From: an uncultured Bifidobacteriaceae bacterium
GTDB taxonomy: Bacteria; Acidobacteriota; Vicinamibacteria; Vicinamibacterales; UBA2999
Assembly (NCBI GenBank): GCA_964372085.1
Contig: CAYJPQ010000009.1
Span: 12,415 to 76,414, forward strand
DNA length: 64,000 nucleotides
Direction of reading: 5' to 3'
The notes beneath the pieces were generated by a model that was not told the DNA's origin, searched no databases, and saw only the letters and a program-made list of their open reading frames with translations. The translations under genes and the position numbers were made by a program. This document shows, piece after piece, positions 1-64,000 of the stretch. Position 1 is the first letter of the stretch, and the number at the start of each line of letters is the position of its first letter.

Positions 1-1389
1 GGCCAGCGCATGCAGCAGGAGGTCCACCGCACCGCCCTGCAGACGCTCGCCACCCTCAACGCGCTCGCCTCGGGTCTCGCGCGGGTGCCTGGACCGAAGA
101 CAGTGGTCCTGCTGAGCGACGGCTTCGTCACCCTCGACATCGACACTACGCTTCGAGCCGTGGTCGGGCAGACGACGCGGGCCGGCGCGCGCGTGTATGC
201 GATCGATGTCCGGGGCCTGGGCCGCGCGGCCAATCCGGGCATCATCGATCAGGCGCACGTCGAGGATCCGTACGGCGCGGTCACCAGGTTCGATGCGGTC
301 GTCGACGGTCCGCACAGCCTCGCCATCGACACCGGCGGGCTGATGATCCGGAACGAGAATAACCTCGGCCGCGCACTCGACCGCATCGCGGACGATTCCG
401 GGCGCTACTACGTGCTGGCCTACCAGCCATCCAACTCGACCTTCGACGGCCAGTACCGTCCAATCCAGGTGCGCGTCAAGCGCGACGGACTGCGCGTGCG
501 CGCGCGACGGGGCTACCTCGCGCTGCCCTCGTCGCGCCTGCTGATACCGCAGCCAATCGAGCCGAAGGCCGGGGGCGCGCCCGAGCGCTCGGCGGCCGGC
601 GCCGACGAGCCTCCGCGAGACGATCCCGAGGGGCCAGGCGCGGCGCGGCTGCCCGCCTCCGCCCCTGCCGCGGCGGCGGCGCCCTCCGCCGAGGCGACGG
701 CCGCCGCCATCCGGCTCAGGCCCGGCGCCGAGGCGCGCATCACGGCGCTGTCCACCGGAGAGCCGGCTGCCGCGGGCTCGCTCGCCGCCGCCGGATGGGA
801 CGCCTACCAACGCGGGGACGTCGAGTCGGCGCTGGCGGCCTTCTCGAAGGCGGCCTCCGAGCCCGACGCGCGGCCGTGGGTACTCTACGCGCTCGGCATG
901 TCGCAGGCGGCGCTCGGCCAGGCCGCGGGTGCCATCGCCTCGTGGGAGCGCGTCCGCCGCGCCGCGCCTGACTTTCAGCCCGTGTACATGGATCTGGCTG
1001 ACACCTATGCGGCGCTCTCGGATCTCACCTCGGCGCTCGCCACCGTCCGCGAGGCGGAAGCGCGTTGGCCCTCGAATCCGGACGTCCACAGTGCGATTGG
1101 CGTCATCCTGGTGCGGCGCGGCGCGCTCGATGACGGCATTGCGGCGTTGCTCAGGGCAACCGAGCTGGCCCCTGACGATGGGCTCGCGTACCTGAACCTG
1201 GGGCGGGCCTACGCCCTTCGCTATCAGCGGGGCCGTCGCTACGTAACGAGCCAGCGCCGCTGGGTCGCCCCCGATGAGGATCGGCGGAGGGCCATCGAGG
1301 CGCTCGATCGCTCCGTGCGGATCGGCGGGCCCTACGCGGCGCGCGCGAAAGAGGAGCTCACCTTCCTGGAGTGGTCGAAGCAGGGATGA
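1..1389 (+). CDS. vWA-domain protein, C-terminal part with Ala/Pro-rich linker and TPR-like repeats (5' end cut by window edge)
   Basis: ORF 10..1389 stays open back to base 1. VVLLSDGF...RVYAIDVRGLG resembles the vWFA-related domain frequent in Acidobacteria. The C-terminal half has TPR-like helices (AYQRGDVESALAAFSKA, ADTYAALSDLTSALATVREAEARWP). Confidence 0.7.
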   Translation, partial: GQRMQQEVHRTALQTLATLNALASGLARVPGPKTVVLLSDGFVTLDIDTTLRAVVGQTTRAGARVYAIDVRGLGRAANPGIIDQAHVEDPYGAVTRFDAVVDGPHSLAIDTGGLMIRNENNLGRALDRIADDSGRYYVLAYQPSNSTFDGQYRPIQVRVKRDGLRVRARRGYLALPSSRLLIPQPIEPKAGGAPERSAAGADEPPRDDPEGPGAARLPASAPAAAAAPSAEATAAAIRLRPGAEARITALSTGEPAAAGSLAAAGWDAYQRGDVESALAAFSKAASEPDARPWVLYALGMSQAALGQAAGAIASWERVRRAAPDFQPVYMDLADTYAALSDLTSALATVREAEARWPSNPDVHSAIGVILVRRGALDDGIAALLRATELAPDDGLAYLNLGRAYALRYQRGRRYVTSQRRWVAPDEDRRRAIEALDRSVRIGGPYAARAKEELTFLEWSKQG

Positions 1390-2198
1390 CAGCCCCACGA
1401 GCCGGCGTGGCCTTCGTCTGCCTCGGCCTGTCGATCGCCTGCGGAGGCGGCGGCGGGAGCTCGCCCTCGGGGCCCACGGCGCCGACGCCGGTGTCGGCCG
1501 GAGGCCCATCAGAAAGCGCGTGCGGGGCGCTCGGCGTGACCTCTTCCGCGAGCATCCTTAACGGCGCCGAGTGTCCGACCGGCGCGTCGGCCGTCGTGCT
1601 GCTGAACATGCGCGATCGCGACGGCTTTGCGGTCGGCGCGTGCTCGGGGACCGTGATCGCCGAACGCGCCATCCTCACGGCGGCGCATTGCCTGTCCGCC
1701 GACGTGCACCTGGTCCGCGTCTACCTCGGGAGCGGCCCGGAGGTGGTGGCCGAATCCTTCACTCCGCATCCGGCCTACCGCAGCGGCGCCGCAGTCGCCG
1801 ACGTGGGCGTGGTCGTGATGGCCGAGCCGATCGGACGCCGGCCCCTGTCGCTGCTGCTGGGGCGCGACGCGCGGGTCGGCGAGCCGGCGGTCATCGCCGG
1901 CTGGGGGCGGAACCAGGACGACGTGCCCGCCACGTTAAGGGCCGGGATGACGACCATCACGGCCGCCAGCGGCACGGTGCTGGAAACGCAGTACGCGGCC
2001 AGCGCCAGTTCGGTGTGCTCGGGGGATTCCGGAGGGCCGATCCTGCTGTCGGAGGGCGGCGCCTGGGCCGTCGGCGGTGTGACGTCGTCGACCTCGGCGA
2101 ATATCTGCAACGCCGGCACCAACTACTACGTCGCGATTCGCAACGCCAGCGTCTCGTCGTTCGTGCTGGGCCTGGTCCCCGACGCCGCCCAGCGGTAG
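1386..2198 (+). CDS. Trypsin-like (S1 family) serine protease, probable lipoprotein
   Basis: Catalytic motifs TAAHC (His) and GDSGGP (Ser), with a candidate Asp in ADVGVV. Lipobox-like LSIAC followed by a Gly/Ser linker. ATG 1386 overlaps the upstream stop (ATGA). GTG 1371 is an alternative start. Confidence 0.8.
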   Translation: MTAPRAGVAFVCLGLSIACGGGGGSSPSGPTAPTPVSAGGPSESACGALGVTSSASILNGAECPTGASAVVLLNMRDRDGFAVGACSGTVIAERAILTAAHCLSADVHLVRVYLGSGPEVVAESFTPHPAYRSGAAVADVGVVVMAEPIGRRPLSLLLGRDARVGEPAVIAGWGRNQDDVPATLRAGMTTITAASGTVLETQYAASASSVCSGDSGGPILLSEGGAWAVGGVTSSTSANICNAGTNYYVAIRNASVSSFVLGLVPDAAQR

Positions 2199-2228
2199 GC
2201 TCCGGCCGCCGGCACGTCCCCGCGCCGG

Positions 2229-3167
2229 CTACTTGATCGAGTCGAGGATCTTCTTCGCCGTCGCCAGCTCCGGCGCATCGGCCGGCGCCATCGACACGTA
2301 TTTCTCGAAATCCACCTTCGCCTCGGCGGTCATCCCCTGCGACATGCGCGCGATCCCGCGGTAGTAGTAGCCGTCGGCGTGCTCGGGGAAGCGTGCGACG
2401 GCCTTGTCGAACCACGCCGCCGCCTCCGCGCCCTTCTGATCGTTGAGCAGCGCGATCCCCATGTTGAGGAACACCGTCGGATCGACAACGGTCGACTCGT
2501 CGACGGACGAAACGATCCGGCGAGCCTCGTCGGCGTGTCCCGTCTCCATCAGCGTGTTGCCAAGCAGCAGCATGACCTCGGCGTTGCCGGGATCCTGTTC
2601 CAGCGCCCTGCGGAGGTGCTCGATCGCGGCCTCCTTGTTGCCCTCGCCGTGGTAGCTGCGGGCGATGAGGGGCCGGAACTGCTTCACCTCGGGATAGGCC
2701 GCCGCGAGCTCCTCGTAGATCGCCCTGGCGGCGCCGAACTGCTTGGCGTTCATCAGGCCAGCCGCCTCAGTGAGCTTCTCGCGGATCTCGACGTTGGGAT
2801 CCACGACCGGCGCCGCCTGCCGCTTGAGGGCGATCTCCATCGGCGGGATGCGCCCCGATTCCATCACGGTCACCGTGATGCTGCGCGTCTCGTAGCCATC
2901 TTTTGCGAAGTCGAGCGCCCACTGGCCGCCGGCGATGCCGCCGATCGCCCATTCCCCCTTCGCGTTCGACCGGGTCCCGGGCCCACGGTTGCCGGCGCGG
3001 GGCATCATCGCCTTGACCGTCACGCCTTCCACGGGTTTGCCGGCCTCGTCGACGACCTTGCCGCCGACTCGACCCATGCCACGCCACTCCTGCGAGGCGA
3101 CGACGGCCGCGAACACGAGCACGGCCAGCATCGTCGTACCAACCGATTTCACCCACCGAGTCGTCAT
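2229..3167 (-). CDS. Secreted carboxypeptidase-regulatory-like domain plus TPR repeat protein
   Basis: Signal/TM segment MLAVLVFAAVVASQ. GKVVDEAGKPVEGVTVKA...DGYETRSITVTV looks like a CarboxypepD_reg fold, followed by TPR helices. ATG 3167 has GGAGAA 7 nt upstream. The track start at 3209 is probably an over-extension. Confidence 0.65.
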   Translation of the reverse strand: MTTRWVKSVGTTMLAVLVFAAVVASQEWRGMGRVGGKVVDEAGKPVEGVTVKAMMPRAGNRGPGTRSNAKGEWAIGGIAGGQWALDFAKDGYETRSITVTVMESGRIPPMEIALKRQAAPVVDPNVEIREKLTEAAGLMNAKQFGAARAIYEELAAAYPEVKQFRPLIARSYHGEGNKEAAIEHLRRALEQDPGNAEVMLLLGNTLMETGHADEARRIVSSVDESTVVDPTVFLNMGIALLNDQKGAEAAAWFDKAVARFPEHADGYYYRGIARMSQGMTAEAKVDFEKYVSMAPADAPELATAKKILDSIK

Positions 3168-3227
3168 GGAGCCATTCTCCCGCTTCCGCACCCGGCCCTC
3201 GGCCTTCACGAGCCCGAGCCTCCGGAC

Positions 3228-3268
3228 AAAAAAAAGACCCGGAACCCGGCGGCACGCCAGGTTCCGGG
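3228..3268 (-). terminator. Rho-independent terminator downstream of the 3288..6134 gene
   Basis: 9-bp stem CCCGGAACC (3238-3246) / GGTTCCGGG (3260-3268), followed on the minus strand by a run of eight U (A-run 3228-3235 on plus). Confidence 0.75.
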
Positions 3269-3287
3269 AATCACGAGTCGCGGAAGG

Positions 3288-6134
3288 CTAGAAGTTGAAC
3301 CGCAGGCCGAGCCGAAGCACTCGCGGGTTCATGATCTCCTGCACGTTGTTCGCCGTCGTCACCCGTAGGTCGAACTGGCGGCCGAGCACGGTGTTGCTGT
3401 TCAGCGCGTTGAACAGGTCGAGGTCGACGTTCAACCGCGCGCGCCGGATCTGGACCTCCTTGCCGAGGCGCAGGTCGAGCGAGGTGACACTCGGCAGGCG
3501 CAGCGTGTCAACGTCGTCGACCAGGAGCACGGTCTTGCGCGACGCGAGCGGGTCGGCGGTGGGCACCGACGAGCGGAAGTACGGCGTGGCGAAGCCCTGG
3601 CGCGTGACCATGTTGCCGGCCACGTTGATGCCCCACGGCATCTGGTACAGACCGGTGAGGATGAACTGATACTTCGGCAGCACCTGGTAGATGTTGCTCT
3701 TGCCGCTGCCCGAGCTCCGGCGGATGACGATCCCGCCGTCCTTGTTGGGGCTCGTCGGCGACGCCGTCGGGTCCCCCAACGCGTCGGGGCTGTCGTAATA
3801 CTCCCGGTGGACGTTGGTCGAGAAGCCGAAGCGTGCCATCCAGCGGTTCGAGAGCCGCTTGGTCGCCGCCAGCTCGAGCCCGAGGAATCGCTGCGAGTAG
3901 TCCGGGTTCTCCATGTAGGTCGTCGCCGCCCGGTTGGCCGGCAGGTGTCCGGGCATCACGCCGTAGATCGGCACGCTGTAGCTGCCGATGGCCGGGTGGG
4001 TGCCGGTCAAGGTGTCGATCTGCTGGTAGTCGGAGCTGCGAAGGCCGTTGTCGCGCCGGGTGAAGTGGGTGAACCGGCGCCAGGTGAACGTCCCGCTCAC
4101 ACCGAAGTTCGGCATGAGCTCGCGGTCCGCGCCGAGCTGCATCTCGTGGGTCACGGGCGTCTTGTACGCGCCGACCTTGTGGATGGGCTCCGCGACGTTG
4201 GACGGGTTGTCGATGTCGAACCCGTACCAGTTCTCTGGCGTCCGGCCGGCGATCTCGCTGGCGTCGACGACCTTGTTGCCGTTCAAGTCCGGCACGTTGT
4301 AGAAATACACGCCCCGATATGCGACGGTCGACAGGAAGTTGCCCGCCCCGGAGTTCAACTGGGAGGCGAACACTCCGTAGCTGGCGCGCAGCAGCGTCTT
4401 GCGCGACTCGTCGAGCGCGTACGAGAGGCCGATGCGCGGCGTGATGGAATTCCACACGATCACGTCGTCTCTCGCGGTGCTGGTCAGATCGGGCAGCAGG
4501 GCGGGCAGCGAGGCGTTCCCCGTCTGCGAGAGCGCCCTCACCGAGGACGCCTGGCGGTCCCAGCGCAGCCCGGCGTTCAGCGTCAGCCGATCCCAGGTGA
4601 GCGTGTCACCGATGTACGCGTTCATGTACGTGCCGCCAGCCGACGCGTTGTCGTTCCACACCGTGACCTCGGCGGTCATGTTCGGGTAGCCGTCGTGATA
4701 GGTGGCGATCTTGGCGTCGCCCGGCACGATCGTCGTCGAATCGACGTCCGCGGTCCGCCAGCCGAACCCGAACTTCAGCTCGTTGCGGCCCATGAAGACG
4801 TTGCCGTCAAGCGAGGCGTTCTTCTGCGGACGAACCGTCTCGTAGTGGATGTACGAGCCGCGCACCGAACCGGCGTCGTCAATGTAGTACGGCGTGCTCA
4901 GCCCGCCCTGCGGCGTCAGGGCGAACCCGCCGTCGACGTACGCATAGCGCCCGGTGACGAAGAAGTTGCTGCCGACGACGAGGTTGCCTTCGCCCTTGTA
5001 GAGGGTCGTCGGGCCGCTCTGGTTCCAGGTCGTTTCCGGCGGCCGGGTCGTGCCGGCGCCACGGCCGTACTTCAGCTTGTCGCCCCGGAAGTAGGTGAAG
5101 TTGGCGCGGATGGCGTCGGACAACTGCGCCGTCGTCTTGAGCGAGCGGTTGTCCAGGATCGTCTGGTCCGGCGTGTTCGCAAGGGTCAGCAGGGTCACGT
5201 CGGTCTTGCCATACGCGCCCCAGGCCCACACCTTGTCCTTCCAGATGGGTCCGCCGAGCTCGAAACCGTAGTCCCGGTAGTTGTCGATGCGGTTGCCCTT
5301 GCCGGTCTTGCCGCCGATCGTGGACTTGAGATCGTCGGGCATGTTGTTCGCCTGCATGCTCTCGGTCTCGTAGTACACCCGGGACGACCCCCGCACCGAG
5401 TTGCTGCCCGACTTGAGCACGAAGTTGAGCGCGACGCCAGGCGTCGCGTTCTGCAGGTCGGCGCCGCCCGTCGTCACGTTCATCTCCTGGAACATGTCGA
5501 AGTCGTAGTAGGTGGGCGAGGAGCCGAGGGCGGACATGTCGGTGATGGCGATGCCGTCGATGTTCCACGTGTTCTCGCCGCTCGACGCGCCCTTGGCCTG
5601 GTAGTTCGACTGCTGCCCCGACTCGGCGCCGCCGACGTTCACACGGTCGACGATGACGCCGGGGACCGTCTGCAGCACAACCCACGGATCGCGGGCGGAC
5701 GGAATCTGCTGGAGCTCGTCGTTGGTGACGTTGGTCCGCGTGGCGGTCTGTTTCGGGTCGATGACCGGCGATTCGGCCGTCACCTCGACCGTCTGCGTGA
5801 TGGCGCCGACCTCGAGCACGACCTTCAGCGGCATGCCGCCGCCGGCGACCACCGGCACGTTGCGGTTGGTGTACTGGTTGAATCCCCCCAGTGTGGCCGC
5901 CACGGTGTAGACGCCGGGCGCGAGGCCGAGGAAGTGGACCTCGCCCTTCGTATCGGTCACCGCGGAGGCACCCTGGGGGCCGGTCAGGTCCACCGTGACG
6001 CCCGGTAGGACGGCGTCGCTGGTATCGATGACGGTGACGTCGATACGGCCGGTGTAGACCTGCGCGTTGGACGGCGCCGCCAATGTCAGCGTCAACGCCG
6101 CGAGGACTCCCAAACGAACAATGAGCAGTCTCAT
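3288..6134 (-). CDS. TonB-dependent-receptor-like outer-membrane protein with N-terminal carboxypeptidase-regulatory-like domain
   Basis: Signal peptide MRLLIVRLGVLAALTLTLAAPSNAQ. GRIDVTVIDTSDAVLPGVTVDL...GVYTVAATLGGF resembles CarboxypepD_reg. A long beta-rich body ends in LRLGLRFNF (C-terminal Phe typical of OM barrels). Start at ATG 6134 with GGAGAGG upstream. The track start at 6329 is an extension. Confidence 0.8.
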   Translation of the reverse strand: MRLLIVRLGVLAALTLTLAAPSNAQVYTGRIDVTVIDTSDAVLPGVTVDLTGPQGASAVTDTKGEVHFLGLAPGVYTVAATLGGFNQYTNRNVPVVAGGGMPLKVVLEVGAITQTVEVTAESPVIDPKQTATRTNVTNDELQQIPSARDPWVVLQTVPGVIVDRVNVGGAESGQQSNYQAKGASSGENTWNIDGIAITDMSALGSSPTYYDFDMFQEMNVTTGGADLQNATPGVALNFVLKSGSNSVRGSSRVYYETESMQANNMPDDLKSTIGGKTGKGNRIDNYRDYGFELGGPIWKDKVWAWGAYGKTDVTLLTLANTPDQTILDNRSLKTTAQLSDAIRANFTYFRGDKLKYGRGAGTTRPPETTWNQSGPTTLYKGEGNLVVGSNFFVTGRYAYVDGGFALTPQGGLSTPYYIDDAGSVRGSYIHYETVRPQKNASLDGNVFMGRNELKFGFGWRTADVDSTTIVPGDAKIATYHDGYPNMTAEVTVWNDNASAGGTYMNAYIGDTLTWDRLTLNAGLRWDRQASSVRALSQTGNASLPALLPDLTSTARDDVIVWNSITPRIGLSYALDESRKTLLRASYGVFASQLNSGAGNFLSTVAYRGVYFYNVPDLNGNKVVDASEIAGRTPENWYGFDIDNPSNVAEPIHKVGAYKTPVTHEMQLGADRELMPNFGVSGTFTWRRFTHFTRRDNGLRSSDYQQIDTLTGTHPAIGSYSVPIYGVMPGHLPANRAATTYMENPDYSQRFLGLELAATKRLSNRWMARFGFSTNVHREYYDSPDALGDPTASPTSPNKDGGIVIRRSSGSGKSNIYQVLPKYQFILTGLYQMPWGINVAGNMVTRQGFATPYFRSSVPTADPLASRKTVLLVDDVDTLRLPSVTSLDLRLGKEVQIRRARLNVDLDLFNALNSNTVLGRQFDLRVTTANNVQEIMNPRVLRLGLRFNF

Positions 6135-6313
6135 TCCCACCTCTCCTGGATTAACGGCAACGTCATGCCCAGCCATGCGGCAAGGCCGCCCGAGGGCGTG
6201 CCGACCGCGCCACTGGACGCCACGGCCCCTCGCCGGGGGCACTTCAAGTCCCGACAGTCGGCCGGAGTCTACTGCTGAATGGCGGCCGAGGCAACACGGA
6301 TGCCGGGGCTTAA

Positions 6314-6360
6314 TTGAACGCTCGTTCAAAACCTGCCATGATAAGGAGCGCTATTGGCAC
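6314..6360 (+). promoter_or_regulatory. AT-rich motif copy 1: perfect 7-2-7 palindrome TTGAACG-CT-CGTTCAA, then CATGAT 17 nt after TTGAAC
   Basis: Read directly. About two thirds identical by manual alignment to 6725-6770 on the same strand. Could be an operator and/or a sigma70-like promoter (TTGAAC-17-CATGAT). Confidence 0.3.
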
Positions 6361-6724
6361 CCAAACGCCTTCTTTCACGCGTTGACCGGAAATGCTGGGG
6401 TTTGAGCCCGCCCGGGAGGCCTGGTCGCACGTCAGGGTTGTTCGATGAGGAGCAGTCATTAGGCCGCCCGCCGCTGACCGCGGCGCTCCCAGAGCTCTTC
6501 GAAGCGGCCGTTCAGCTTGCAGCAGCGCAGGGCGACGATCGCGTCAGCCCCGGCGACGGTCCCATGCGCTTGCTCGTCCATCGCGGCGGCGGCAGCAGGG
6601 GCAGATCCTCGAGTTCCTGCACGCCCTTCACGGTCGTGACCCGAGACAGGCCACACGCTCGACTGAAAGTCGACACGCCGCCATGGCCGAGTTGACGCGC
6701 CTCGCTGGCCGCAGCTGGGTACTA

Positions 6725-6770
6725 TCAAACGATTGTTCAAAAAAGCTGGTATGATGGTTGGCGATATCGG
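6725..6770 (+). promoter_or_regulatory. AT-rich motif copy 2 (TCAAACGATTGTTCAAAAAAGCTGGTATGATGG), candidate promoter/operator of the 6948 receptor gene
   Basis: Shares CG.T.GTTCAAAA...CTG..ATGAT...GGCG.TAT.GGC with copy 1. TATGAT at 6750-6755 lies about 190 nt upstream of ATG 6948. Confidence 0.3.
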
Positions 6771-6947
6771 CCCGTCCCGTTTTTCGCAGTTCGTCACCGA
6801 AAAAGGGGGATGGAACCGGTTTCGCGTGTACTACCCCCGTTGACTAGGGGCCGGTGGGTTAAAATCGGGGGCTGACTGAATTTGCAGGTTGTTCCCCGTA
6901 TCGATGCCTCTGTTTGTGTGTGTTTTGCTTTCCAAGGAGGAAAGGTG

Positions 6948-9947
6948 ATGAGTTTAAGACCTTTCGCAGTGTTGTCGTTGATTTTCGCCCTGGCGGCGCC
7001 GTCGCTCGCGAGTCCGGCGTTCGCGCAAGTGAGCAACACCGGCACCATCCAGGTCGTGGTGACCGATGCCGATGGCGGGCGTCTCCCCGGGGTCACCGTC
7101 ACGGCGGCTGCGCCTGACACGATCACCAGGCGCACGGTGGTGACCGACGAACAGGGGGTCGCCTCGCTCGAGGCGCTGGCGCCCTCGACCCAGTACACGG
7201 TCACCGTCCAGCTCCAGGGCTTCCGGGATCAGGAGCGTCCGGCGATTCTCGTGCGCTCGGGCCAGACCGCGTCCCTCAACATCTCGCTGCAGCTGGCGGG
7301 GGTGACCGAAGCGGTCACCGTCACGGCGACCACGCCGCTTGTCGACACCCGCAGCGCCACCACCGGCCAGGACATCACCCTGCAGCTGACCGAGTCGCTG
7401 CCGACGGGCCGCAGCTATCAGAGCTACCTGCAGCTGGTGCCCGGCGTGCTGCCCGACGACCAGGCGCAGAGCGGCAACCCCGCGGCGCGGTCGGGACTCA
7501 ACTACAGCGACATCGGGGGCAACGTCGGGGTGTCCGCCGATAACGTCTACTACTTCGACGGCATCAACGTGACCGACCCGGTGTCGGGCACCTTCGGCGC
7601 CAACCTGAACACCGAGATCATCCAGGAGCAGAACGTCATCACCGGTGCGATTCCGGCCGAGTTTGTGGGCGCGCCCGGGCTGATTTCGAACGTGGTCACC
7701 AAGTCGGGCAGCAACACCCTTCACGGCTCGGCGAACTACTTCTTCCAGAACACCGATCTCGTGGCCGAGAACCAGAACGGCAACGCCGAGGAGTTCTCGA
7801 CCAAGGACACGGCGTTCACCTTCGGCGGGCCGGCCCTGCGCGACAAGGCCTGGTTCTTCGGCAGCTACCGCTACACCAACCGTGAGGACGACGTCTCGTC
7901 GCTCGACACGAACCAGTTCCTGCGGACGGTGGAGAACACCCAGCACCAGGGCTTCGCCAAGGGCAGCTGGGCTCTGACGACGGCCGACATGGTCAGCTTC
8001 AGCTTCATGAGCGACCCCACCGAGATCACGGGCCAGCGCGCGCGCACCGTCACCAACGCGCGCGACCGGGCGCGGGATCAGGGCGGCAACCGCTACGGCG
8101 GCACCTACACCCGGGTGTGGGGCGGCACGCTGCTGGAGGTGAGCGCCAACAAGCACAACGGCGAAGTGAGCGACCTGTCGGCCATCCGCGAGTCGCAGAA
8201 CAACATCGTGTTCCAGCGCGCGGACGCCCGCGTCCTCGCCGACGAGCAGCTCGGCGGCTTCGGCCGCGACCTCATCAACGAGCGCGACAACAAGGCCATC
8301 CGGGGCTCGCTCCAGCGCGCGTGGCGCAACCACATCGTGAAGGGCGGGGCCGAGTGGTCGCGGTCGGACAACTTCCGCGACACGCTGTTCCTCGACTCCC
8401 AGGGCTTCACCTCGCTGGCCGCCAAGTATCAGGGCGCCGGCATCACGGCGGCGGATGTCGCCGGCGGCAGCTGGACCAACCTGCAGTTCGACGTGACCAA
8501 CACGAGCGACTTCAACGGGCTGATTCGCACGATTGACGGCAGCGCCGACCGCGCCGCCTTCTACGCCGCGTACGACGCCGATGGCAATGGCACCGTCACC
8601 TCCGCCGAGCTGGGCGCCCGGCTCGCGTTCAACACCGCCAACCCGGCCGGCGGCGTCTTCTACGATCGCGACTTCCAGTCGGCCACCGGCCCCCAGGAAA
8701 CGTTCTCGAAGGGCTTGAGCTTCTTCATCCAGGACGAGATCACGCTCAACCGGCTCACGCTCAACCTCGGCCTCCGGACCGAGCGCTGGGAGCACTTCGC
8801 CACGACGGGCGAAAACATCTACACGTTCCCGTGGGAGTTCGCGCCCCGGCTGAGCGCCGCGTATGACGTCCGCGGCGATGGCCGCCACAAGGTGTCGGCC
8901 TTCTGGGGCCGGTACTACGACCCGGTCCGCAACAACATGACCAACTTCGCCGGCACCCTCACGGGATCGATCACCGAGGAACAGGTCTTCGTCAGCGCCC
9001 TGAACAAGTTCGTCAGCTACCGCACGCGCGGCGGCCCCTCGGTGCAGGATGCGTTCTTCTCGCCGACGACGCAGACCCCGTACACCGACGACCTGCAGGT
9101 GGGGTATGCGGTCGACCTCGGCCACAACATGAGCTTCGACGCCCTCTACTTCAATCGCCGGACCCGCGACATCCTCGAGGACTACGACCTCGAGCTCTAC
9201 GCGGACCCGCACGGCTACCCGGGCCCCGTGGATCACCCCGACTCGTTGTTCCTCGGCCTCGACTACTTCGGCTACACCCAGAACCCGGGCTCCAACTTCG
9301 TCATCGGCACGCTGGCCGGCGGCAAGCGCGACTTCCAGGGCCTGGAGTTCGTGCTCCGCAAGCGGTTCGCCGACAACTGGCAGCTGCTGACCTCCTACAA
9401 CTGGAACGACGCCGAGGGCAACACCAACTCCGACTCGAACGCCGACTTCCAGGGGGACGTGGATTTCCTCGACCCGCGGGCGCCGAACCAGTTCGGCACG
9501 CAGCCGGGCCTCATCCGGCACCTGGTGAAGGGCGCCGGATCGTACAGCTTCCCCTTCGGGCTGCAGCTCGGCGGCACGTTCACGTGGAACTCGGGGACCG
9601 TGGCCAGCCGGACGTTCCTGGCCTCGAGCCGCAACCTGCCGATTCGCGTGGCCGCGGCGGACAGGTTCGAGTTTGCCGGCTACACCACGCGGTGGCTCGC
9701 GCCCGACGCGGTGGGCTCGCTCGAGAATCCCTCGTGGGGCCAGATCGACCTGCGGGCGCAGTACAACCGGCGCATCGTGGGCCGCACGAGCGCGGAGTTC
9801 TTCATCGACATCTTCAACGTGCTCGACAACCAGGGCGCGACTCGCAACCAGGACCTCGTCGCCGGATCGGGCGGCAAGGCCTTCGGCGATCCGATCCAGT
9901 GGGTGAACCCCCGCCGCGCCTTCCTCGGCGCGCGCGTGAAGTTCTGA
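6948..9947 (+). CDS. TonB-dependent-receptor-like outer-membrane protein with N-terminal carboxypeptidase-regulatory-like domain (paralogue of 3288..6134)
   Basis: AGGAGG at 6935-6940 precedes ATG 6948. Signal peptide MSLRPFAVLSLIFALAAPSLASPAFAQ. GTIQVVVTDADGGRLPGVTVTA motif. Ends FLGARVKF. Confidence 0.8.
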   Translation: MSLRPFAVLSLIFALAAPSLASPAFAQVSNTGTIQVVVTDADGGRLPGVTVTAAAPDTITRRTVVTDEQGVASLEALAPSTQYTVTVQLQGFRDQERPAILVRSGQTASLNISLQLAGVTEAVTVTATTPLVDTRSATTGQDITLQLTESLPTGRSYQSYLQLVPGVLPDDQAQSGNPAARSGLNYSDIGGNVGVSADNVYYFDGINVTDPVSGTFGANLNTEIIQEQNVITGAIPAEFVGAPGLISNVVTKSGSNTLHGSANYFFQNTDLVAENQNGNAEEFSTKDTAFTFGGPALRDKAWFFGSYRYTNREDDVSSLDTNQFLRTVENTQHQGFAKGSWALTTADMVSFSFMSDPTEITGQRARTVTNARDRARDQGGNRYGGTYTRVWGGTLLEVSANKHNGEVSDLSAIRESQNNIVFQRADARVLADEQLGGFGRDLINERDNKAIRGSLQRAWRNHIVKGGAEWSRSDNFRDTLFLDSQGFTSLAAKYQGAGITAADVAGGSWTNLQFDVTNTSDFNGLIRTIDGSADRAAFYAAYDADGNGTVTSAELGARLAFNTANPAGGVFYDRDFQSATGPQETFSKGLSFFIQDEITLNRLTLNLGLRTERWEHFATTGENIYTFPWEFAPRLSAAYDVRGDGRHKVSAFWGRYYDPVRNNMTNFAGTLTGSITEEQVFVSALNKFVSYRTRGGPSVQDAFFSPTTQTPYTDDLQVGYAVDLGHNMSFDALYFNRRTRDILEDYDLELYADPHGYPGPVDHPDSLFLGLDYFGYTQNPGSNFVIGTLAGGKRDFQGLEFVLRKRFADNWQLLTSYNWNDAEGNTNSDSNADFQGDVDFLDPRAPNQFGTQPGLIRHLVKGAGSYSFPFGLQLGGTFTWNSGTVASRTFLASSRNLPIRVAAADRFEFAGYTTRWLAPDAVGSLENPSWGQIDLRAQYNRRIVGRTSAEFFIDIFNVLDNQGATRNQDLVAGSGGKAFGDPIQWVNPRRAFLGARVKF

Positions 9948-9959
9948 TACTTTGACATC

Positions 9960-9984
9960 GGGCCGGCGTCTCCGACGCCGGCCC
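9960..9984 (+). terminator. Strong hairpin after the receptor gene (possible terminator)
   Basis: Perfect 11-bp stem GGGCCGGCGTC / GACGCCGGCCC with a 3-nt loop. The U-rich tract is not adjacent; the T7 run begins about 23 nt downstream. Confidence 0.5.
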
Positions 9985-10023
9985 GTTCTCACTTCGTACT
10001 TCTGACTTTTTTTGCCACCCGCA

Positions 10024-10042
10024 AGTGACACACCGTGTCACT
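10024..10042. promoter_or_regulatory. Perfect inverted repeat AGTGACAC-ACC-GTGTCACT upstream of the pseudo-receiver/PilZ genes
   Basis: Read directly. 8-bp arms with a 3-bp spacer, about 90 nt upstream of ATG 10132. Candidate operator. Confidence 0.3.
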
Positions 10043-10131
10043 TTCACCACGCCCGGCCGTCCATTTGTGTCGTTACGCTCCAAGAACTGGCTGGCGCGGT
10101 TCTTGTAAGGTGTGCTGTCACGGAGGCCCCG

Positions 10132-10509
10132 ATGACAGCCACAGTCCCCCACATCGCTAGCACTGCCCTGCCGCTCGCGCTGGTCGTGGGGGCGGGCGTC
10201 GAGGTGCTCCCGGCCATCGGCCCCATGCTGGGCGACCGGCGCTTCCACGTGGACTTCCTCGAACAGACCGACACGCCGTACCTGGCCATCCGCCGGCGGC
10301 GTCCCGACCTCGTGGTGCTCTGCTTTGCGGCCGATGATGACGAAGCGTGCGAGGTGCTGGCGCTGTTGCAGCTCGACCCGGTCACGCGCCAGGTGCCGGT
10401 CGTTACCTACGTGGCCGGAGAGGCCTACGCTATAATTCCCACGCAATGGCCGACGACAAGCGGGATTCCGAGCGTGTCGAAATCCTCGGCACCTTGCAGG
10501 GCGAGGTAA
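10132..10509 (+). CDS. Possible truncated pseudo-receiver (REC-like) protein
   Basis: LALVVGAG...RRRRPDLVVLCFAADDDEACEVLALLQLDPVTRQVPVVTYV resembles REC beta1-alpha4, but the phospho-acceptor position reads C (DLVVLC). The 3' 64 nt overlap the PilZ gene in another frame, and the tail looks non-protein-like. Confidence 0.35.
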   Translation: MTATVPHIASTALPLALVVGAGVEVLPAIGPMLGDRRFHVDFLEQTDTPYLAIRRRRPDLVVLCFAADDDEACEVLALLQLDPVTRQVPVVTYVAGEAYAIIPTQWPTTSGIPSVSKSSAPCRAR

Positions 10510-10787
10510 TGGTCTACCAGCCCACCGCCGTGCGGCAGATGAGCCACGGCGGCATGCAGGTGGAGACCGCCTTTCCCCTGCAGCTCGACTCGCTGCACGA
10601 CTTCCGGCTCACCCTCGGCGCGCGCTCGGTGGTCGTCAAGGGCCGCGTCGCGCATTCCCGCATCAGCGACGTCGACCAGGACATCGTCACCTACCGGACG
10701 GGCGTCGAGTTCATCGAGCCGTCCGACCACGTCAAGGCCGCCATCGCCTCGTTCGTCGACCAGATGGGCGAGACACGGGACGGGTAG
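10446..10787 (+). CDS. PilZ-domain protein (putative c-di-GMP receptor)
   Basis: RxxxR motif (RDSER) near the N-terminus and a (D/N)xSxxG-like QMSHGG, in a small all-beta-looking 113-aa protein. TATAAT at 10431-10436 lies only 9 nt before the ATG. Confidence 0.7.
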   Translation: MADDKRDSERVEILGTLQGEVMVYQPTAVRQMSHGGMQVETAFPLQLDSLHDFRLTLGARSVVVKGRVAHSRISDVDQDIVTYRTGVEFIEPSDHVKAAIASFVDQMGETRDG

Positions 10788-10823
10788 GCACCTGATGCAC
10801 CCGCTGCACCTGCTGCACCCGCC
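10788..10823. repeat. 9-bp tandem repeat x4 (GCACCTGAT GCACCCGCT GCACCTGCT GCACCCGCC)
   Basis: Read directly. It fills the 39-bp gap between the convergent PilZ and GGCT genes. Confidence 0.8.
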
Positions 10824-10826
10824 TTG

Positions 10827-11231
10827 TTATCGCGCGCTGAGGTGTTCCAGGTAATCGCCCGAGGGGATGCGCTGGGCGCGCCCGAGCGGCGCGTTGTAGA
10901 AATACACCCAGGCCGGCTGCACCCGCCCGTCTTCAAGCGTCACGTCCGCCATCACTCGCGTATAGAGGCTGCGCTCCGGCTCGCTGGGCCGGTAGCCCTC
11001 AATCTCGTCGAGTGCGGCCAGCACCGACGGGGCGTCGGTGGTTTCGTAGGCCTCGCCCCACACCAGCCCGGGGTCGTCCGAGGGCACGGCCGCCGGGTAG
11101 ATGCCCAAGTCGAAGAGCGCGGCCCTGATGGAGCCGCGCCCTGTGAAGTGAAGTTTCGGGTTGACGCGCTGACGCCCCGGCCGGTTGAACGGCGACATCA
11201 GCGTGCCGTAGAAGAAGACGTAGTCAGACAC
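10827..11231 (-). CDS. Gamma-glutamylcyclotransferase (AIG2/GGACT-like) family protein
   Basis: N-terminal YVFFYGTLM motif and a size of 134 aa, typical of the family. Confidence 0.75.
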   Translation of the reverse strand: MSDYVFFYGTLMSPFNRPGRQRVNPKLHFTGRGSIRAALFDLGIYPAAVPSDDPGLVWGEAYETTDAPSVLAALDEIEGYRPSEPERSLYTRVMADVTLEDGRVQPAWVYFYNAPLGRAQRIPSGDYLEHLSAR

Positions 11232-11260
11232 GGGCTGCCAGATTTCTCTGGCAGTGTAGC

Positions 11261-12238
11261 CTACTTCCGGCTGGCTTTGGCTGCGGCCTCGAGCAGGTCC
11301 AGCACCTCGGTGGGCACCGCGAAGCCCAGCGTCACCGCCTTGCCCTCGCCCGACAACTGCAGCGAGTTGACCATGCCCTGCATGCCGGGCTTGTCGCCCG
11401 CCTGCAGCTTGGCCAGCGCCAGGAAGCCCTGGAGCACGTCGCGCAGGTTCTTGGCCGATTCCTCGTCCTTGGCCTCGGCCTTGAACACGCCGCTCAGCCC
11501 GCCGTTGATGTGGCCGGCCGCCGAGAACCAGGTAATCGGGGGCATGCGCGATTGCAGTTCCTCGGGCAGCTTCGCCTCGTTCGCCAGGGCGTCGAAGCGG
11601 CCAACGGCCCAGGCATTGCTGCTGTCGAGCTCGCCAACCAGGCGCATCATCTCGATGTTGGACATCACGTTGTTGCCGGCCCCGGCATCGATGGCGCGCC
11701 GCACCGCGGCGTCGCTCCCCATGGCCACGAGGTCGGCTTCGATGAAGCCCATGGCCAGCTTGCCGTTGGACCCGTCCTGGTGCGTGATGACCGACTTGCC
11801 CTGGTAGCTTTCGACGGTGGCGCCGTGCTCGACGGCCAGGGCCTGCAGGCGGTCGGCATTGAAGCGGCCGCGGGCCAGCACGAGGGCCGACTGCTCGGGG
11901 TGCTCGGCCATGTTGGCGCCGGGCATCATCGCGGCCACCACCGACTGGATGTCCTGCTCGATGTTGATGCCGGTCTTCTCCTCGAAATCGTGACGCTCGT
12001 TCGAGGTGGGCTCCATGGAGCGGAACCGCTGCCGGAAGTCGGAGTTCATGACGTCGCTCACGTTGGCATAGGCCATCACGGCGGCGTCGGCCGGCACGTA
12101 CTTGAGCTCGTCTGGACCCGCGGCTCGGGAGAACACCGAAACCGGCATGCCCAAGTAGGAGGCCACCAGGCCGGTGCCCAGGCCCACCGCCAGGATGGCG
12201 CCTGAAACGAGGACGAAATAACGGGTCTTGTTCGACAT
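11261..12238 (-). CDS. Membrane-anchored hypothetical protein, last gene of the ABC cluster
   Basis: N-terminal TM helix YFVLVSGAILAVGLGTGLVASYLG followed by a soluble domain with no motif I recognise. GGGGGAG lies upstream of the ATG. Confidence 0.55.
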   Translation of the reverse strand: MSNKTRYFVLVSGAILAVGLGTGLVASYLGMPVSVFSRAAGPDELKYVPADAAVMAYANVSDVMNSDFRQRFRSMEPTSNERHDFEEKTGINIEQDIQSVVAAMMPGANMAEHPEQSALVLARGRFNADRLQALAVEHGATVESYQGKSVITHQDGSNGKLAMGFIEADLVAMGSDAAVRRAIDAGAGNNVMSNIEMMRLVGELDSSNAWAVGRFDALANEAKLPEELQSRMPPITWFSAAGHINGGLSGVFKAEAKDEESAKNLRDVLQGFLALAKLQAGDKPGMQGMVNSLQLSGEGKAVTLGFAVPTEVLDLLEAAAKASRK

Positions 12239-12315
12239 GCGGCTCCCCCTGGTTGAGAAGACGGAGGTTCCGGGCCCTAAGTTCCCGGTTTCCTGCTGTT
12301 TCTGGCCGTCCGTCC

Positions 12316-13127
12316 CTACTGTTCCAGCACGTATTCCTTGCGTTCCACCACCCGGGTGGCCAAATACAGGAACCCCGCCACGAACGCCCCCAGCCAGGCC
12401 AGGCTCACGGCCACCGAGGGGGTCTCCCGGAACATCCCCTGCAAGATGCTGGTGACCCCGTCCGACGGCATGGCGTGGGGCACCAGGGCCTGCAGGTAGA
12501 AGGCCACGGTGAACTGCTTCAGGTAGCCGGGCAGCACCAGCGTGGCCTGCTCCCAGCCAAAAGCGAAAATCAGGCCAATCACCAGGGGCCGCTTGAAATA
12601 GGCCCCCACCAGGGAAAACACCGCCCCGTAGGCCGCGAGGCCCAGCCCCAGCAGGCCCAGATCAGTGACGAGCGAGGGGAAGGTGCCCGGCACTTCCCGG
12701 AACGGCACCAGCAGGAAGTAAACCAGCATCACCGAAGGCAGTACCACGAGGCTGGTGCACGCCAGGTACGCCAGGTACTTCCCCACCAGCACCGCGCCGC
12801 GGGGAATGGGACGGGTGAACAGGTAGGTCAGCGTCTTGTCGTCCACCTCGTCGGCCATGAGCGAAGTGCCGTAGAACACCCCCAGCACCGGGACGATGAA
12901 GCGGAGGAAGAGCATCCAGATCATGACGCCGAAGATGCCGAAGCCCCCCACGCGCTGGCCGTTCACGCGCAGCGGAGACATCCCGAACATCTCCACCACC
13001 TTCACGATGATGGCCAGCAGCACCGGGCCGCCCACGACCAGCGCCATGAAGATGGTGCGCCGCGACCACAGCATCTCGCCGAGCGACAGGTCGAACACGC
13101 GGCGCGAGGCGCCCCAGAAGCGCATCT

Positions 13128-13131
<4 letters not shown>
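12316..13131 (-). CDS. ABC-2 type transporter permease
   Basis: Polytopic hydrophobic protein. Overlaps the upstream ATPase gene by 4 nt. Confidence 0.75.
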
Positions 13132-14116
<985 letters not shown>

Positions 14117-14120
<4 letters not shown>

Positions 14121-14956
14121 GTGACAATCTCCACGCCACGAACCCGGCGGTCGAGGACAAACAGCGCGCCCACGATGAGCACCAGGATGGCGCCGACGGC
14201 CACCGCCGGCGGGAGGTCGTAGCGGGGCTCGATGCGGAAGATGACGTCACCCAGCTGCTCGAGCAGGTCGGTGGGCGACAGCCACGCAAACGCGCTCTTG
14301 CCGGTGATGCCGCGAATGGCCTGGAACAGGGCCGCGGTGAAGAAGATGAGGCCGGCATACATCACGGCCACGAAGCGGCTGCTCTTCGACAGCGACGACA
14401 GCGCCAGCATCGTCGTGGAGGCCAGCAGCACCTGCGCGAGCGAGAACAGCGTGATGGCCGGCAGCAGGTAGAGGTTGTTGCGGACGAAGGTGAAGCTGCC
14501 CGCGAAGATGGTCTGCACGAGCAGCAGGCACATGGCCGGGGCCCACGTCACCAGGGCGAGGAACACGAAGAGGATGGCCAGCTTGCCGAGGATGTACTCG
14601 GCGCGGGTCATCGGCTTCGACAGGTACAGCTGCAGCGCGTTGGCGCGGCGGTCGTTGGCGATGAGGCCGGCCCCCACCCAGATGGTGACGAAGAAGACGA
14701 AGGTGCCCTGCTGGTCGAGGAACTCGCGGAAGGTCTCGCCCTTGGCGGCGAGGAACGAGGCCTGCTGGAAGTTGGCCGCCACGTAGAGCTGCACGGCCCG
14801 CACCACGAAGGGCGCCCAGGCAAACAGCATCAGCGCGATGAACTGGCGCTTGGCAATGGTCTGCATCACGCCGGCGCGGGCAATCACCTGCCAGCCCCGC
14901 CCGATGGCGGCGCGCGTGCCGCCGTAGCGCCGGTATCCCTGGTCGTGGATGGGCAT
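14117..14956 (-). CDS. ABC-2 type transporter permease
   Basis: Polytopic membrane protein. 4-nt overlap with the downstream ATPase gene. Confidence 0.75.
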
Positions 14957-14959
14957 CGG

Positions 14960-15985
14960 CTACTCGTCTCCCACCGCTCGCGCGAATACGTCCTCGAGTG
15001 TCGGGACGCTGGGCCGGAGGTGCCGCACCTGCACGCCCTCGCGGGCGGCCAGCGCAAACAGCGCCTGGGTCCCCTCGGCGTCGGCCGCGGCGCCCGGCAC
15101 GAACACGCGCATCACGTCCTCGTCGGTGTCGTGGCACTCGTGGCCCTGCGCGCGCAGCACCTCGATGAAGGCGGGCGTGTCGCCCTTGATGCGCATCTCG
15201 TACACCCGCCCCCGCGGCCCCTTGAGCGCCTCGATGGGGCCCGCGGCCGCGATGGCGCCCTTGTCGACCACCACCACGTGGTCGCACGTGTACTCCACGT
15301 CGGGCAGCAGGTGCGACGACAGGATCAGGTTCACGCCCTTGTTGTGCGCCAGGTCGCGGATGAGCTCGAGCATCTCGTCGCGGCCCTTCGGGTCCATGCC
15401 GTTGGTGGGCTCGTCGAGGAACAGCAGGTCGGGATCATGCACGATGGCCTGGGCCAGCTTGATGCGCTGCTTCATGCCGGTGGAGTAGGTCTCGAGGTTG
15501 CGATAGCGGGCCTCGCCGAGGCCCACGTAGTAGAGCACCTCGTGGGCGCGCTGCATGGCGTCGGAGGGCGGCAGGCCCGACAACTGGCCGCAGTACGCCA
15601 CAAACGAGACGGCGTTCATGCCGGGGATGTGCGAGTCGCTCTCGGGCATGTAGCCGATGCGCGCGCGGATGTCGAGCGGCGACTCCGCCACGTCGAGGCC
15701 CAGGACGGTCATCTTCCCCTTGTCGGGCACGATGAACCCGAGCAGCGTCTTGATGAGGGTGCTCTTGCCGGCGCCGTTGGGGCCCAGCAGGCCCACGGCC
15801 CCGGGCAGGAAGGCCGCCGACACGTCGCGCAGCGCCCAATTCTTCCCGTAGCGCACGCTCAACTGGTCACACTGGACAACCGGCTCGCCAGCCGGCGCAG
15901 CCTGGTGTGTCTGCGTCATCTGCGTCACCTGCGGCCCTGGGGAGTCTGCGCCATCTGCTGTTGAGTATACGGGCACCGCCGTCAC
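14960..15985 (-). CDS. ABC transporter ATP-binding protein
   Basis: Walker A GPNGAGKST, YSTGMKQR, Walker B LLFLDEP. GTG 15985 overlaps the HD gene stop (GTGA). ATG 15919 is an alternative start. Confidence 0.85.
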   Translation of the reverse strand: MTAVPVYSTADGADSPGPQVTQMTQTHQAAPAGEPVVQCDQLSVRYGKNWALRDVSAAFLPGAVGLLGPNGAGKSTLIKTLLGFIVPDKGKMTVLGLDVAESPLDIRARIGYMPESDSHIPGMNAVSFVAYCGQLSGLPPSDAMQRAHEVLYYVGLGEARYRNLETYSTGMKQRIKLAQAIVHDPDLLFLDEPTNGMDPKGRDEMLELIRDLAHNKGVNLILSSHLLPDVEYTCDHVVVVDKGAIAAAGPIEALKGPRGRVYEMRIKGDTPAFIEVLRAQGHECHDTDEDVMRVFVPGAAADAEGTQALFALAAREGVQVRHLRPSVPTLEDVFARAVGDE

Positions 15986-16554
15986 AGCGTTCCGCGCAAC
16001 CCGAGGGCGTCGGCCTGCGCCCGCATGAAGCCAATCACGTTGGTCACATGCTCAGCGAGGGGCAGCCCCATCAGCTCGGCGCCGCGTTTCAAGTGGTCGC
16101 GCGGCACCTGGCGGGCAAACGCCTTGTCCTTCATCCGCTTGATCACCGAGGCGGCCTCGAGGTCGAGGAGGCTCTTCGACGGGCGCACCAGCGCGGCGGC
16201 CGTGATGAACCCGGCCAGCTCGTCGCAGGCCACCAGGGTCTTCTCCACAGGCGACTCCGGCTCCACGCCGGTGATCTCCGAGGCGTGCGACAGGATGGCC
16301 CGCATCACCCACTCCGGATAGCCCAGCGACCGCAGGTGCTCGCAGCCCTTGTTGGGGTGGTCCCCCAGGGTGGGATACCGCTCGTAGTCGAAGTCGTGGA
16401 GCAGCGCCACGACGCCCCACTCCTCCTCGTTGGCCCCCTGCTGCCGGGCGTAGCCCCGCACGGCGGCCTCCACGGCCAGGGCATGCTTGCGCAGGCCCTG
16501 GCCCTGGGTCCATTCGCTGAGCAGTTGCCAGGCGGCGTCGCGGGAGAGGGTCAT
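15982..16554 (-). CDS. HD-superfamily metal-dependent phosphohydrolase
   Basis: H...HD pattern (LRKHALAVEAA ... LLHDFDYE). Start at ATG 16554. The track extension to 16617 (PQAPSPKPQALKP) is just translation of the heptamer repeat. Confidence 0.7.
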   Translation of the reverse strand: MTLSRDAAWQLLSEWTQGQGLRKHALAVEAAVRGYARQQGANEEEWGVVALLHDFDYERYPTLGDHPNKGCEHLRSLGYPEWVMRAILSHASEITGVEPESPVEKTLVACDELAGFITAAALVRPSKSLLDLEAASVIKRMKDKAFARQVPRDHLKRGAELMGLPLAEHVTNVIGFMRAQADALGLRGTL

Positions 16555-16572
16555 GGGGGAAATGATACTTGA

Positions 16573-16644
16573 AGGCTTGAGGGCTTGGGGCTTGGGGCTT
16601 GGGGCTTGGGGTACCACAGGACCCAGGGCTCAGGACTCAAGACC
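16573..16644. repeat. Heptamer array (GGCTTGG/GGCTTGA)n - GGTACC - (CAGGAC/CAAGAC)n
   Basis: Plus strand reads GGCTTGAGGGCTTGGGGCTTGGGGCTTGGGGCTTGGGGTACC, then ACAGGACCCAGGGCTCAGGACTCAAGACC. It sits between the Nudix stop and the HD start. Confidence 0.85.
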
Positions 16645-17052
16645 TTTCCTGATCACGCCAGCAGCGTGGGGATTCACGCCGTACGCCTCCAACTCGTCGC
16701 CCGTCACCCACGCGACGGCTTCGGCATCCGAGCCGGCCACGGCGGCGCCCTCGGCGGCCCGGCACACGAAGTCGATGATGACGAAGTGAAAGCGGATGCG
16801 GCCGTCGGCGTCGCGGTGCACGCGATCGAAGGTCTCGATGATGGCCCCCACCTCGATGGAGAGGCCGGTTTCCTCGCGGGCCTCCCGTGCCACCGCCTCC
16901 ACCAGCGACTCGCCCAGTTCCACCAAGCCGCCCGGCAGCGACCACTCGCCCTTGCGTGGCTCGTGGCCCCGCCGAACGATGAGCGCCCGTCCGTCGCGGA
17001 CGATCACCGCGCCGACGCCAACCACGGGGTGTGCGGGGTATTCTCTGGCCAT
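16630..17052 (-). CDS. Nudix hydrolase
   Basis: Nudix box GEWSLPGGLVELGESLVEAVAREAREETGL. Start at ATG 17052. The track extension (MRNPVRNPV) is translation of the 13-mer repeat. Confidence 0.85.
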   Translation of the reverse strand: MAREYPAHPVVGVGAVIVRDGRALIVRRGHEPRKGEWSLPGGLVELGESLVEAVAREAREETGLSIEVGAIIETFDRVHRDADGRIRFHFVIIDFVCRAAEGAAVAGSDAEAVAWVTGDELEAYGVNPHAAGVIRKGLES

Positions 17053-17082
17053 ATGCGAGCGCACACCGAGTATCTGACGTTT

Positions 17083-17203
17083 CACGGGGTTCCTCACGGG
17101 GTTCCTCACGGGGGTTCCTCACGGGGGTTCCTCACGAAGGTGCCTCACGATGGTACGTGTGGAACCTTCGTGTGGAACCTTCGTGTGGAACCTTCGTGTG
17201 GAA
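17083..17203. repeat. Inverted arrays of a 13-mer: (GGTTCCTCACGGG)x4-5, centre GGTACG, (GTGTGGAACCTTC)x3
   Basis: Read directly. The right-arm unit is the reverse complement of GGTTCCACACGAA, the same 13-mer family as at 44545-44647. It fills the tsaD-Nudix gap. Confidence 0.9.
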
Positions 17204-18295
17204 CTAGAGCGGCAGGCTTGCTGCCGCGTTGAGGTCGTCGGCCGCCACGTGACCGGCCGCCAGTTGTCTCAAGCCGGCGGCGGCAATCATGGCGGCGTTG
17301 TCGGTCGAGAGCGACAACCTCGGGATGAAGACCGGGATCTCCGTGCCCGTCGACCTGGCAAGGGCATCGGCGCGGAGGCGCGAATTGGCCGACACCCCTC
17401 CGGCGATGCCGATGGCGCGGGCGCCGTGCCACCGCGCGGCGGCAAACGTCTTGTCGACCAGGGTCTCGACCACCCGCCGCTGGAAGCTGGCGGCCAGGTC
17501 GGCGATCTCGGCGCCGGGCAGGCGCTCCGACCCCAACTCGGCCTGGCGCCGCCGCACGTGCCGCAGCACCGCCGTCTTGAGCCCGCTGAAGCTGAAGTCG
17601 AAGCGGCCGTCACGCTCGGGCGCGTTGCGATCGGGGTTGGTCAGGCGGGTGCCGGGCCACCGGATGGCCTCGTCGTGGCCCTGCTGCGCGAGGCGGTCGA
17701 TGATGGGCCCGCCCGGGTACCCCAGGCCCAGGAGCTTCGCCACCTTGTCGTACGCCTCCCCCGCCGCATCATCGCGCGTGCGGCCCAGCAGGCGGTAGTC
17801 GCCTTCCTTCTGGACCAGGTAGAGGCTGGTGTGTCCGCCCGAGACCACCAGCACCACGGCCGGCAGCGGGATGACGCCGTGCTCGAGCCAGATCGACTCG
17901 ATGTGGCCCGCCAGGTGATTCACCGCCACCAGGGGTTTGCCGAGCGCCCACGCGGCCGCCTTGGCGAATGACACGCCCACCAGCAGCGACCCCACCAGGC
18001 CGGGACCCTGCGTCACCGCCAGCGCGTCCACGTCGGCCCAGCCCGCCCCGCCTTCGGCCAGCGCGCGCTCCACGACGCCGCAGATGTCGCGCACGTGCTG
18101 GCGCGAGGCCAGCTCCGGCACGACGCCGCCCCACTCGCGGTGAATGTCCACCTGCGACGCGACGACGTTCGACCGGATCGACCACCCGTTCGACTCGCCC
18201 CGCGTTCGGGGCTCGCTCAGGGCAGGCCGAGAAGGCGACTCCACAAGCGCGGCCGCGGTCTCGTCGCAGGACGTTTCGATGCCGAGGATCAGCAT
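17204..18295 (-). CDS. tsaD: tRNA N6-adenosine threonylcarbamoyltransferase
   Basis: MLILGIETSCDETAAALV N-terminus, GPGLVGSLLVG and the NHLAGH motif. Start at ATG 18295; the track ORF is over-extended to 18748. Confidence 0.9.
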   Translation of the reverse strand: MLILGIETSCDETAAALVESPSRPALSEPRTRGESNGWSIRSNVVASQVDIHREWGGVVPELASRQHVRDICGVVERALAEGGAGWADVDALAVTQGPGLVGSLLVGVSFAKAAAWALGKPLVAVNHLAGHIESIWLEHGVIPLPAVVLVVSGGHTSLYLVQKEGDYRLLGRTRDDAAGEAYDKVAKLLGLGYPGGPIIDRLAQQGHDEAIRWPGTRLTNPDRNAPERDGRFDFSFSGLKTAVLRHVRRRQAELGSERLPGAEIADLAASFQRRVVETLVDKTFAAARWHGARAIGIAGGVSANSRLRADALARSTGTEIPVFIPRLSLSTDNAAMIAAAGLRQLAAGHVAADDLNAAASLPL

Positions 18296-18315
18296 ATGGG
18301 TGGAGGGCCGGGACT

Positions 18316-19356
18316 TCAGTCCCGGCCGCGCGCGAGCGTTTCCAGGTACGGCGGCCGGAACACCCCGCGCTCGGTGATGATCGCGGTGATGTACTTGCTG
18401 GGCGTGACGTCGAAGGCGGGGTTGCGCACCTTTGCGCCCTCGGGCGCCAGCTGGTTCTTGCCGACGTGGGTCACCTCGCGCGGGCTGCGCTCCTCGATGG
18501 GGATGCCCGACCCGTCGGCGGTGGCCAGGTCGATGGTGGACCACGGCGCCGCCACGTAGAAGGGGATGCCGTGCTCCTTCGCCAGCACGGCCACCGAGTA
18601 GGTGCCGATCTTGTTGGCGGTGTCGCCGTTGGCGGCGATGCGGTCGGCGCCCACCACGACCAGGGTGATGTCGCCCGCGCCCATGATGGCGCCGGCCATG
18701 TTGTCGGTGATCACCGTCGTGTCGATGCCGTCCTTCACCAGCTCCCACGCCGTGAGGCGCGCGCCCTGCAGGAACGGGCGGGTCTCGTCGGCCAGCACCT
18801 TCACGTCGCGCCCGGCCTCGATGGCGCCGCGGATTACGCCCAGCGCCGTGCCGTACCCGGCGGTGGCCAGGGCGCCGGCATTGCAGTGCGTGAGGATGGT
18901 CGCCGAGGCGGGCACCAGCGCCGCGCCGTGCACGCCGATGGCCCGGCAGCTCGCCACGTCATCGTCGTGAATCCGGTCGGCGGCGCCGCGCAGGCGCGCG
19001 GCGAGCTGCGCCACCGACTCGCCGGCGAGCGCGCCCTCGGCAAACGCCTGCTTCATGCGCTCGATGGCCCAAAACAGGTTGACGGCCGTGGGCCGCGTGG
19101 AGGCCAGCAGGTCGCAGTTGCGCTGGAACTCGGTGGTGAATTGCTTGGTGCCGGTGGCCTTGCTGCGCGCGGCGCCCAGGGCCACGCCCATGGCCGCGCA
19201 CACGCCGATGGCCGGCGCGCCGCGAATGACCATGGTCTTGATGGCCTTCGCCACGTCGTTCACGGTCTTGCAGGTCACATACACTTCGGCCGCCGGCAGC
19301 TTGCGCTGGTCGACCATCACGATCTCGTCACCTTGCCAGGCGATGGTTGGGAGCAT
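18316..19356 (-). CDS. mtnA: S-methyl-5-thioribose-1-phosphate isomerase
   Basis: [21 protein letters not shown]...IRGAPAIG...[18 protein letters not shown] is typical of the MtnA/eIF-2B family. Confidence 0.85.
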
Positions 19357-19372
19357 GTCGGGGTAATTGTAC

Positions 19373-19454
19373 AGGCTTAGGGCTTAGGGCTTGGGCTTGG
19401 GCCTTGGGGCTTGGGGCCTGCGGTACCTCAAGACCCAAGACTCAAGACCCAGGC
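19373..19454. repeat. Heptamer array (GGCTTAG/GGCTTGG)n - GGTACC - (CAAGACC)n
   Basis: AGGCTTAGGGCTTAGGGCTTGGGCTTGGGCCTTGGGGCTTGGGGCCTGCGGTACC, then TCAAGACCCAAGACTCAAGACCCAGGCC. It lies between the cdd stop and the mtnA start. Same family as 16573-16644. Confidence 0.85.
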
Positions 19455-19877
19455 CTACAAGAGTCTTCGATCAAACGGCAGCGGGAAGAGATCCTTCAAC
19501 TGCATCGTGGCCGTCACGGCGGAGAGGTTGGCCATGGTGACCTCGAGGTCGCCGCCGAACTCCCAGAGGATCTGTCGGCAGGCGCCGCAGGGGGGCGTTG
19601 GCGCCGCGGTGTCGGCCACCACCACCACGCGGCGGAACGTGCGGTGGCCGTCCGACAGCGCCTTGAACATGGCCACGCGCTCGGCGCACACGGTGAGGCC
19701 GTAGGTGGCGTTCTCGACGTTGCACCCGGTGATGATGGTGCCGTCCTCGGCTTCGAGCGCGGCCCCCACCTTGAAATGCGAGTAGGGGGCGACGGCGTGC
19801 TCGCGGGCGGCCCGGGCGGCGGCCACCAGTCTATCCGCCGACGCGTTGGCGGAGGTGGAGGTCTTAGAGGCGGCCAA
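19455..19877 (-). CDS. cdd: Cytidine deaminase
   Basis: Zinc motifs CAERVA and PCGACRQ; 140 aa. Confidence 0.85.
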   Translation of the reverse strand: MAASKTSTSANASADRLVAAARAAREHAVAPYSHFKVGAALEAEDGTIITGCNVENATYGLTVCAERVAMFKALSDGHRTFRRVVVVADTAAPTPPCGACRQILWEFGGDLEVTMANLSAVTATMQLKDLFPLPFDRRLL

Positions 19878-20682
19878 TGATCCCCTCCAGCAGGGCGATG
19901 AACTGCCCTTTCACCTGCCGCGCCGTCTCCATCACCTCGTCGTGATGCAGGGGCACTGGCAGCACGCCGGCGGCGGCGTTGGTGATGCACGAGATGCCCA
20001 GCACCTCCACGCCCATGTGCCTGAGCGCGATGGCTTCGGGCGCCGTGGACATGCCCACGGCGTCGGCGCCCAGCACTCGGAAGGCGCGAATCTCGGCCGG
20101 GGTCTCGTAGCTCGGCCCGAGCACGGCCAGGTAGATGCCGTGCTGCAGGTCGAGGCTCATCGCCTTGGCCGCCTCATCGGCGAGGCCGCGCAGCCGCGGC
20201 GAGTACACCGCGCTCATGTCGGGAAACCGCACGCCGAAGCGCTCGTCGTTGGGGCCCACGAGCGGGTTGGCCCCCATCAGGTTGATGTGATCGTCCATCA
20301 CCATCAAGGCGCCGCGCGAGCACTTGGGGTTGATGCCGCCGGCGGCGTTGGTGAGGATCACCTGCGTCACGCCGAGCCGCCCCATCACGCGCATCGCAAA
20401 GGTGACCGTCTGCAGGTCGTGGCCCTCGTAATGGTGCACGCGCCCCGACAGCGCCAGCACGCGCCTGCCGGACGCCAGCCCGCCCACGAGCTTGCCCGCG
20501 TGGCCAATCACCCTGGAGGCGGGCCAGTGGGGGATGTCGCCGTACGGGATGGTGAACGACTCGGCCAGGCCGTCGGCGAAGTCGCCGAGGCCGCTGCCGA
20601 GCACCACGGCGACGTCCGCGCCGCCGCAGCCATGTCCACGCAGCCACTCGGCCGCCTCCGTCACCCGGTCGAAGTAGCTCAC
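19864..20682 (-). CDS. Purine nucleoside phosphorylase (trimeric PNP/PunA type)
   Basis: VVLGSGLG...HYEG...TNAAGG...GPSYETPAE...GMSTAPE motifs. GTG 20682 overlaps the nupC stop (GTGA). The rest of track ORF 19864..21819 is out-of-frame overlap with nupC. Confidence 0.85.
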   Translation of the reverse strand: MSYFDRVTEAAEWLRGHGCGGADVAVVLGSGLGDFADGLAESFTIPYGDIPHWPASRVIGHAGKLVGGLASGRRVLALSGRVHHYEGHDLQTVTFAMRVMGRLGVTQVILTNAAGGINPKCSRGALMVMDDHINLMGANPLVGPNDERFGVRFPDMSAVYSPRLRGLADEAAKAMSLDLQHGIYLAVLGPSYETPAEIRAFRVLGADAVGMSTAPEAIALRHMGVEVLGISCITNAAAGVLPVPLHHDEVMETARQVKGQFIALLEGIIGRL

Positions 20683-21968
20683 AGCAGGAACCCCACGATG
20701 ATGGCGGTCACGAAGTTGGCCAGCGTGCCGGCCAGCATGGCGCGCAGGCCCAGCCGCGCCAGGTCGCCGCGCCGCTCGGGCGCCAGCGCCCCGATGCCGC
20801 CAATCTGCATGCCGATGGACGCGAAGTTGGCGAAGCCGCACAGCGCGAAGGTGGCGATCGTGAACGACCGCGGGTCGAGCGTCTCCTTCATCGGACCGAG
20901 CTGCGCGAACGCGATGAACTCGTTCAGCACCATGCGCGTGCCCAGCAGGTTGCCCACCGCGGCCGCGTCCTTCCACGGCACGCCCAGGCTCCACGCCACC
21001 GGCGCGAACACCCAGCCGAAGACCTGCTGCAGGGTGAGGCCGGCCACGCCGAGGATGGCGTTCACCAGCGCGATGAGCGCCACAAACGAGATGAGCATCG
21101 CGCCCACGTTGAGCGCCAGGTGCAGGCCCTCGCTGGTGCCGCGCCCCGCGGCGTCGATGATGTTCACGTCCTTGTTCTCGACGTCGAGCTTCACCGTGCC
21201 GCGCGTCTCGGGCGTCCCGGTCTCGGGCACGAACATCTTGGCCATCATCAGGGTGCCCGGCGCCGTCATGATCACCGCCGTCAGCAGGTGCTCGGCCTCG
21301 ATGCCGAACGCGATGTACGCGGCCATGATGCCGCCGGAGATGTGGGCCATGCCCGAGGTCATCACCGTCATCAGCTCCGACTGCGTCATCCGCGACAGGT
21401 ACGGCCGGATGGTCAGCGGCGCCTCGGTCTGGCCCATGAAGATGCTGGCCGCCACGTTGAGCGACTCGGCCCCGCTGGCGCCCATCACCCGGTTCATCAC
21501 CACGGCGAAGAGCCGCACGATGACCTGCATCACGCCCAGGTAGTAGAGGATGGCGAACAGCGCCGCGATGAAGATGATGGTGGGCAGGATCTGGAAGGCG
21601 AACACCACCGCGTAGTTGGCGCCCTCGGCGCCCAGCGCCCCTTCCATCACCCGGCCCCACACCGCGCGGTCGCCGAGCGGCCCGAACACGAACGCCGATC
21701 CCACCACCGAGAAGTCCAGCAGCTCGCGCATCCGGTCGCCCAGCACCTCGAACGTGGTCCGGCCCACCTGGGTCTTGAGCACGATCAACGCGAAGAGCAC
21801 CTGGAGGCTGAGGCCCCACCCCACGACGCGGTAGCTGATGGCCTTGCGGTCGGTGGACAGGGCATAGGCCAGCCCCAGGATGCCGAACAGGCCCACCAAC
21901 GGCTGAAGCGTACCCATCAATTGGTCCACGTATCCCTCGTCTCTGGTCCGGCTGAAGCCGGACGCCAC
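20679..21968 (-). CDS. nupC: NupC/CNT-family nucleoside transporter
   Basis: Polytopic protein with the typical CNT C-terminal region (GFANFASIGMQIGGIGALAP). The start may be the internal MGTLQ. Confidence 0.8.
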   Translation of the reverse strand: MASGFSRTRDEGYVDQLMGTLQPLVGLFGILGLAYALSTDRKAISYRVVGWGLSLQVLFALIVLKTQVGRTTFEVLGDRMRELLDFSVVGSAFVFGPLGDRAVWGRVMEGALGAEGANYAVVFAFQILPTIIFIAALFAILYYLGVMQVIVRLFAVVMNRVMGASGAESLNVAASIFMGQTEAPLTIRPYLSRMTQSELMTVMTSGMAHISGGIMAAYIAFGIEAEHLLTAVIMTAPGTLMMAKMFVPETGTPETRGTVKLDVENKDVNIIDAAGRGTSEGLHLALNVGAMLISFVALIALVNAILGVAGLTLQQVFGWVFAPVAWSLGVPWKDAAAVGNLLGTRMVLNEFIAFAQLGPMKETLDPRSFTIATFALCGFANFASIGMQIGGIGALAPERRGDLARLGLRAMLAGTLANFVTAIIVGFLL

Positions 21969-21977
21969 AGTGCCGTG

Positions 21978-23315
21978 CTACGGCACGGCCACGTACATCG
22001 TCTCGCCGCCCCCGTGCACCCAGCCCAGCACCTTCACGGCCTCTGGCGGGGCCACATCCTCGATCGCGATCGCCTTCTTGACCAGGGCGACGGCGGCGGG
22101 CAGGCGGGCCGGGTCGTTATAGAGCAGCCGCAGCACCGGCTCGCCGGCCTGCACGGCCTCACCGGGCTTCTTGAAGATGCGGATGCCCGCGGAGAAATCC
22201 ACCGGGTCGCCCTTCTTGTCGCGCCCGGCCCCGAGCGCCACCGAGGCCTGGCCGACGAAGAGCGCGTCGATCGCCCCCACCACGCCGGTGCGATGGGCGG
22301 GCACGTCGTGGGTCAGTGCGGGGGCCGGCAGGCGGCCCGGGTCGTCCACCACCGAGGCATCTCCGCCCTGCCACGCGATGAGGGCGCGGAGCTTCTCGAG
22401 CGCGGCGCCGCTCGACAGCGCCCCGCGCACCAGGCGGTCGGCCTCGGCGTCGGTCGCGGCCTTGCCGCCGAGCCGCACCATGCGCGCGCCGAGGCGCAGC
22501 ACCGTGTCTTCCAGGTCCTTCGGGCCGCGGCCCCTGAGCGTCTCGATGCACTCGGCAATCTCGACGGCGTTGCCCACCGCACGGCCGAGCGGCGTGTCCA
22601 TGCGCGTGATGAACGCCTCGGTGCGGACGCCGCCGGCCTCGCCAATCGACACCAGCGAGCGCGCCAGCGCGCGGGCGTCCGACGGCGTCTTCATGAACGC
22701 GCCGCGCCCGCACTTCACGTCAAGCACGAGCGCGTCGGCGCCTTCGGCCAGCTTCTTGCTCATCACCGACGAGGCGATCAGCGGCAGGCTCTCCACGGTG
22801 GCGGTGACGTCGCGCAGCGCGTAGAGCACCTTGTCGGCGGGCGCGATGTCGGCGGTCTGGCTGATCAGGCTGCAGCCGACCTCGGCCAGCATCCGCGTGA
22901 ACTCGTCGATCGTCAGCGCGATGCGGAACCCGGGAATGCTCTCCAGCTTGTCGAGGGTGCCGCCCGTGTGGCCCAGGCCGCGTCCCGACATCTTGGGGAC
23001 GGTCACGCCGCACGCGGCCACCAGCGGGGCCAGCACGATCGACACCTTGTCGCCCACCCCGCCCGTGCTGTGCTTGCCCACCTTGATGCCGGGCAGCGCC
23101 GACAAGTCGACGCGGGCGCCCGACCGCACCATCGCGTCGGTCAGCCACGACGTTTCGTCGGGCGTCATGCCCCGGAACACGATGGCCATGAGGAGGGCGG
23201 AGGCCTGGTAGTCGGCCCACGATCCGTCGGTCACGCCCCGCACGAAGGCGTCGATCGACTCCCGGGACAGCGCCTCGCCGTCCCGCTTGGCGCGAATGAT
23301 ATCCACCGCTCGCAT
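21978..23315 (-). CDS. deoA: Thymidine / pyrimidine-nucleoside phosphorylase
   Basis: MRAVDIIRAKRDGEALS...KHSTGGVGDK motifs. ATG 23315 is preferred, because the track start at 23348 would collide with the divergent gene start at 23347. Confidence 0.85.
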   Translation of the reverse strand: MRAVDIIRAKRDGEALSRESIDAFVRGVTDGSWADYQASALLMAIVFRGMTPDETSWLTDAMVRSGARVDLSALPGIKVGKHSTGGVGDKVSIVLAPLVAACGVTVPKMSGRGLGHTGGTLDKLESIPGFRIALTIDEFTRMLAEVGCSLISQTADIAPADKVLYALRDVTATVESLPLIASSVMSKKLAEGADALVLDVKCGRGAFMKTPSDARALARSLVSIGEAGGVRTEAFITRMDTPLGRAVGNAVEIAECIETLRGRGPKDLEDTVLRLGARMVRLGGKAATDAEADRLVRGALSSGAALEKLRALIAWQGGDASVVDDPGRLPAPALTHDVPAHRTGVVGAIDALFVGQASVALGAGRDKKGDPVDFSAGIRIFKKPGEAVQAGEPVLRLLYNDPARLPAAVALVKKAIAIEDVAPPEAVKVLGWVHGGGETMYVAVP

Positions 23316-23346
23316 AGGGCGGTCGGCAGTATATCGTAGGACTCGC

Positions 23347-25569
23347 ATGGCCCAGCGGACGGCGCCTCACGCTGACGTGACCCGCAACGCGGTCAACCTC
23401 GCGCGCGCGATGACCATCGCGCTGCGCAGCTGGGGCTTCTATCCGCCCGACCACCCGGCAGTGGGCCTCGCCGTCGACAGGCTGCTGGCGGCGATGGCCG
23501 AGGCCGCCGGCACCGGCCTGCTGCAGCTCGCCGTCACCCCCAAGGCGCTGCTCATCGACGGCGCGCCGCTCGACTCGCCGGATCTGTCGGTGTCCGAGTG
23601 CGCCGCGCTGCTGCACGACCGCGACATCCTGCAGTTGACGCTGGTCGCGGCCCCGCCCGAACCGGCCGTCCGCGCGCTGCTCACCGTGCTGGCGCTCGAC
23701 CGCGCCGAGCGCCGCGCGCGCGGGGGCCCCGCCGCCATCTGGGAGGCCGAGGGCGACACTTCCATGCTGATCGAGCAGATCGACTACCAGGAAATCCTGG
23801 AGCGCGACTTCGACGAGGGGGCGGCGCGCCGCGACGCCACGTGGAAGGCGATCGTGCAGTCGATCATCATGGGGCGCAAGACCTTCAGCGCCGACGAGCA
23901 GCAGCGGCTGCTGGAGATCTCGCGCGACGTGGGCGCCATCGGCGAGCTCGGCAAGGACTGCAAGGAGGCCTTCTGCACGCCCGAGGGCTCGCCGCTCGTC
24001 ACCACCCAGGCGGCGACCATCCTGGCCGTCTACCGGCACATCGCCAGGACGGTGACCGCGCTCGAGCCCGAGCGCGCCCAGGAGGTGGTGGCGTCGCTGG
24101 CGCTGGCGGCCAGCACCCTCGATCCGTCGACCGTCCTCGAGCTGCTCCGCCAGGAGGACGGCGCCGACGATCCGCTGCAACTCGTCTCCGCCCTCAAGGA
24201 CGCGTTCGACGACCAGCAGGTGGCGCTCCTGCTCGCGCGCGCGCTCGCCACCCCGGGGCACCCCACCAACCGGCTGGCACAGGTGCTCGACACCCTGGCC
24301 CCGGACGAGACCCGGCGCACGCGCGTGCTGAAGCTCGCCGAGCGGCTCATCACCGAACGCGACTTCGGCAGCCGGCGGCCCATCGATGACATCCGCCAGT
24401 CGCTCGACGAGCTGCTGCTGAAGTACGACGAGAAGACCTACGTGTCCACGGAGTACCGCGAGTCGATGGACCAGGCCGCCGTGCGCGCGGCCGACCTGGC
24501 GCGGCGCGGGCTGCCGCCCGAGATAGACGAGTGGCTCGAGACGCTCGGGCACGAGAGCGTCAGGCGCCTGTCGGGCCAGCTGCTGATGGACCTGCTGGCC
24601 AACGAGACGTCCGCCGAGCGCGCGGGCGACATCGCCCGTGACATGGGCGCGTTTGTGGAGGATCTCCTGCTCGCCGGCGCCTACGCAGACGGTGTCCCCG
24701 TCGTGCAGGCGCTCGCCGCCGCGGCCAGCGCGCCCCAGGCCGTGGCCGGACCGGCCTGCGCCGCCGCGCGCGACGCGCTCGGGCAGTCGGCCGCCTTCGG
24801 GGAGGCGGCCGAGATCCTCGCCGAGCAGAGCGCCGCCGAGCTGGCCGACTTCGAGCGCCTGGCCCGCGCCATCGGCCCGGCAGCAGTACCCGGGCTGATG
24901 AAGGCCTACCAGGGTGAGGAGGCGCGCGCTGCGGCCGACCGCGCCTCGGCGATCCTCGCCTCGTTCGGGCCGCCCGCCATCCCCCGCCTCGCCGCCGGCG
25001 TCGACGACCCCCGCTGGTTCGTGCAGCGCGAGATGGCCCGCGTGCTGGGGCAGATCGGCACCGCCGCGGCGGTGCCGCCCCTGCAGACGCTGCTGCGCCG
25101 CGGCGACACCCGCGTGATGCAGGCCGCCGTGTCGGCCATGGCGCGCATCGACGACCCCGCGGCCGCGCGCGCCATCCACAAGGTGCTGCAGGCCACCGCC
25201 GGCCCGGCCCGCGCGGCCGTGATCGAGGCGCTGGTCGGGTTGAAGGACGCCCGCGTCGTGCCGATACTCGGCCGCCTGCTGCAGGACTCCCAGCCCTTCG
25301 GCCACGACCACGCGCTCGTGCTCGAGACGCTGGGCGCCCTGGCGTCGATTCGCGGCGACGGCGCCATCCCCCAGGTGGCGGCCCTCGCGCGCGCGCGCCG
25401 CTGGCGGGCCTGGGGCAAGACGCAGGCCGTGCGCACCTCCGCCCTGCGAACGCTGCGGCGCATCGGCTCGCCCAGGTCGCAACAGGCCTTCGATGATCTG
25501 GCCCGGACGGGCGACTTCTTCCTCAAGCGCCTGGCCCGCAGCGCGGCCGTGCTTCAGGAGGCGCGATGA
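23347..25569 (+). CDS. Large HEAT/PBS-lyase-like repeat protein (HEAT-A) with N-terminal LYPxHP module
   Basis: 740 aa. N-terminus has GFYPPDHPAV. The C-terminal third has HEAT-like repeats (DDPRWFVQREMARVLGQIGTAAAVPPLQTLL, DTRVMQAAVSAMARIDDP). No catalytic motif seen. Confidence 0.75.
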   Translation: MAQRTAPHADVTRNAVNLARAMTIALRSWGFYPPDHPAVGLAVDRLLAAMAEAAGTGLLQLAVTPKALLIDGAPLDSPDLSVSECAALLHDRDILQLTLVAAPPEPAVRALLTVLALDRAERRARGGPAAIWEAEGDTSMLIEQIDYQEILERDFDEGAARRDATWKAIVQSIIMGRKTFSADEQQRLLEISRDVGAIGELGKDCKEAFCTPEGSPLVTTQAATILAVYRHIARTVTALEPERAQEVVASLALAASTLDPSTVLELLRQEDGADDPLQLVSALKDAFDDQQVALLLARALATPGHPTNRLAQVLDTLAPDETRRTRVLKLAERLITERDFGSRRPIDDIRQSLDELLLKYDEKTYVSTEYRESMDQAAVRAADLARRGLPPEIDEWLETLGHESVRRLSGQLLMDLLANETSAERAGDIARDMGAFVEDLLLAGAYADGVPVVQALAAAASAPQAVAGPACAAARDALGQSAAFGEAAEILAEQSAAELADFERLARAIGPAAVPGLMKAYQGEEARAAADRASAILASFGPPAIPRLAAGVDDPRWFVQREMARVLGQIGTAAAVPPLQTLLRRGDTRVMQAAVSAMARIDDPAAARAIHKVLQATAGPARAAVIEALVGLKDARVVPILGRLLQDSQPFGHDHALVLETLGALASIRGDGAIPQVAALARARRWRAWGKTQAVRTSALRTLRRIGSPRSQQAFDDLARTGDFFLKRLARSAAVLQEAR

Positions 25570-26918
25570 GCGTCCCCGTCGACGACCTGATGCGCCGGTT
25601 GAGCGCCGCCGTGCGGGCCGCCGAGCTCTATGCCCCCACCCACCCGCTGGTGCAGCGCTCCGCCGCCGCGCTGCACGCCGTGCTCGCGCCCGCCCTGGCC
25701 GACGCGCCCACGGTCATCGTCGGCTTCCTCGAGGACGACGTCGTCGTCAACGACTTCCGGTTGCCGCGGGGCTCGGCCACCCTGGCCGGCCTGCTGCGCG
25801 ACATGCGCGATCGTAAGATCGAGAAGATCACCTTCGCGAGAGGCGTGGAGGTGGCCGACATCCGCGCGCTGATGGATGAACTGGCCGATCGCACGTCGCG
25901 CACGGCCGTGGGCGACCGCCTCACGGCGCGCGGCGTCCGCCGCATCGCCGTGGGCAAGGTCGCCGTCGAGGAGGAAGACGACCAGGAAGTCGGGCTCGCC
26001 GCCGCCCGGCAGCTCTACACCAAGGCCGTGTCGAACGCCGAGACGATCTGGGCCGCCGCCAAGGCCGGCGACACCCCCGACCCGGCCGAGGCGCGCGGCA
26101 TCATCGACAGCCTCTCGCGCCTCGTCTACCAGGACCGCACGTCGCTGCTCGCGCTCACGGCGCTCAAGCGGCACGACAACTACACCTTCACCCACATGGT
26201 GAACGTCGCGGCCCTGTCGATGGCCATGGCCCGCTCGCTCGACCTCGAGGGGCCCATGCTGCGCGAGTTCGGCTTCGCCGCGCTGATGCACGACATCGGC
26301 AAGGTGCAGACGCCGCTCGAGATCCTCAACAAGCCCGACAAGCTCACCACCGAAGAGTTCACGCTGATGAAGCGCCACGTCATCGACGGCGCGCACATCC
26401 TGCGGCGCACCCCGGAAACGCCGGCGCTGGCGCCGGTGGTGGCCTTCGAGCACCACCTGAAGCAGGACCTGAGCGGCTACCCCGAGAACATCGGCTCGCG
26501 GACGCTCAACCTCTGCACGATGGTCGTGAGCGTGGTGGACGTGTTCGACGCGCTGCGCAGCAACCGCGCCTACCGCGAGGGCCTGGCCACCGACCGCATC
26601 AAGCACATCATGAGCCAGCAGGACGGCACGGCCTTCAACCGCTCGCTGCTCCGCCGCTTCGTCAACCTGATGGGGCTGTTCCCCATCGGCACGCTGGTGC
26701 GCCTCAACACCGAGGAGGTCGGCGTCGTCACGCAGACCCACCCGGAGGATCCGTTCCGGCCGCAGGTCAAGCTGGTGATCGACGCCAGGGGCGACCGCTA
26801 CGAGACGCCCCTGCTCACCAACACCTGGGACCGCGACGACCGCGGCGCCTTCCCCCGCGCGGTCGTCGAGGCGGTGGATGGCCCCGCGGTAGGCATCGAC
26901 CCGCTGGCCTACCTATAA
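25566..26918 (+). CDS. HD-GYP domain phosphodiesterase (HD-GYP-A)
   Basis: HMVNV...LMHDIGK...HHLKQDLSGYP...DVFDALRSNRAYR. The ATG overlaps the HEAT-A stop (ATGA). N-terminus has ELYAPTHPLV. Confidence 0.85.
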   Translation: MSVPVDDLMRRLSAAVRAAELYAPTHPLVQRSAAALHAVLAPALADAPTVIVGFLEDDVVVNDFRLPRGSATLAGLLRDMRDRKIEKITFARGVEVADIRALMDELADRTSRTAVGDRLTARGVRRIAVGKVAVEEEDDQEVGLAAARQLYTKAVSNAETIWAAAKAGDTPDPAEARGIIDSLSRLVYQDRTSLLALTALKRHDNYTFTHMVNVAALSMAMARSLDLEGPMLREFGFAALMHDIGKVQTPLEILNKPDKLTTEEFTLMKRHVIDGAHILRRTPETPALAPVVAFEHHLKQDLSGYPENIGSRTLNLCTMVVSVVDVFDALRSNRAYREGLATDRIKHIMSQQDGTAFNRSLLRRFVNLMGLFPIGTLVRLNTEEVGVVTQTHPEDPFRPQVKLVIDARGDRYETPLLTNTWDRDDRGAFPRAVVEAVDGPAVGIDPLAYL

Positions 26919-26919
26919 T
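26914..26919 (+). promoter_or_regulatory. TATAAT hexamer spanning the HD-GYP-A stop codon, 17 nt before the HEAT-B ATG (possible internal -10 box)
   Basis: Read directly (CCTATAATCTGG). The same TATAATCT octamer occurs at 35712. No convincing -35. Confidence 0.3.
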
Positions 26920-26936
26920 CTGGACAGACTATCCGG

Positions 26937-29195
26937 ATGCCTCCCCCCCCGGCCCCCGACACGCTGCCGCCCGACGTTGCCGCCAAGATGGCCGAGTTCT
27001 CCCGGGCCTGCAAGGCCGCCACGCGAATCGTGTCGCTCTACCCGGCCAGCCACCCGGCCATCCAGTCGGCCCTCTCCCGCATTGTCGAGGCCGGCCGCCA
27101 GGTGGTGGCCAACGGCCCGTGCGTGATCGCGGTGCTGCCCGACAACCTGCTGATTGGCGGCCAGAGCGCGGCCAAGGCCGACCAGTCGGTGGGCGAGCTC
27201 GCCCAGTTGCTGCACCGCCAACAGATCGCCGGCATCACCCTGCAGGACACGCTCGATGCCGCGGGCTGGCACCGGTTCCTGTCGCTGCTGGCCCGCGCGC
27301 CGGCCGAGACGCGGCTGGCCGGCGGCGTGGCCAAGGCGTGGGCCGAAAGCGGCGGCGGCCCGGTGGAAGTGACCGAGATCGACTACGCGGAGGTGCTGCG
27401 CGAGGGCACCGGGTCGGGCGACGGCGCATCGTGGGACCGCATCGTGGCCGACTGGCTGGAAGAGGGCTCGGCCGAGGGCGCGGACCGCGACCTGGCGTCG
27501 GTGCTCGAGATTGCCGGCGACCCCGCCCGCATCGCGGAACTGGCCGCCAAGCTCCAGGAGCGCGCGGGCGGTTCGGGCGAGAGCGGCGAGCTCGAGCGGG
27601 GCTCCATGGTCCGGGCCCTGCATGGCCTGGCCAACTACGCCGCGCAGCAATCGGCCGGCACCCTCGATGCCACGATGGAGCGCATGGCCGGCGCCGCCAT
27701 GCAGTTGTCGCCCGACGTGCTGTTCGCGCTGCTCACCGACCCTCCGCCCCTGTCGGCGGCCCAGTCCGATCAACCCCGCGTGGACGTGGCCGGCGAGCTG
27801 CAGCGGCACCTCAGCGACGAGGCCATCGGCCACTACGTCGCCGACAACGTCGTGAAGGACCGCGGCGCCACCACCCGCCTCGCCACCGCCTTCCATACCC
27901 TCGTGCCCGACCCGGCGCGCCGGCAGGAAGTGCTGGCCCTGGCCCGGCGCGACGCCGAGCGGTCGGCGCTCGGCTCGGATCCGCAATTCGAGAACGTGTG
28001 GACGAACTCGATGAACCTGCTGACGTCGTACTCGGACAAGCAGTACGTGTCCGACGATTACGCGCGGGAACTGACCGAGGCCCGCGCGCAGGCCGTGGCG
28101 GTGGAGCGCATCGGCGACCTGCCCCCGGCCCGGCTCCGCGCCTGGATGTCCACGGTCAGCGAGCCGGCCATCCGCGCGCTCGACCAGCGGGTGCTGCTCG
28201 ACCTGCTGGCCATCGAGCAGCGGCCCGACGCGTGGGCCGGCGTGCTCGACGGGGCGGGCCCGGCCATCGAGCGGCTGGTCGCCGCCGGCGACCTGTCGCT
28301 GGCCCGCGAACTGCTGGACGCGGTGGTGGCGGCCGCCCAAGGCGACCACCAGCAGCAGGGAGAGGCGACCATCGCGCGGCTGGCGGCCGGCCCGTTCGTG
28401 AAACAGCTTGCGGTGATGCTCCGGCGGATTTCCGATGCCGAGGCCGAAGTTGCCAACGCCATGTGCCGCACGATTGGCCCGGCCCTGGTCAAGCCCCTCG
28501 CCGATGCGCTGGCGGTCGAAGACAACGCCCGTGTGCTGCGCCGGCTGCGCGACGTGTTGATCAGTTTCGGCCAGGCGGCCAGGACCTACGCCGACGAGCT
28601 GCGCTCCTCGGCCAACCCGGCGGTGCGGCGGGCGGCCATCGACCTGTTGCGGGCGCTCGGGGGCCACGACGCGCTCCCCGACCTGCGCGGGATGCTCGAC
28701 GACGCCGATTCGCAGGTGCAGCGTGAGGCCCTGCGCGCCATCGTGCAGATCGGCACCGACGAGGCCTTCCACCTGCTCCAGGGCGCGCTCGAGACCGGGT
28801 CGCCGCGCATGCGCGAGGCCATCATCCAGACGCTCGGCTCGCTCCGCGACGAGCGCGCCGCGCCGTTGTTCGTCCACATCCTCGAGCACTCGAGCTACAC
28901 CGGCGCCTTCGAGGCGCTGTACCTGTCGACCATCGAGGCGCTGGGCCGCGTGGGCGGCGGCGAATCCTCGGCGTCGACGCTCGGCGCGATCCTCCACCGC
29001 GGCCAGTGGTGGGCGCCCGGCCGCACCACGCGGTTGCGCACCGCCGCCGCCCGGGCGCTCCGGGCGTTTGGCACGCCGGCGGCCGACCGCGTGCTCCAGG
29101 AGGCCGCGGCCTCCGGCCCGTCGGCCGTCAGGCGCGTGGCGAAGGCCGCCCTCGCCGAAGCCCCGCCACGCCTGCCCACATCGAGGACGGTCTAG
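26937..29195 (+). CDS. Large HEAT/PBS-lyase-like repeat protein (HEAT-B), paralogue of HEAT-A
   Basis: 752 aa. N-terminus has SLYPASHPAI. C-terminal HEAT-like repeats (NPAVRRAAIDLLRALGGHDALPDLRGMLDDADSQVQREALRAIVQIG). Confidence 0.75.
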   Translation: MPPPPAPDTLPPDVAAKMAEFSRACKAATRIVSLYPASHPAIQSALSRIVEAGRQVVANGPCVIAVLPDNLLIGGQSAAKADQSVGELAQLLHRQQIAGITLQDTLDAAGWHRFLSLLARAPAETRLAGGVAKAWAESGGGPVEVTEIDYAEVLREGTGSGDGASWDRIVADWLEEGSAEGADRDLASVLEIAGDPARIAELAAKLQERAGGSGESGELERGSMVRALHGLANYAAQQSAGTLDATMERMAGAAMQLSPDVLFALLTDPPPLSAAQSDQPRVDVAGELQRHLSDEAIGHYVADNVVKDRGATTRLATAFHTLVPDPARRQEVLALARRDAERSALGSDPQFENVWTNSMNLLTSYSDKQYVSDDYARELTEARAQAVAVERIGDLPPARLRAWMSTVSEPAIRALDQRVLLDLLAIEQRPDAWAGVLDGAGPAIERLVAAGDLSLARELLDAVVAAAQGDHQQQGEATIARLAAGPFVKQLAVMLRRISDAEAEVANAMCRTIGPALVKPLADALAVEDNARVLRRLRDVLISFGQAARTYADELRSSANPAVRRAAIDLLRALGGHDALPDLRGMLDDADSQVQREALRAIVQIGTDEAFHLLQGALETGSPRMREAIIQTLGSLRDERAAPLFVHILEHSSYTGAFEALYLSTIEALGRVGGGESSASTLGAILHRGQWWAPGRTTRLRTAAARALRAFGTPAADRVLQEAAASGPSAVRRVAKAALAEAPPRLPTSRTV

Positions 29196-30589
29196 TGGAT
29201 CAGGCCGATCGGTTTCGCGCATCGGATGAGTTCGTGCGGCGGCTGGGCGGCGCCCTTCGCGGGGCGCAGCTGTACGCGCCCACCCACCCGGTGGTGCGGC
29301 AGTCGCTCGACGCGCTGTCCGCCGCGCTCGACGTGCTGCTCAACGACCAACCGTCGCTGGCCGTGGGGATGCTCGAGGAGGAACTGATCGTCGGCGACCT
29401 GCCGATGCCCAAGGCCACCGAGTCGATGGTGGAGACCATCCGCCGCCTGAAGGCACTGGGCATCGAGCGCATCGCCTTCGAGCGGGGGGTGGAGCCCGAG
29501 GAACTGGCCACCTTCGTGTTCACGCTGTCCCACCCCGAGCGGCGGCCGGGCCAGGCGGCCCCCGGCGCGGAGCCGGCCGATCCGAACGCGACGCTGGCCG
29601 CGCTGCCGCACATTCGCGTCGGCCGCATCCACACCGAGCAGCGCGTGGAGGCCGCCACGGCCGACATGGGGATGATCCGGCGCATGTACACCGAGGCGTC
29701 GGCGATCGCCCAGAAGGTGTGGGACAGCGCCCAGGCCGAGGGCATTCCCGACCCGCGCGCCGCGCGGGCCGTGATCGACCAGCTGGCCCAGGCCGTATCG
29801 CAGAACCGCACGGCCCTCATCGCCCTCACCGCCCTCAAGGAGTACGACAACTACACGTTCACGCACATGGTGAACGTGTCGATTCTCACGCTGGCGCAGG
29901 CGCGCGGGCTCGGCGTGGACGGGACGCAGCTCCGCGAGTTCGGCCTGGCGGCCCTGATGCACGACATCGGCAAGATCCGGACGCCGGCCGAGATCCTGAA
30001 CAAGCCCGACAAGCTCACCGACGACGAGTTCACAATCATGCGCATGCACGTGGTGGACGGCGCCGAAATCCTGCGCCGCACGCCCGAGATGCCGGCCATC
30101 GCGCCGGTGGTGGCCTTCGAGCACCACCTGCGGCTCGACGGCACCGGCTATCCGTTCAAGGTGAGCCGCACCGGCCTGAACGTGGTCACCATGATTTGCG
30201 GCATCGCCGACGTCTACGACGCGATGCGGTCGCAGCGCGCCTACCAGCAGGCCTTCCCTTCGGATCGCATCCTCGCGGTGCTGAGGCGCAGCGACGGCCA
30301 GCAGTTCGACCAGCAACTGGTGCGGCGCTTCACCCAGTTGCTCGGCATCTACCCGCCGGGGACGCTGGTGCGCCTCGACACCGGCGCCGTCGGCGTCGTC
30401 ATCGCCGCGCACGCGCCCGATCCGTATCGGCCGCGCGTCAAGGTGGTGATCGCGCCCGGCGGGGCGCGGCTGGCGCTGCCGGTCGAGGTCAACCTGTGGG
30501 AGGCCGACGCCGCATCGGGCGGCCCGCAGTCGGTGCAGGCGCCGCTCGATCCGGCCGAGCACGGCATCGATCCCCTCGGCTATCTCTGA
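29195..30589 (+). CDS. HD-GYP domain phosphodiesterase (HD-GYP-B), paralogue of HD-GYP-A
   Basis: GTG 29195 overlaps the HEAT-B TAG by 1 nt. QLYAPTHPVV at the N-terminus. LMHDIGK...HHLRLDGTGYP. The track ORF start at 29006 is an upstream extension inside HEAT-B. Confidence 0.8.
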   Translation: MDQADRFRASDEFVRRLGGALRGAQLYAPTHPVVRQSLDALSAALDVLLNDQPSLAVGMLEEELIVGDLPMPKATESMVETIRRLKALGIERIAFERGVEPEELATFVFTLSHPERRPGQAAPGAEPADPNATLAALPHIRVGRIHTEQRVEAATADMGMIRRMYTEASAIAQKVWDSAQAEGIPDPRAARAVIDQLAQAVSQNRTALIALTALKEYDNYTFTHMVNVSILTLAQARGLGVDGTQLREFGLAALMHDIGKIRTPAEILNKPDKLTDDEFTIMRMHVVDGAEILRRTPEMPAIAPVVAFEHHLRLDGTGYPFKVSRTGLNVVTMICGIADVYDAMRSQRAYQQAFPSDRILAVLRRSDGQQFDQQLVRRFTQLLGIYPPGTLVRLDTGAVGVVIAAHAPDPYRPRVKVVIAPGGARLALPVEVNLWEADAASGGPQSVQAPLDPAEHGIDPLGYL

Positions 30590-30622
30590 CGGCCCGCCGT
30601 CCCCCTCGCGGTAACATGGGGC

Positions 30623-32140
30623 ATGCGTGTTCCCAGCCTGGGCCCCGCCGCCCGCCTCGTCGGCCTCGTGGCCGTCGTGATCGGCGGGCTGGCCACCGTG
30701 TCTGGCGGCGCCCAATCCGCCATCTTCGCCGGCGCCGCACGGCTCATCGTCCAGGACACGGCGCTGCCGGCCATCGACCGCGGCCTGCGCGCGCAGGATC
30801 CGCCGCGCGACCCCAACACGCGCACCGCGCCGCGCCTGGGCCGCGCGGACCGGGCGGCCGGCGCGCCCTACCTCTCCGGCTCGGTGATCGTGAAGTTCAA
30901 GGGGGACGCGGCCTTCGACCTCCTCGACATCCCGGCCGGCGCCGATGCCGAGGCCGCCTCCGCGGCGTGGCGCGCGCGCCCCGACGTGGAATACGCGCAG
31001 CCGCGGTACCTGAACCACGCGATGTCGCGGCCCAACGACCCGCTGTACCAGCACCAGTGGAACTTCCCGGCCCTCGACATGGAGCGCGCCTGGGACATCC
31101 AGCCGGGTGCGACCGCCGACATCATCGTGGCCGTGCTCGACAGCGGCCTCGCCTTCTACTCGGGCACCATCCGCTACAACTCGCGTTTCGCGTTCCGTCT
31201 TGCGTCCGGTGGCCCTGTCTATCCGGCCCTGGGCCTGGTGGACGTGCCGTTTGCGGCCGCGCCCGAACTGGGCCCCTCGGGATCGAGCCGGTTCGTCTCG
31301 CCGCGCGACTTCATCTGGGACGACACGCTGCCGGTTGACCTCGACGGCCACGGCACGCACGTGGCCGGCACCGTGGGCCAGCTCACCAACAACAACCTCG
31401 GCGTGGCCGGCATGGCTTACAACGTTCGCATCATGCCCGTGAAGATCATCCAGGGGCTCTGGGACGAGATCTTTTCCAGTCCCAACGAGGGCACCGACGA
31501 CGTGGTGGCGCGCGGCCTCCGGTACGCGGCCGACAACGGCGCCAAGGTGATCAACATGAGCATCGGCCGCACCGAGGGCGGCCCGGCGCCCGCGGTGACC
31601 GAGGCCATCCGCTACGCCGTGGGGAGGGGCGCGTTCGTGGCGCTGGCCTCGGGCAACAGCCGCGAGCAGGGCAACGCGCCGAACCGGCTCGCCGAGGCCG
31701 CAGCCGACATCGACGGCGCCGTCGCGGTAGCGGCCGTGGGACGCACCCTCGAGGCGGCCTACTACTCCACGACGGGCGCCGCCGTGGAGATCGCCGCCCC
31801 CGGCGGCGACCAGCGGCAAGGCGGCAACGTGGCCGGCATCCTGCAGCAGACGCTGGACCAGGACCTGCTCGAAACCTACAACCGACCGACGTCGCAGTAC
31901 GGCCCGCCGCGCGCCGATTCGTTTGCCTACTACTACCTCCAGGGCACGTCGATGGCCACGCCGCACGTGTCGGGATTCGCCGCGCTGCTGATGCAGCAGG
32001 GCATCACGAGCCCGGCGGCCATCGAGGCGGCGATGAAGGCGTTTGCCACCGACAAGGGCGCCGCAGGCCGGGACGACGTGTACGGCTACGGCCTCATCAA
32101 CCCTCGCGCCACCCTGCGGGGCCTGGGCCTGGCCCGCTAG
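30623..32140 (+). CDS. Secreted S8 (subtilisin-like) serine peptidase
   Basis: Triad motifs VAVLDSG (Asp), HGTHVAGT (His) and GTSMATPHVSG (Ser). N-terminal signal-like segment. Confidence 0.85.
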   Translation: MRVPSLGPAARLVGLVAVVIGGLATVSGGAQSAIFAGAARLIVQDTALPAIDRGLRAQDPPRDPNTRTAPRLGRADRAAGAPYLSGSVIVKFKGDAAFDLLDIPAGADAEAASAAWRARPDVEYAQPRYLNHAMSRPNDPLYQHQWNFPALDMERAWDIQPGATADIIVAVLDSGLAFYSGTIRYNSRFAFRLASGGPVYPALGLVDVPFAAAPELGPSGSSRFVSPRDFIWDDTLPVDLDGHGTHVAGTVGQLTNNNLGVAGMAYNVRIMPVKIIQGLWDEIFSSPNEGTDDVVARGLRYAADNGAKVINMSIGRTEGGPAPAVTEAIRYAVGRGAFVALASGNSREQGNAPNRLAEAAADIDGAVAVAAVGRTLEAAYYSTTGAAVEIAAPGGDQRQGGNVAGILQQTLDQDLLETYNRPTSQYGPPRADSFAYYYLQGTSMATPHVSGFAALLMQQGITSPAAIEAAMKAFATDKGAAGRDDVYGYGLINPRATLRGLGLAR

Positions 32141-32320
32141 GGCCACGGATGAAATACACAGGGCCACAGATGAAACACAGATGAGACAGACACACCACCC
32201 TCACGGAGCGACCCGTGTTCGCCTGGGCCTGGCCCGTCAGGGCCACGGATGAAATACACAGGGCCACAGATGAAACACAGATGACGCAGACACACCGTCC
32301 TCAGGGCGCGACCCGTGTTC
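32121..32320 (+). repeat. Tandem duplication, 2 x 100 bp
   Basis: 32121-32220 versus 32221-32320 differ at 8 positions by manual alignment. Copy 1 carries the S8 stop codon. Each copy carries an ATG (32181 and 32281). Confidence 0.9.
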
Positions 32321-32958
32321 GCCTCGGCCGCGCGGCCGCGCTGGCCGCACTGATCCTGGTGGCCGCCGCGCCTCGCGCCGCCGCCCAGGCGGACGGCCTG
32401 CACATCGGTGGATACGCCATGGTCGGCAGCATGAGCTTCGCGGCCACGGAGAGCTTTGACGCGGTGCTCGGCACGTCAAGCGGCACCGTGTTCGGCGGAG
32501 GCGCCACGGTGGGACTGCCGTGGGGCGGCCTGTTCTTCAGCGTGGGCGCTTCGCGCTTCTCCGCGGAGGGAGAGCGGGCGCTGTGGCTCGACGGCCAGGT
32601 GTATCCGCTGGGCATCCCGCTGACGGTGAAGGTCACGCCGGTCGAGGTGACCGGCGGCTGGCAGTTCCGCGGCCTCTCGCGCCGGTTCGTCCCCTATGTG
32701 GGCGGGGGCTTCAGTTCGTACGCCTACCAGGAATCGTCCTCGTTTGCGGCCACGGGCGAAGACGTGGACGAGCGCTTCTCCGGCTATCACGTGCTGGGCG
32801 GAGCCGAGTTCAAGGTGGCCAGCTGGCTGGGCGTGGCGGGCGAATTCGCCTGGACCACCGTGCCCGACGCGCTCGGCGCCGGGGGCGTGTCGGAGGCCTT
32901 CGACGAAACCGACCTGGGCGGCACCAGCCTCCGCCTGAAGGTCACAATCGGGCGGTGA
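32281..32958 (+). CDS. Small outer-membrane beta-barrel-like protein
   Basis: Signal peptide ending AAPRAAAQ. Alternating beta-strand-like pattern, about 225 aa. Start assigned to ATG 32281 in repeat copy 2. Confidence 0.55.
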   Translation: MTQTHRPQGATRVRLGRAAALAALILVAAAPRAAAQADGLHIGGYAMVGSMSFAATESFDAVLGTSSGTVFGGGATVGLPWGGLFFSVGASRFSAEGERALWLDGQVYPLGIPLTVKVTPVEVTGGWQFRGLSRRFVPYVGGGFSSYAYQESSSFAATGEDVDERFSGYHVLGGAEFKVASWLGVAGEFAWTTVPDALGAGGVSEAFDETDLGGTSLRLKVTIGR

Positions 32959-33263
32959 CCACCCCGGGGGTGTTCGAGCGGCGGGTGCTGTCGATCGTGG
33001 CGCGCATCCCGGTGGGGCGGGTGACGACCTACGGCGACGTGGCCCGGCTGGCCGGCCGGCCGCGAGCCGCCCGGGCGGTCGGCACCATCCTCCGGAATGC
33101 CCGGCGCCCGGGGTTGCCCTATCACCGGGTCATCGCCGCCGGCGGTGCGCTGGGCGGCTATTCCAGCCTGCCGCTCAAGCGGGCCCTGCTGGCCGCCGAG
33201 GGCCTGGTCGTCTCCCGCACCCGTGTGACAGGATTTGCCCTAATTCGCTGGACAGGCAAATAG
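32955..33263 (+). CDS. MGMT-family DNA-binding protein, alkyltransferase-like (ATL) type
   Basis: IPVGRVTTYGDVA...PYHRVI matches the MGMT C-terminal domain, but the acceptor Cys of PCHR is Tyr. GTG 32955 overlaps the upstream stop (GTGA). Confidence 0.7.
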   Translation: MTTPGVFERRVLSIVARIPVGRVTTYGDVARLAGRPRAARAVGTILRNARRPGLPYHRVIAAGGALGGYSSLPLKRALLAAEGLVVSRTRVTGFALIRWTGK

Positions 33264-33330
33264 ATCCGAACTGGAAGGACCCCTGGCACGTCTGTTTGAG
33301 GCGTGGCCGCTCACATCAACCCTGCCCACC

Positions 33331-33951
33331 ATGGTCCCGTCTAACTCACCAGGGAACGTGAACAGCACCGACCTGGAGCTGGTCGGGCGCATTCGAGCTG
33401 GAGACGCGGGGGCCTTCGAGGCCCTGTACCGGCAGCATGCGACACGGCTCTACAATCTGGCGAGCCGGATGGCCGGCCCGCACGCCGATGCCGACGACCT
33501 GCTGCAGGACATCTTCCTGATCGCCCACCGGAAGCTGGGCAGCTTCCGTGGCGAGTCGTCGCTCGGGACGTGGCTCTACCGGCTGGCGATGAACCACTGC
33601 CTCGACGTGTTGCGCAGCCGGCAGACGCGCATGGGGCAGCAGACCGACTCGTTGGACGAGCCCGACGCGATGCCGGTGGCATCGCCCGGGCCCGGCCTGG
33701 GGGCGGTGAGTCGCATCGACCTCGAGCGGGCCATCGAGACCCTGCCCCCGGCCTGCCGGGCGGCATTCCTCCTGCACGACGTGGAGGGATTCGGCCACCA
33801 CGAGGTGGGGGCCATGTTGGGCGTGTCCGAGGGCACGTCGAAGTCGCAGGTGCACAAGGCGCGCCTGCGCATCAGGGAATACCTGGCGCACGGACCGACG
33901 ACGGGCGCGCGGCGGGACATACGATTGGCGAAGAGCAGCAATGCGATGTGA
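33331..33951 (+). CDS. ECF-type RNA polymerase sigma factor
   Basis: Region 2 (DLLQDIFLIAHRKLGSFRGESSLGTWLYRLAMNHCLD) and region 4 (EVGAMLGVSEGTSKSQVHKARLRI). Confidence 0.85.
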   Translation: MVPSNSPGNVNSTDLELVGRIRAGDAGAFEALYRQHATRLYNLASRMAGPHADADDLLQDIFLIAHRKLGSFRGESSLGTWLYRLAMNHCLDVLRSRQTRMGQQTDSLDEPDAMPVASPGPGLGAVSRIDLERAIETLPPACRAAFLLHDVEGFGHHEVGAMLGVSEGTSKSQVHKARLRIREYLAHGPTTGARRDIRLAKSSNAM

Positions 33952-34657
33952 CGAACTCTCCACCGCCCTCGTCGACCTGGTCGACGGGCGTCTCGACCCC
34001 GCGCGCCAGCGCGAGGCCGAGCGGCACCTGGAGGCCTGCGCCGGCTGCCGCGCCCTCGTCGACGACCTGCGGACCATCCGGACCGCGGCGTTCACGCTCA
34101 ATCGCCGCGAGCCCCCCGCCGAGGTGTGGGCGTCGCTCAGCCGCGCCCTCGCCATGGAGCCGCCGTCCGGTGGCCGCCCCGCCGCCGGCCGGCCCAACTG
34201 GACGGCCTGGATGGCAGCGGCCGCCGTGTTGGTGCTGGCGACGGCCGTCGGTCTCTGGCCGTTGCTGCGCCGCACCGAGACGCCGGCCGGGAACGCCGTG
34301 CCGGCCGTTGCCGAGGCCCCCTCGGTGGAATCGGTGGCCGCCGAGTTCGAAGCCGCCGAGCAGCACTACCAGAAGGCCATCGCCGACCTGGAAACCATCG
34401 CGCGGCAGGATACCGGCGAGCTCGACCCCCAGGTGGCCGCTGTGCTGCAAAAGAACCTGACGGTCATCGACCAGGCCATTTCCGAAAGCCGCACCGCCCT
34501 GCAGTCGCAGCCCGCCAGCAGTAACGCCCAGGAGGGGTTGTTCGAGGCCCTTCGCACCAAGGTGGCGCTGCTGCAGCAGACCGTCGAGTTGATCAACGAA
34601 ATGCGGCAAGGCAATCAGGCCGAAGCCGCCAGGAAGTTCCAGACCCTGTCGCAGTAG
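33941..34657 (+). CDS. Anti-sigma factor (zf-HC2 type, single-pass membrane)
   Basis: H-x3-C-x2-C motif (HLEACAGC), a central TM helix (WMAAAAVLVLATAVGLW) and an 11-nt overlap with the sigma gene. Confidence 0.75.
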   Translation: MRCDELSTALVDLVDGRLDPARQREAERHLEACAGCRALVDDLRTIRTAAFTLNRREPPAEVWASLSRALAMEPPSGGRPAAGRPNWTAWMAAAAVLVLATAVGLWPLLRRTETPAGNAVPAVAEAPSVESVAAEFEAAEQHYQKAIADLETIARQDTGELDPQVAAVLQKNLTVIDQAISESRTALQSQPASSNAQEGLFEALRTKVALLQQTVELINEMRQGNQAEAARKFQTLSQ

Positions 34658-34664
34658 CCGACTT

Positions 34665-35702
34665 ATGTGGACCACACTCGCCTCCCGCCTCGTCATTGGC
34701 CTGGCGCTCGTCGCCTGGGCCGCCCCCGCCGGGGCCACCCTCACCGCCGGCGACAACCGCGCGCGCGCCGGCTGGCTCGAACGCTACACCGAGGCCCGAC
34801 AGGGCCCTGAAACGGTGGAGAAGGTCACGCAGACCTTCAAGGTGGGCCCCGAGGGCTCGCTCGTCCTCACGGGCATCTCCGGCGAGGTCAAGGTCACCGG
34901 GGGCGACGGCGCCGAGATCCGGGTGGAGGCCACCAAGCGGGTGCGCCACCGCAACCCGGCCGACGCCAAGCGCATGCTGGGCGAGTTGCGCATCGACTTC
35001 AACCAGTTCAATTCGCGGGTCGAGGTGCGAACGGTCTACGCGCGCCGGTCGATGAATCGCGAGCGGGAATCGTCTTCGAGCGTCGACTACGTCGTGTCGG
35101 TGCCGTCCGACGCCGCCGTGGCCGTCAAGACCATCTCGGGCAACGTCGTCGTGACCGCGGTCCGGGGCGAGGTGCGGGCCGAGGCCATCAGCGGTGACGT
35201 GGAAGTGAGCGCCACCCCCAACCTCGCGCTGGCCAAGACCGTGTCGGGCGATGTCACGGCCCGCGACGTCGCGAGCGCCTCCACGCTCATGCTGGGCACG
35301 GTGAGCGGCAACGTGACGGCCTCCGGCCTCAAGGTGCGGACGCTCGAATGCGGGTCGGTCAGCGGCGACCTGAGCCTGTCCGGCGTCCAGGTGGAGCGCG
35401 TGGCGGCCAAGTCGGTGTCGGGCAGCATCACCTTCGACGGCCCCCTGGCCAGGGGCGGGCGTTACGAGTTCACCACCCACTCGGGCGACGTCCGCATCAC
35501 CGTTCCCGCGGGCGCCGGCTTCGAGCTCGACGCCAACACGTTCAGCGGCAGCGTCCGGTCGGATTATCCAGTGACGCTGCGAGGCCGGGGCCCGGATCGG
35601 GAACGGGGTGGAAATCGGACGATCCGGGGCACGCATGGAGACGCCGGGGCCCTCCTGACCGTCCGGAGCTTCAGCGGGTCGGTGGTCATTCTCAAGAAGT
35701 AG
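34665..35702 (+). CDS. DUF4097-like repeat (putative adhesin / beta-helix) protein
   Basis: Repeated ISG(D/N)V.V motifs (ISGEVKVTG, ISGNVVVTA, ISGDVEVSA, VSGDVTARD, VSGNVTASG, HSGDVRITV). N-terminal signal/anchor. Confidence 0.7.
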   Translation: MWTTLASRLVIGLALVAWAAPAGATLTAGDNRARAGWLERYTEARQGPETVEKVTQTFKVGPEGSLVLTGISGEVKVTGGDGAEIRVEATKRVRHRNPADAKRMLGELRIDFNQFNSRVEVRTVYARRSMNRERESSSSVDYVVSVPSDAAVAVKTISGNVVVTAVRGEVRAEAISGDVEVSATPNLALAKTVSGDVTARDVASASTLMLGTVSGNVTASGLKVRTLECGSVSGDLSLSGVQVERVAAKSVSGSITFDGPLARGGRYEFTTHSGDVRITVPAGAGFELDANTFSGSVRSDYPVTLRGRGPDRERGGNRTIRGTHGDAGALLTVRSFSGSVVILKK

Positions 35703-35711
35703 CCCCCAAGG

Positions 35712-35717
35712 TATAAT
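35712..35717 (+). promoter_or_regulatory. TATAAT -10-like box upstream of the small secreted protein gene
   Basis: GGTATAATCT, with TTCTCA 17 nt upstream. GGAGG RBS and ATG 35736 follow. Confidence 0.4.
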
Positions 35718-35735
35718 CTCGGGCGGAGGCTAGGA

Positions 35736-36188
35736 ATGAAGAGCGTAACCGGGCTTGTTGCAGTGATCGCGGGCGTGTTGCTGGCCGGGAGCGTCGCGGC
35801 CCAAACCACGCCGCAGGGTCAGGTGCCGGCGGGTGCGACCGCGCTCGGGTCGGTCAGCCTCCCGCGCAGCGTCATGGCTGACGGCAAGGCCCTGAAGGCC
35901 GGCACCTACCAGGTGCGGCTCACGGCCGACGCCGCGCAGCCCGCCGTGCCGGGCCAGCAGATGGAGCGCTGGGTGGAATTCGTGCAGGGTGGCAAGGTGG
36001 CCGGCCGCGAGGTCGTGAGCATCGTGCCGGCCGGCGAGATGAAGGATCTCAACAGCCAGTCCAAGGGGCCCAGGCCCGCCGCCGGGGGCACCCGCGTGGA
36101 GATGCTGAAGGGCGATGAGTACCTGCGCGTCTGGATCAACCGCCGCGGAGTGAACTACCTGCTGCACATGCCGCCCGTTAAGAGTTAA
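35736..36188 (+). CDS. Small secreted hypothetical protein
   Basis: GGAGG RBS. Signal peptide MKSVTGLVAVIAGVLLAGSVAAQ. No recognisable domain. Confidence 0.6.
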   Translation: MKSVTGLVAVIAGVLLAGSVAAQTTPQGQVPAGATALGSVSLPRSVMADGKALKAGTYQVRLTADAAQPAVPGQQMERWVEFVQGGKVAGREVVSIVPAGEMKDLNSQSKGPRPAAGGTRVEMLKGDEYLRVWINRRGVNYLLHMPPVKS

Positions 36189-36282
36189 AGAGTTAAAGAG
36201 TTAAGAACAAAGGGCCGGGCCGCCACAGCGGTACCGGCCCTTTTTTGTTGGCTAACTCTGAACTCTGAACTCTGAACTCTCT
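36183..36282. repeat. Inverted short-repeat arms (AAGAGTT/AAAGAGTT)x3 and (AACTCTG)x4 flanking a terminator hairpin with central GGTACC
   Basis: Read directly: GTTAAGAGTTAAAGAGTTAAAGAGTTAAG ... hairpin ... TAACTCTGAACTCTGAACTCTGAACTCTC. Confidence 0.85.
36209..36246. terminator. Bidirectional Rho-independent terminator between convergent genes
   Basis: Stem GGGCCGG (36212-36218) / CCGGCCC (36234-36240) with inner CCGC/GCGG pairing. A-run upstream and T6 downstream. Confidence 0.8.
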
Positions 36283-37935
36283 TTAGCCGCCGATGGACAT
36301 GACGTCGAACTGCTCGTGGTGCAGGTGCACGTCGGGCTTGACGATGATGTCGCGGCGCAGCAGGTCCTTCAGGTCGCGCAGCACGCCGCGCTCCTCTTCC
36401 TGCAGGGCCCGGGCGATGTCGGGGTTCACCCGCAGCAGCACGCCGGGGCCATCGAGATCGGCGCCCACCTTCTTCACCTCGGACAGGATCTCGTAGCACA
36501 CCGTGGCGCTCGACTTGATCGTGCCGGCGCCCGAGCAGTAGGGGCACGGCTCGGTCAGCACGCGCTCGAGGCTCTGCTTCACGCGCTTGCGGGTGACAAT
36601 CACGAGGCCGAAATCCGACACCTGGAGGGCCTTGGACGGCGCGCGGTCCTTCCTGAGCTCCTGCTCGACCGCCTGGAACACCTTCTGGCGGTTCTTCTTC
36701 TCCTCCATGTCGATGAAGTCGCAGACGATGATGCCGCCCAGGTCGCGCAGGCGAATCTGGCGCACGATCTCCTTGGCGGCCTCGAGGTTGGTCTTGATGA
36801 TGGTGTCCTCGAGCCGGCCCGCGGTCTTCTTGCCGACGTAGCGGCCCGTGTTCACGTCGATGGCCACCAGCGCCTCGGTCTGGTTGATCACGATCGAGCC
36901 GCCCGACTTGAGCCACACCTTGCTGCGCAGCGCCTTGTCGAGCTCGGCCTGCACGCCGTATTCCTCGAAGATCGGGAAGTCCTTGTCGTAGAGCTTCACG
37001 CGCGGCGCCAGGCTCGGCATGATGCGCCCGATGAACTCCACCACGCGCTGGTGCTCCTGGGGGTGGTCGATCCGGATCGCCGAGTAGTCGTCGGTGAGCA
37101 GGTCGCGCAGCAGCTTGCTCACGAGGCTGGGTTCCTGGTACACCGTGACGGGCGAGCGGGCCGTGTCGCCGCGCTGCCGCATGTCGACCCAGATCTTGTA
37201 GAAGTAGTTCAGGTCGGCGAGGATGTCGTCCTTCGACCGGCCCTGGGCGGCCGTGCGGATGATGACGCCGCCGCCGAAGCTGTGCTGCTCCCGGAACTCC
37301 TTCACGATGCCGCGCAGCCGTCCGCGCTCCTCGCGGCTGTCGATCTTGCGCGAGATGCCGATGTGATCGACCGTGGGCATGAACACGAGGAAGCGGCCCG
37401 GCAGCGTCACGTGGCAGGTGAGGCGGGCGCCCTTCGTGCCGAGCGGCTCCTTGGCCACCTGCACGATGACGTCCTGCCCTTCCTTCAGCAGCTCCTCGAT
37501 CTTGGGCTCGTCCCTCGACGGCCCTCTGGACGACCCTTCGCTGGCCGAAGGGTCGGCGGCGCGCTCCTTGCCCTCTTCGCGCTCGCCGCCGCGCCGGCCG
37601 CCCCGATCGCGGCCACGCCGATCGCCCTTCTCGGCCTTGTCGGCCGCGGCCCCCTCGGCGCCGGCCGCCGGCGCGGACTCGTCCTCGTCCTTGTCGTACT
37701 CGTCGAGGTCGGCGATGACGTCGGAGACGTACAGGAAGCCGTCGCGCTCGAGCCCGATGTCGACGAACGACGACTGCATGCCGGGCAGCACCTTCGAGAC
37801 GCGGCCCTTGTAGACGTTGCCGACGACGCCGCGGCTACGCTCGCGCTCGACGAAGAGTTCCGCCAGCTGGTCGTCCTCGAGAATGGCCACGCGCGTTTCG
37901 TGGCCGTTCGAGGCGATGATCATCTCTTTGTTCAT
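36283..37935 (-). CDS. rng: Ribonuclease E/G family endoribonuclease
   Basis: N-terminal S1-like MIIASNGHETRVAILEDDQLAELFVERE...GNVYKGRVSKVLPGMQSSFVDIG, an acidic/Arg-rich insert, and a catalytic core with IVCDFIDM. Confidence 0.85.
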   Translation of the reverse strand: MNKEMIIASNGHETRVAILEDDQLAELFVERERSRGVVGNVYKGRVSKVLPGMQSSFVDIGLERDGFLYVSDVIADLDEYDKDEDESAPAAGAEGAAADKAEKGDRRGRDRGGRRGGEREEGKERAADPSASEGSSRGPSRDEPKIEELLKEGQDVIVQVAKEPLGTKGARLTCHVTLPGRFLVFMPTVDHIGISRKIDSREERGRLRGIVKEFREQHSFGGGVIIRTAAQGRSKDDILADLNYFYKIWVDMRQRGDTARSPVTVYQEPSLVSKLLRDLLTDDYSAIRIDHPQEHQRVVEFIGRIMPSLAPRVKLYDKDFPIFEEYGVQAELDKALRSKVWLKSGGSIVINQTEALVAIDVNTGRYVGKKTAGRLEDTIIKTNLEAAKEIVRQIRLRDLGGIIVCDFIDMEEKKNRQKVFQAVEQELRKDRAPSKALQVSDFGLVIVTRKRVKQSLERVLTEPCPYCSGAGTIKSSATVCYEILSEVKKVGADLDGPGVLLRVNPDIARALQEEERGVLRDLKDLLRRDIIVKPDVHLHHEQFDVMSIGG

Positions 37936-37965
37936 GGAAGTCCCTGGAAAGGGCGGGGCGCATGG

Positions 37966-39051
37966 TCAGTTCGTGAAGCGGCGCATCCGCACGTTGAGGA
38001 TGAGCCCGAACGCGGCCAGCGTTGCGATCAGGGAGGACCCGCCGTAGCTCATGAGCGGCAGGGTGAGTCCCTTGACCGGCGCGAGTCCCGCCGACATGGT
38101 GATGTTGTAGACCACCTGGAACGTGAACGCCGACAGCACGCCCAGGACAAGATATGCGCCGAGTCGGTCCTTGGCCAGCCGGGCCGCCTCGAGCGCGCGC
38201 AGGATCACGAACAGGTAGAGCCCCAGCACGACGAGCACGCCCGCGAGGCCCTGCTCTTCGGCCAGCACCGAGAAGATGAAGTCGTTGTGCGCCACCGGGA
38301 GGAATCGCAGCTGGCCCTGCGTGCCGCCCATGAACCCCTTGCCCCACACGCCGCCCGACCCCACGGTGATGCGCGCCTGGATCTGCTGGTAGCCCGCGCC
38401 CCGCGGGTCCTGCGCCGGGTCGAGGAAGGTGGCGATGCGCTCCCGCTGGTAGTCCTGCAGGCCGAACTTGTAGGCCACCGGCGCGGCCAGCAGCGCCACC
38501 AGCGCGAGCATGCCGAGGTACCGCATGGGCATGCCGGCCACGTACGCGACGACGAGGAGGATCGGCAGCAGCGTCACCGCCGTGCCCAGGTCGGGCTGCC
38601 GCGAGACGAGCAGCAGCGGCACCGCCGTGAGCGCCGCCGCGATCACCATGTCCTGCGTCGACAGCGCCGAGCGCCGGCTCTCGCCGAGCAGCTTGGCCAG
38701 CACCAGGGCCACCGCCGCCTTGGCAAACTCCGAGGGCTGCAGGTTGAACACGCCCAGGTCGATCCACCGCCGGGATCCGCCGCGGACGGCGCCGAAGAAG
38801 AGGACGCCCACCAGCAGGGCCACCATCCCCAGGTAAATCCAGTGCGACTTATCGGCCAGCGAGCGGTAGTCGAACATCAGGCATGCGGTCATGGCCACCA
38901 TGCCGAGGCCCAGCGCGTACAGCTGCGTCCAGTAGACCCGTCCCGGGCCGCCCGTGGCGCTGTAGATCATCGCCAACCCGATCGCGCAGATCGCCAGCAG
39001 GGCGCCGATGAGCGCCCAGTCGATGTGATGGTAGAGGCGCCGCTCGAACAT
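37966..39051 (-). CDS. rodA: Peptidoglycan glycosyltransferase RodA (SEDS family)
   Basis: FtsW/RodA motifs (QPSEFAK, HNDFIF, SYGGSS). ATG 39051 overlaps the mrdA stop. The track ORF is over-extended to 39513. Confidence 0.9.
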   Translation of the reverse strand: MFERRLYHHIDWALIGALLAICAIGLAMIYSATGGPGRVYWTQLYALGLGMVAMTACLMFDYRSLADKSHWIYLGMVALLVGVLFFGAVRGGSRRWIDLGVFNLQPSEFAKAAVALVLAKLLGESRRSALSTQDMVIAAALTAVPLLLVSRQPDLGTAVTLLPILLVVAYVAGMPMRYLGMLALVALLAAPVAYKFGLQDYQRERIATFLDPAQDPRGAGYQQIQARITVGSGGVWGKGFMGGTQGQLRFLPVAHNDFIFSVLAEEQGLAGVLVVLGLYLFVILRALEAARLAKDRLGAYLVLGVLSAFTFQVVYNITMSAGLAPVKGLTLPLMSYGGSSLIATLAAFGLILNVRMRRFTN

Positions 39052-40955
39052 CAGCGCCCCTCCGGCCCTGGCCAGGCGGCGGCAACCACGCGCACGGGCG
39101 CGACGGGGCCCACGGGCGCCGGCAGCACCAGCTGCGGCATCGGCAGGCCGTCCTTCTCCGCGAAATAGGTCTCGATGATGTGGCGCGCGATGGTGGCGCC
39201 CTCGGAGCCATGCTCGGAGTGTTCGGCAAACACCACCCCGGCGACTTCGGGGTTGTCCCTCGGTGCGAAGAACACGAACCAGCCGTGATCGCGCAGGTCC
39301 TTGTCGGTCCCCCGCGCGCGCTTCTTGCCCTGGTTGGAGATGACCTGCGCCGTCCCGGTCTTGCCTGACACGTCGCGGCCCGCGATGCGGGCGCGCCCGG
39401 CCGTGCCCTGGCCGTTCACCGCCAGCCACAGGCCGTCGTGGATGGCCGACACCGTCCCGGGCTTCATCAGCAGCAGGGGGAACGCCGTGGTGGGCGGCGG
39501 CACGGGCTGCCACCCGCTGCCCTCGTCCACCGCCGTCACCAACCGCGGCACGACGCGCGTGCCCCCGTTGGCGACGGTGGCCATCATCACCGCCAGCGAC
39601 ATCGGCGTCACCGAGAGCTGACCCTGGCCGATGGCCACCGAGATGGTCTCACCCGCGTACCACTTCTCGCCCGTCCGTTGCCGCTTCCACTCGGTGGAGG
39701 GCACGATGCTCTCGATCTCGTTGGGCAGGTCGATGCCGCTCTTGCCCGCCAGCCCCAGCTTCTCGGACCACGTGTGGAGCCTGTCGACGCCCAGCATGTT
39801 GCCGAGCGTGTAGAAGTAGACGTTGCACGACTTCTCGATGGCGTGGCGCAGGTCGAGGTAGCCGTGGCCGCCCGAGAAGTGGCACTTGAAGAACCGGCCG
39901 TAGAACGTGGCGCCGCCCGGGCAGTAGATCTGGTGGTCGGGCGTGATGAGGCCTTCCTCGAGCGCCGCGGTGGCGACGACGATCTTGAACGTCGACCCTG
40001 GCGAATAGCGACCCTGGAGCGCGCGGTTCTGCAGCGGCCGCAGCTTGTCGGTGTTGAGCGCGTTCCACGAGGCGCGGTCAATCCCCGTCGAGAACGCGTT
40101 GGGATCGTAGGCGGGCAGGCTCGCCAGCGTGAGCACGTTTCCCGTCCTGGGGTCGAGCACGATCGCCGAGCCCCAGCGGCCCGAGGCCCGGAACGCGTCC
40201 TCGGCCGCGCGCTGCATCTCGTAACTGATCGACAATTGCACGCGGCGGCCTTCGATGGGCGGCACTTCCTCGAGCGTGCGGATTTCGCGGCCGGTGCTGT
40301 TCACCACCACGCGCCGGGCGCCGTCCTCGCCCATCAGCAGCTTGTTATACACGCGCTCGACGCCCGACTGCCCGACGATGGCCCCGCTGCCCACGGTGGT
40401 GTCGGAGGCGACCTGGTCCTCGCTGGCCTCGCCCACGTAGCCGATGAGATGGGCCGCCATGGACCGGTCCGGGTACTCGCGCGTGGGCACTTCCTGCACC
40501 ACCACGTCGGGCAACTCGAAATCGAGCCGGCGCGCCGTGACCGCCGCCACTTGCGCCAGCGTCGCGTCCTGGATGATGACGATGGGCCGGTACGAGGGCT
40601 CGCGGCGGTGGCGGTCCACGATGTCGCGCACGGCCTTCTCGCCGACCCCGGTCACCGCCGCCAGCACCCGGATGGTGCGGTCGATGTCCCTGGTGTGCTC
40701 GCGCACGATCGAGATGTTGAAGGCGCTGCGGTTCTCCACCAGGACGCGGCCGGTGCGGTCGAAGATCACGCCGCGCGGCGCACGCAGCGTCAGGGTGCGC
40801 TGGTGGTTGTTCTCCGCCATCTCCTGGAACGTGGCGTGCTGCACCACCTGGAAAAACCAGAAACCGCCGGCCAGCAGGCCGAACGCCGCCAGCACCGACA
40901 CCCGTAGCACGGTGAGCCGGGTCGCGAGGCGCCGCCGATCTTCGGCAATGGCCAT
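39051..40955 (-). CDS. mrdA: Penicillin-binding protein 2 (elongasome transpeptidase)
   Basis: N-terminal anchor, STFK active-site motif (PGSTFKIV) and KTGTA motif. Confidence 0.9.
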   Translation of the reverse strand: MAIAEDRRRLATRLTVLRVSVLAAFGLLAGGFWFFQVVQHATFQEMAENNHQRTLTLRAPRGVIFDRTGRVLVENRSAFNISIVREHTRDIDRTIRVLAAVTGVGEKAVRDIVDRHRREPSYRPIVIIQDATLAQVAAVTARRLDFELPDVVVQEVPTREYPDRSMAAHLIGYVGEASEDQVASDTTVGSGAIVGQSGVERVYNKLLMGEDGARRVVVNSTGREIRTLEEVPPIEGRRVQLSISYEMQRAAEDAFRASGRWGSAIVLDPRTGNVLTLASLPAYDPNAFSTGIDRASWNALNTDKLRPLQNRALQGRYSPGSTFKIVVATAALEEGLITPDHQIYCPGGATFYGRFFKCHFSGGHGYLDLRHAIEKSCNVYFYTLGNMLGVDRLHTWSEKLGLAGKSGIDLPNEIESIVPSTEWKRQRTGEKWYAGETISVAIGQGQLSVTPMSLAVMMATVANGGTRVVPRLVTAVDEGSGWQPVPPPTTAFPLLLMKPGTVSAIHDGLWLAVNGQGTAGRARIAGRDVSGKTGTAQVISNQGKKRARGTDKDLRDHGWFVFFAPRDNPEVAGVVFAEHSEHGSEGATIARHIIETYFAEKDGLPMPQLVLPAPVGPVAPVRVVAAAWPGPEGR

Positions 40956-40967
40956 GAAGCCCTTATC

Positions 40968-41474
40968 CTACCGTCTCAGTGGCTTGCCGGCGCGCCGGCG
41001 GGCCAGAAACCCGGGCAGCCACTCGATGAGCTGGAACCCCACCACCCCCACGAACCCGTTGCCCACCGCCTGCCCCACCACCACCGCGTAGGGCGACGGG
41101 AACTGGCGCAGGTCGAGCAGCAGGTACAGCCCCATGAAGATGACGGCGTGGGCCACCGTGGCCGACACGAACACCAGGAACCGGGGCAGGGGCGCCGTGA
41201 CGATGAACTGTGTCCCCACGATGCCGGCCGCAAACGCCACCAGGGTCTTGGCCAGGCCGCCGATGCCCAGGATGCCGCTCGACAGCGCGTCCTGCAGCAG
41301 CCCGGCCACGCTGCCGGCCAGCAGCCCCGTGACCGGCCCGGACGACAGCCCGATGTAGACCACCACGATCAGCACCAGGTCCAGCGCCGCGGTGCCGCGG
41401 AACACGAGGCCCGCCAGCGTGGTCTGCAGGGCCAGGGCGGCGACAATGGCCGCCAGCGCGCCGGCGATCTTCAC
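40968..41474 (-). CDS. mreD: Rod shape-determining protein MreD
   Basis: Small polytopic membrane protein directly after mreC (GTGA overlap). Confidence 0.75.
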   Translation of the reverse strand: MKIAGALAAIVAALALQTTLAGLVFRGTAALDLVLIVVVYIGLSSGPVTGLLAGSVAGLLQDALSSGILGIGGLAKTLVAFAAGIVGTQFIVTAPLPRFLVFVSATVAHAVIFMGLYLLLDLRQFPSPYAVVVGQAVGNGFVGVVGFQLIEWLPGFLARRRAGKPLRR

Positions 41475-42316
41475 GGCTCACCCTCGGATCCCCCAGGCGC
41501 CGGCGGCGGCGTGCGCACGACCAGCACCTCCTCGAGGCCCGAAAAATCCACGGCCGGCCGGATCGTGATCTGATGGTGCTCGGCCGTCCCGGTGTCGACG
41601 CTGTCGATGGTGCCGATCACGAATCCCTTGGGATAGATGCCGTCGATGCCCGAGGTCACCACCAGGTCGCCCACCTTGACGTCGGCGGTGCCGGGCGCGT
41701 ACTCGAGGCGCAGCGTGCCATCGCCGTACCCCACGACCACCCCCTGCGCGCGCGTCCGCTCGATCATGGCCCCGGCGGCGGCGTTGCGGTCCACGAGCAG
41801 CTGCACCTTCGAGGCGCGATAGCTCGGCAGGATGAGGCGGCCCACCACGCCGGCCGGCGAGATCACGGCCATGTCGGCCGATAGGCCGTCGGAGGTGCCC
41901 TTGTCGATCGTGACGGTGCGAAACTCGGGACTGGCGGCGGCGCCGATGACCTCGGCCGCGGCGGTGTCGAGTCCGGAGCGCTCGCGCAGCTCGAGCAACT
42001 GGCGGAGGTTGTCGGTGCGCTGGGCCATGGCGCGCTCCTGCTGCAGTTGCACTTGCAGGGTGCGCATCTGTTCCTTCAGCCCGGCGTTCTCCTGCTCCAC
42101 CCGCTGCAGCGCGATATACCCCGACCAGACGCCGCGCACGGCGCCAATCCCCGCCATGGTGGCGCGCTGCAACTCGGCGAAGGCCCCGAAGGTGATCGCC
42201 TGCAGGAGGGGCACGCCGCGCGCGGTGTTGACCTGCGCGGAGATCAGCACCACGTGGAGCAGGATGGCGGCCGCCAGCAGGGCGCCGGGCCGTTGTCGGA
42301 TGTCGGCGAAAGCCAT
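41471..42316 (-). CDS. mreC: Rod shape-determining protein MreC
   Basis: N-terminal anchor, a coiled-coil (ENAGLKEQMRTLQVQLQQE), then a beta-rich domain (VVTSGIDGIYPKGFVIG). Confidence 0.85.
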   Translation of the reverse strand: MAFADIRQRPGALLAAAILLHVVLISAQVNTARGVPLLQAITFGAFAELQRATMAGIGAVRGVWSGYIALQRVEQENAGLKEQMRTLQVQLQQERAMAQRTDNLRQLLELRERSGLDTAAAEVIGAAASPEFRTVTIDKGTSDGLSADMAVISPAGVVGRLILPSYRASKVQLLVDRNAAAGAMIERTRAQGVVVGYGDGTLRLEYAPGTADVKVGDLVVTSGIDGIYPKGFVIGTIDSVDTGTAEHHQITIRPAVDFSGLEEVLVVRTPPPAPGGSEGEP

Positions 42317-42322
42317 GGGTTA

Positions 42323-42378
42323 GGTGCCGGGTGCCACGTGCCGGGTGCCGGGTGCCACGTACCGGGTGCCGGGTGCCG
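42323..42378. repeat. 7-bp tandem repeat x8 (GTGCCGG / GTGCCAC / GTACCGG)
   Basis: Read directly. It lies in the mreB-mreC intergenic gap. Confidence 0.85.
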
Positions 42379-42408
42379 CCAATCGAGCCATGGGTCCCGG
42401 TGTCGGAG

Positions 42409-44515
<2,107 letters not shown>

Positions 44516-44544
44516 TCAACTGACTGAATATATCACGGCCGGAC

Positions 44545-44647
44545 GGGGTTCAACAGGGTTCCACACGGAGGTTCCACACGGAGGTTCCACACGGGGGTTC
44601 CACACGGAGGTTCCACACGGAGGTTCCACACGGGCGATTCCGCGCGA
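44545..44647. repeat. Direct 13-bp tandem array: GGTTCCACACGGA/G x6 with degenerate end copies
   Basis: Read directly. It lies in the divergent GGDEF / ppiD-like intergenic region. Same 13-mer family as 17083-17203. Confidence 0.9.
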
Positions 44648-44688
44648 GGCGTGTTACGATGTTTGTTTCCTAGAGGATACCGACGCGT

Positions 44689-46614
44689 ATGACGATGCTC
44701 GACCGGATGCGGCGACACAAGGGCTGGCTCAAGTGGAGCCTGGCGCTGGTCGTGCTGACTTTTGTCGTGTTCTACATCCCCGACTTTCTCACCACGACCA
44801 CGGGCGCCTCCCCCACCGAGGTGCTGGCCGAGGTCGACGGCGAGCCCATCACCGTGGGCGCGTTCCAGCGCCGCTACAACGCGCAGGTCAACGCCTATCG
44901 CAACGCCTACGGCGCGCAGATGAACGACGCGCTGCTGAAGCAGCTGGGCATCGACCGCCAGATCCTCCAGCAACTGGTGGACGAGGAAGCCATGGTGGCC
45001 GAGGCCCGCAAGCAGGGCATCACCGTGAGCGACGTCGAGATTCGCGAGCGCATCCTCGCCCTGCCGGGCTTCCAGGAGAACGGCCGGTTCGTGGGCGAGC
45101 AGCGCTACCGGCAGATTCTCCAGTTTCAGAACCCGCCGCTCACCACCTCCGAGTTCGAGGCGACGCTGCGCCGCGCCATCCAGATCGAGAAGCTCCGCAC
45201 CGCACTCACCGGCTGGATGTCGGCGAGCGACGAGGAAGTGGCCGCCGAGTACCGCCGCCGCAACGAGAAGGTGAAGCTCGACATCGTGCCGGTCACCGCC
45301 GACGCCTTCACGAGCCAGGTGAAGCTGGCCGACGCCGACCTGGCCGCCTACTTCGAGAAGAACAAGGACGCGTACCGCATCGGCGAGCAGCGCCGGATCA
45401 AGTACGCGCAGGTGGCCGTGGACCAGGTGCGCGCCGCCATCACCGTGCCCGACGCCGACATCGCCGCCTTCTACCAGCAGAACCTCGCGCAGTACCAGAC
45501 GCCCGCGCAGGTGCGTGCCAGCCACATCCTGTTCCACACGGAGGGCAAGGACGAGAACGCCGTCAAGGCGCAGGCCGAGGATGTGCTGAAGAAGGCCAAG
45601 GCGCCCGGCGCGGACTTCGCGGCCCTCGCCAGGCAGTACTCCGAGGACGAGAGCAACAAGGACGTCGGCGGCGACCTCGACTACTTCGGCCGCGGCCGCA
45701 TGGTGCCCGAGTTCGAGCAGGCCGTCTTCCAGATGAAGGCCGGCGACATCAGCGACCTCGTCAAGACCTCGTTCGGCTTCCACATCATCAAGGTGGTTGA
45801 CATGCAGCCCGAGATCACGCGGCCCCTGGCCGAGGTGCGGGCGGAGATCGAGGACCAGCTGAAGTGGCAGAAGGCGCAGAGCGAGGCCGAGCGCATCGCC
45901 CGGTCGCTCGAGTCCACCATCAAGACTCCCGCCGATCTCGACAGGGTCGCCAGGGAACGCGGCTATGCGGTGGTGGAATCGGGGCTGTTCGCCGCCGACG
46001 GCGCCATCGACGGCCTGGGCCCGCAGCCCGAGATGGCGGCCCGCGTCTTCGACATGAAGGAAGGCGACGTCACCCCGGCCCTGCGCGTCGCCACGGGCTG
46101 GGTGTTCGCCACGCTCACCGGCCGGCAGGATGCCTATGTCCCCACGCTCGACGAGGTGAAGGCCAAGGTCACCGCCGACGCGACGCGCGAGAAGGCGGCC
46201 GAGCTCGCCCGGGCCCGCGCCTCGGCCATCGCCGTCGACCTTAAGGCGGCCAGGGACTTCGCGGCCGCCGCCAAGCGCGCCGGCCTCGAGGTGAAGACCA
46301 CCGAGCTCGTGACGCGCGGCACCGCCCTGCCCGACCTGGGCATCAGCGAGGCGGTCGACGCGGCGGCCTTCGCGCTGCCGGTCGGCGGCGTGAGCGACGC
46401 GGTGTCGACGCCCGACGGCACCGCCATCGTCCGCGTGGTGGAGCGCCAGGACGTGACCGACGCCGAAATCGAGGCGGGGCGGGATCAACTGCGCGACGAG
46501 CTGGTGAACCAGCGGCGCGACAAGTTCTTCGGCGCCTACATGCAGAAGGCCAAGGCCGGCCTCACCATCAACATCAAGCAGGACACCCTGGCCCGCATCG
46601 TCGGGCCCGTGTAG
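44689..46614 (+). CDS. PpiD/SurA-like periplasmic chaperone with parvulin PPIase domain
   Basis: N-terminal anchor WLKWSLALVVLTFVVFYIP. SurA-N-like region. Parvulin motifs (RASHILF...FGFHIIKV). Confidence 0.8.
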   Translation: MTMLDRMRRHKGWLKWSLALVVLTFVVFYIPDFLTTTTGASPTEVLAEVDGEPITVGAFQRRYNAQVNAYRNAYGAQMNDALLKQLGIDRQILQQLVDEEAMVAEARKQGITVSDVEIRERILALPGFQENGRFVGEQRYRQILQFQNPPLTTSEFEATLRRAIQIEKLRTALTGWMSASDEEVAAEYRRRNEKVKLDIVPVTADAFTSQVKLADADLAAYFEKNKDAYRIGEQRRIKYAQVAVDQVRAAITVPDADIAAFYQQNLAQYQTPAQVRASHILFHTEGKDENAVKAQAEDVLKKAKAPGADFAALARQYSEDESNKDVGGDLDYFGRGRMVPEFEQAVFQMKAGDISDLVKTSFGFHIIKVVDMQPEITRPLAEVRAEIEDQLKWQKAQSEAERIARSLESTIKTPADLDRVARERGYAVVESGLFAADGAIDGLGPQPEMAARVFDMKEGDVTPALRVATGWVFATLTGRQDAYVPTLDEVKAKVTADATREKAAELARARASAIAVDLKAARDFAAAAKRAGLEVKTTELVTRGTALPDLGISEAVDAAAFALPVGGVSDAVSTPDGTAIVRVVERQDVTDAEIEAGRDQLRDELVNQRRDKFFGAYMQKAKAGLTINIKQDTLARIVGPV

Positions 46615-46617
46615 CCC

Positions 46618-48375
46618 CTACCTTACAAACACGTAAGGCATGTGGGCTAGGATCTGGCCCGAGCGAAACAGCCTCGACGGCGCGAGCAGGGCGGAGAGCG
46701 CCCGCCGCTCGCGCGGTCCGAGCAGCGTGACCAGCGCCTCGGCCGCCCCGGCCTCCTGCATGCGGCCCACGGGCGCCTGCAACTCCTCGCTCAAGACCTC
46801 GTAGAAACTGCGGCGGGGCGGCAGCACCAGCAACGACACTTCCTCCTCGGCCGGGATGCGCGCGCGCTGCTTGGCGAGCGCAATGGCATCGTAGAGGCCG
46901 CCGAGCTCGTCAACCAGGCCCAGCTGCCGCGCCTGCTGCCCCGTCCACACCCGCCCCTGCGCCACCTCGTCGATCTTCTCGGGCGCCATCTGGCGCGCGG
47001 CCGCGGCCCGCTCGACGAACTGGTCGTACACCGCCTGCATCGACGCCTCCACCTTGGCCCGCTCGTCGGGCGTGAAGCGGCGGTCGGGAGAGTACATGTC
47101 GGCGTGCTTGCCGCTGGTGGTGCTCTCGATGTTGGCCCCGAGCTTCTCGAGCGAGCCCGCCATCACGAACTTCCCCGTGTAGACGCCAATCGATCCGGTG
47201 AGCGTGCCCGGCTGCGCGACGATGGCATCGCCGCCGAGCGCGATGTAGTAGCCGCCCGACGCGGCCAGGTCGGACATCGACACGATGATGGGCCGGCCCG
47301 TGGAGCGCGAGATCGACAGCTCGCGCCAGATGACATCCGACGCCGTGGACGAGCCGCCGGGGCTGTCGACGCGCAGCACGATGGCGCGCACGGCGGGGTT
47401 GGCACGCGCCTGGCGGATGTACTCGACGATCGAGTCGGAGCCGGTCACCGCCCCGTTGACCGGGTCGAAGCCGCTCTTGCCCGACGCGATGACGCCCACC
47501 GCGTTGATCACGGCGACGGTGGCCCCGCGCGTGACACCCGCCGACTCCCACGACACCTTCGCGTAGTCGTCGGCCTCGATCAGCGTCGCCTCCGCCAGGT
47601 CGGCGTTCACGTCGTCGAGTTCGTCGTCGTACGCCACTTCGTCGATGAGGCCCAGGCGCAGGGCCTCGTCTGGCTGGAAGGGGCCCTCGTCGATGGCGGC
47701 GCGCACGTCGGCCTCGGGCTTGCGGCGCCCCTCGGCGATGGCCCGCACGAGCTGATCGTACTGGTCGCGATTGAGCGACTCGCTCATCTCGCGGTGCGCG
47801 GGCGTGAAGCTCTTTTCCAGGTAGGTGTTGACGGCGGACTTGTAGTCGCCGACGTGCAGGAAATCGGGATAGGTGCCGATCCAGTCGAAGGTGCCGCGCA
47901 GGAAGACCTCGTAGGTGGCGATGCCGGTGAGGTCGAGCGTGGCCGACGGCAGCAGGTAGATGCGGTCGGCGGCGGTGGCCAGCAGGTATTCCCGGTCGCC
48001 GGCGTTCTCGAGGTAGGCGTGCACGTACTTGCCGCTCTGCTTGAAGTCGATCAGGGCCGCCCGCAGCTCCTGGACCTTGGCCCAGAAGGGCGAATCGAGC
48101 GGGCCCGGCTTGAGCAGGATGCCGGCAATCCGGGGGTCGGCCTTGGCCTTGCGGATATCCTCGAGGTAGGCGCGCATGGTGAGCGCGTCACCGGCGCCAA
48201 AGGCCACGTCGGGCAGCACCTCGGGCAGGTCGCCGCTTGGCCGCAGCACGAGCGTGGAGTGCGCCGACACCCGGGGTTCCTGGCCCACGGCCAGGTACAG
48301 CACCAGCATCGCGGCCGCGGACACGCCGGTGGCCACGAGCAGCAACAGCACGACGAACCGCGCGCCTCGAGTCAT
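46618..48375 (-). CDS. sppA: Signal peptide peptidase SppA (67K type, duplicated S49 domain)
   Basis: Two ClpP/S49-like halves. SDLAASGGYY motif. ATG 48375 precedes the TM helix. GTG 48441 is an alternative start. Confidence 0.8.
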   Translation of the reverse strand: MTRGARFVVLLLLVATGVSAAAMLVLYLAVGQEPRVSAHSTLVLRPSGDLPEVLPDVAFGAGDALTMRAYLEDIRKAKADPRIAGILLKPGPLDSPFWAKVQELRAALIDFKQSGKYVHAYLENAGDREYLLATAADRIYLLPSATLDLTGIATYEVFLRGTFDWIGTYPDFLHVGDYKSAVNTYLEKSFTPAHREMSESLNRDQYDQLVRAIAEGRRKPEADVRAAIDEGPFQPDEALRLGLIDEVAYDDELDDVNADLAEATLIEADDYAKVSWESAGVTRGATVAVINAVGVIASGKSGFDPVNGAVTGSDSIVEYIRQARANPAVRAIVLRVDSPGGSSTASDVIWRELSISRSTGRPIIVSMSDLAASGGYYIALGGDAIVAQPGTLTGSIGVYTGKFVMAGSLEKLGANIESTTSGKHADMYSPDRRFTPDERAKVEASMQAVYDQFVERAAAARQMAPEKIDEVAQGRVWTGQQARQLGLVDELGGLYDAIALAKQRARIPAEEEVSLLVLPPRRSFYEVLSEELQAPVGRMQEAGAAEALVTLLGPRERRALSALLAPSRLFRSGQILAHMPYVFVR

Positions 48376-48490
48376 CGCGTCCAGTATAGACCCGGCGGCC
48401 GCGGCGGTCGGTGAACGGCTTCTCGAGAAGCGGTCGCGCACGCGGCCTCGAGGAGCCGACCGCCCTGGAGCACAGCGAGGTGCCGTTCGA

Positions 48491-51490
48491 CTATCTCGGG
48501 CTCAGGGACGCCTTCAGTTTCTCCCACTCGGCCAGCAAGGCGTCGAGCGACGACGACGCGTCCTTCCACGCCGCCAGCAGCGCCGGCGTCGGCGCCACAT
48601 CGGCCGCCTCCACGGCGCCGAACAACTGCCCGAGGGGCTGCCGGGTCCGCGCGAGACGCTGCTCCATCTCCCCTAGCGCCGCCGTCCCGGGCGTCCGCGC
48701 CCGGATGTCGGCCAGGGCCTCGGCGGCCCGGCGCATGGCCGCGTCGATGGCGCGGGACGTGCCGTGCTGCAGCGCCAGCCCTTCGGCCGTCGTCTTCACG
48801 CGCGGGTCGATCCGCACCACCAGCGGTTGCGACTGGGTGCGGCCGTCCACGGTGAGCCGCACGGTGTAGGCGCCGGGCAGCGCCCACGATCCCAGCGGGG
48901 TGCGCGGGGTATTCGCGAGGATGGCCGCAATCGGGTAGCTGAAGGCGGCCGCGGCCGGCCGCTCGTGATGCACGTCCCACACGAAGCGATGCAGGCCTGG
49001 TGTGGCCGGCAGCGCGGCGTGGGGGCGAATCCAATAGTCGGGCGTGTTGCGTCCCTCCACCAGCGGCTCCACCGGATCGCTGCTCGAGTAACGCCTCACC
49101 AATGCGCCCCGGGCATCGAGGATCTCCAGCGTGACGGGTCCGAGCGGCGCCGTGCGGAGGTAGTAGTGCACGATGGCGCCGTCGGGCGGGTTCTGGCCCG
49201 CGGGCTCGTCGGGCGGCAGCGGCGTGTCGGTGTTCTTGTTCCACCGGAAGCGCCAGGCCTGCTGGGGGGCAAACAGGTGGACGTCGGCCGCCACCACGGC
49301 GGCGGCCATCTGGCGCAGCGGCGTGATGTCGTCGAGGATCCAGAACGACCGCCCGTGCGTCCCCACCACCAGGTCGTCGTCCTTGATCACCAGGTCGCGA
49401 ATCGAGGTGGCCGGCATGTTGTTGCGCAGCGACTGCCAATGGTCGCCATCGTCAAACGAGACGTACACCGCGTGCTCTGAGCCGGCAAAGAGCAGGCCGC
49501 GGCGCCCGGGATCTTCGCGGACGACGTTGATGACGCCGCCGTCGGGGATGCCGTCGGTGATGTGCGCCCAGGTCCGGCCGCCGTCGCGCGTGCGATAGAT
49601 GTGGGGGCGCAGGTCGTCGAGGCGGAACGTGTTCACCGCCGCGTAGGCGGTGTTCACGTCGAAATGCGACGCGTCCATGATCGAGATCTTCGACCACGGC
49701 GCCAGCGCCGGCGGCGTGACATCCTGCCAGGCCTTGCCGCCGTCTCTCGTCACGTGGATCAACCCGTCGTCGGTGCCCACCCAGATGGTCTGCTCGTCCA
49801 GGTACGAGGGAGCGATGGTGTAGATGACGCCGCGCTGGGTGGGCTTGGCCTCGGGCAACGACGCATACACGCCGACGTTGGCCGGCACCGCCCAGGTCGG
49901 GCGCGTGAGGTCGGGACTCACCTGCTGCCAGTTCTGCCCGCCGTCCACGGTTTGCCAGAGCACGTTCGACGAGAAGTAGAGCTTTCGCGGATTCACTGGG
50001 GAAAACAGCACCGGCATGGTGCGCACCACGCGATAGCCCGCGCCCCGCGTGAACCGGGGCGCCACGTTCTGCACCTGGCCGGTGCGGCGATCCCATCGCG
50101 AGACCTTGCCGCCGTACACGATGTCGGGATCCAGCGGATCGGGCGCGACGTAGCCGTACTCCTCCACGCCCACCGGCGACCACTCGCGGAAGGTGATCTG
50201 CCCGTGGTCGCCGCGGCTCTGGACGCACGCCGACCCGCTTTCCTGCTGCCCGCTGCACACGCGGTAGGGAAACGCGTTGTCGGTGGTCACGTGGTAGAAC
50301 GCCGCCGTCGCCTGGTTGTACCAGCTGCTCCACGACTCGCCGCCGTTCAGGGTGACCACGGCGCCCTGGTCGGAGGTCATGGCGATGATGTCGGGGTTCG
50401 TGGGGTTGATCCAGGCCCGCTGGTAGTCGTCTCCACCAGGCGCTCCCCTGAGGGCCGTGAAGGTGCGCCCGCCGTCGACGGACTTCCAGGTGACGATGGT
50501 CGGCACGAACACGATGTCGGGATTGGTGGGATGCACGCGGATGTCGGTGGCGTCGTAGGGCCGGGCCAGCACGCGCGGGTCGCTGTTCACGCGCGTCCAG
50601 CTCTCGCCGGCGTCGTCCGACCGGAACACGCCCGAGGTGCGGGCCTCGACGACGGCGAAGAGCCGCGAGGGGCGGCTGGGCGCGATGCCGATGCCGATGC
50701 GCCCGAGCCGATCGGCGTTCCACGTGGGCAGGCCGTTGGTGAGCGGGCGCCACGTGGCGCCGCCATCGGTGGACTTGAAGAGGCCGCTGCCAGGGCCGCG
50801 AAAGTCGCCGTTCTCCCAGGGGCCCTGGCGGGCCTGCCAGAGCGAGGCGTACACGACGTCCGGGTCCGACGGATCGAGCAGCACATCGGCGCCGCCGGTG
50901 TTCTCGTCCTTGTAGAGCACGCGCTCGAACGTCTGACCTCCGTTGGTCGAGCGGAAGATGCCGCGCTCGGTGTTGGGCCCGTAGGGATGGCCGAGCGCCG
51001 CCACGAACAGGCGATCGGCATTCCGCGGATCGACCACCACCTGGCCAATCTGCTGCGTGTCACGAAGGCCAAGGTGCACCCAGGTCTTGCCGGCGTCCGT
51101 GGACTTGTACATGCCGTCGCCCGTGGCCAGATCGGGCCTCTGCTGGGCTTCGCCGGCGCCCACGTAGATGATATTGGGGTTGGACGGCGCCACCGCGAGC
51201 GCGCCGATCGAGCCGGTAGGCTGGGCGTCGAAGATCGGCGCCCAGGTGCGCCCGGCGTCGGTGGTCTTCCAGACGCCCCCATTCACCACGCCGATGTAGA
51301 AGGTGTGCGGCTGGGTGGGCACGCCGTCGAGCGCCTTGGTTCGGCTGGCGCGGTGCGGGCCGATATTGCGCCACTGCAGTTCCTGGAACAGGGCTGGGGC
51401 GAACGCCGGGACGGCCTGCGCCCCGAGGTGTTGGACACCCGCGGCGGCCAGCGCGGCCACGGCCATGAAAACCACGAGTCTGCGCGCCAT
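48491..51490 (-). CDS. Secreted BNR/Asp-box repeat protein (sortilin/VPS10-like beta-propeller, often annotated glycosyl hydrolase)
   Basis: Signal peptide MARRLVVFMAVAALAAAG. At least 10 Asp-box-like S/TxDxGxTW motifs (TTDAGRTW, STDAGKTW, STDGGATW, SDDAGESW, TVDGGQNW, TRDGGRTW...). Start at ATG 51490; the track ORF is over-extended to 52930. Confidence 0.8.
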   Translation of the reverse strand: MARRLVVFMAVAALAAAGVQHLGAQAVPAFAPALFQELQWRNIGPHRASRTKALDGVPTQPHTFYIGVVNGGVWKTTDAGRTWAPIFDAQPTGSIGALAVAPSNPNIIYVGAGEAQQRPDLATGDGMYKSTDAGKTWVHLGLRDTQQIGQVVVDPRNADRLFVAALGHPYGPNTERGIFRSTNGGQTFERVLYKDENTGGADVLLDPSDPDVVYASLWQARQGPWENGDFRGPGSGLFKSTDGGATWRPLTNGLPTWNADRLGRIGIGIAPSRPSRLFAVVEARTSGVFRSDDAGESWTRVNSDPRVLARPYDATDIRVHPTNPDIVFVPTIVTWKSVDGGRTFTALRGAPGGDDYQRAWINPTNPDIIAMTSDQGAVVTLNGGESWSSWYNQATAAFYHVTTDNAFPYRVCSGQQESGSACVQSRGDHGQITFREWSPVGVEEYGYVAPDPLDPDIVYGGKVSRWDRRTGQVQNVAPRFTRGAGYRVVRTMPVLFSPVNPRKLYFSSNVLWQTVDGGQNWQQVSPDLTRPTWAVPANVGVYASLPEAKPTQRGVIYTIAPSYLDEQTIWVGTDDGLIHVTRDGGKAWQDVTPPALAPWSKISIMDASHFDVNTAYAAVNTFRLDDLRPHIYRTRDGGRTWAHITDGIPDGGVINVVREDPGRRGLLFAGSEHAVYVSFDDGDHWQSLRNNMPATSIRDLVIKDDDLVVGTHGRSFWILDDITPLRQMAAAVVAADVHLFAPQQAWRFRWNKNTDTPLPPDEPAGQNPPDGAIVHYYLRTAPLGPVTLEILDARGALVRRYSSSDPVEPLVEGRNTPDYWIRPHAALPATPGLHRFVWDVHHERPAAAAFSYPIAAILANTPRTPLGSWALPGAYTVRLTVDGRTQSQPLVVRIDPRVKTTAEGLALQHGTSRAIDAAMRRAAEALADIRARTPGTAALGEMEQRLARTRQPLGQLFGAVEAADVAPTPALLAAWKDASSSLDALLAEWEKLKASLSPR

Positions 51491-51550
51491 GGAGCACCTT
51501 CCTTGAGGGTTGAGGCGAGTGTAGCCGATGTGGCCGGGCCCGGGAGCGTC

Positions 51551-53920
51551 ATGCGATACTTCGCCATGCGAATCCGCCTGTTCCGGCGTCCCCTGCACGC
51601 CGCTCTCGTCTGCGTCCTCGCCGTGGCGGCCACGGCGCCGGTCGCCGCACAGCAGGCCGCTGGCGTCGGTGCCCTCACCACCGACGACTACGCGCGCGCG
51701 GAGCGGTTTCTCGGGTACAACACGGCCCCGCTCGTGGCCAACGGACCGGTGCGCGCCAACTGGATGCCGGGCGACCGCTTCTGGTACCGCAACCAATCGG
51801 CCGACGGCAGCCAGTTCATCCTGGTGGATGCCGCGAAGGCCGCCAAGGGCCCGGCGTTCGATCACGCCCGGGTGGCGGCGGCGCTGTCCACGGCCATGGG
51901 CAAGCCCGTGACGCCCGCGCGCCTGCCGTTCACCCAGATCACGATGGCGCCCGACGCCGCGGCGTTCTCGTTCGACAGCGACCTGAAGCGCTGGACATGC
52001 GACGTGCGGGGCGCCGCGTGCACGAGTGCCGATCGCCCGTCCCCCATTCCCAACGCGGTGCTGTCGCCCGACGGCACGCGGGCCGCATTCATCCGCGACC
52101 ACAACCTCTGGATGCGCACCATCGCCACGGGCGCCGACGTGCAGCTCACCACCGATGGCGTGAAGGACTTCGGCTACGCCACCGACAACGCCGGCTGGCG
52201 GCGCAGCGACCGACCCGTGCTGGTGTGGTCGCCCGACTCGAAGAAGATCGCCACCTTCCAGCAGGACCAGCGCGGCGTGAGCGAGATGTACCTCTCTAAC
52301 ACCGTGGCCGGCCGCCCGACCCTGCAGGCGTGGAAGTACCCGCTGCCAGGCGACGAGGTGATCACCACCATCCAGCGGGTGATCGTCGAGGTGGAAGGCC
52401 CCAAGGTGATCCGCCTCCGGATGCCGGCCGATCAGCACCGGTCCACCATCTGCGACGACGTGATCTGCGGCGGCGAGTGGGTGGACGTGCAGTGGCACCC
52501 GGACAGCGCGCAGGTGGCGTTCGTGTCGACCTCGCGCAACCACCAGCAGGCTAACCTGCGGGTAGCTGATGCGGCCACGGGCGCGATTCGCGAGGTCCTC
52601 GAGGAGAAGGGCGAAACCTTCCTCGAGTCGGGCAACGACCGGGCGAACTGGCGCTCGCTGCCAGGCTCGAACGAGGCCATCTGGTTCTCGCAGAAGGAGA
52701 ACTGGGGGCACCTCTACCTGCACGACCTGCGTACCGGCGCGCTGAAGCAGCGCATCACCGAGGGTGAGGGCAACGTCACGCAATTGCTGCGCGTGGACGA
52801 GGCCAACCGCGTACTCTTCTTCCAGGGCGTCGGCAAGGAGGCGGGGCGCGATCCGTACTTCCGGCACTTCTACCGCATCGACATGGACGGCCGGAACCAG
52901 CGGCTGCTCACCGCCGAGGACGCGGACCACGACGTGTCACTGTCGCCGTCGGGCCGGTTCTTCGTGGACAACTACTCGCGCCCCGACGTGCCCTCGGTGT
53001 CGGTGTTGCGAGACGCCACCGGAGTGGTGGTGTTGCCCCTCGAGACGGCCGACATCTCGCGCCTGCTCGCGACGGGCTGGAAGCCGCCGATGCCGATCAC
53101 GGTGAAGGACCGTGGGGGCGTGGGCGACCTGCACGGCCTGCTCTACCGGCCCACCAGCTTCGACGCGTCGAAGACGTACCCGATCATCAACCACATCTAC
53201 CCAGGCCCGCAGACCGGCAGCGTGGGCGGCCGCAGCTTCTCGGCCGCGCGGGGGGATGCGCAGGCCATCGCCGAGCTCGGCTTCATCGTGGTCGAGATCG
53301 ACGGGATGGGCACGCCCTGGCGATCGAAGCGCTTCCACGCGGCGTACTACGGCGACATGGGCGACAACACGCTGCCCGACCAGGTGGCCGGCATGAAGGA
53401 GCTGGCCCAACGCTATCCGTGGATTGACATCGACCGGGCGGGCATCTACGGCCACTCGGGCGGCGGGTTCGCCACCGCGGCGGCGATGTTCAAGTACCCC
53501 GACTTCTTCAAGGTGGGCGTCTCGCAGGCCGGGAACCACGACAACCGGGTGTACGAGGACGACTGGGGCGAGAAGTGGCACGGCCTGCTCGAGAAGAACC
53601 CCGACGGCACCACCAACTACGACAGCCAGGCCAACCAGAATTTCGCCAAGAACCTCAAGGGCAAGTTCCTGATCGCGCACGGCACGCTCGACTCGAACGT
53701 GCCGCCCAACAGCACGCTGCTGGTGGTGGACGCGCTCATCAAGGCGAACAAGGACTTCGAGTTGATCATGTTCCCCAACCGCGGGCACGGCTTCGGGAAC
53801 GAACCGTACATGGTGAGGCGGCGGTGGGACTTCTTCGTGAGGCACCTGCTCGGCGCGGAGCCGCCGGCCGGCTTTGAGATGAAGGGGCCGGCCCGGCAAG
53901 GACCAGCCCCCACGCCGTAA
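51551..53920 (+). CDS. S9 family peptidase, dipeptidyl-peptidase IV-like
   Basis: Signal peptide. DPP-IV N-terminal propeller-like region (RFWYRN...). C-terminal hydrolase domain with GHSGGG, plus candidate Asp and His residues. The in-frame upstream part of the track ORF is antisense to the BNR gene. Confidence 0.8.
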   Translation: MRYFAMRIRLFRRPLHAALVCVLAVAATAPVAAQQAAGVGALTTDDYARAERFLGYNTAPLVANGPVRANWMPGDRFWYRNQSADGSQFILVDAAKAAKGPAFDHARVAAALSTAMGKPVTPARLPFTQITMAPDAAAFSFDSDLKRWTCDVRGAACTSADRPSPIPNAVLSPDGTRAAFIRDHNLWMRTIATGADVQLTTDGVKDFGYATDNAGWRRSDRPVLVWSPDSKKIATFQQDQRGVSEMYLSNTVAGRPTLQAWKYPLPGDEVITTIQRVIVEVEGPKVIRLRMPADQHRSTICDDVICGGEWVDVQWHPDSAQVAFVSTSRNHQQANLRVADAATGAIREVLEEKGETFLESGNDRANWRSLPGSNEAIWFSQKENWGHLYLHDLRTGALKQRITEGEGNVTQLLRVDEANRVLFFQGVGKEAGRDPYFRHFYRIDMDGRNQRLLTAEDADHDVSLSPSGRFFVDNYSRPDVPSVSVLRDATGVVVLPLETADISRLLATGWKPPMPITVKDRGGVGDLHGLLYRPTSFDASKTYPIINHIYPGPQTGSVGGRSFSAARGDAQAIAELGFIVVEIDGMGTPWRSKRFHAAYYGDMGDNTLPDQVAGMKELAQRYPWIDIDRAGIYGHSGGGFATAAAMFKYPDFFKVGVSQAGNHDNRVYEDDWGEKWHGLLEKNPDGTTNYDSQANQNFAKNLKGKFLIAHGTLDSNVPPNSTLLVVDALIKANKDFELIMFPNRGHGFGNEPYMVRRRWDFFVRHLLGAEPPAGFEMKGPARQGPAPTP

Positions 53921-53923
53921 CGC

Positions 53924-55105
53924 CTAGCCGCGGGCCGTGATGGTGGCGGCCTTTTTCGGAAAGATTTCCTTGAAGGCCTTGGTGAAGCGGTCCATCTCCT
54001 CGGGCAGGCCGATCGAGACGCGCAGGTGCTGGAGCATCGGCGGGAACGGACGGCCCACGAGCACGCCCTTGGCGCGGAACTCCTCGATCACCGGCTGCAC
54101 CGTGCGGCCTTCGAGGCTGACCATGAAGAAGTTGGTCTGCGACGGGATCACCGGGTAGCCCCAGTCCTCGAGCTCGCGCACCGTCTTGGTCCGCTGCTCG
54201 ATGACCTTGCGCTTGACCTCGGCCTGGCTGGCGGTGTCCTTGAGCGAGGCCACGCCGCCCCACTTCACGAGGGCGTTGATGCTGCCGATCGAGAACGGGC
54301 GCATCTTCTGGATGAGGGCCGCGGGGGCCACGGCATAGCCGAGGCGCATGGCGGCCAGGCCCGCGATCTTCGAGAACGTGCGGGCGACGATCACCGGGCG
54401 GCCCTCGAGCACGTGGGGCACCGCGGTGGCGTAGCCCGCGTCATCGACGAAGTGATGATAGGCCTCGTCGATGAGCACCGGCATGTCCTTCGGGATGCCG
54501 TCGAGCAGTTGCTTCACGTCCTTCGCCGACACGACGACGCCCGTCGGGTTGTTGGGGTTGCACAGGTACACGAAGCCGACGTCCGTGGCGTTCGTGTTCG
54601 TCGCCTCGATCATCGCGTCGATGTTCTGCGTGAAATCCTTGTTGAGCGGCAGCTTGATCGCCTCGGCCTTGATGGCGGTGGCGTGCTGGTACACCGACCC
54701 GTACGACGGGTCGACGCCCACCACCTTCTTGCCGCCGAGCAGGAACGTCGTGCCGACCACATCGAGGATCTCCCCCGATCCGGCGCCGAGCATGATGTTC
54801 TCGGTCTTCACGCCGTGATGATCGGCAATGGCCTGCACGATGCCGCCATCGGGATAGCCGTACCGGTTCGCGTACTTCCACGCGCCGTTCATGGCCTTCA
54901 TCACCGACTCGGGCGGCCCCCAGTTGTTCTCGTTGCTCGACAGCTTCGCGAAGGCGTCGTATTCCTCGATCGTCGGCCGGCGGCGCCCGCCGCCCTGTCC
55001 CCCCTGGGCCAGCAGGTTGGCATCCGGGCGCAGGCCCAGGGCCCCCAGCGCAGCAGCGACTCCCCCAACAAACCGGCGACGCGAAACGGGCTGTCGAACA
55101 TCCAT
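53924..55105 (-). CDS. Class I/II PLP aminotransferase (HisC-like) with twin-arginine signal peptide
   Basis: SRRRFVGGVAAALGALGL Tat motif. LCNPNNPTG, IDEAYHHF and TFSKIAGLAAMRLGY (PLP Lys). GGAGGA lies 6 nt upstream of ATG 55105. Confidence 0.8.
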   Translation of the reverse strand: MDVRQPVSRRRFVGGVAAALGALGLRPDANLLAQGGQGGGRRRPTIEEYDAFAKLSSNENNWGPPESVMKAMNGAWKYANRYGYPDGGIVQAIADHHGVKTENIMLGAGSGEILDVVGTTFLLGGKKVVGVDPSYGSVYQHATAIKAEAIKLPLNKDFTQNIDAMIEATNTNATDVGFVYLCNPNNPTGVVVSAKDVKQLLDGIPKDMPVLIDEAYHHFVDDAGYATAVPHVLEGRPVIVARTFSKIAGLAAMRLGYAVAPAALIQKMRPFSIGSINALVKWGGVASLKDTASQAEVKRKVIEQRTKTVRELEDWGYPVIPSQTNFFMVSLEGRTVQPVIEEFRAKGVLVGRPFPPMLQHLRVSIGLPEEMDRFTKAFKEIFPKKAATITARG

Positions 55106-55180
55106 AGATTCCTCCAAAAGCAGCAGCGAACAATCCGCGTGAATCTTACTCCTGATTCCTGGCGCCGGAGGACGAACGGT

Positions 55181-55197
55181 TGTCACGTAATGTCACG
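55181..55197. promoter_or_regulatory. Direct repeat TGTCACG-TAA-TGTCACG (10-bp period) in a divergent intergenic region
   Basis: Read directly. It lies between the aminotransferase (minus) and 2TM protein (plus) starts. Confidence 0.25.
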
Positions 55198-55307
55198 CGA
55201 TCAGGTGAGGCCGAATTCCGCCCGATTCCAGGCCATCGGAACCGGGCGGGCGGCCTTACGTAGGATCAGGAAGAGCGCCCCGGACCGGGGCGCCGGAGGA
55301 GCTGGCC

Positions 55308-55529
55308 GTGAAGACGCTGAAGGCGCTGAAGTTCCTGGTGATGGGCCCGGTGATCCTGGTCTTCCTGTTCTTCGTGAACCTGTTCACGTCGCCCGGCGCG
55401 TGGTGGGTGCAGTGGGCCGCGCTCGGCATCGGCATTGCGTGGTTCATCAGCCTGCTGCGCGTGATCCGCGCCGTCATCATCGCCGGCGGTCTGGCCGCGT
55501 TTGGCGCCTACCTGCTCAACCGCAAGTAA
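55308..55529 (+). CDS. Small 2TM-domain membrane protein
   Basis: GGAGGA lies 7 nt before GTG 55308. Two TM helices. SPGAWWVQWAALGIGIAWF resembles the 2TM domain family. Confidence 0.6.
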   Translation: MKTLKALKFLVMGPVILVFLFFVNLFTSPGAWWVQWAALGIGIAWFISLLRVIRAVIIAGGLAAFGAYLLNRK

Positions 55530-55552
55530 AAAAGGGGACAGTCCCCTTTTTT
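55528..55552. terminator. Bidirectional Rho-independent terminator
   Basis: AAAAAA-GGGGACAGTCCCC-TTTTTT between the convergent 2TM gene and udk. Confidence 0.8.
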
Positions 55553-55559
55553 CGCCGTC

Positions 55560-56192
55560 CTAGCGGGCCGCGACGCTCCGAATCAGCGTGAGCAGCAGGT
55601 CCACAGCCACGGTGTTGTGGCCGCCGAGCGGAATGATGATGTCGGCGTACCGCTTGCTCGGCTCCACGAACTCCAGGTGCATCGGCTTGACGGTGGACTG
55701 GTACTGATCGATCACCGAATCCATGGTGCGGCCGCGCTGGGCCACGTCGCGCTGCAGCCGCCGGATGAAGCGCGTGTCGGAATCGGTGTCGACGAACACC
55801 TTGATGTCCATCTGGGCGCGCAGCGACAGGTCGGTGAAGATGAGGATGCCTTCCACGATGAGCGCGCGCCGCGGCTGGAACTGGTCGGTCTCGGCGAGGC
55901 GGGCATGGCGCGTGAAGTCGTACTGCGGCACCTGCACGGCGCGGCCGTCCTTCAGGTCGTGCACGTGGCGCACCATCAGGTCGGTTTCGAGCGCATCGGG
56001 ATGATCGTAGTTGAGCGCGGCCCGCTCCTCGAGCCGCAGGTCGTTGCGATCGCGATAGTAGCGATCGTGGTCGAGCACGGTCACCTGCTCGGGCCCGAGG
56101 CTGTCCATGATGCGCCGGACGACGGTGGTCTTGCCGGATCCCGAGCCCCCGGCCACGCCGATGACGATGGGCGAACGATGTGGATCACTCAC
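55560..56192 (-). CDS. udk: Uridine kinase
   Basis: P-loop GVAGGSGSGKTT and the typical Udk body (YDHPDA...DTRFIRRLQRD). Confidence 0.88.
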   Translation of the reverse strand: MSDPHRSPIVIGVAGGSGSGKTTVVRRIMDSLGPEQVTVLDHDRYYRDRNDLRLEERAALNYDHPDALETDLMVRHVHDLKDGRAVQVPQYDFTRHARLAETDQFQPRRALIVEGILIFTDLSLRAQMDIKVFVDTDSDTRFIRRLQRDVAQRGRTMDSVIDQYQSTVKPMHLEFVEPSKRYADIIIPLGGHNTVAVDLLLTLIRSVAAR

Positions 56193-58611
56193 AACGCAAC
56201 ACCTCGGCCGGGTCCACGGAGGCGGCCCGCCGTGCCGGCACCACGCAGGCGAGCGCGGCCACGCCCAGCATCACCACCGGCGGCACCGCGTACGCCCTGG
56301 CGTCGAGGGGCGTGATGCCGAACAGCAGGCTCTCGATGAGGCGCGCCAGGCCGGCGGCGGCGGCCAGGCCGGCCACGAGGCCCACCGCGACCGTGCCAAG
56401 GCCCTCCCGCAGAATGAGGCCCACCAACTGCCGGCGGCTCGCCCCCATCGCCGTGCGCACGCCCATCTCGCGCCGCCGCTGGGCCACGCCGTACGACAGT
56501 ACGCCGTACAGGCCGATGGCGGAGAGCAGCACCGCTGTCACGGCAAACGCCCCAAGCACCGAGGCGAGGAAGCGCGGCTGGGCGACCGACGCCGACACCC
56601 TGGCGTCGAGCGTCGTCACCCCGTCGAGGGCAGCGCGCGGCTCGACCTCCAGCACCACGCGGCGCAAGTCGGCCGACAACGCGGTGGGATCGCCACTGGT
56701 CCGGATGGCCAGGTGCATCTGCCGGCTGAACGACGCCGCCATGGCCCGGGCCGGCGCGTACACTTCGGGCTCCGGCCGTGTGTCCAACCCGTCCTTCAGG
56801 GTATTGCCGACAACGCCCACGACCTCGGCGAGGGTGCCCTTCTCGCTGAACACGCCCTCGTACTGCCGGCCGACGACGGGCCGGCCGTCGGTCCAGTAGC
56901 GGCGCACGAACTCCTCGTTGACGATCACGGCCCGCGTGGGCGAGGTCGCGTCGACCGCCGTGAAGGACCGGCCCGCCCGCACTCGCAACCCGAGCGCCTC
57001 GGCGTAGCCGTGCGACACGGTCCACGCGAGGGCTCGCGCGGTGATGCGCTCGCCGTCGGGGCCAATCTCGGGCAGGGTCAACATTTGGATGGCCGACGTC
57101 GGCGCCAGCGGCGCCATGTTGCCGGCGCCTGCCGCCACGACGCCGGGCAGCGTCTGCAGGCGTGACAGGATCGACTCGGCCACGACGGAGTTCGACGCGT
57201 CGCCGGCCGCTACGGGCGGCAGCAGCACTTGGGCCATCAAGACCTTGTCGGCGTTGTAGCCGGGATCCACGCCGGCGAGCGCCACGAAGCTACGCGCGAG
57301 CAGCCCCGTCCCCACGAGCAGCAGCACCGCGAGCGCCGCCTCGGCGACGAGGAGGCCGCGACGGAGGCGCCGGGCCACCGAGCCGGTGCTGCGCACGTCA
57401 CCGTCGGCCATCGCCGAGGCCAGGCCGGTACGGGCACCGCGAAACGCCGGCAGCGCGCCCGACAGGAGTCCCGTGAGGAGCGACACCACGACGCCGAACA
57501 TCAGGGCCGGGCCATCCAGCCGGATCTCGGTGAGCCGAGGGAGCGAGGCGGGCGCCACGGCGGGCAGCGCCTCGACCAGCAGCCAGGCCAGCCACACCCC
57601 CAGCGCGCCGCCGGCCGCCGAGAGCAGCAGGCTCTCGGTCAGCAGTTGCCGGAAGAGGCGGGCCCGGCCGGCGCCGAGGGCCGCGCGCACCGCCAGCTCG
57701 CGCTGCCGCGCCACACCGCGCGACAGGAAGAGGTTGGCCACGTTGGCGCAGGCGACGAGCAGGACGAAGCCCACCCCGGCGGCGAGCACGAGCAGCGCCG
57801 GCCGGACGCGGCTGGTCATCTGGTCCACGTAGCCGGCCACACGCACCTCCACTGGACCACCCTCGCCAAACAACAGCTGGGCGGCGGGTGGCCTCGCCAC
57901 CGTGCGAGCGGCCGCGGTCCCTTCCGCCGCGGCCTGCGCGGGCGACACCCCGCCGGCGAGGCGGCCGATCGCCGCCAGCACGCGCATGCGTCCGGCGGCG
58001 GGCGTGGCCAGCGTTTGCGGCCGCCAGAACTGGATGTCCGGCGACGGAAACGAAAACCCCGGCGGGGCGACGCCGACAATCTGGAAGGGCTGCCCGTCCA
58101 CCCACAGCGCCTCCCCGACGGCATCGGCGCGGCCCCCAAACCGGTCGCGCCACACCTTGTCGCTGAGCACCACGACGTCGCCGACGCCCTCGACGGCCTC
58201 GCGCTCCTCGAAGAAGCGGCCTGCCGCGGGCGCCACCCTCAGCACCGAAAAGAGGGAGGGCGACACCACGCCGGCGCGCCACCGCTCCGGCTCCGAGCGC
58301 CCCACGGTGTCGACGGAGCCGGAGAACGTGGCCACCCCGGCCAGCGTCCGCATGGAGGGCTGCCAGGCGGCCAGGGTCAGGTCGCTGGCCCAGTTCTGGC
58401 CCAACGCGGAGCGGCCGCCCGGATGCTCTTCGTAGATGCGGACCAGTTGCTCAGGGTGGGCGTACGGCAGGGGGCGGAGCAGCACACCGTAGACGACCGA
58501 GAAGATGGCCGATGTCGCGCCGATGCCGAGCGCCAGGGTCAGGAGCGTCGTCACCGTGAAGGCGGGCTGGCGCGCGAGCGATCGGATGGCGTGACGGAGG
58601 TCAGACCACAT
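56185..58611 (-). CDS. ADOP-family duplicated FtsX/MacB-like permease
   Basis: MWSDLRHAIRSLARQPAFTVTTLLTLALGIGATSAIFSVV N-terminus. Two MacB-periplasmic plus FtsX halves. Ends VDPAEVLRCE. Start at ATG 58611. Confidence 0.85.
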   Translation of the reverse strand: MWSDLRHAIRSLARQPAFTVTTLLTLALGIGATSAIFSVVYGVLLRPLPYAHPEQLVRIYEEHPGGRSALGQNWASDLTLAAWQPSMRTLAGVATFSGSVDTVGRSEPERWRAGVVSPSLFSVLRVAPAAGRFFEEREAVEGVGDVVVLSDKVWRDRFGGRADAVGEALWVDGQPFQIVGVAPPGFSFPSPDIQFWRPQTLATPAAGRMRVLAAIGRLAGGVSPAQAAAEGTAAARTVARPPAAQLLFGEGGPVEVRVAGYVDQMTSRVRPALLVLAAGVGFVLLVACANVANLFLSRGVARQRELAVRAALGAGRARLFRQLLTESLLLSAAGGALGVWLAWLLVEALPAVAPASLPRLTEIRLDGPALMFGVVVSLLTGLLSGALPAFRGARTGLASAMADGDVRSTGSVARRLRRGLLVAEAALAVLLLVGTGLLARSFVALAGVDPGYNADKVLMAQVLLPPVAAGDASNSVVAESILSRLQTLPGVVAAGAGNMAPLAPTSAIQMLTLPEIGPDGERITARALAWTVSHGYAEALGLRVRAGRSFTAVDATSPTRAVIVNEEFVRRYWTDGRPVVGRQYEGVFSEKGTLAEVVGVVGNTLKDGLDTRPEPEVYAPARAMAASFSRQMHLAIRTSGDPTALSADLRRVVLEVEPRAALDGVTTLDARVSASVAQPRFLASVLGAFAVTAVLLSAIGLYGVLSYGVAQRRREMGVRTAMGASRRQLVGLILREGLGTVAVGLVAGLAAAAGLARLIESLLFGITPLDARAYAVPPVVMLGVAALACVVPARRAASVDPAEVLRCE

Positions 58612-58763
58612 GCCCGCCAGTATAGCGGGGCCTACTTCTATTTCTTGGGCGGGAACAGCTTCAAGAGCGCCTCGTCCGCCTTCGCGCCCGCGGCGCGACG
58701 GCGGGGCAGCCTTCATGGCCTGCCGAGCCGAAGCTCGCGCGTCCGTGGCACGCGAGCGAAGGC

Positions 58764-58850
58764 TGGTGCGGAAGAGAGGACTCGAACCTCCACCCGGTTG
58801 CCCGGACTAGCTCCTGAGGCTAGCGCGTCTGCCAATTCCGCCACTCCCGC
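58764..58850 (-). tRNA. tRNA-Leu (anticodon CAG), type II with long variable arm, CCA encoded
   Basis: Manual fold: acceptor GCGGGAG/CTTCCGC, anticodon stem CTAGC/GCTAG with loop CTCAGGA, T-loop GGTTCGAGTCC, 3' ACCA. Confidence 0.9.
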
Positions 58851-58891
58851 ACAGAAGTGATGTCGCCGCCGGCAGTGAACGACCAGTATAC

Positions 58892-59809
58892 CTAGCGCTC
58901 GGCCGCGAAGGCAAACCGGCCCCGCTTGAGGGCGCTTTGCGCTTCCACCACCCGCAGCAGCGCCTCGCCCGCGTGCGAGAGCGTGCCCTCGCGCCGGTGG
59001 ACGATCCGGAGCTTGCGGTCGAACGACAGCTCGGGCACCTGCACGCGCACCAGCTCGCGCCGCGCCAGTTCCCCTTCCACCGTGATGGCCGGCAGCAGCG
59101 CCACGCCGTTCCCCATGGCCACGAACTTCTTGATGGCGTCGATGGTGGGCATCTCCACGGGCATGCGCAGCTCGACGCGCTTCTTGCGGAAGGTGTCGAG
59201 CACCTTCTGGCGGTAGGGCGACGACACATGGTGGGCCACAAACGATTCGCGCGCCAGCTCCGTAATCGCCACCTTGGCGCGTCGCGCCAGGGCGTGCGTG
59301 GGCGGCACGACGAACGCCAGCTCGTCGTGGTAGACGACGATCGACTGCAGCGCCTCGGTGTCGGGGCGGAAGGTCACCATGCCGAAGTCGGCGCCGTAGT
59401 CCAGCACCTGCGCGGGCACGCGGCTGCCGAGCGCGCGCTGCACGGTGATGTGCACCTCCGGATAGAGCCGGCGGTACTCGTGGAGGATGGGCAGCAGGTA
59501 GAGGCACGTCAGCTCATTGGCTGCCACCGTGAGCCGCCCCGTGCGCAGCTGCCGCACGTCGTCGAGCGCCGCCAGCGCGCGCTGGCGCAGGTTGACCAGG
59601 CGCTCAGCGTGGTCGGCCAGCACGCGGCCCGTGTCGGTGAGCACGCCGCGCCGGCTCGATCGATCGAACAGCGGGCGGCCAATCTCGTCCTCGAGCTTCT
59701 TGATCGTCTGGCTGATGGCCGGCTGCGTGCGATACAGCGCCTTGGCCGCCGCGGAGAAGCTGCCCTCGCGAACCACGGCCAGAAAGGCCTCGAGCTGAAA
59801 GAGTTCCAT
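58892..59809 (-). CDS. LysR-family transcriptional regulator, divergent from the leu operon
   Basis: N-terminal wHTH ([32 protein letters not shown]) plus a LysR substrate-binding fold. Confidence 0.88.
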
Positions 59810-59934
59810 CGACGGGTGATTCCTCCCTGGGTTGGTGTCGACATACTATAAGACAAATCGGCATCGACCATAGATATTATTACTTTGACTTATTTTGGTC
59901 GCAAGCCCGACACTTGTGGTCGAGCTTACGGCCC

Positions 59935-61146
59935 ATGGACCAGAGATCCCGCGTTCACGTGTTCGACACGACCCTCCGCGATGGCGAGCAGGCTCCGGGG
60001 TTCAGCATGACACCCCAGGAGAAGCTGCGGCTGGCGCAGCAACTCGAACGGCTGGGCGTGGACATCATCGAGGCCGGCTTCCCCATCTCGTCGGACGGCG
60101 ATTTCGAGGCGGTGCGGGCCATTGCGCAGGCGGTGCGGCGGCCAGGCATCGCGGGGCTGGCCCGCGCGACGCGGCTCGACATCGACCGCGCATGGGCGGC
60201 GCTCGCGGGCGCGGCCCGGCCGCGCATTCACGTGTTCCTGGCCACGTCAGACATCCATCTCGAGTTCAAGCTGCGCATCGACCGCGCCACCTGCCTGGCG
60301 CAGGTGCGCGACTCGGTGTCGTACGCCCGCTCCTTCTGCGCCGACGTGGAGTTCTCGGCCGAGGACGCCACGCGCAGCGACCTGTCGTTCCTGTGCGAGG
60401 TGGCCGACGCCGCCGTCGAGGCGGGCGCCACCACGTTGAACCTGCCCGACACCGTCGGGTACGCGCTGCCCGCCGACATCCACCGGATGTTCACCACCGT
60501 CGGCGCCCGCGTGGGCGATCGCGCCGTGCTGTCGGCGCACTGCCATAACGACCTGGGCATGGCCGTGGCCAACTCGATCGCGGCCGTGCAGGCCGGGGCC
60601 CGCCAGGTGGAATGCACCATCAACGGCATCGGCGAGCGCGCGGGCAACGCCTCGCTCGAGGAGATCGTGATGGCGCTCGAGGTGCGGGGCGACGCCCTGC
60701 CCTACCGCACGGGCATTCACACGCCCGCCCTGATGCCCACCAGCGGCACCCTCTCGGCCATCGTCGGCGTCTCGGTGCCGCCGAACAAGGCCATCGTCGG
60801 CGCCAATGCGTTCGCGCACGAGGCCGGCATCCACCAGGACGGCATGCTCAAGCACGAATTGACCTACGAAATCATGCGGCCCGAGTCGGTGGGCGCGCCG
60901 GGCACGCGCCTGGTGCTCGGCAAGCACTCGGGCATGCGGGGCCTTGATGCCCGGTGCCGGGCCCTCGGCCACCGGCTGCGCCAACCCGAGCTGGAACGCC
61001 TCTACGCGAAGGTGACGGCGCTCGCCGACCGCACCAAGTCGGTGGAGGATGAGCAGCTGTCGGCCATCATCCGCGACGAGCTGGCGGCGAGCCTGGCGCT
61101 GGGCGCCGCGGCGGCCCCTCGCCGGGGAGATGCGACATGCCACTGA
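59935..61146 (+). CDS. leuA: 2-isopropylmalate synthase-family enzyme, short form lacking the C-terminal regulatory domain
   Basis: [17 protein letters not shown]...[20 protein letters not shown] motifs; about 403 aa. ATG 59935 is preferred over the TTG at 59914. Homocitrate or citramalate synthase activity cannot be excluded. Confidence 0.75.
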
Positions 61147-62240
61147 AGATCGCCCTGCTGCCGGGCGACGGCATCGGCCCGGAGGTGACGGCGGAGGCCG
61201 TGCGCGTCCTCAAGACCGTCGGCGAGCACGCGGGCCGGAGCTTCTCGTTCACCACGCACGCGATCGGCAGCGCCGCGATCGACGCAGAGGGCAAGGGCCT
61301 GCCCGACGCGACGCTCGAGGCGTGCCTGGGATCGAAGGCCGTGTTGCTGGGCGCCGTGGGGCACCCCAAGCACGACACGCGGGCGGCGGCCGAGCGCCCC
61401 GAAGCGGCGCTGCTCGCGCTGCGGCAGGCACTGGGCGGGTTTGCCAATCTGCGCCCCGCCATCTGCTATGCGCCGCTCGCCAAGCGCACGGCGTTTCAGC
61501 CCGATCGCGTGAAGGGCGCCAACCTGCTGATCATCCGCGAGCTGCTGGGCGGCCTGTACTACGGCGAGCCCCGCGGGTACAAGGCCGATGGCCAGACGGC
61601 CTTCAACACGCTGATCTACTCGCGGGCCGAGGTGGAGCGCGTGGCGCGCGTGGCCTTCGAGCGCGCGCGGCAGCGCCGCGGCAGGCTCACGTCGGTGGAC
61701 AAGGCCAACGTGCTCGAGACCTCGCGCCTCTGGCGCGCGGTCGTCTCGGAACTCGGCCAGCAGGAGTTCCCCGACGTCGCGCTCGATCACGTGTACATCG
61801 ACACCATGGCGATGCGCCTGGCCACCACGCCGGCGGCGTTCGACGTCATCCTGGCCGACAACCTGTTCGGCGACATCCTGAGCGACCAGGCCGCCTCCAT
61901 CGCGGGTTCGCTCGGCCTGCTCCCGTCGGCCACCCTCGGCGGGCGCGTGGATCTCTACGAGCCCGTGCACGGATCGGCGCCCGACATTGCCGGCAAGGGC
62001 TGGGCCAATCCCATTGGCGCCATCGGCAGCGCCGCGATGCTGCTGCGCTTCAGCGCCGGGATGGAACGCGAGGCCACCGACATCGAGCACGCCATCGAAG
62101 AGGCGCTGGCGGCCGGCGCCCGCACCCGCGACCTGGCCGGCCCGGGCGAGCGCGTGCTCTCCACCCAGGAAATGGGCCAGGCCGTCCTCGACGCCCTCGC
62201 CGACGTGCGCGATCGGCGGCACGCCTACCATGCCGTCTAG
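61137..62240 (+). CDS. leuB: 3-isopropylmalate dehydrogenase
   Basis: [14 protein letters not shown]...NLFGDILSD...[10 protein letters not shown] motifs. Confidence 0.9.
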
Positions 62241-63651
62241 CGCCACGCCCCGCACGCTCCTGGACAAAGTCTGGGACGCGCACGTAGTGCGCGTGCTCGA
62301 CGATGGGCGGAGCCTGCTCTACATCGATCGGCACCTGGTGCATGAGGTCACCTCGCCGCAGGCCTTCGAGGGACTGCGCCTGGCCGGCCGGCCGGTGCGC
62401 CGGCCCGACCTGACCTTCGCGACGGTGGACCACAACGTGCCCACCGCGGACCGCCACCTGCCCATCGCCGACCCGCTGGCCAGCGCGCAGGTGGAGGCGC
62501 TGCGCGCCAATGCGAAGGCGTTTGGCATTCCCCTGTTCGACTTCGGCAGCGGCCGCCAGGGCATCGTCCACGTGATTGGCCCCGAGCTGGGGGTGACGCT
62601 GCCGGGCACCACCATCGTGTGCGGCGACAGCCACACCACCACGCACGGCGCGTTTGGCGCGCTGGCCTTCGGCATCGGCACCACAGAGGTGGAGCACGTG
62701 CTGGCCACGCAGTGCCTGGTGCAGCAGAAACCCAAGGCGATGCGCGTGTGGCTCACGGGCCAGCTGGCCCCGGGCGTCACGGCGAAAGACGTCGCGCTCG
62801 AGGTGGTCGCCCGCCTCGGCTTCAGCGGCGGCACGGGCTACGCGCTCGAGATGGCGGGCCCCCTGGCCACATCGTTCACGATGGACGAGCGCATGACGCT
62901 CTGCAACATGAGCATCGAGGCCGGCGCGCGCATGGCGCTGGTGGCGCCCGACCAGACGACATTTGCCTTTCTCGAGGGCCGCCCGCACGCGCCACAGGGC
63001 GACGAGTGGACGGCGGCCGTCGCGCGATGGACCGCGCTCTCCAGCGATCCCGGCGCACGGTTCGACGCGCAGGTGGACCTCGACGTGTCGGCGCTTGCGC
63101 CGCTGGTCACCTGGGGCACGCGCCCTGATATGTCGCTGCCGGTGACGGGCCGCGTGCCCGACCCGGCCGCCGCGACCTCCAACGGCGACGCCCGCGCCAT
63201 GGAGCGCGCCCTCGCCTACATGGGTCTCACGCCGGGCACCGCCATCGAAGCGGTGCCGGTGGATCGCGTGTTCATCGGCTCGTGCACCAACGCGCGCCTG
63301 GCCGACCTGCGCGCCGCCGCCCGCGTGGCCCGCGGCCACCGGGTGCACGCCGGCGTGCGCGCCATGGTGGTGCCCGGCTCGCAGCAGGTGAAGGCCGACG
63401 CCGAGCGCGAGGGGCTGGACCGCGTCTTTGCCGACGCGGGCTTCGAGTGGCGCGAGCCCGGCTGCTCGATGTGCCTGGGCATGAACGACGACGTGCTGGG
63501 CGAGGGCGAGCGGTGCGCCTCCACCAGCAATCGCAACTTCGAGGGCCGGCAGGGTCGCGGGGGCCGCACCCATCTGGTGAGCCCGGCCATGGCCGCCGCC
63601 GCCGCCATCGAGGGGCACTTCACCGACGTGCGCCGCTGGGAGTACCGCTGA
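62230..63651 (+). CDS. leuC: 3-isopropylmalate dehydratase large subunit
   Basis: [10 protein letters not shown]...[14 protein letters not shown]...CGDSHT...GSCTNAR...[11 protein letters not shown] 62230 overlaps the leuB end. Confidence 0.9.
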
Positions 63652-64000
63652 TGGCCGCCGGCAGCCGCGAACCGTTCCGCGTGCATCGGGGCCGCGTGGC
63701 GCCGCTCCGGCGCAACCACGTCGACACCGATCAGATCATCCCGAAGCAGTTCCTCAAGCGCATCGAACGCACGGGGTTCGGGCCGTTCCTCTTTTACGAC
63801 TGGCGCCGGGGCGCCGACGGGCAGCTCGACCCGGCGTTCGTGCTGAACCAGCCCCGGTACGCGGGCGCCAGCGTCCTGGTGGCGGGCCCCAACTTCGGGT
63901 GCGGGTCGTCGCGGGAGCATGCCGCGTGGGCCCTGGCCGACGCCGGCTTCCGCGTGGTGGTCGCCCCATCGTTTGCGGACATCTTCCGCGGCAACGCCAT
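63651..64000 (+). CDS. leuD: 3-isopropylmalate dehydratase small subunit (3' end cut by window edge)
   Basis: The ATG overlaps the leuC TGA (TGATG). Translation reads ...[22 protein letters not shown]...[17 protein letters not shown]. Not in the ORF track because no stop lies within the window. Confidence 0.85.

Follow-up and report, generated by a model that had tools for sequence, protein, structure and literature searches.

A dispersed family of inverted 13-mer arrays in Vicinamibacterales and its copy between tsaD and a Nudix gene

The 64,000-nucleotide stretch of acidobacterial DNA analyzed here (the window) contains a co-directional gene cluster, cdd-mtnA-tsaD-Nudix-HD, in which the 151-bp spacer between tsaD and the Nudix gene (17053-17203) holds a repeat that extends over positions 17088-17205. 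What is this repeat, and does it serve the two genes that it separates? The sequence-only reading had described opposed arrays of one 13-mer filling the spacer. We confirmed this arrangement by direct reading, by TRF, which reports period-13 arrays of 5.4 and 3.8 copies, and by an inverted-repeat search, which returns arms of 49 nt with 82% complementarity and a separation of 6 nt. The earlier count of four units plus a degenerate one also stands for the left arm, whereas the right arm has four units rather than three. Overall, five GGTTCCTCACGRR units are followed by a 6-nt centre and by four units in reverse complement. Read directly on the plus strand, the GGTTCCTCACG units of the left arm start at 17088, 17100, 17113 and 17126, and the degenerate unit GGTGCCTCACG begins at 17139; the CGTGTGGAACC units of the right arm start at 17156, 17169 and 17182, and the fourth unit, CGTGTGGAACT at 17195, overlaps the TAG codon of tsaD (minus strand, 17206-17204). 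The features of the repeat, its borders and the second array of the window are as follows.

17050..17052, minus strand: ATG codon at which the Nudix gene probably begins; the resulting N-terminus fits the extension-free orthologue at locus L099
17083..17087, plus strand: remnant of one more outer unit (CACGG), by direct reading; family members typically show degenerate outer units
17088..17151, plus strand: left arm, five GGTTCC-T-CACG-RR units of 12, 13, 13, 13 and 13 nt, the innermost being degenerate (GGTGCCTCACGAT)
17150..17155, no strand: centre of symmetry and predicted hairpin loop, ATGGTA (UACCAU in the sense RNA), from the folds
17156..17205, minus strand: right arm, four units with the minus-strand sequence GGTTCC-A-CACG-AA, the outermost (AGTTCCACACG) fused to the tsaD stop codon
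17204..17206, minus strand: tsaD stop codon TAG (open reading frame 17204-18295), overlapped by the outermost unit
44546..44647, plus strand: the other family member of the window, a solo array in which degenerate copies flank six perfect GGTTCCACACGRR units

ENA ERZ13692943 NODE_260 matches the window with 100% identity, and three independent assemblies, including a 99.9% strain variant, carry the hairpin without any difference; the repeat is thus not an assembly artefact. With at most one mismatch, GGTTCCWCACG occurs 19 times in the window as compared to 3.0 +/- 1.7 times in shuffled sequences, none of 100 shuffles reaching 19, and 15 of the 19 matches fall inside the two arrays. The recurrence of the 13-mer 27 kb away, already noticed in the sequence-only reading, is borne out by the second array, whose perfect units span 44557-44633. 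It occupies most of the 173-bp divergent spacer between a GGDEF gene and a ppiD-like gene, is identical in a 99.95% strain variant, has a single orientation and shows no special fold (z +1.3).

The tsaD gene cluster carries other inverted short-repeat arrays as well, and three of the seven GGTACC sites in the window are centres of other inverted arrays. GGTACC was considered as a defining centre of such elements and dropped as a local curiosity, the centres in other genomes being variable (CTCGAG, CGGCCG, TCGA). The other arrays of the cluster, the strict inward polarity and the link to PF05635 genes described below were all absent from the sequence-only reading.

The repeat also misleads gene callers. 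The public model of the Nudix gene (159 amino acids) begins within it, at a GTG codon at 17109. The N-terminal extension MRNPVRNPV of the Nudix open reading frame is translated repeat and therefore spurious, as had been supposed from the sequence, and the orthologue at locus L099 lacks it.

The distribution of the 13-mer was followed in an array census that covers 16 other Acidobacteriota or Vicinamibacterales assemblies; the window's own genome is not among its loci, and the copy numbers that it gives for each genome are minimum values. Dimers of the unit were located in more than 91 stretches of species-representative genomes, almost all of which are metagenome-assembled genomes (MAGs) assigned to Acidobacteriota or Vicinamibacterales; a locus with the label Acidimicrobiia (L059) shares 75-79% identity with an acidobacterial contig. 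The 16 assemblies contain at least 152 arrays of GGTTCC-N-CACG-RR, and 146 of the 152 are intergenic according to a simple codon-bias gene caller that reproduces public gene calls. Among the matches listed, array pairs within 3 kb of each other are arranged '+-' in 47 cases, '--' in two and '-+' in none, so that the full element has the layout 5'-(GGTTCCNCACGRR)n ... (YYCGTGNGGAACC)m-3'. In 35 of the pairs listed the arrays lie less than 200 bp apart, like those of the window copy, and a further 52 listed arrays, including the second copy of the window, are solo and unable to form the stem. The tsaD-Nudix repeat has the properties of this family: eight of its nine units differ from GGTTCC-N-CACG-RR by no more than one core mismatch at a period of 12-13 nt, a plus-strand array (17088-17151) precedes a minus-strand array (17156-17205), and the whole is intergenic and abuts the upstream stop codon. 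We found no report of acidobacterial arrays of this kind in the literature.

The unit logo derived from ~727 units in 17 genomes reads G-G-T-T-C-C-N-C-A-C-G-R-R, with T in 55% of the units at the variable seventh position. Ten of the 13 positions look conserved across genomes, an impression that is overstated because detection accepted at most one mismatch; such conservation could reflect a sequence-specific function instead of copying. A search of the genomes for the motif and its mapping relative to gene ends, which the sequence-only reading had proposed as a check, yielded many further copies that typically follow a stop codon. Between co-directional genes, the median distance from the upstream stop codon to the copy is ~4 bp, compared to tens to hundreds of base pairs to the downstream start, and the fusion of TAG, TAA or TGA with a following GTTCC is seen at many family members. 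The hairpin-type copies among the matches listed include 20 in co-directional, five in convergent and four in divergent spacers, and the spacers of at least 40 bp available in these contexts number 201, 34 and 70, respectively; gene contexts are thus used roughly in proportion to their availability. Solo arrays show no bias of orientation or strand with respect to the neighbouring genes.

Several observations bear on how the arrays evolve. At the three variable positions, adjacent units of the same arm have an identity of 0.57, as compared to 0.33 for the two arms of an element and 0.37 for different elements. Within single arrays, the units vary at these positions and display higher-order periodicities of the kind that unequal exchange produces, and the strains L178-L180 differ by whole units. 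Arrays are retained at orthologous sites across species with flanks 70-87% identical, although their copy numbers and unit variants differ, and other unit types may stand at orthologous sites, such as a hairpin of GCGATTG heptamers in L051 and, in L060, an element made of the 10-mer GGTTCTGAAA. Among the matches listed, one MAG has the variant GGTTCGGTKC 23 times in its arrays and the others lack it, and AGTTCACG is confined to two other MAGs. The tsaD-Nudix copy itself is absent from a relative with ~80% nucleotide identity (L204), where a simple hairpin and an inserted open reading frame are found, and from all 11 tsaD loci with 63-69% protein identity, some of which bear unrelated heptamer arrays instead. 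The persistence of copies, the changes of units and the absences from sites together indicate that the family is maintained genome-wide, with local growth and shrinkage of arrays and with gain and loss at single sites.

The sequence-only reading had set a dispersed family against local slippage. The family is real, with at least 152 arrays in 16 other assemblies, but the exclusion of slippage does not survive the homogenisation within arms and the change of copy number between strains; the choice between the two is a false one because both operate. The fixed polarity and the genome-specific variants suggest that whole sequence units are copied or converted between loci. These two features are the basis for supposing copying: no transposase was found, and inspection of ~140 arrays revealed no common terminus or target-site duplication, the outer units decaying gradually into the flanks. 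A phage origin was rejected, the unit dimer having no match in 2.9 million viral contigs.

In the folding predictions, the tsaD-Nudix repeat gives a very stable stem: the sense RNA (minus strand) folds at -74.7 kcal/mol (z -6.9), the antisense RNA at -87.9 kcal/mol, and the single-stranded DNA at -39.7 kcal/mol (z -9.0). A long imperfect hairpin between co-directional genes, anticipated from the sequence, is therefore what the predicted sense RNA yields. Its stem is interrupted at intervals of 4-6 bp, and these regular interruptions may make it a poor substrate for RNase III. The arms show no sign of compensatory co-evolution. The majority letters at positions 7, 12 and 13 match from arm to arm no more commonly than in permutations, and the innermost 39 nt of cognate and of swapped arms fold at -51.2 versus -49.6 kcal/mol (p 0.36). 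As both pairing tests are null, the pairing of the arms is a product of the family consensus and not of compensatory evolution.

A scan of 16400-19600 detected no T-run or U-tract, no terminator-like site and no match to a promoter consensus, in agreement with the earlier statement that the repeat is not a simple terminator; an intrinsic (Rho-independent) terminator was rejected, the hairpin being present without a U-tract. The Rfam 15 scan of 16000-20000 at E<=1 gave just two sub-threshold chance matches to miRNA hairpins and none at the gathering score. A CRISPR array was rejected because the units are head-to-tail and have no spacers. A G-quadruplex reading of the 13-mer was likewise dropped: G-runs of three or more are confined to some spacer variants and lie 8 nt apart, and the second array has GG runs only. 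A G-quadruplex is possible in neighbouring GGCTTGG heptamers.

Some family members carry a gene. Arms that lie 470-570 bp apart often enclose one small gene, and at four loci (L006, L048, L069 and L088) this gene encodes a four-helix-bundle protein of PF05635 (23S_rRNA_IVP)/TIGR02436. Two further PF05635 genes are present at L035 and L060, the latter between inverted 10-mer arrays. Other wide pairs enclose a methyltransferase-like gene, a GNAT gene, a cytochrome c gene, an IS1595 transposase or a thioesterase fragment, and a conserved cargo of wide pairs was rejected, the enclosed genes other than PF05635 being unrelated to each other. In a sample of PF05635 homologues of the clade drawn without reference to arrays, nine were looked up and led to DNA at seven distinct loci; all seven have facing arrays with a GGTTC core, six of them on both sides of the gene, and the units of the arrays around these genes are 13-mers, 12-mers or 7-mers. 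Many contigs with PF05635 homologues do not reach 2 kb, and the end of one (L176) falls within an array, which is consistent with assembly breaks at repeats.

The same association appears beyond the clade. A tblastn search of plasmids for PF05635 gave 36 records, mostly of cyanobacteria, and 11 of the 16 genes inspected are bracketed by inverted short tandem arrays, whose units are mutually unrelated (GGGAAAA, GGGTGTG, GCAGGGA, GGTGACA, GGAGATAA and GGCAGAA, with AAGGTTYA in Riemerella). One of these 11 genes belongs to an intervening sequence (IVS) within an Azospirillum 23S rRNA gene (L191) with arms made of heptamer arrays, and several of the plasmid elements are located between cas genes. 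In a 50-kb control region, the only short-period arrays containing G or C were the two that flank the PF05635 gene. The PF05635 genes of cyanobacteria and Riemerella, and that of a 23S rRNA intervening sequence, thus share the layout of an open reading frame between inverted arms of short tandem repeats, and PF05635 genes and tandem arrays occur together in every lineage sampled here. We found no statement of a general association between them in the literature. The window contains no PF05635 gene, the centre of the tsaD-Nudix copy is just 6 nt long, and a search for PF05635 remnants in the centres of gene-less copies gave nothing convincing.

On balance, and with moderate confidence, we take the tsaD-Nudix repeat to be a gene-less copy of a clade-wide, high-copy, selfish or neutral foldback family resembling intervening sequences, whose RNA stem would incidentally decouple tsaD from the Nudix gene. 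According to this explanation, the family would be selfish or neutral DNA that survives only where the DNA is dispensable. Its units would be copied or homogenised between loci by an agent possibly linked to PF05635 elements, and the arrays would grow locally by slippage. At the present locus, the repeat would be co-transcribed with both genes to give a modelled stem of ~50 bp in which mismatches recur regularly; as the analogy of IVS stems suggests, RNase III might cut this stem, or the stem might block 3' exonucleases, or both, which would uncouple the two cistrons. Such uncoupling of tsaD and Nudix would be a by-product rather than a regulatory design specific to the locus.

An alternative is that the 13-mer arrays are DNA sites coated by a sequence-specific protein, perhaps by the four-helix-bundle proteins themselves, with a regulatory, insulating or nucleoid-organising role. 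We regard this as unlikely. The consensus does hold in ~727 units from 17 genomes, the lack of compensatory change between arms makes sequence rather than pairing look constrained, and solo arrays occur in both orientations, the array at 44546-44647 filling a divergent promoter region. These points are outweighed by the conservation of architecture, not of sequence, across phyla: the tandem-plus-inverted arrangement is kept elsewhere with unrelated units (GGGAAAA, GGGTGTG, GGTGACA, AAGGTTCA), and even inside the clade 7-, 10- and 12-mers substitute for the 13-mer. Binding requires no strict inward polarity, a repeat every 13 bp does not stay in phase with the DNA helix, orthologous loci do not conserve the arrays, and the estimate of unit conservation is biased by the detection rule. 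The protein-binding array offered as one option in the sequence-only reading is thus not upheld; nothing that we found favours binding, other phyla using unrelated units and the arrays hugging stop codons instead of promoters.

A second alternative, which we judge distinctly improbable, assumes an RNA element selected at this locus, namely a terminator, attenuator or processing signal between the two cistrons that would be adaptive in setting the tsaD:Nudix expression ratio. The very stable stem begins at the tsaD stop codon, and in both a distant (L099) and a close (L204) relative a simple hairpin directly follows the stop codon of tsaD, from which it follows that a 3' hairpin at tsaD may be useful. 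However, the array is absent from L204 and from 11 of 11 orthologous tsaD loci (63-69% identity), and the same element occupies convergent, divergent and co-directional spacers approximately by availability; a terminator or attenuator selected at the locus is unlikely because relatives lack the copy and every kind of spacer harbours the element. The missing U-tract, the absence of a terminator match and the lack of compensatory evolution also speak against it.

The strict polarity could also be produced by templated repeat addition, in which a reverse-transcriptase-type activity would add telomere-like tracts to 3' ends at break or insertion junctions that are subsequently joined. This process would generate '+-' arrangements only, as seen (47:0 among the matches listed); the G-rich strand runs 5' to 3' toward the centre in most cyanobacterial examples, L195 and L198 being exceptions; and the process would link the arrays to the Avd family, as PF05635 proteins are homologues of Avd, the accessory protein of DGRs and a reverse-transcriptase partner. 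Nevertheless, descent from a founder hairpin explains the polarity equally well, no reverse transcriptase was seen adjoining the elements, and the differences between units of one array and their higher-order periodicities are those of unequal exchange, and we consider templated addition very improbable. Weakest and barely tenable is a plain microsatellite or VNTR that arose locally through replication slippage and is unrelated to other loci, which would fit the copy-number polymorphism of such arrays between strains and the homogenisation of units within arms but not the more than 150 arrays of the unit in 17 genomes, the 47:0 polarity among the matches listed, the genome-specific variants common to several loci or the second copy 27 kb away; purely local slippage is excluded as a complete explanation, and is likely as the means of local growth.

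The family of gene-less and gene-bearing foldback copies favoured here has its closest published analogues in the convergent GGGAATC arrays of Xanthomonas and the heptamers of the Coxiella IVS. The dispersed tandem arrays of GGGAATC in Xanthomonas and of GGGGA(C/T)T in Nostoc (STRR heptamers) are 89-93% intergenic (Rehm et al. 2015, PMC4692102). Arrays of the Xanthomonas type form 70-75 convergent pairs per genome, lie ~28 nt from the upstream ORF versus ~160 nt from the downstream one, are rarer between divergent genes, and occupy the same sites in related species with varying length and sequence, their function being unknown (PMC4692102). The 13-mer family shares all of these properties: it is intergenic and nearer to the upstream ORF, often forms convergent pairs and keeps sites at variable length. 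In contrast to the heptamers, its unit has 13 nt, is not G-rich, lacks a canonical G-quadruplex motif and belongs to another phylum, and the PF05635 gene noted in its wide form is not reported for Xanthomonas.

In the Coxiella IVS, terminal inverted repeats form a stem that has on its 5' side two to three tandem GACAGAT heptamers, variable in number between strains; RNase III cleaves where the first heptamer begins (PMC4990558). As in the 23S IVS of Coxiella and Leptospira, which carry a PF05635/S23p ORF, the gene-bearing 13-mer members hold an ORF of the same family in the loop of an inverted-repeat stem, and the terminal inverted repeats of the tsaD-Nudix copy are predicted to form a long stem. 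The tie of the 13-mer family to PF05635 genes is, therefore, also a tie to rRNA intervening sequences. The tsaD-Nudix copy differs in having no ORF, in being located in an mRNA spacer and not in helix 25 or 45 of 23S rRNA, and in its arms, which are long arrays of four to five 13-nt units.

Other repeat classes share single properties with the family. Like REP/BIME elements and REPINs, it is high-copy, extragenic, hairpin-forming, located at gene 3' ends and vertically inherited over long times, and REPs stabilise upstream mRNA. However, REP and REPIN elements are imperfect palindromes of 20-40 nt with a GTAG or CGTC tag and an associated RAYT gene, whereas the 13-mer is not self-complementary, has no GTAG/CGTC tag and builds arms that are tandem arrays. 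Inverted ends with little or no cargo, and gene-less copies that far outnumber gene-bearing ones, recall MITEs, mobile insertion cassettes and eukaryotic foldback (FB) transposons, the inverted arms of the latter being made of short tandem repeats; in the 13-mer elements, the outer units decay into the flanks, and no defined termini, target-site duplication or transposase were found, the first two in an inspection of ~140 arrays. The MIRUs of Mycobacterium are tandem repeats in the spacers of operons, and their ends overlap with the stop and start codons on either side; their units of 40-100 bp form direct arrays only and are often translatable. The 13-mer copy is similarly tandem, intergenic within an operon and overlapping with a stop codon, but the arrays of its family are inverted and its unit is 13 nt long.

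For the tsaD locus the outcome is deflationary, as the repeat is not a specific regulator of tsaD or Nudix, and its presence at this locus is ordinary. For the lineage, the analysis reveals an abundant and previously undescribed repeat family of the Vicinamibacterales, soil bacteria that form a major group but have scarcely been cultured, and whose short-read assemblies the 13-mer repeats probably fragment. The family also provides a handle on the nature of dispersed tandem heptamer arrays and on the role of the widespread PF05635 "IVS" proteins. More tentatively, and at a lower level of belief than the explanation preferred above, one may speculate that the gene-less arrays are non-autonomous satellites of a hitherto unrecognised cross-phylum class of elements, with the PF05635 protein or a partner enzyme acting on the repeats in cis and in trans so as to generate, maintain or process them. 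The complete form of this class would be a PF05635 gene (Avd-like, '23S rRNA IVS protein') bracketed by inward-facing short tandem-repeat arrays. If this is true, rRNA intervening sequences, cyanobacterial STRR heptamers, the GGGAATC arrays of Xanthomonas and the acidobacterial 13-mers would be different aspects of one system.

The co-directional cdd-mtnA-tsaD-Nudix-HD gene cluster that carries the 13-mer hairpin also contains two inverted arrays of the heptamer GGCTTGG, both laid out as (GGCTTGG)n followed by GGTACC and then by (CAAGACC-like)n. They and further repeats of the window are located as follows.

10788-10822: four GCACCYGMT 9-mers inside a 40-bp convergent spacer
16574-16650: inverted GGCTTGG array, filling the Nudix-HD spacer
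19374-19451: inverted GGCTTGG array, filling the cdd-mtnA spacer
32121-32329: 100-bp repeat unit between two + strand genes
36180-36280: bidirectional terminator hairpin with tandem units, between convergent genes
42323-42378: GGTGCCG heptamer array in the spacer upstream of the 3' neighbour of an mreB-like gene

The Nudix-HD array is one heptamer shorter in the 99.9% strain variant (L093), and only a short array occupies this site in a relative of ~80% nucleotide identity (L204), which has no array at the cdd-mtnA site. Hairpins similar to those of the window, of the GGCTTGG / GGGACTT type, are present at two other comparison loci (L061 and L010). Three of the seven GGTACC sites in the whole window (16610, 19422 and 36230) lie exactly at the centre of inverted short-repeat arrays, and GGTACG (17152) sits at the centre of the 13-mer hairpin. 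Since the array centres in other genomes are unlike the GGTACC of the window, this centring could be a feature of the lineage or a coincidence.

The hairpin at 36180-36280, GGGCCGG...CCGGCCC bordered left and right by A/T runs, is a canonical bidirectional terminator. Three copies of AAGAGTTA flank it on one side and four copies of AACTCTG on the other, and these tandem units seem to lengthen its stem. The GGTGCCG array has a higher-order period of 21 nt (2.6 copies, 97% match). The 100-bp unit at 32121-32329, present in 2.1 copies with 91% match and containing internal 21-mer and 11-mer repeats (CAGGGCCACAGATGAAATACA and CACAGATGAAA), is not related to the 13-mer family.

The solo 13-mer array takes up ~100 bp of the 173-bp divergent spacer between the GGDEF and ppiD-like genes (44516-44688), leaving ~30-40 bp on each side. 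In the related MAG CTOTU39262 (L020, 5459-5772), a 13-mer foldback of ~330 bp is found instead of the 9-mers of the window, in the spacer before the ortholog of the gene downstream of those 9-mers. Another foldback lies at a matching site in the Acidobacteria MAG contig L063 and in the 1.27-Mb contig CAWARO010000006.1 (L059), which are 75-79% identical over 5 kb; the Acidimicrobiia label of the latter MAG is probably wrong.

The arms of a 13-mer foldback at L058 (4357-6092) enclose an IS3-like fragment as well as an IS1595-family transposase gene, which suggests that foldback centres are tolerated or preferred insertion sites. On cyanobacterial plasmids (L194, L195 and L199, among the plasmid loci L187-L202), PF05635 genes, which encode four-helix-bundle proteins, are found with their flanking arrays inside CRISPR-cas operons, inserted in the cas6/cas4 and cas10/cmr3 intervals. 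The two arrays flanking the PF05635 gene face the same way at L195 and L198, which are exceptions in this respect.

In the public annotation the Nudix hydrolase gene (16630-17109, - strand, 159 aa) is given a GTG start within the repeat array; the start is likely the ATG at 17052, giving a product of ~140 aa. Repeat arrays of this kind therefore yield spurious N-terminal extensions in annotations.
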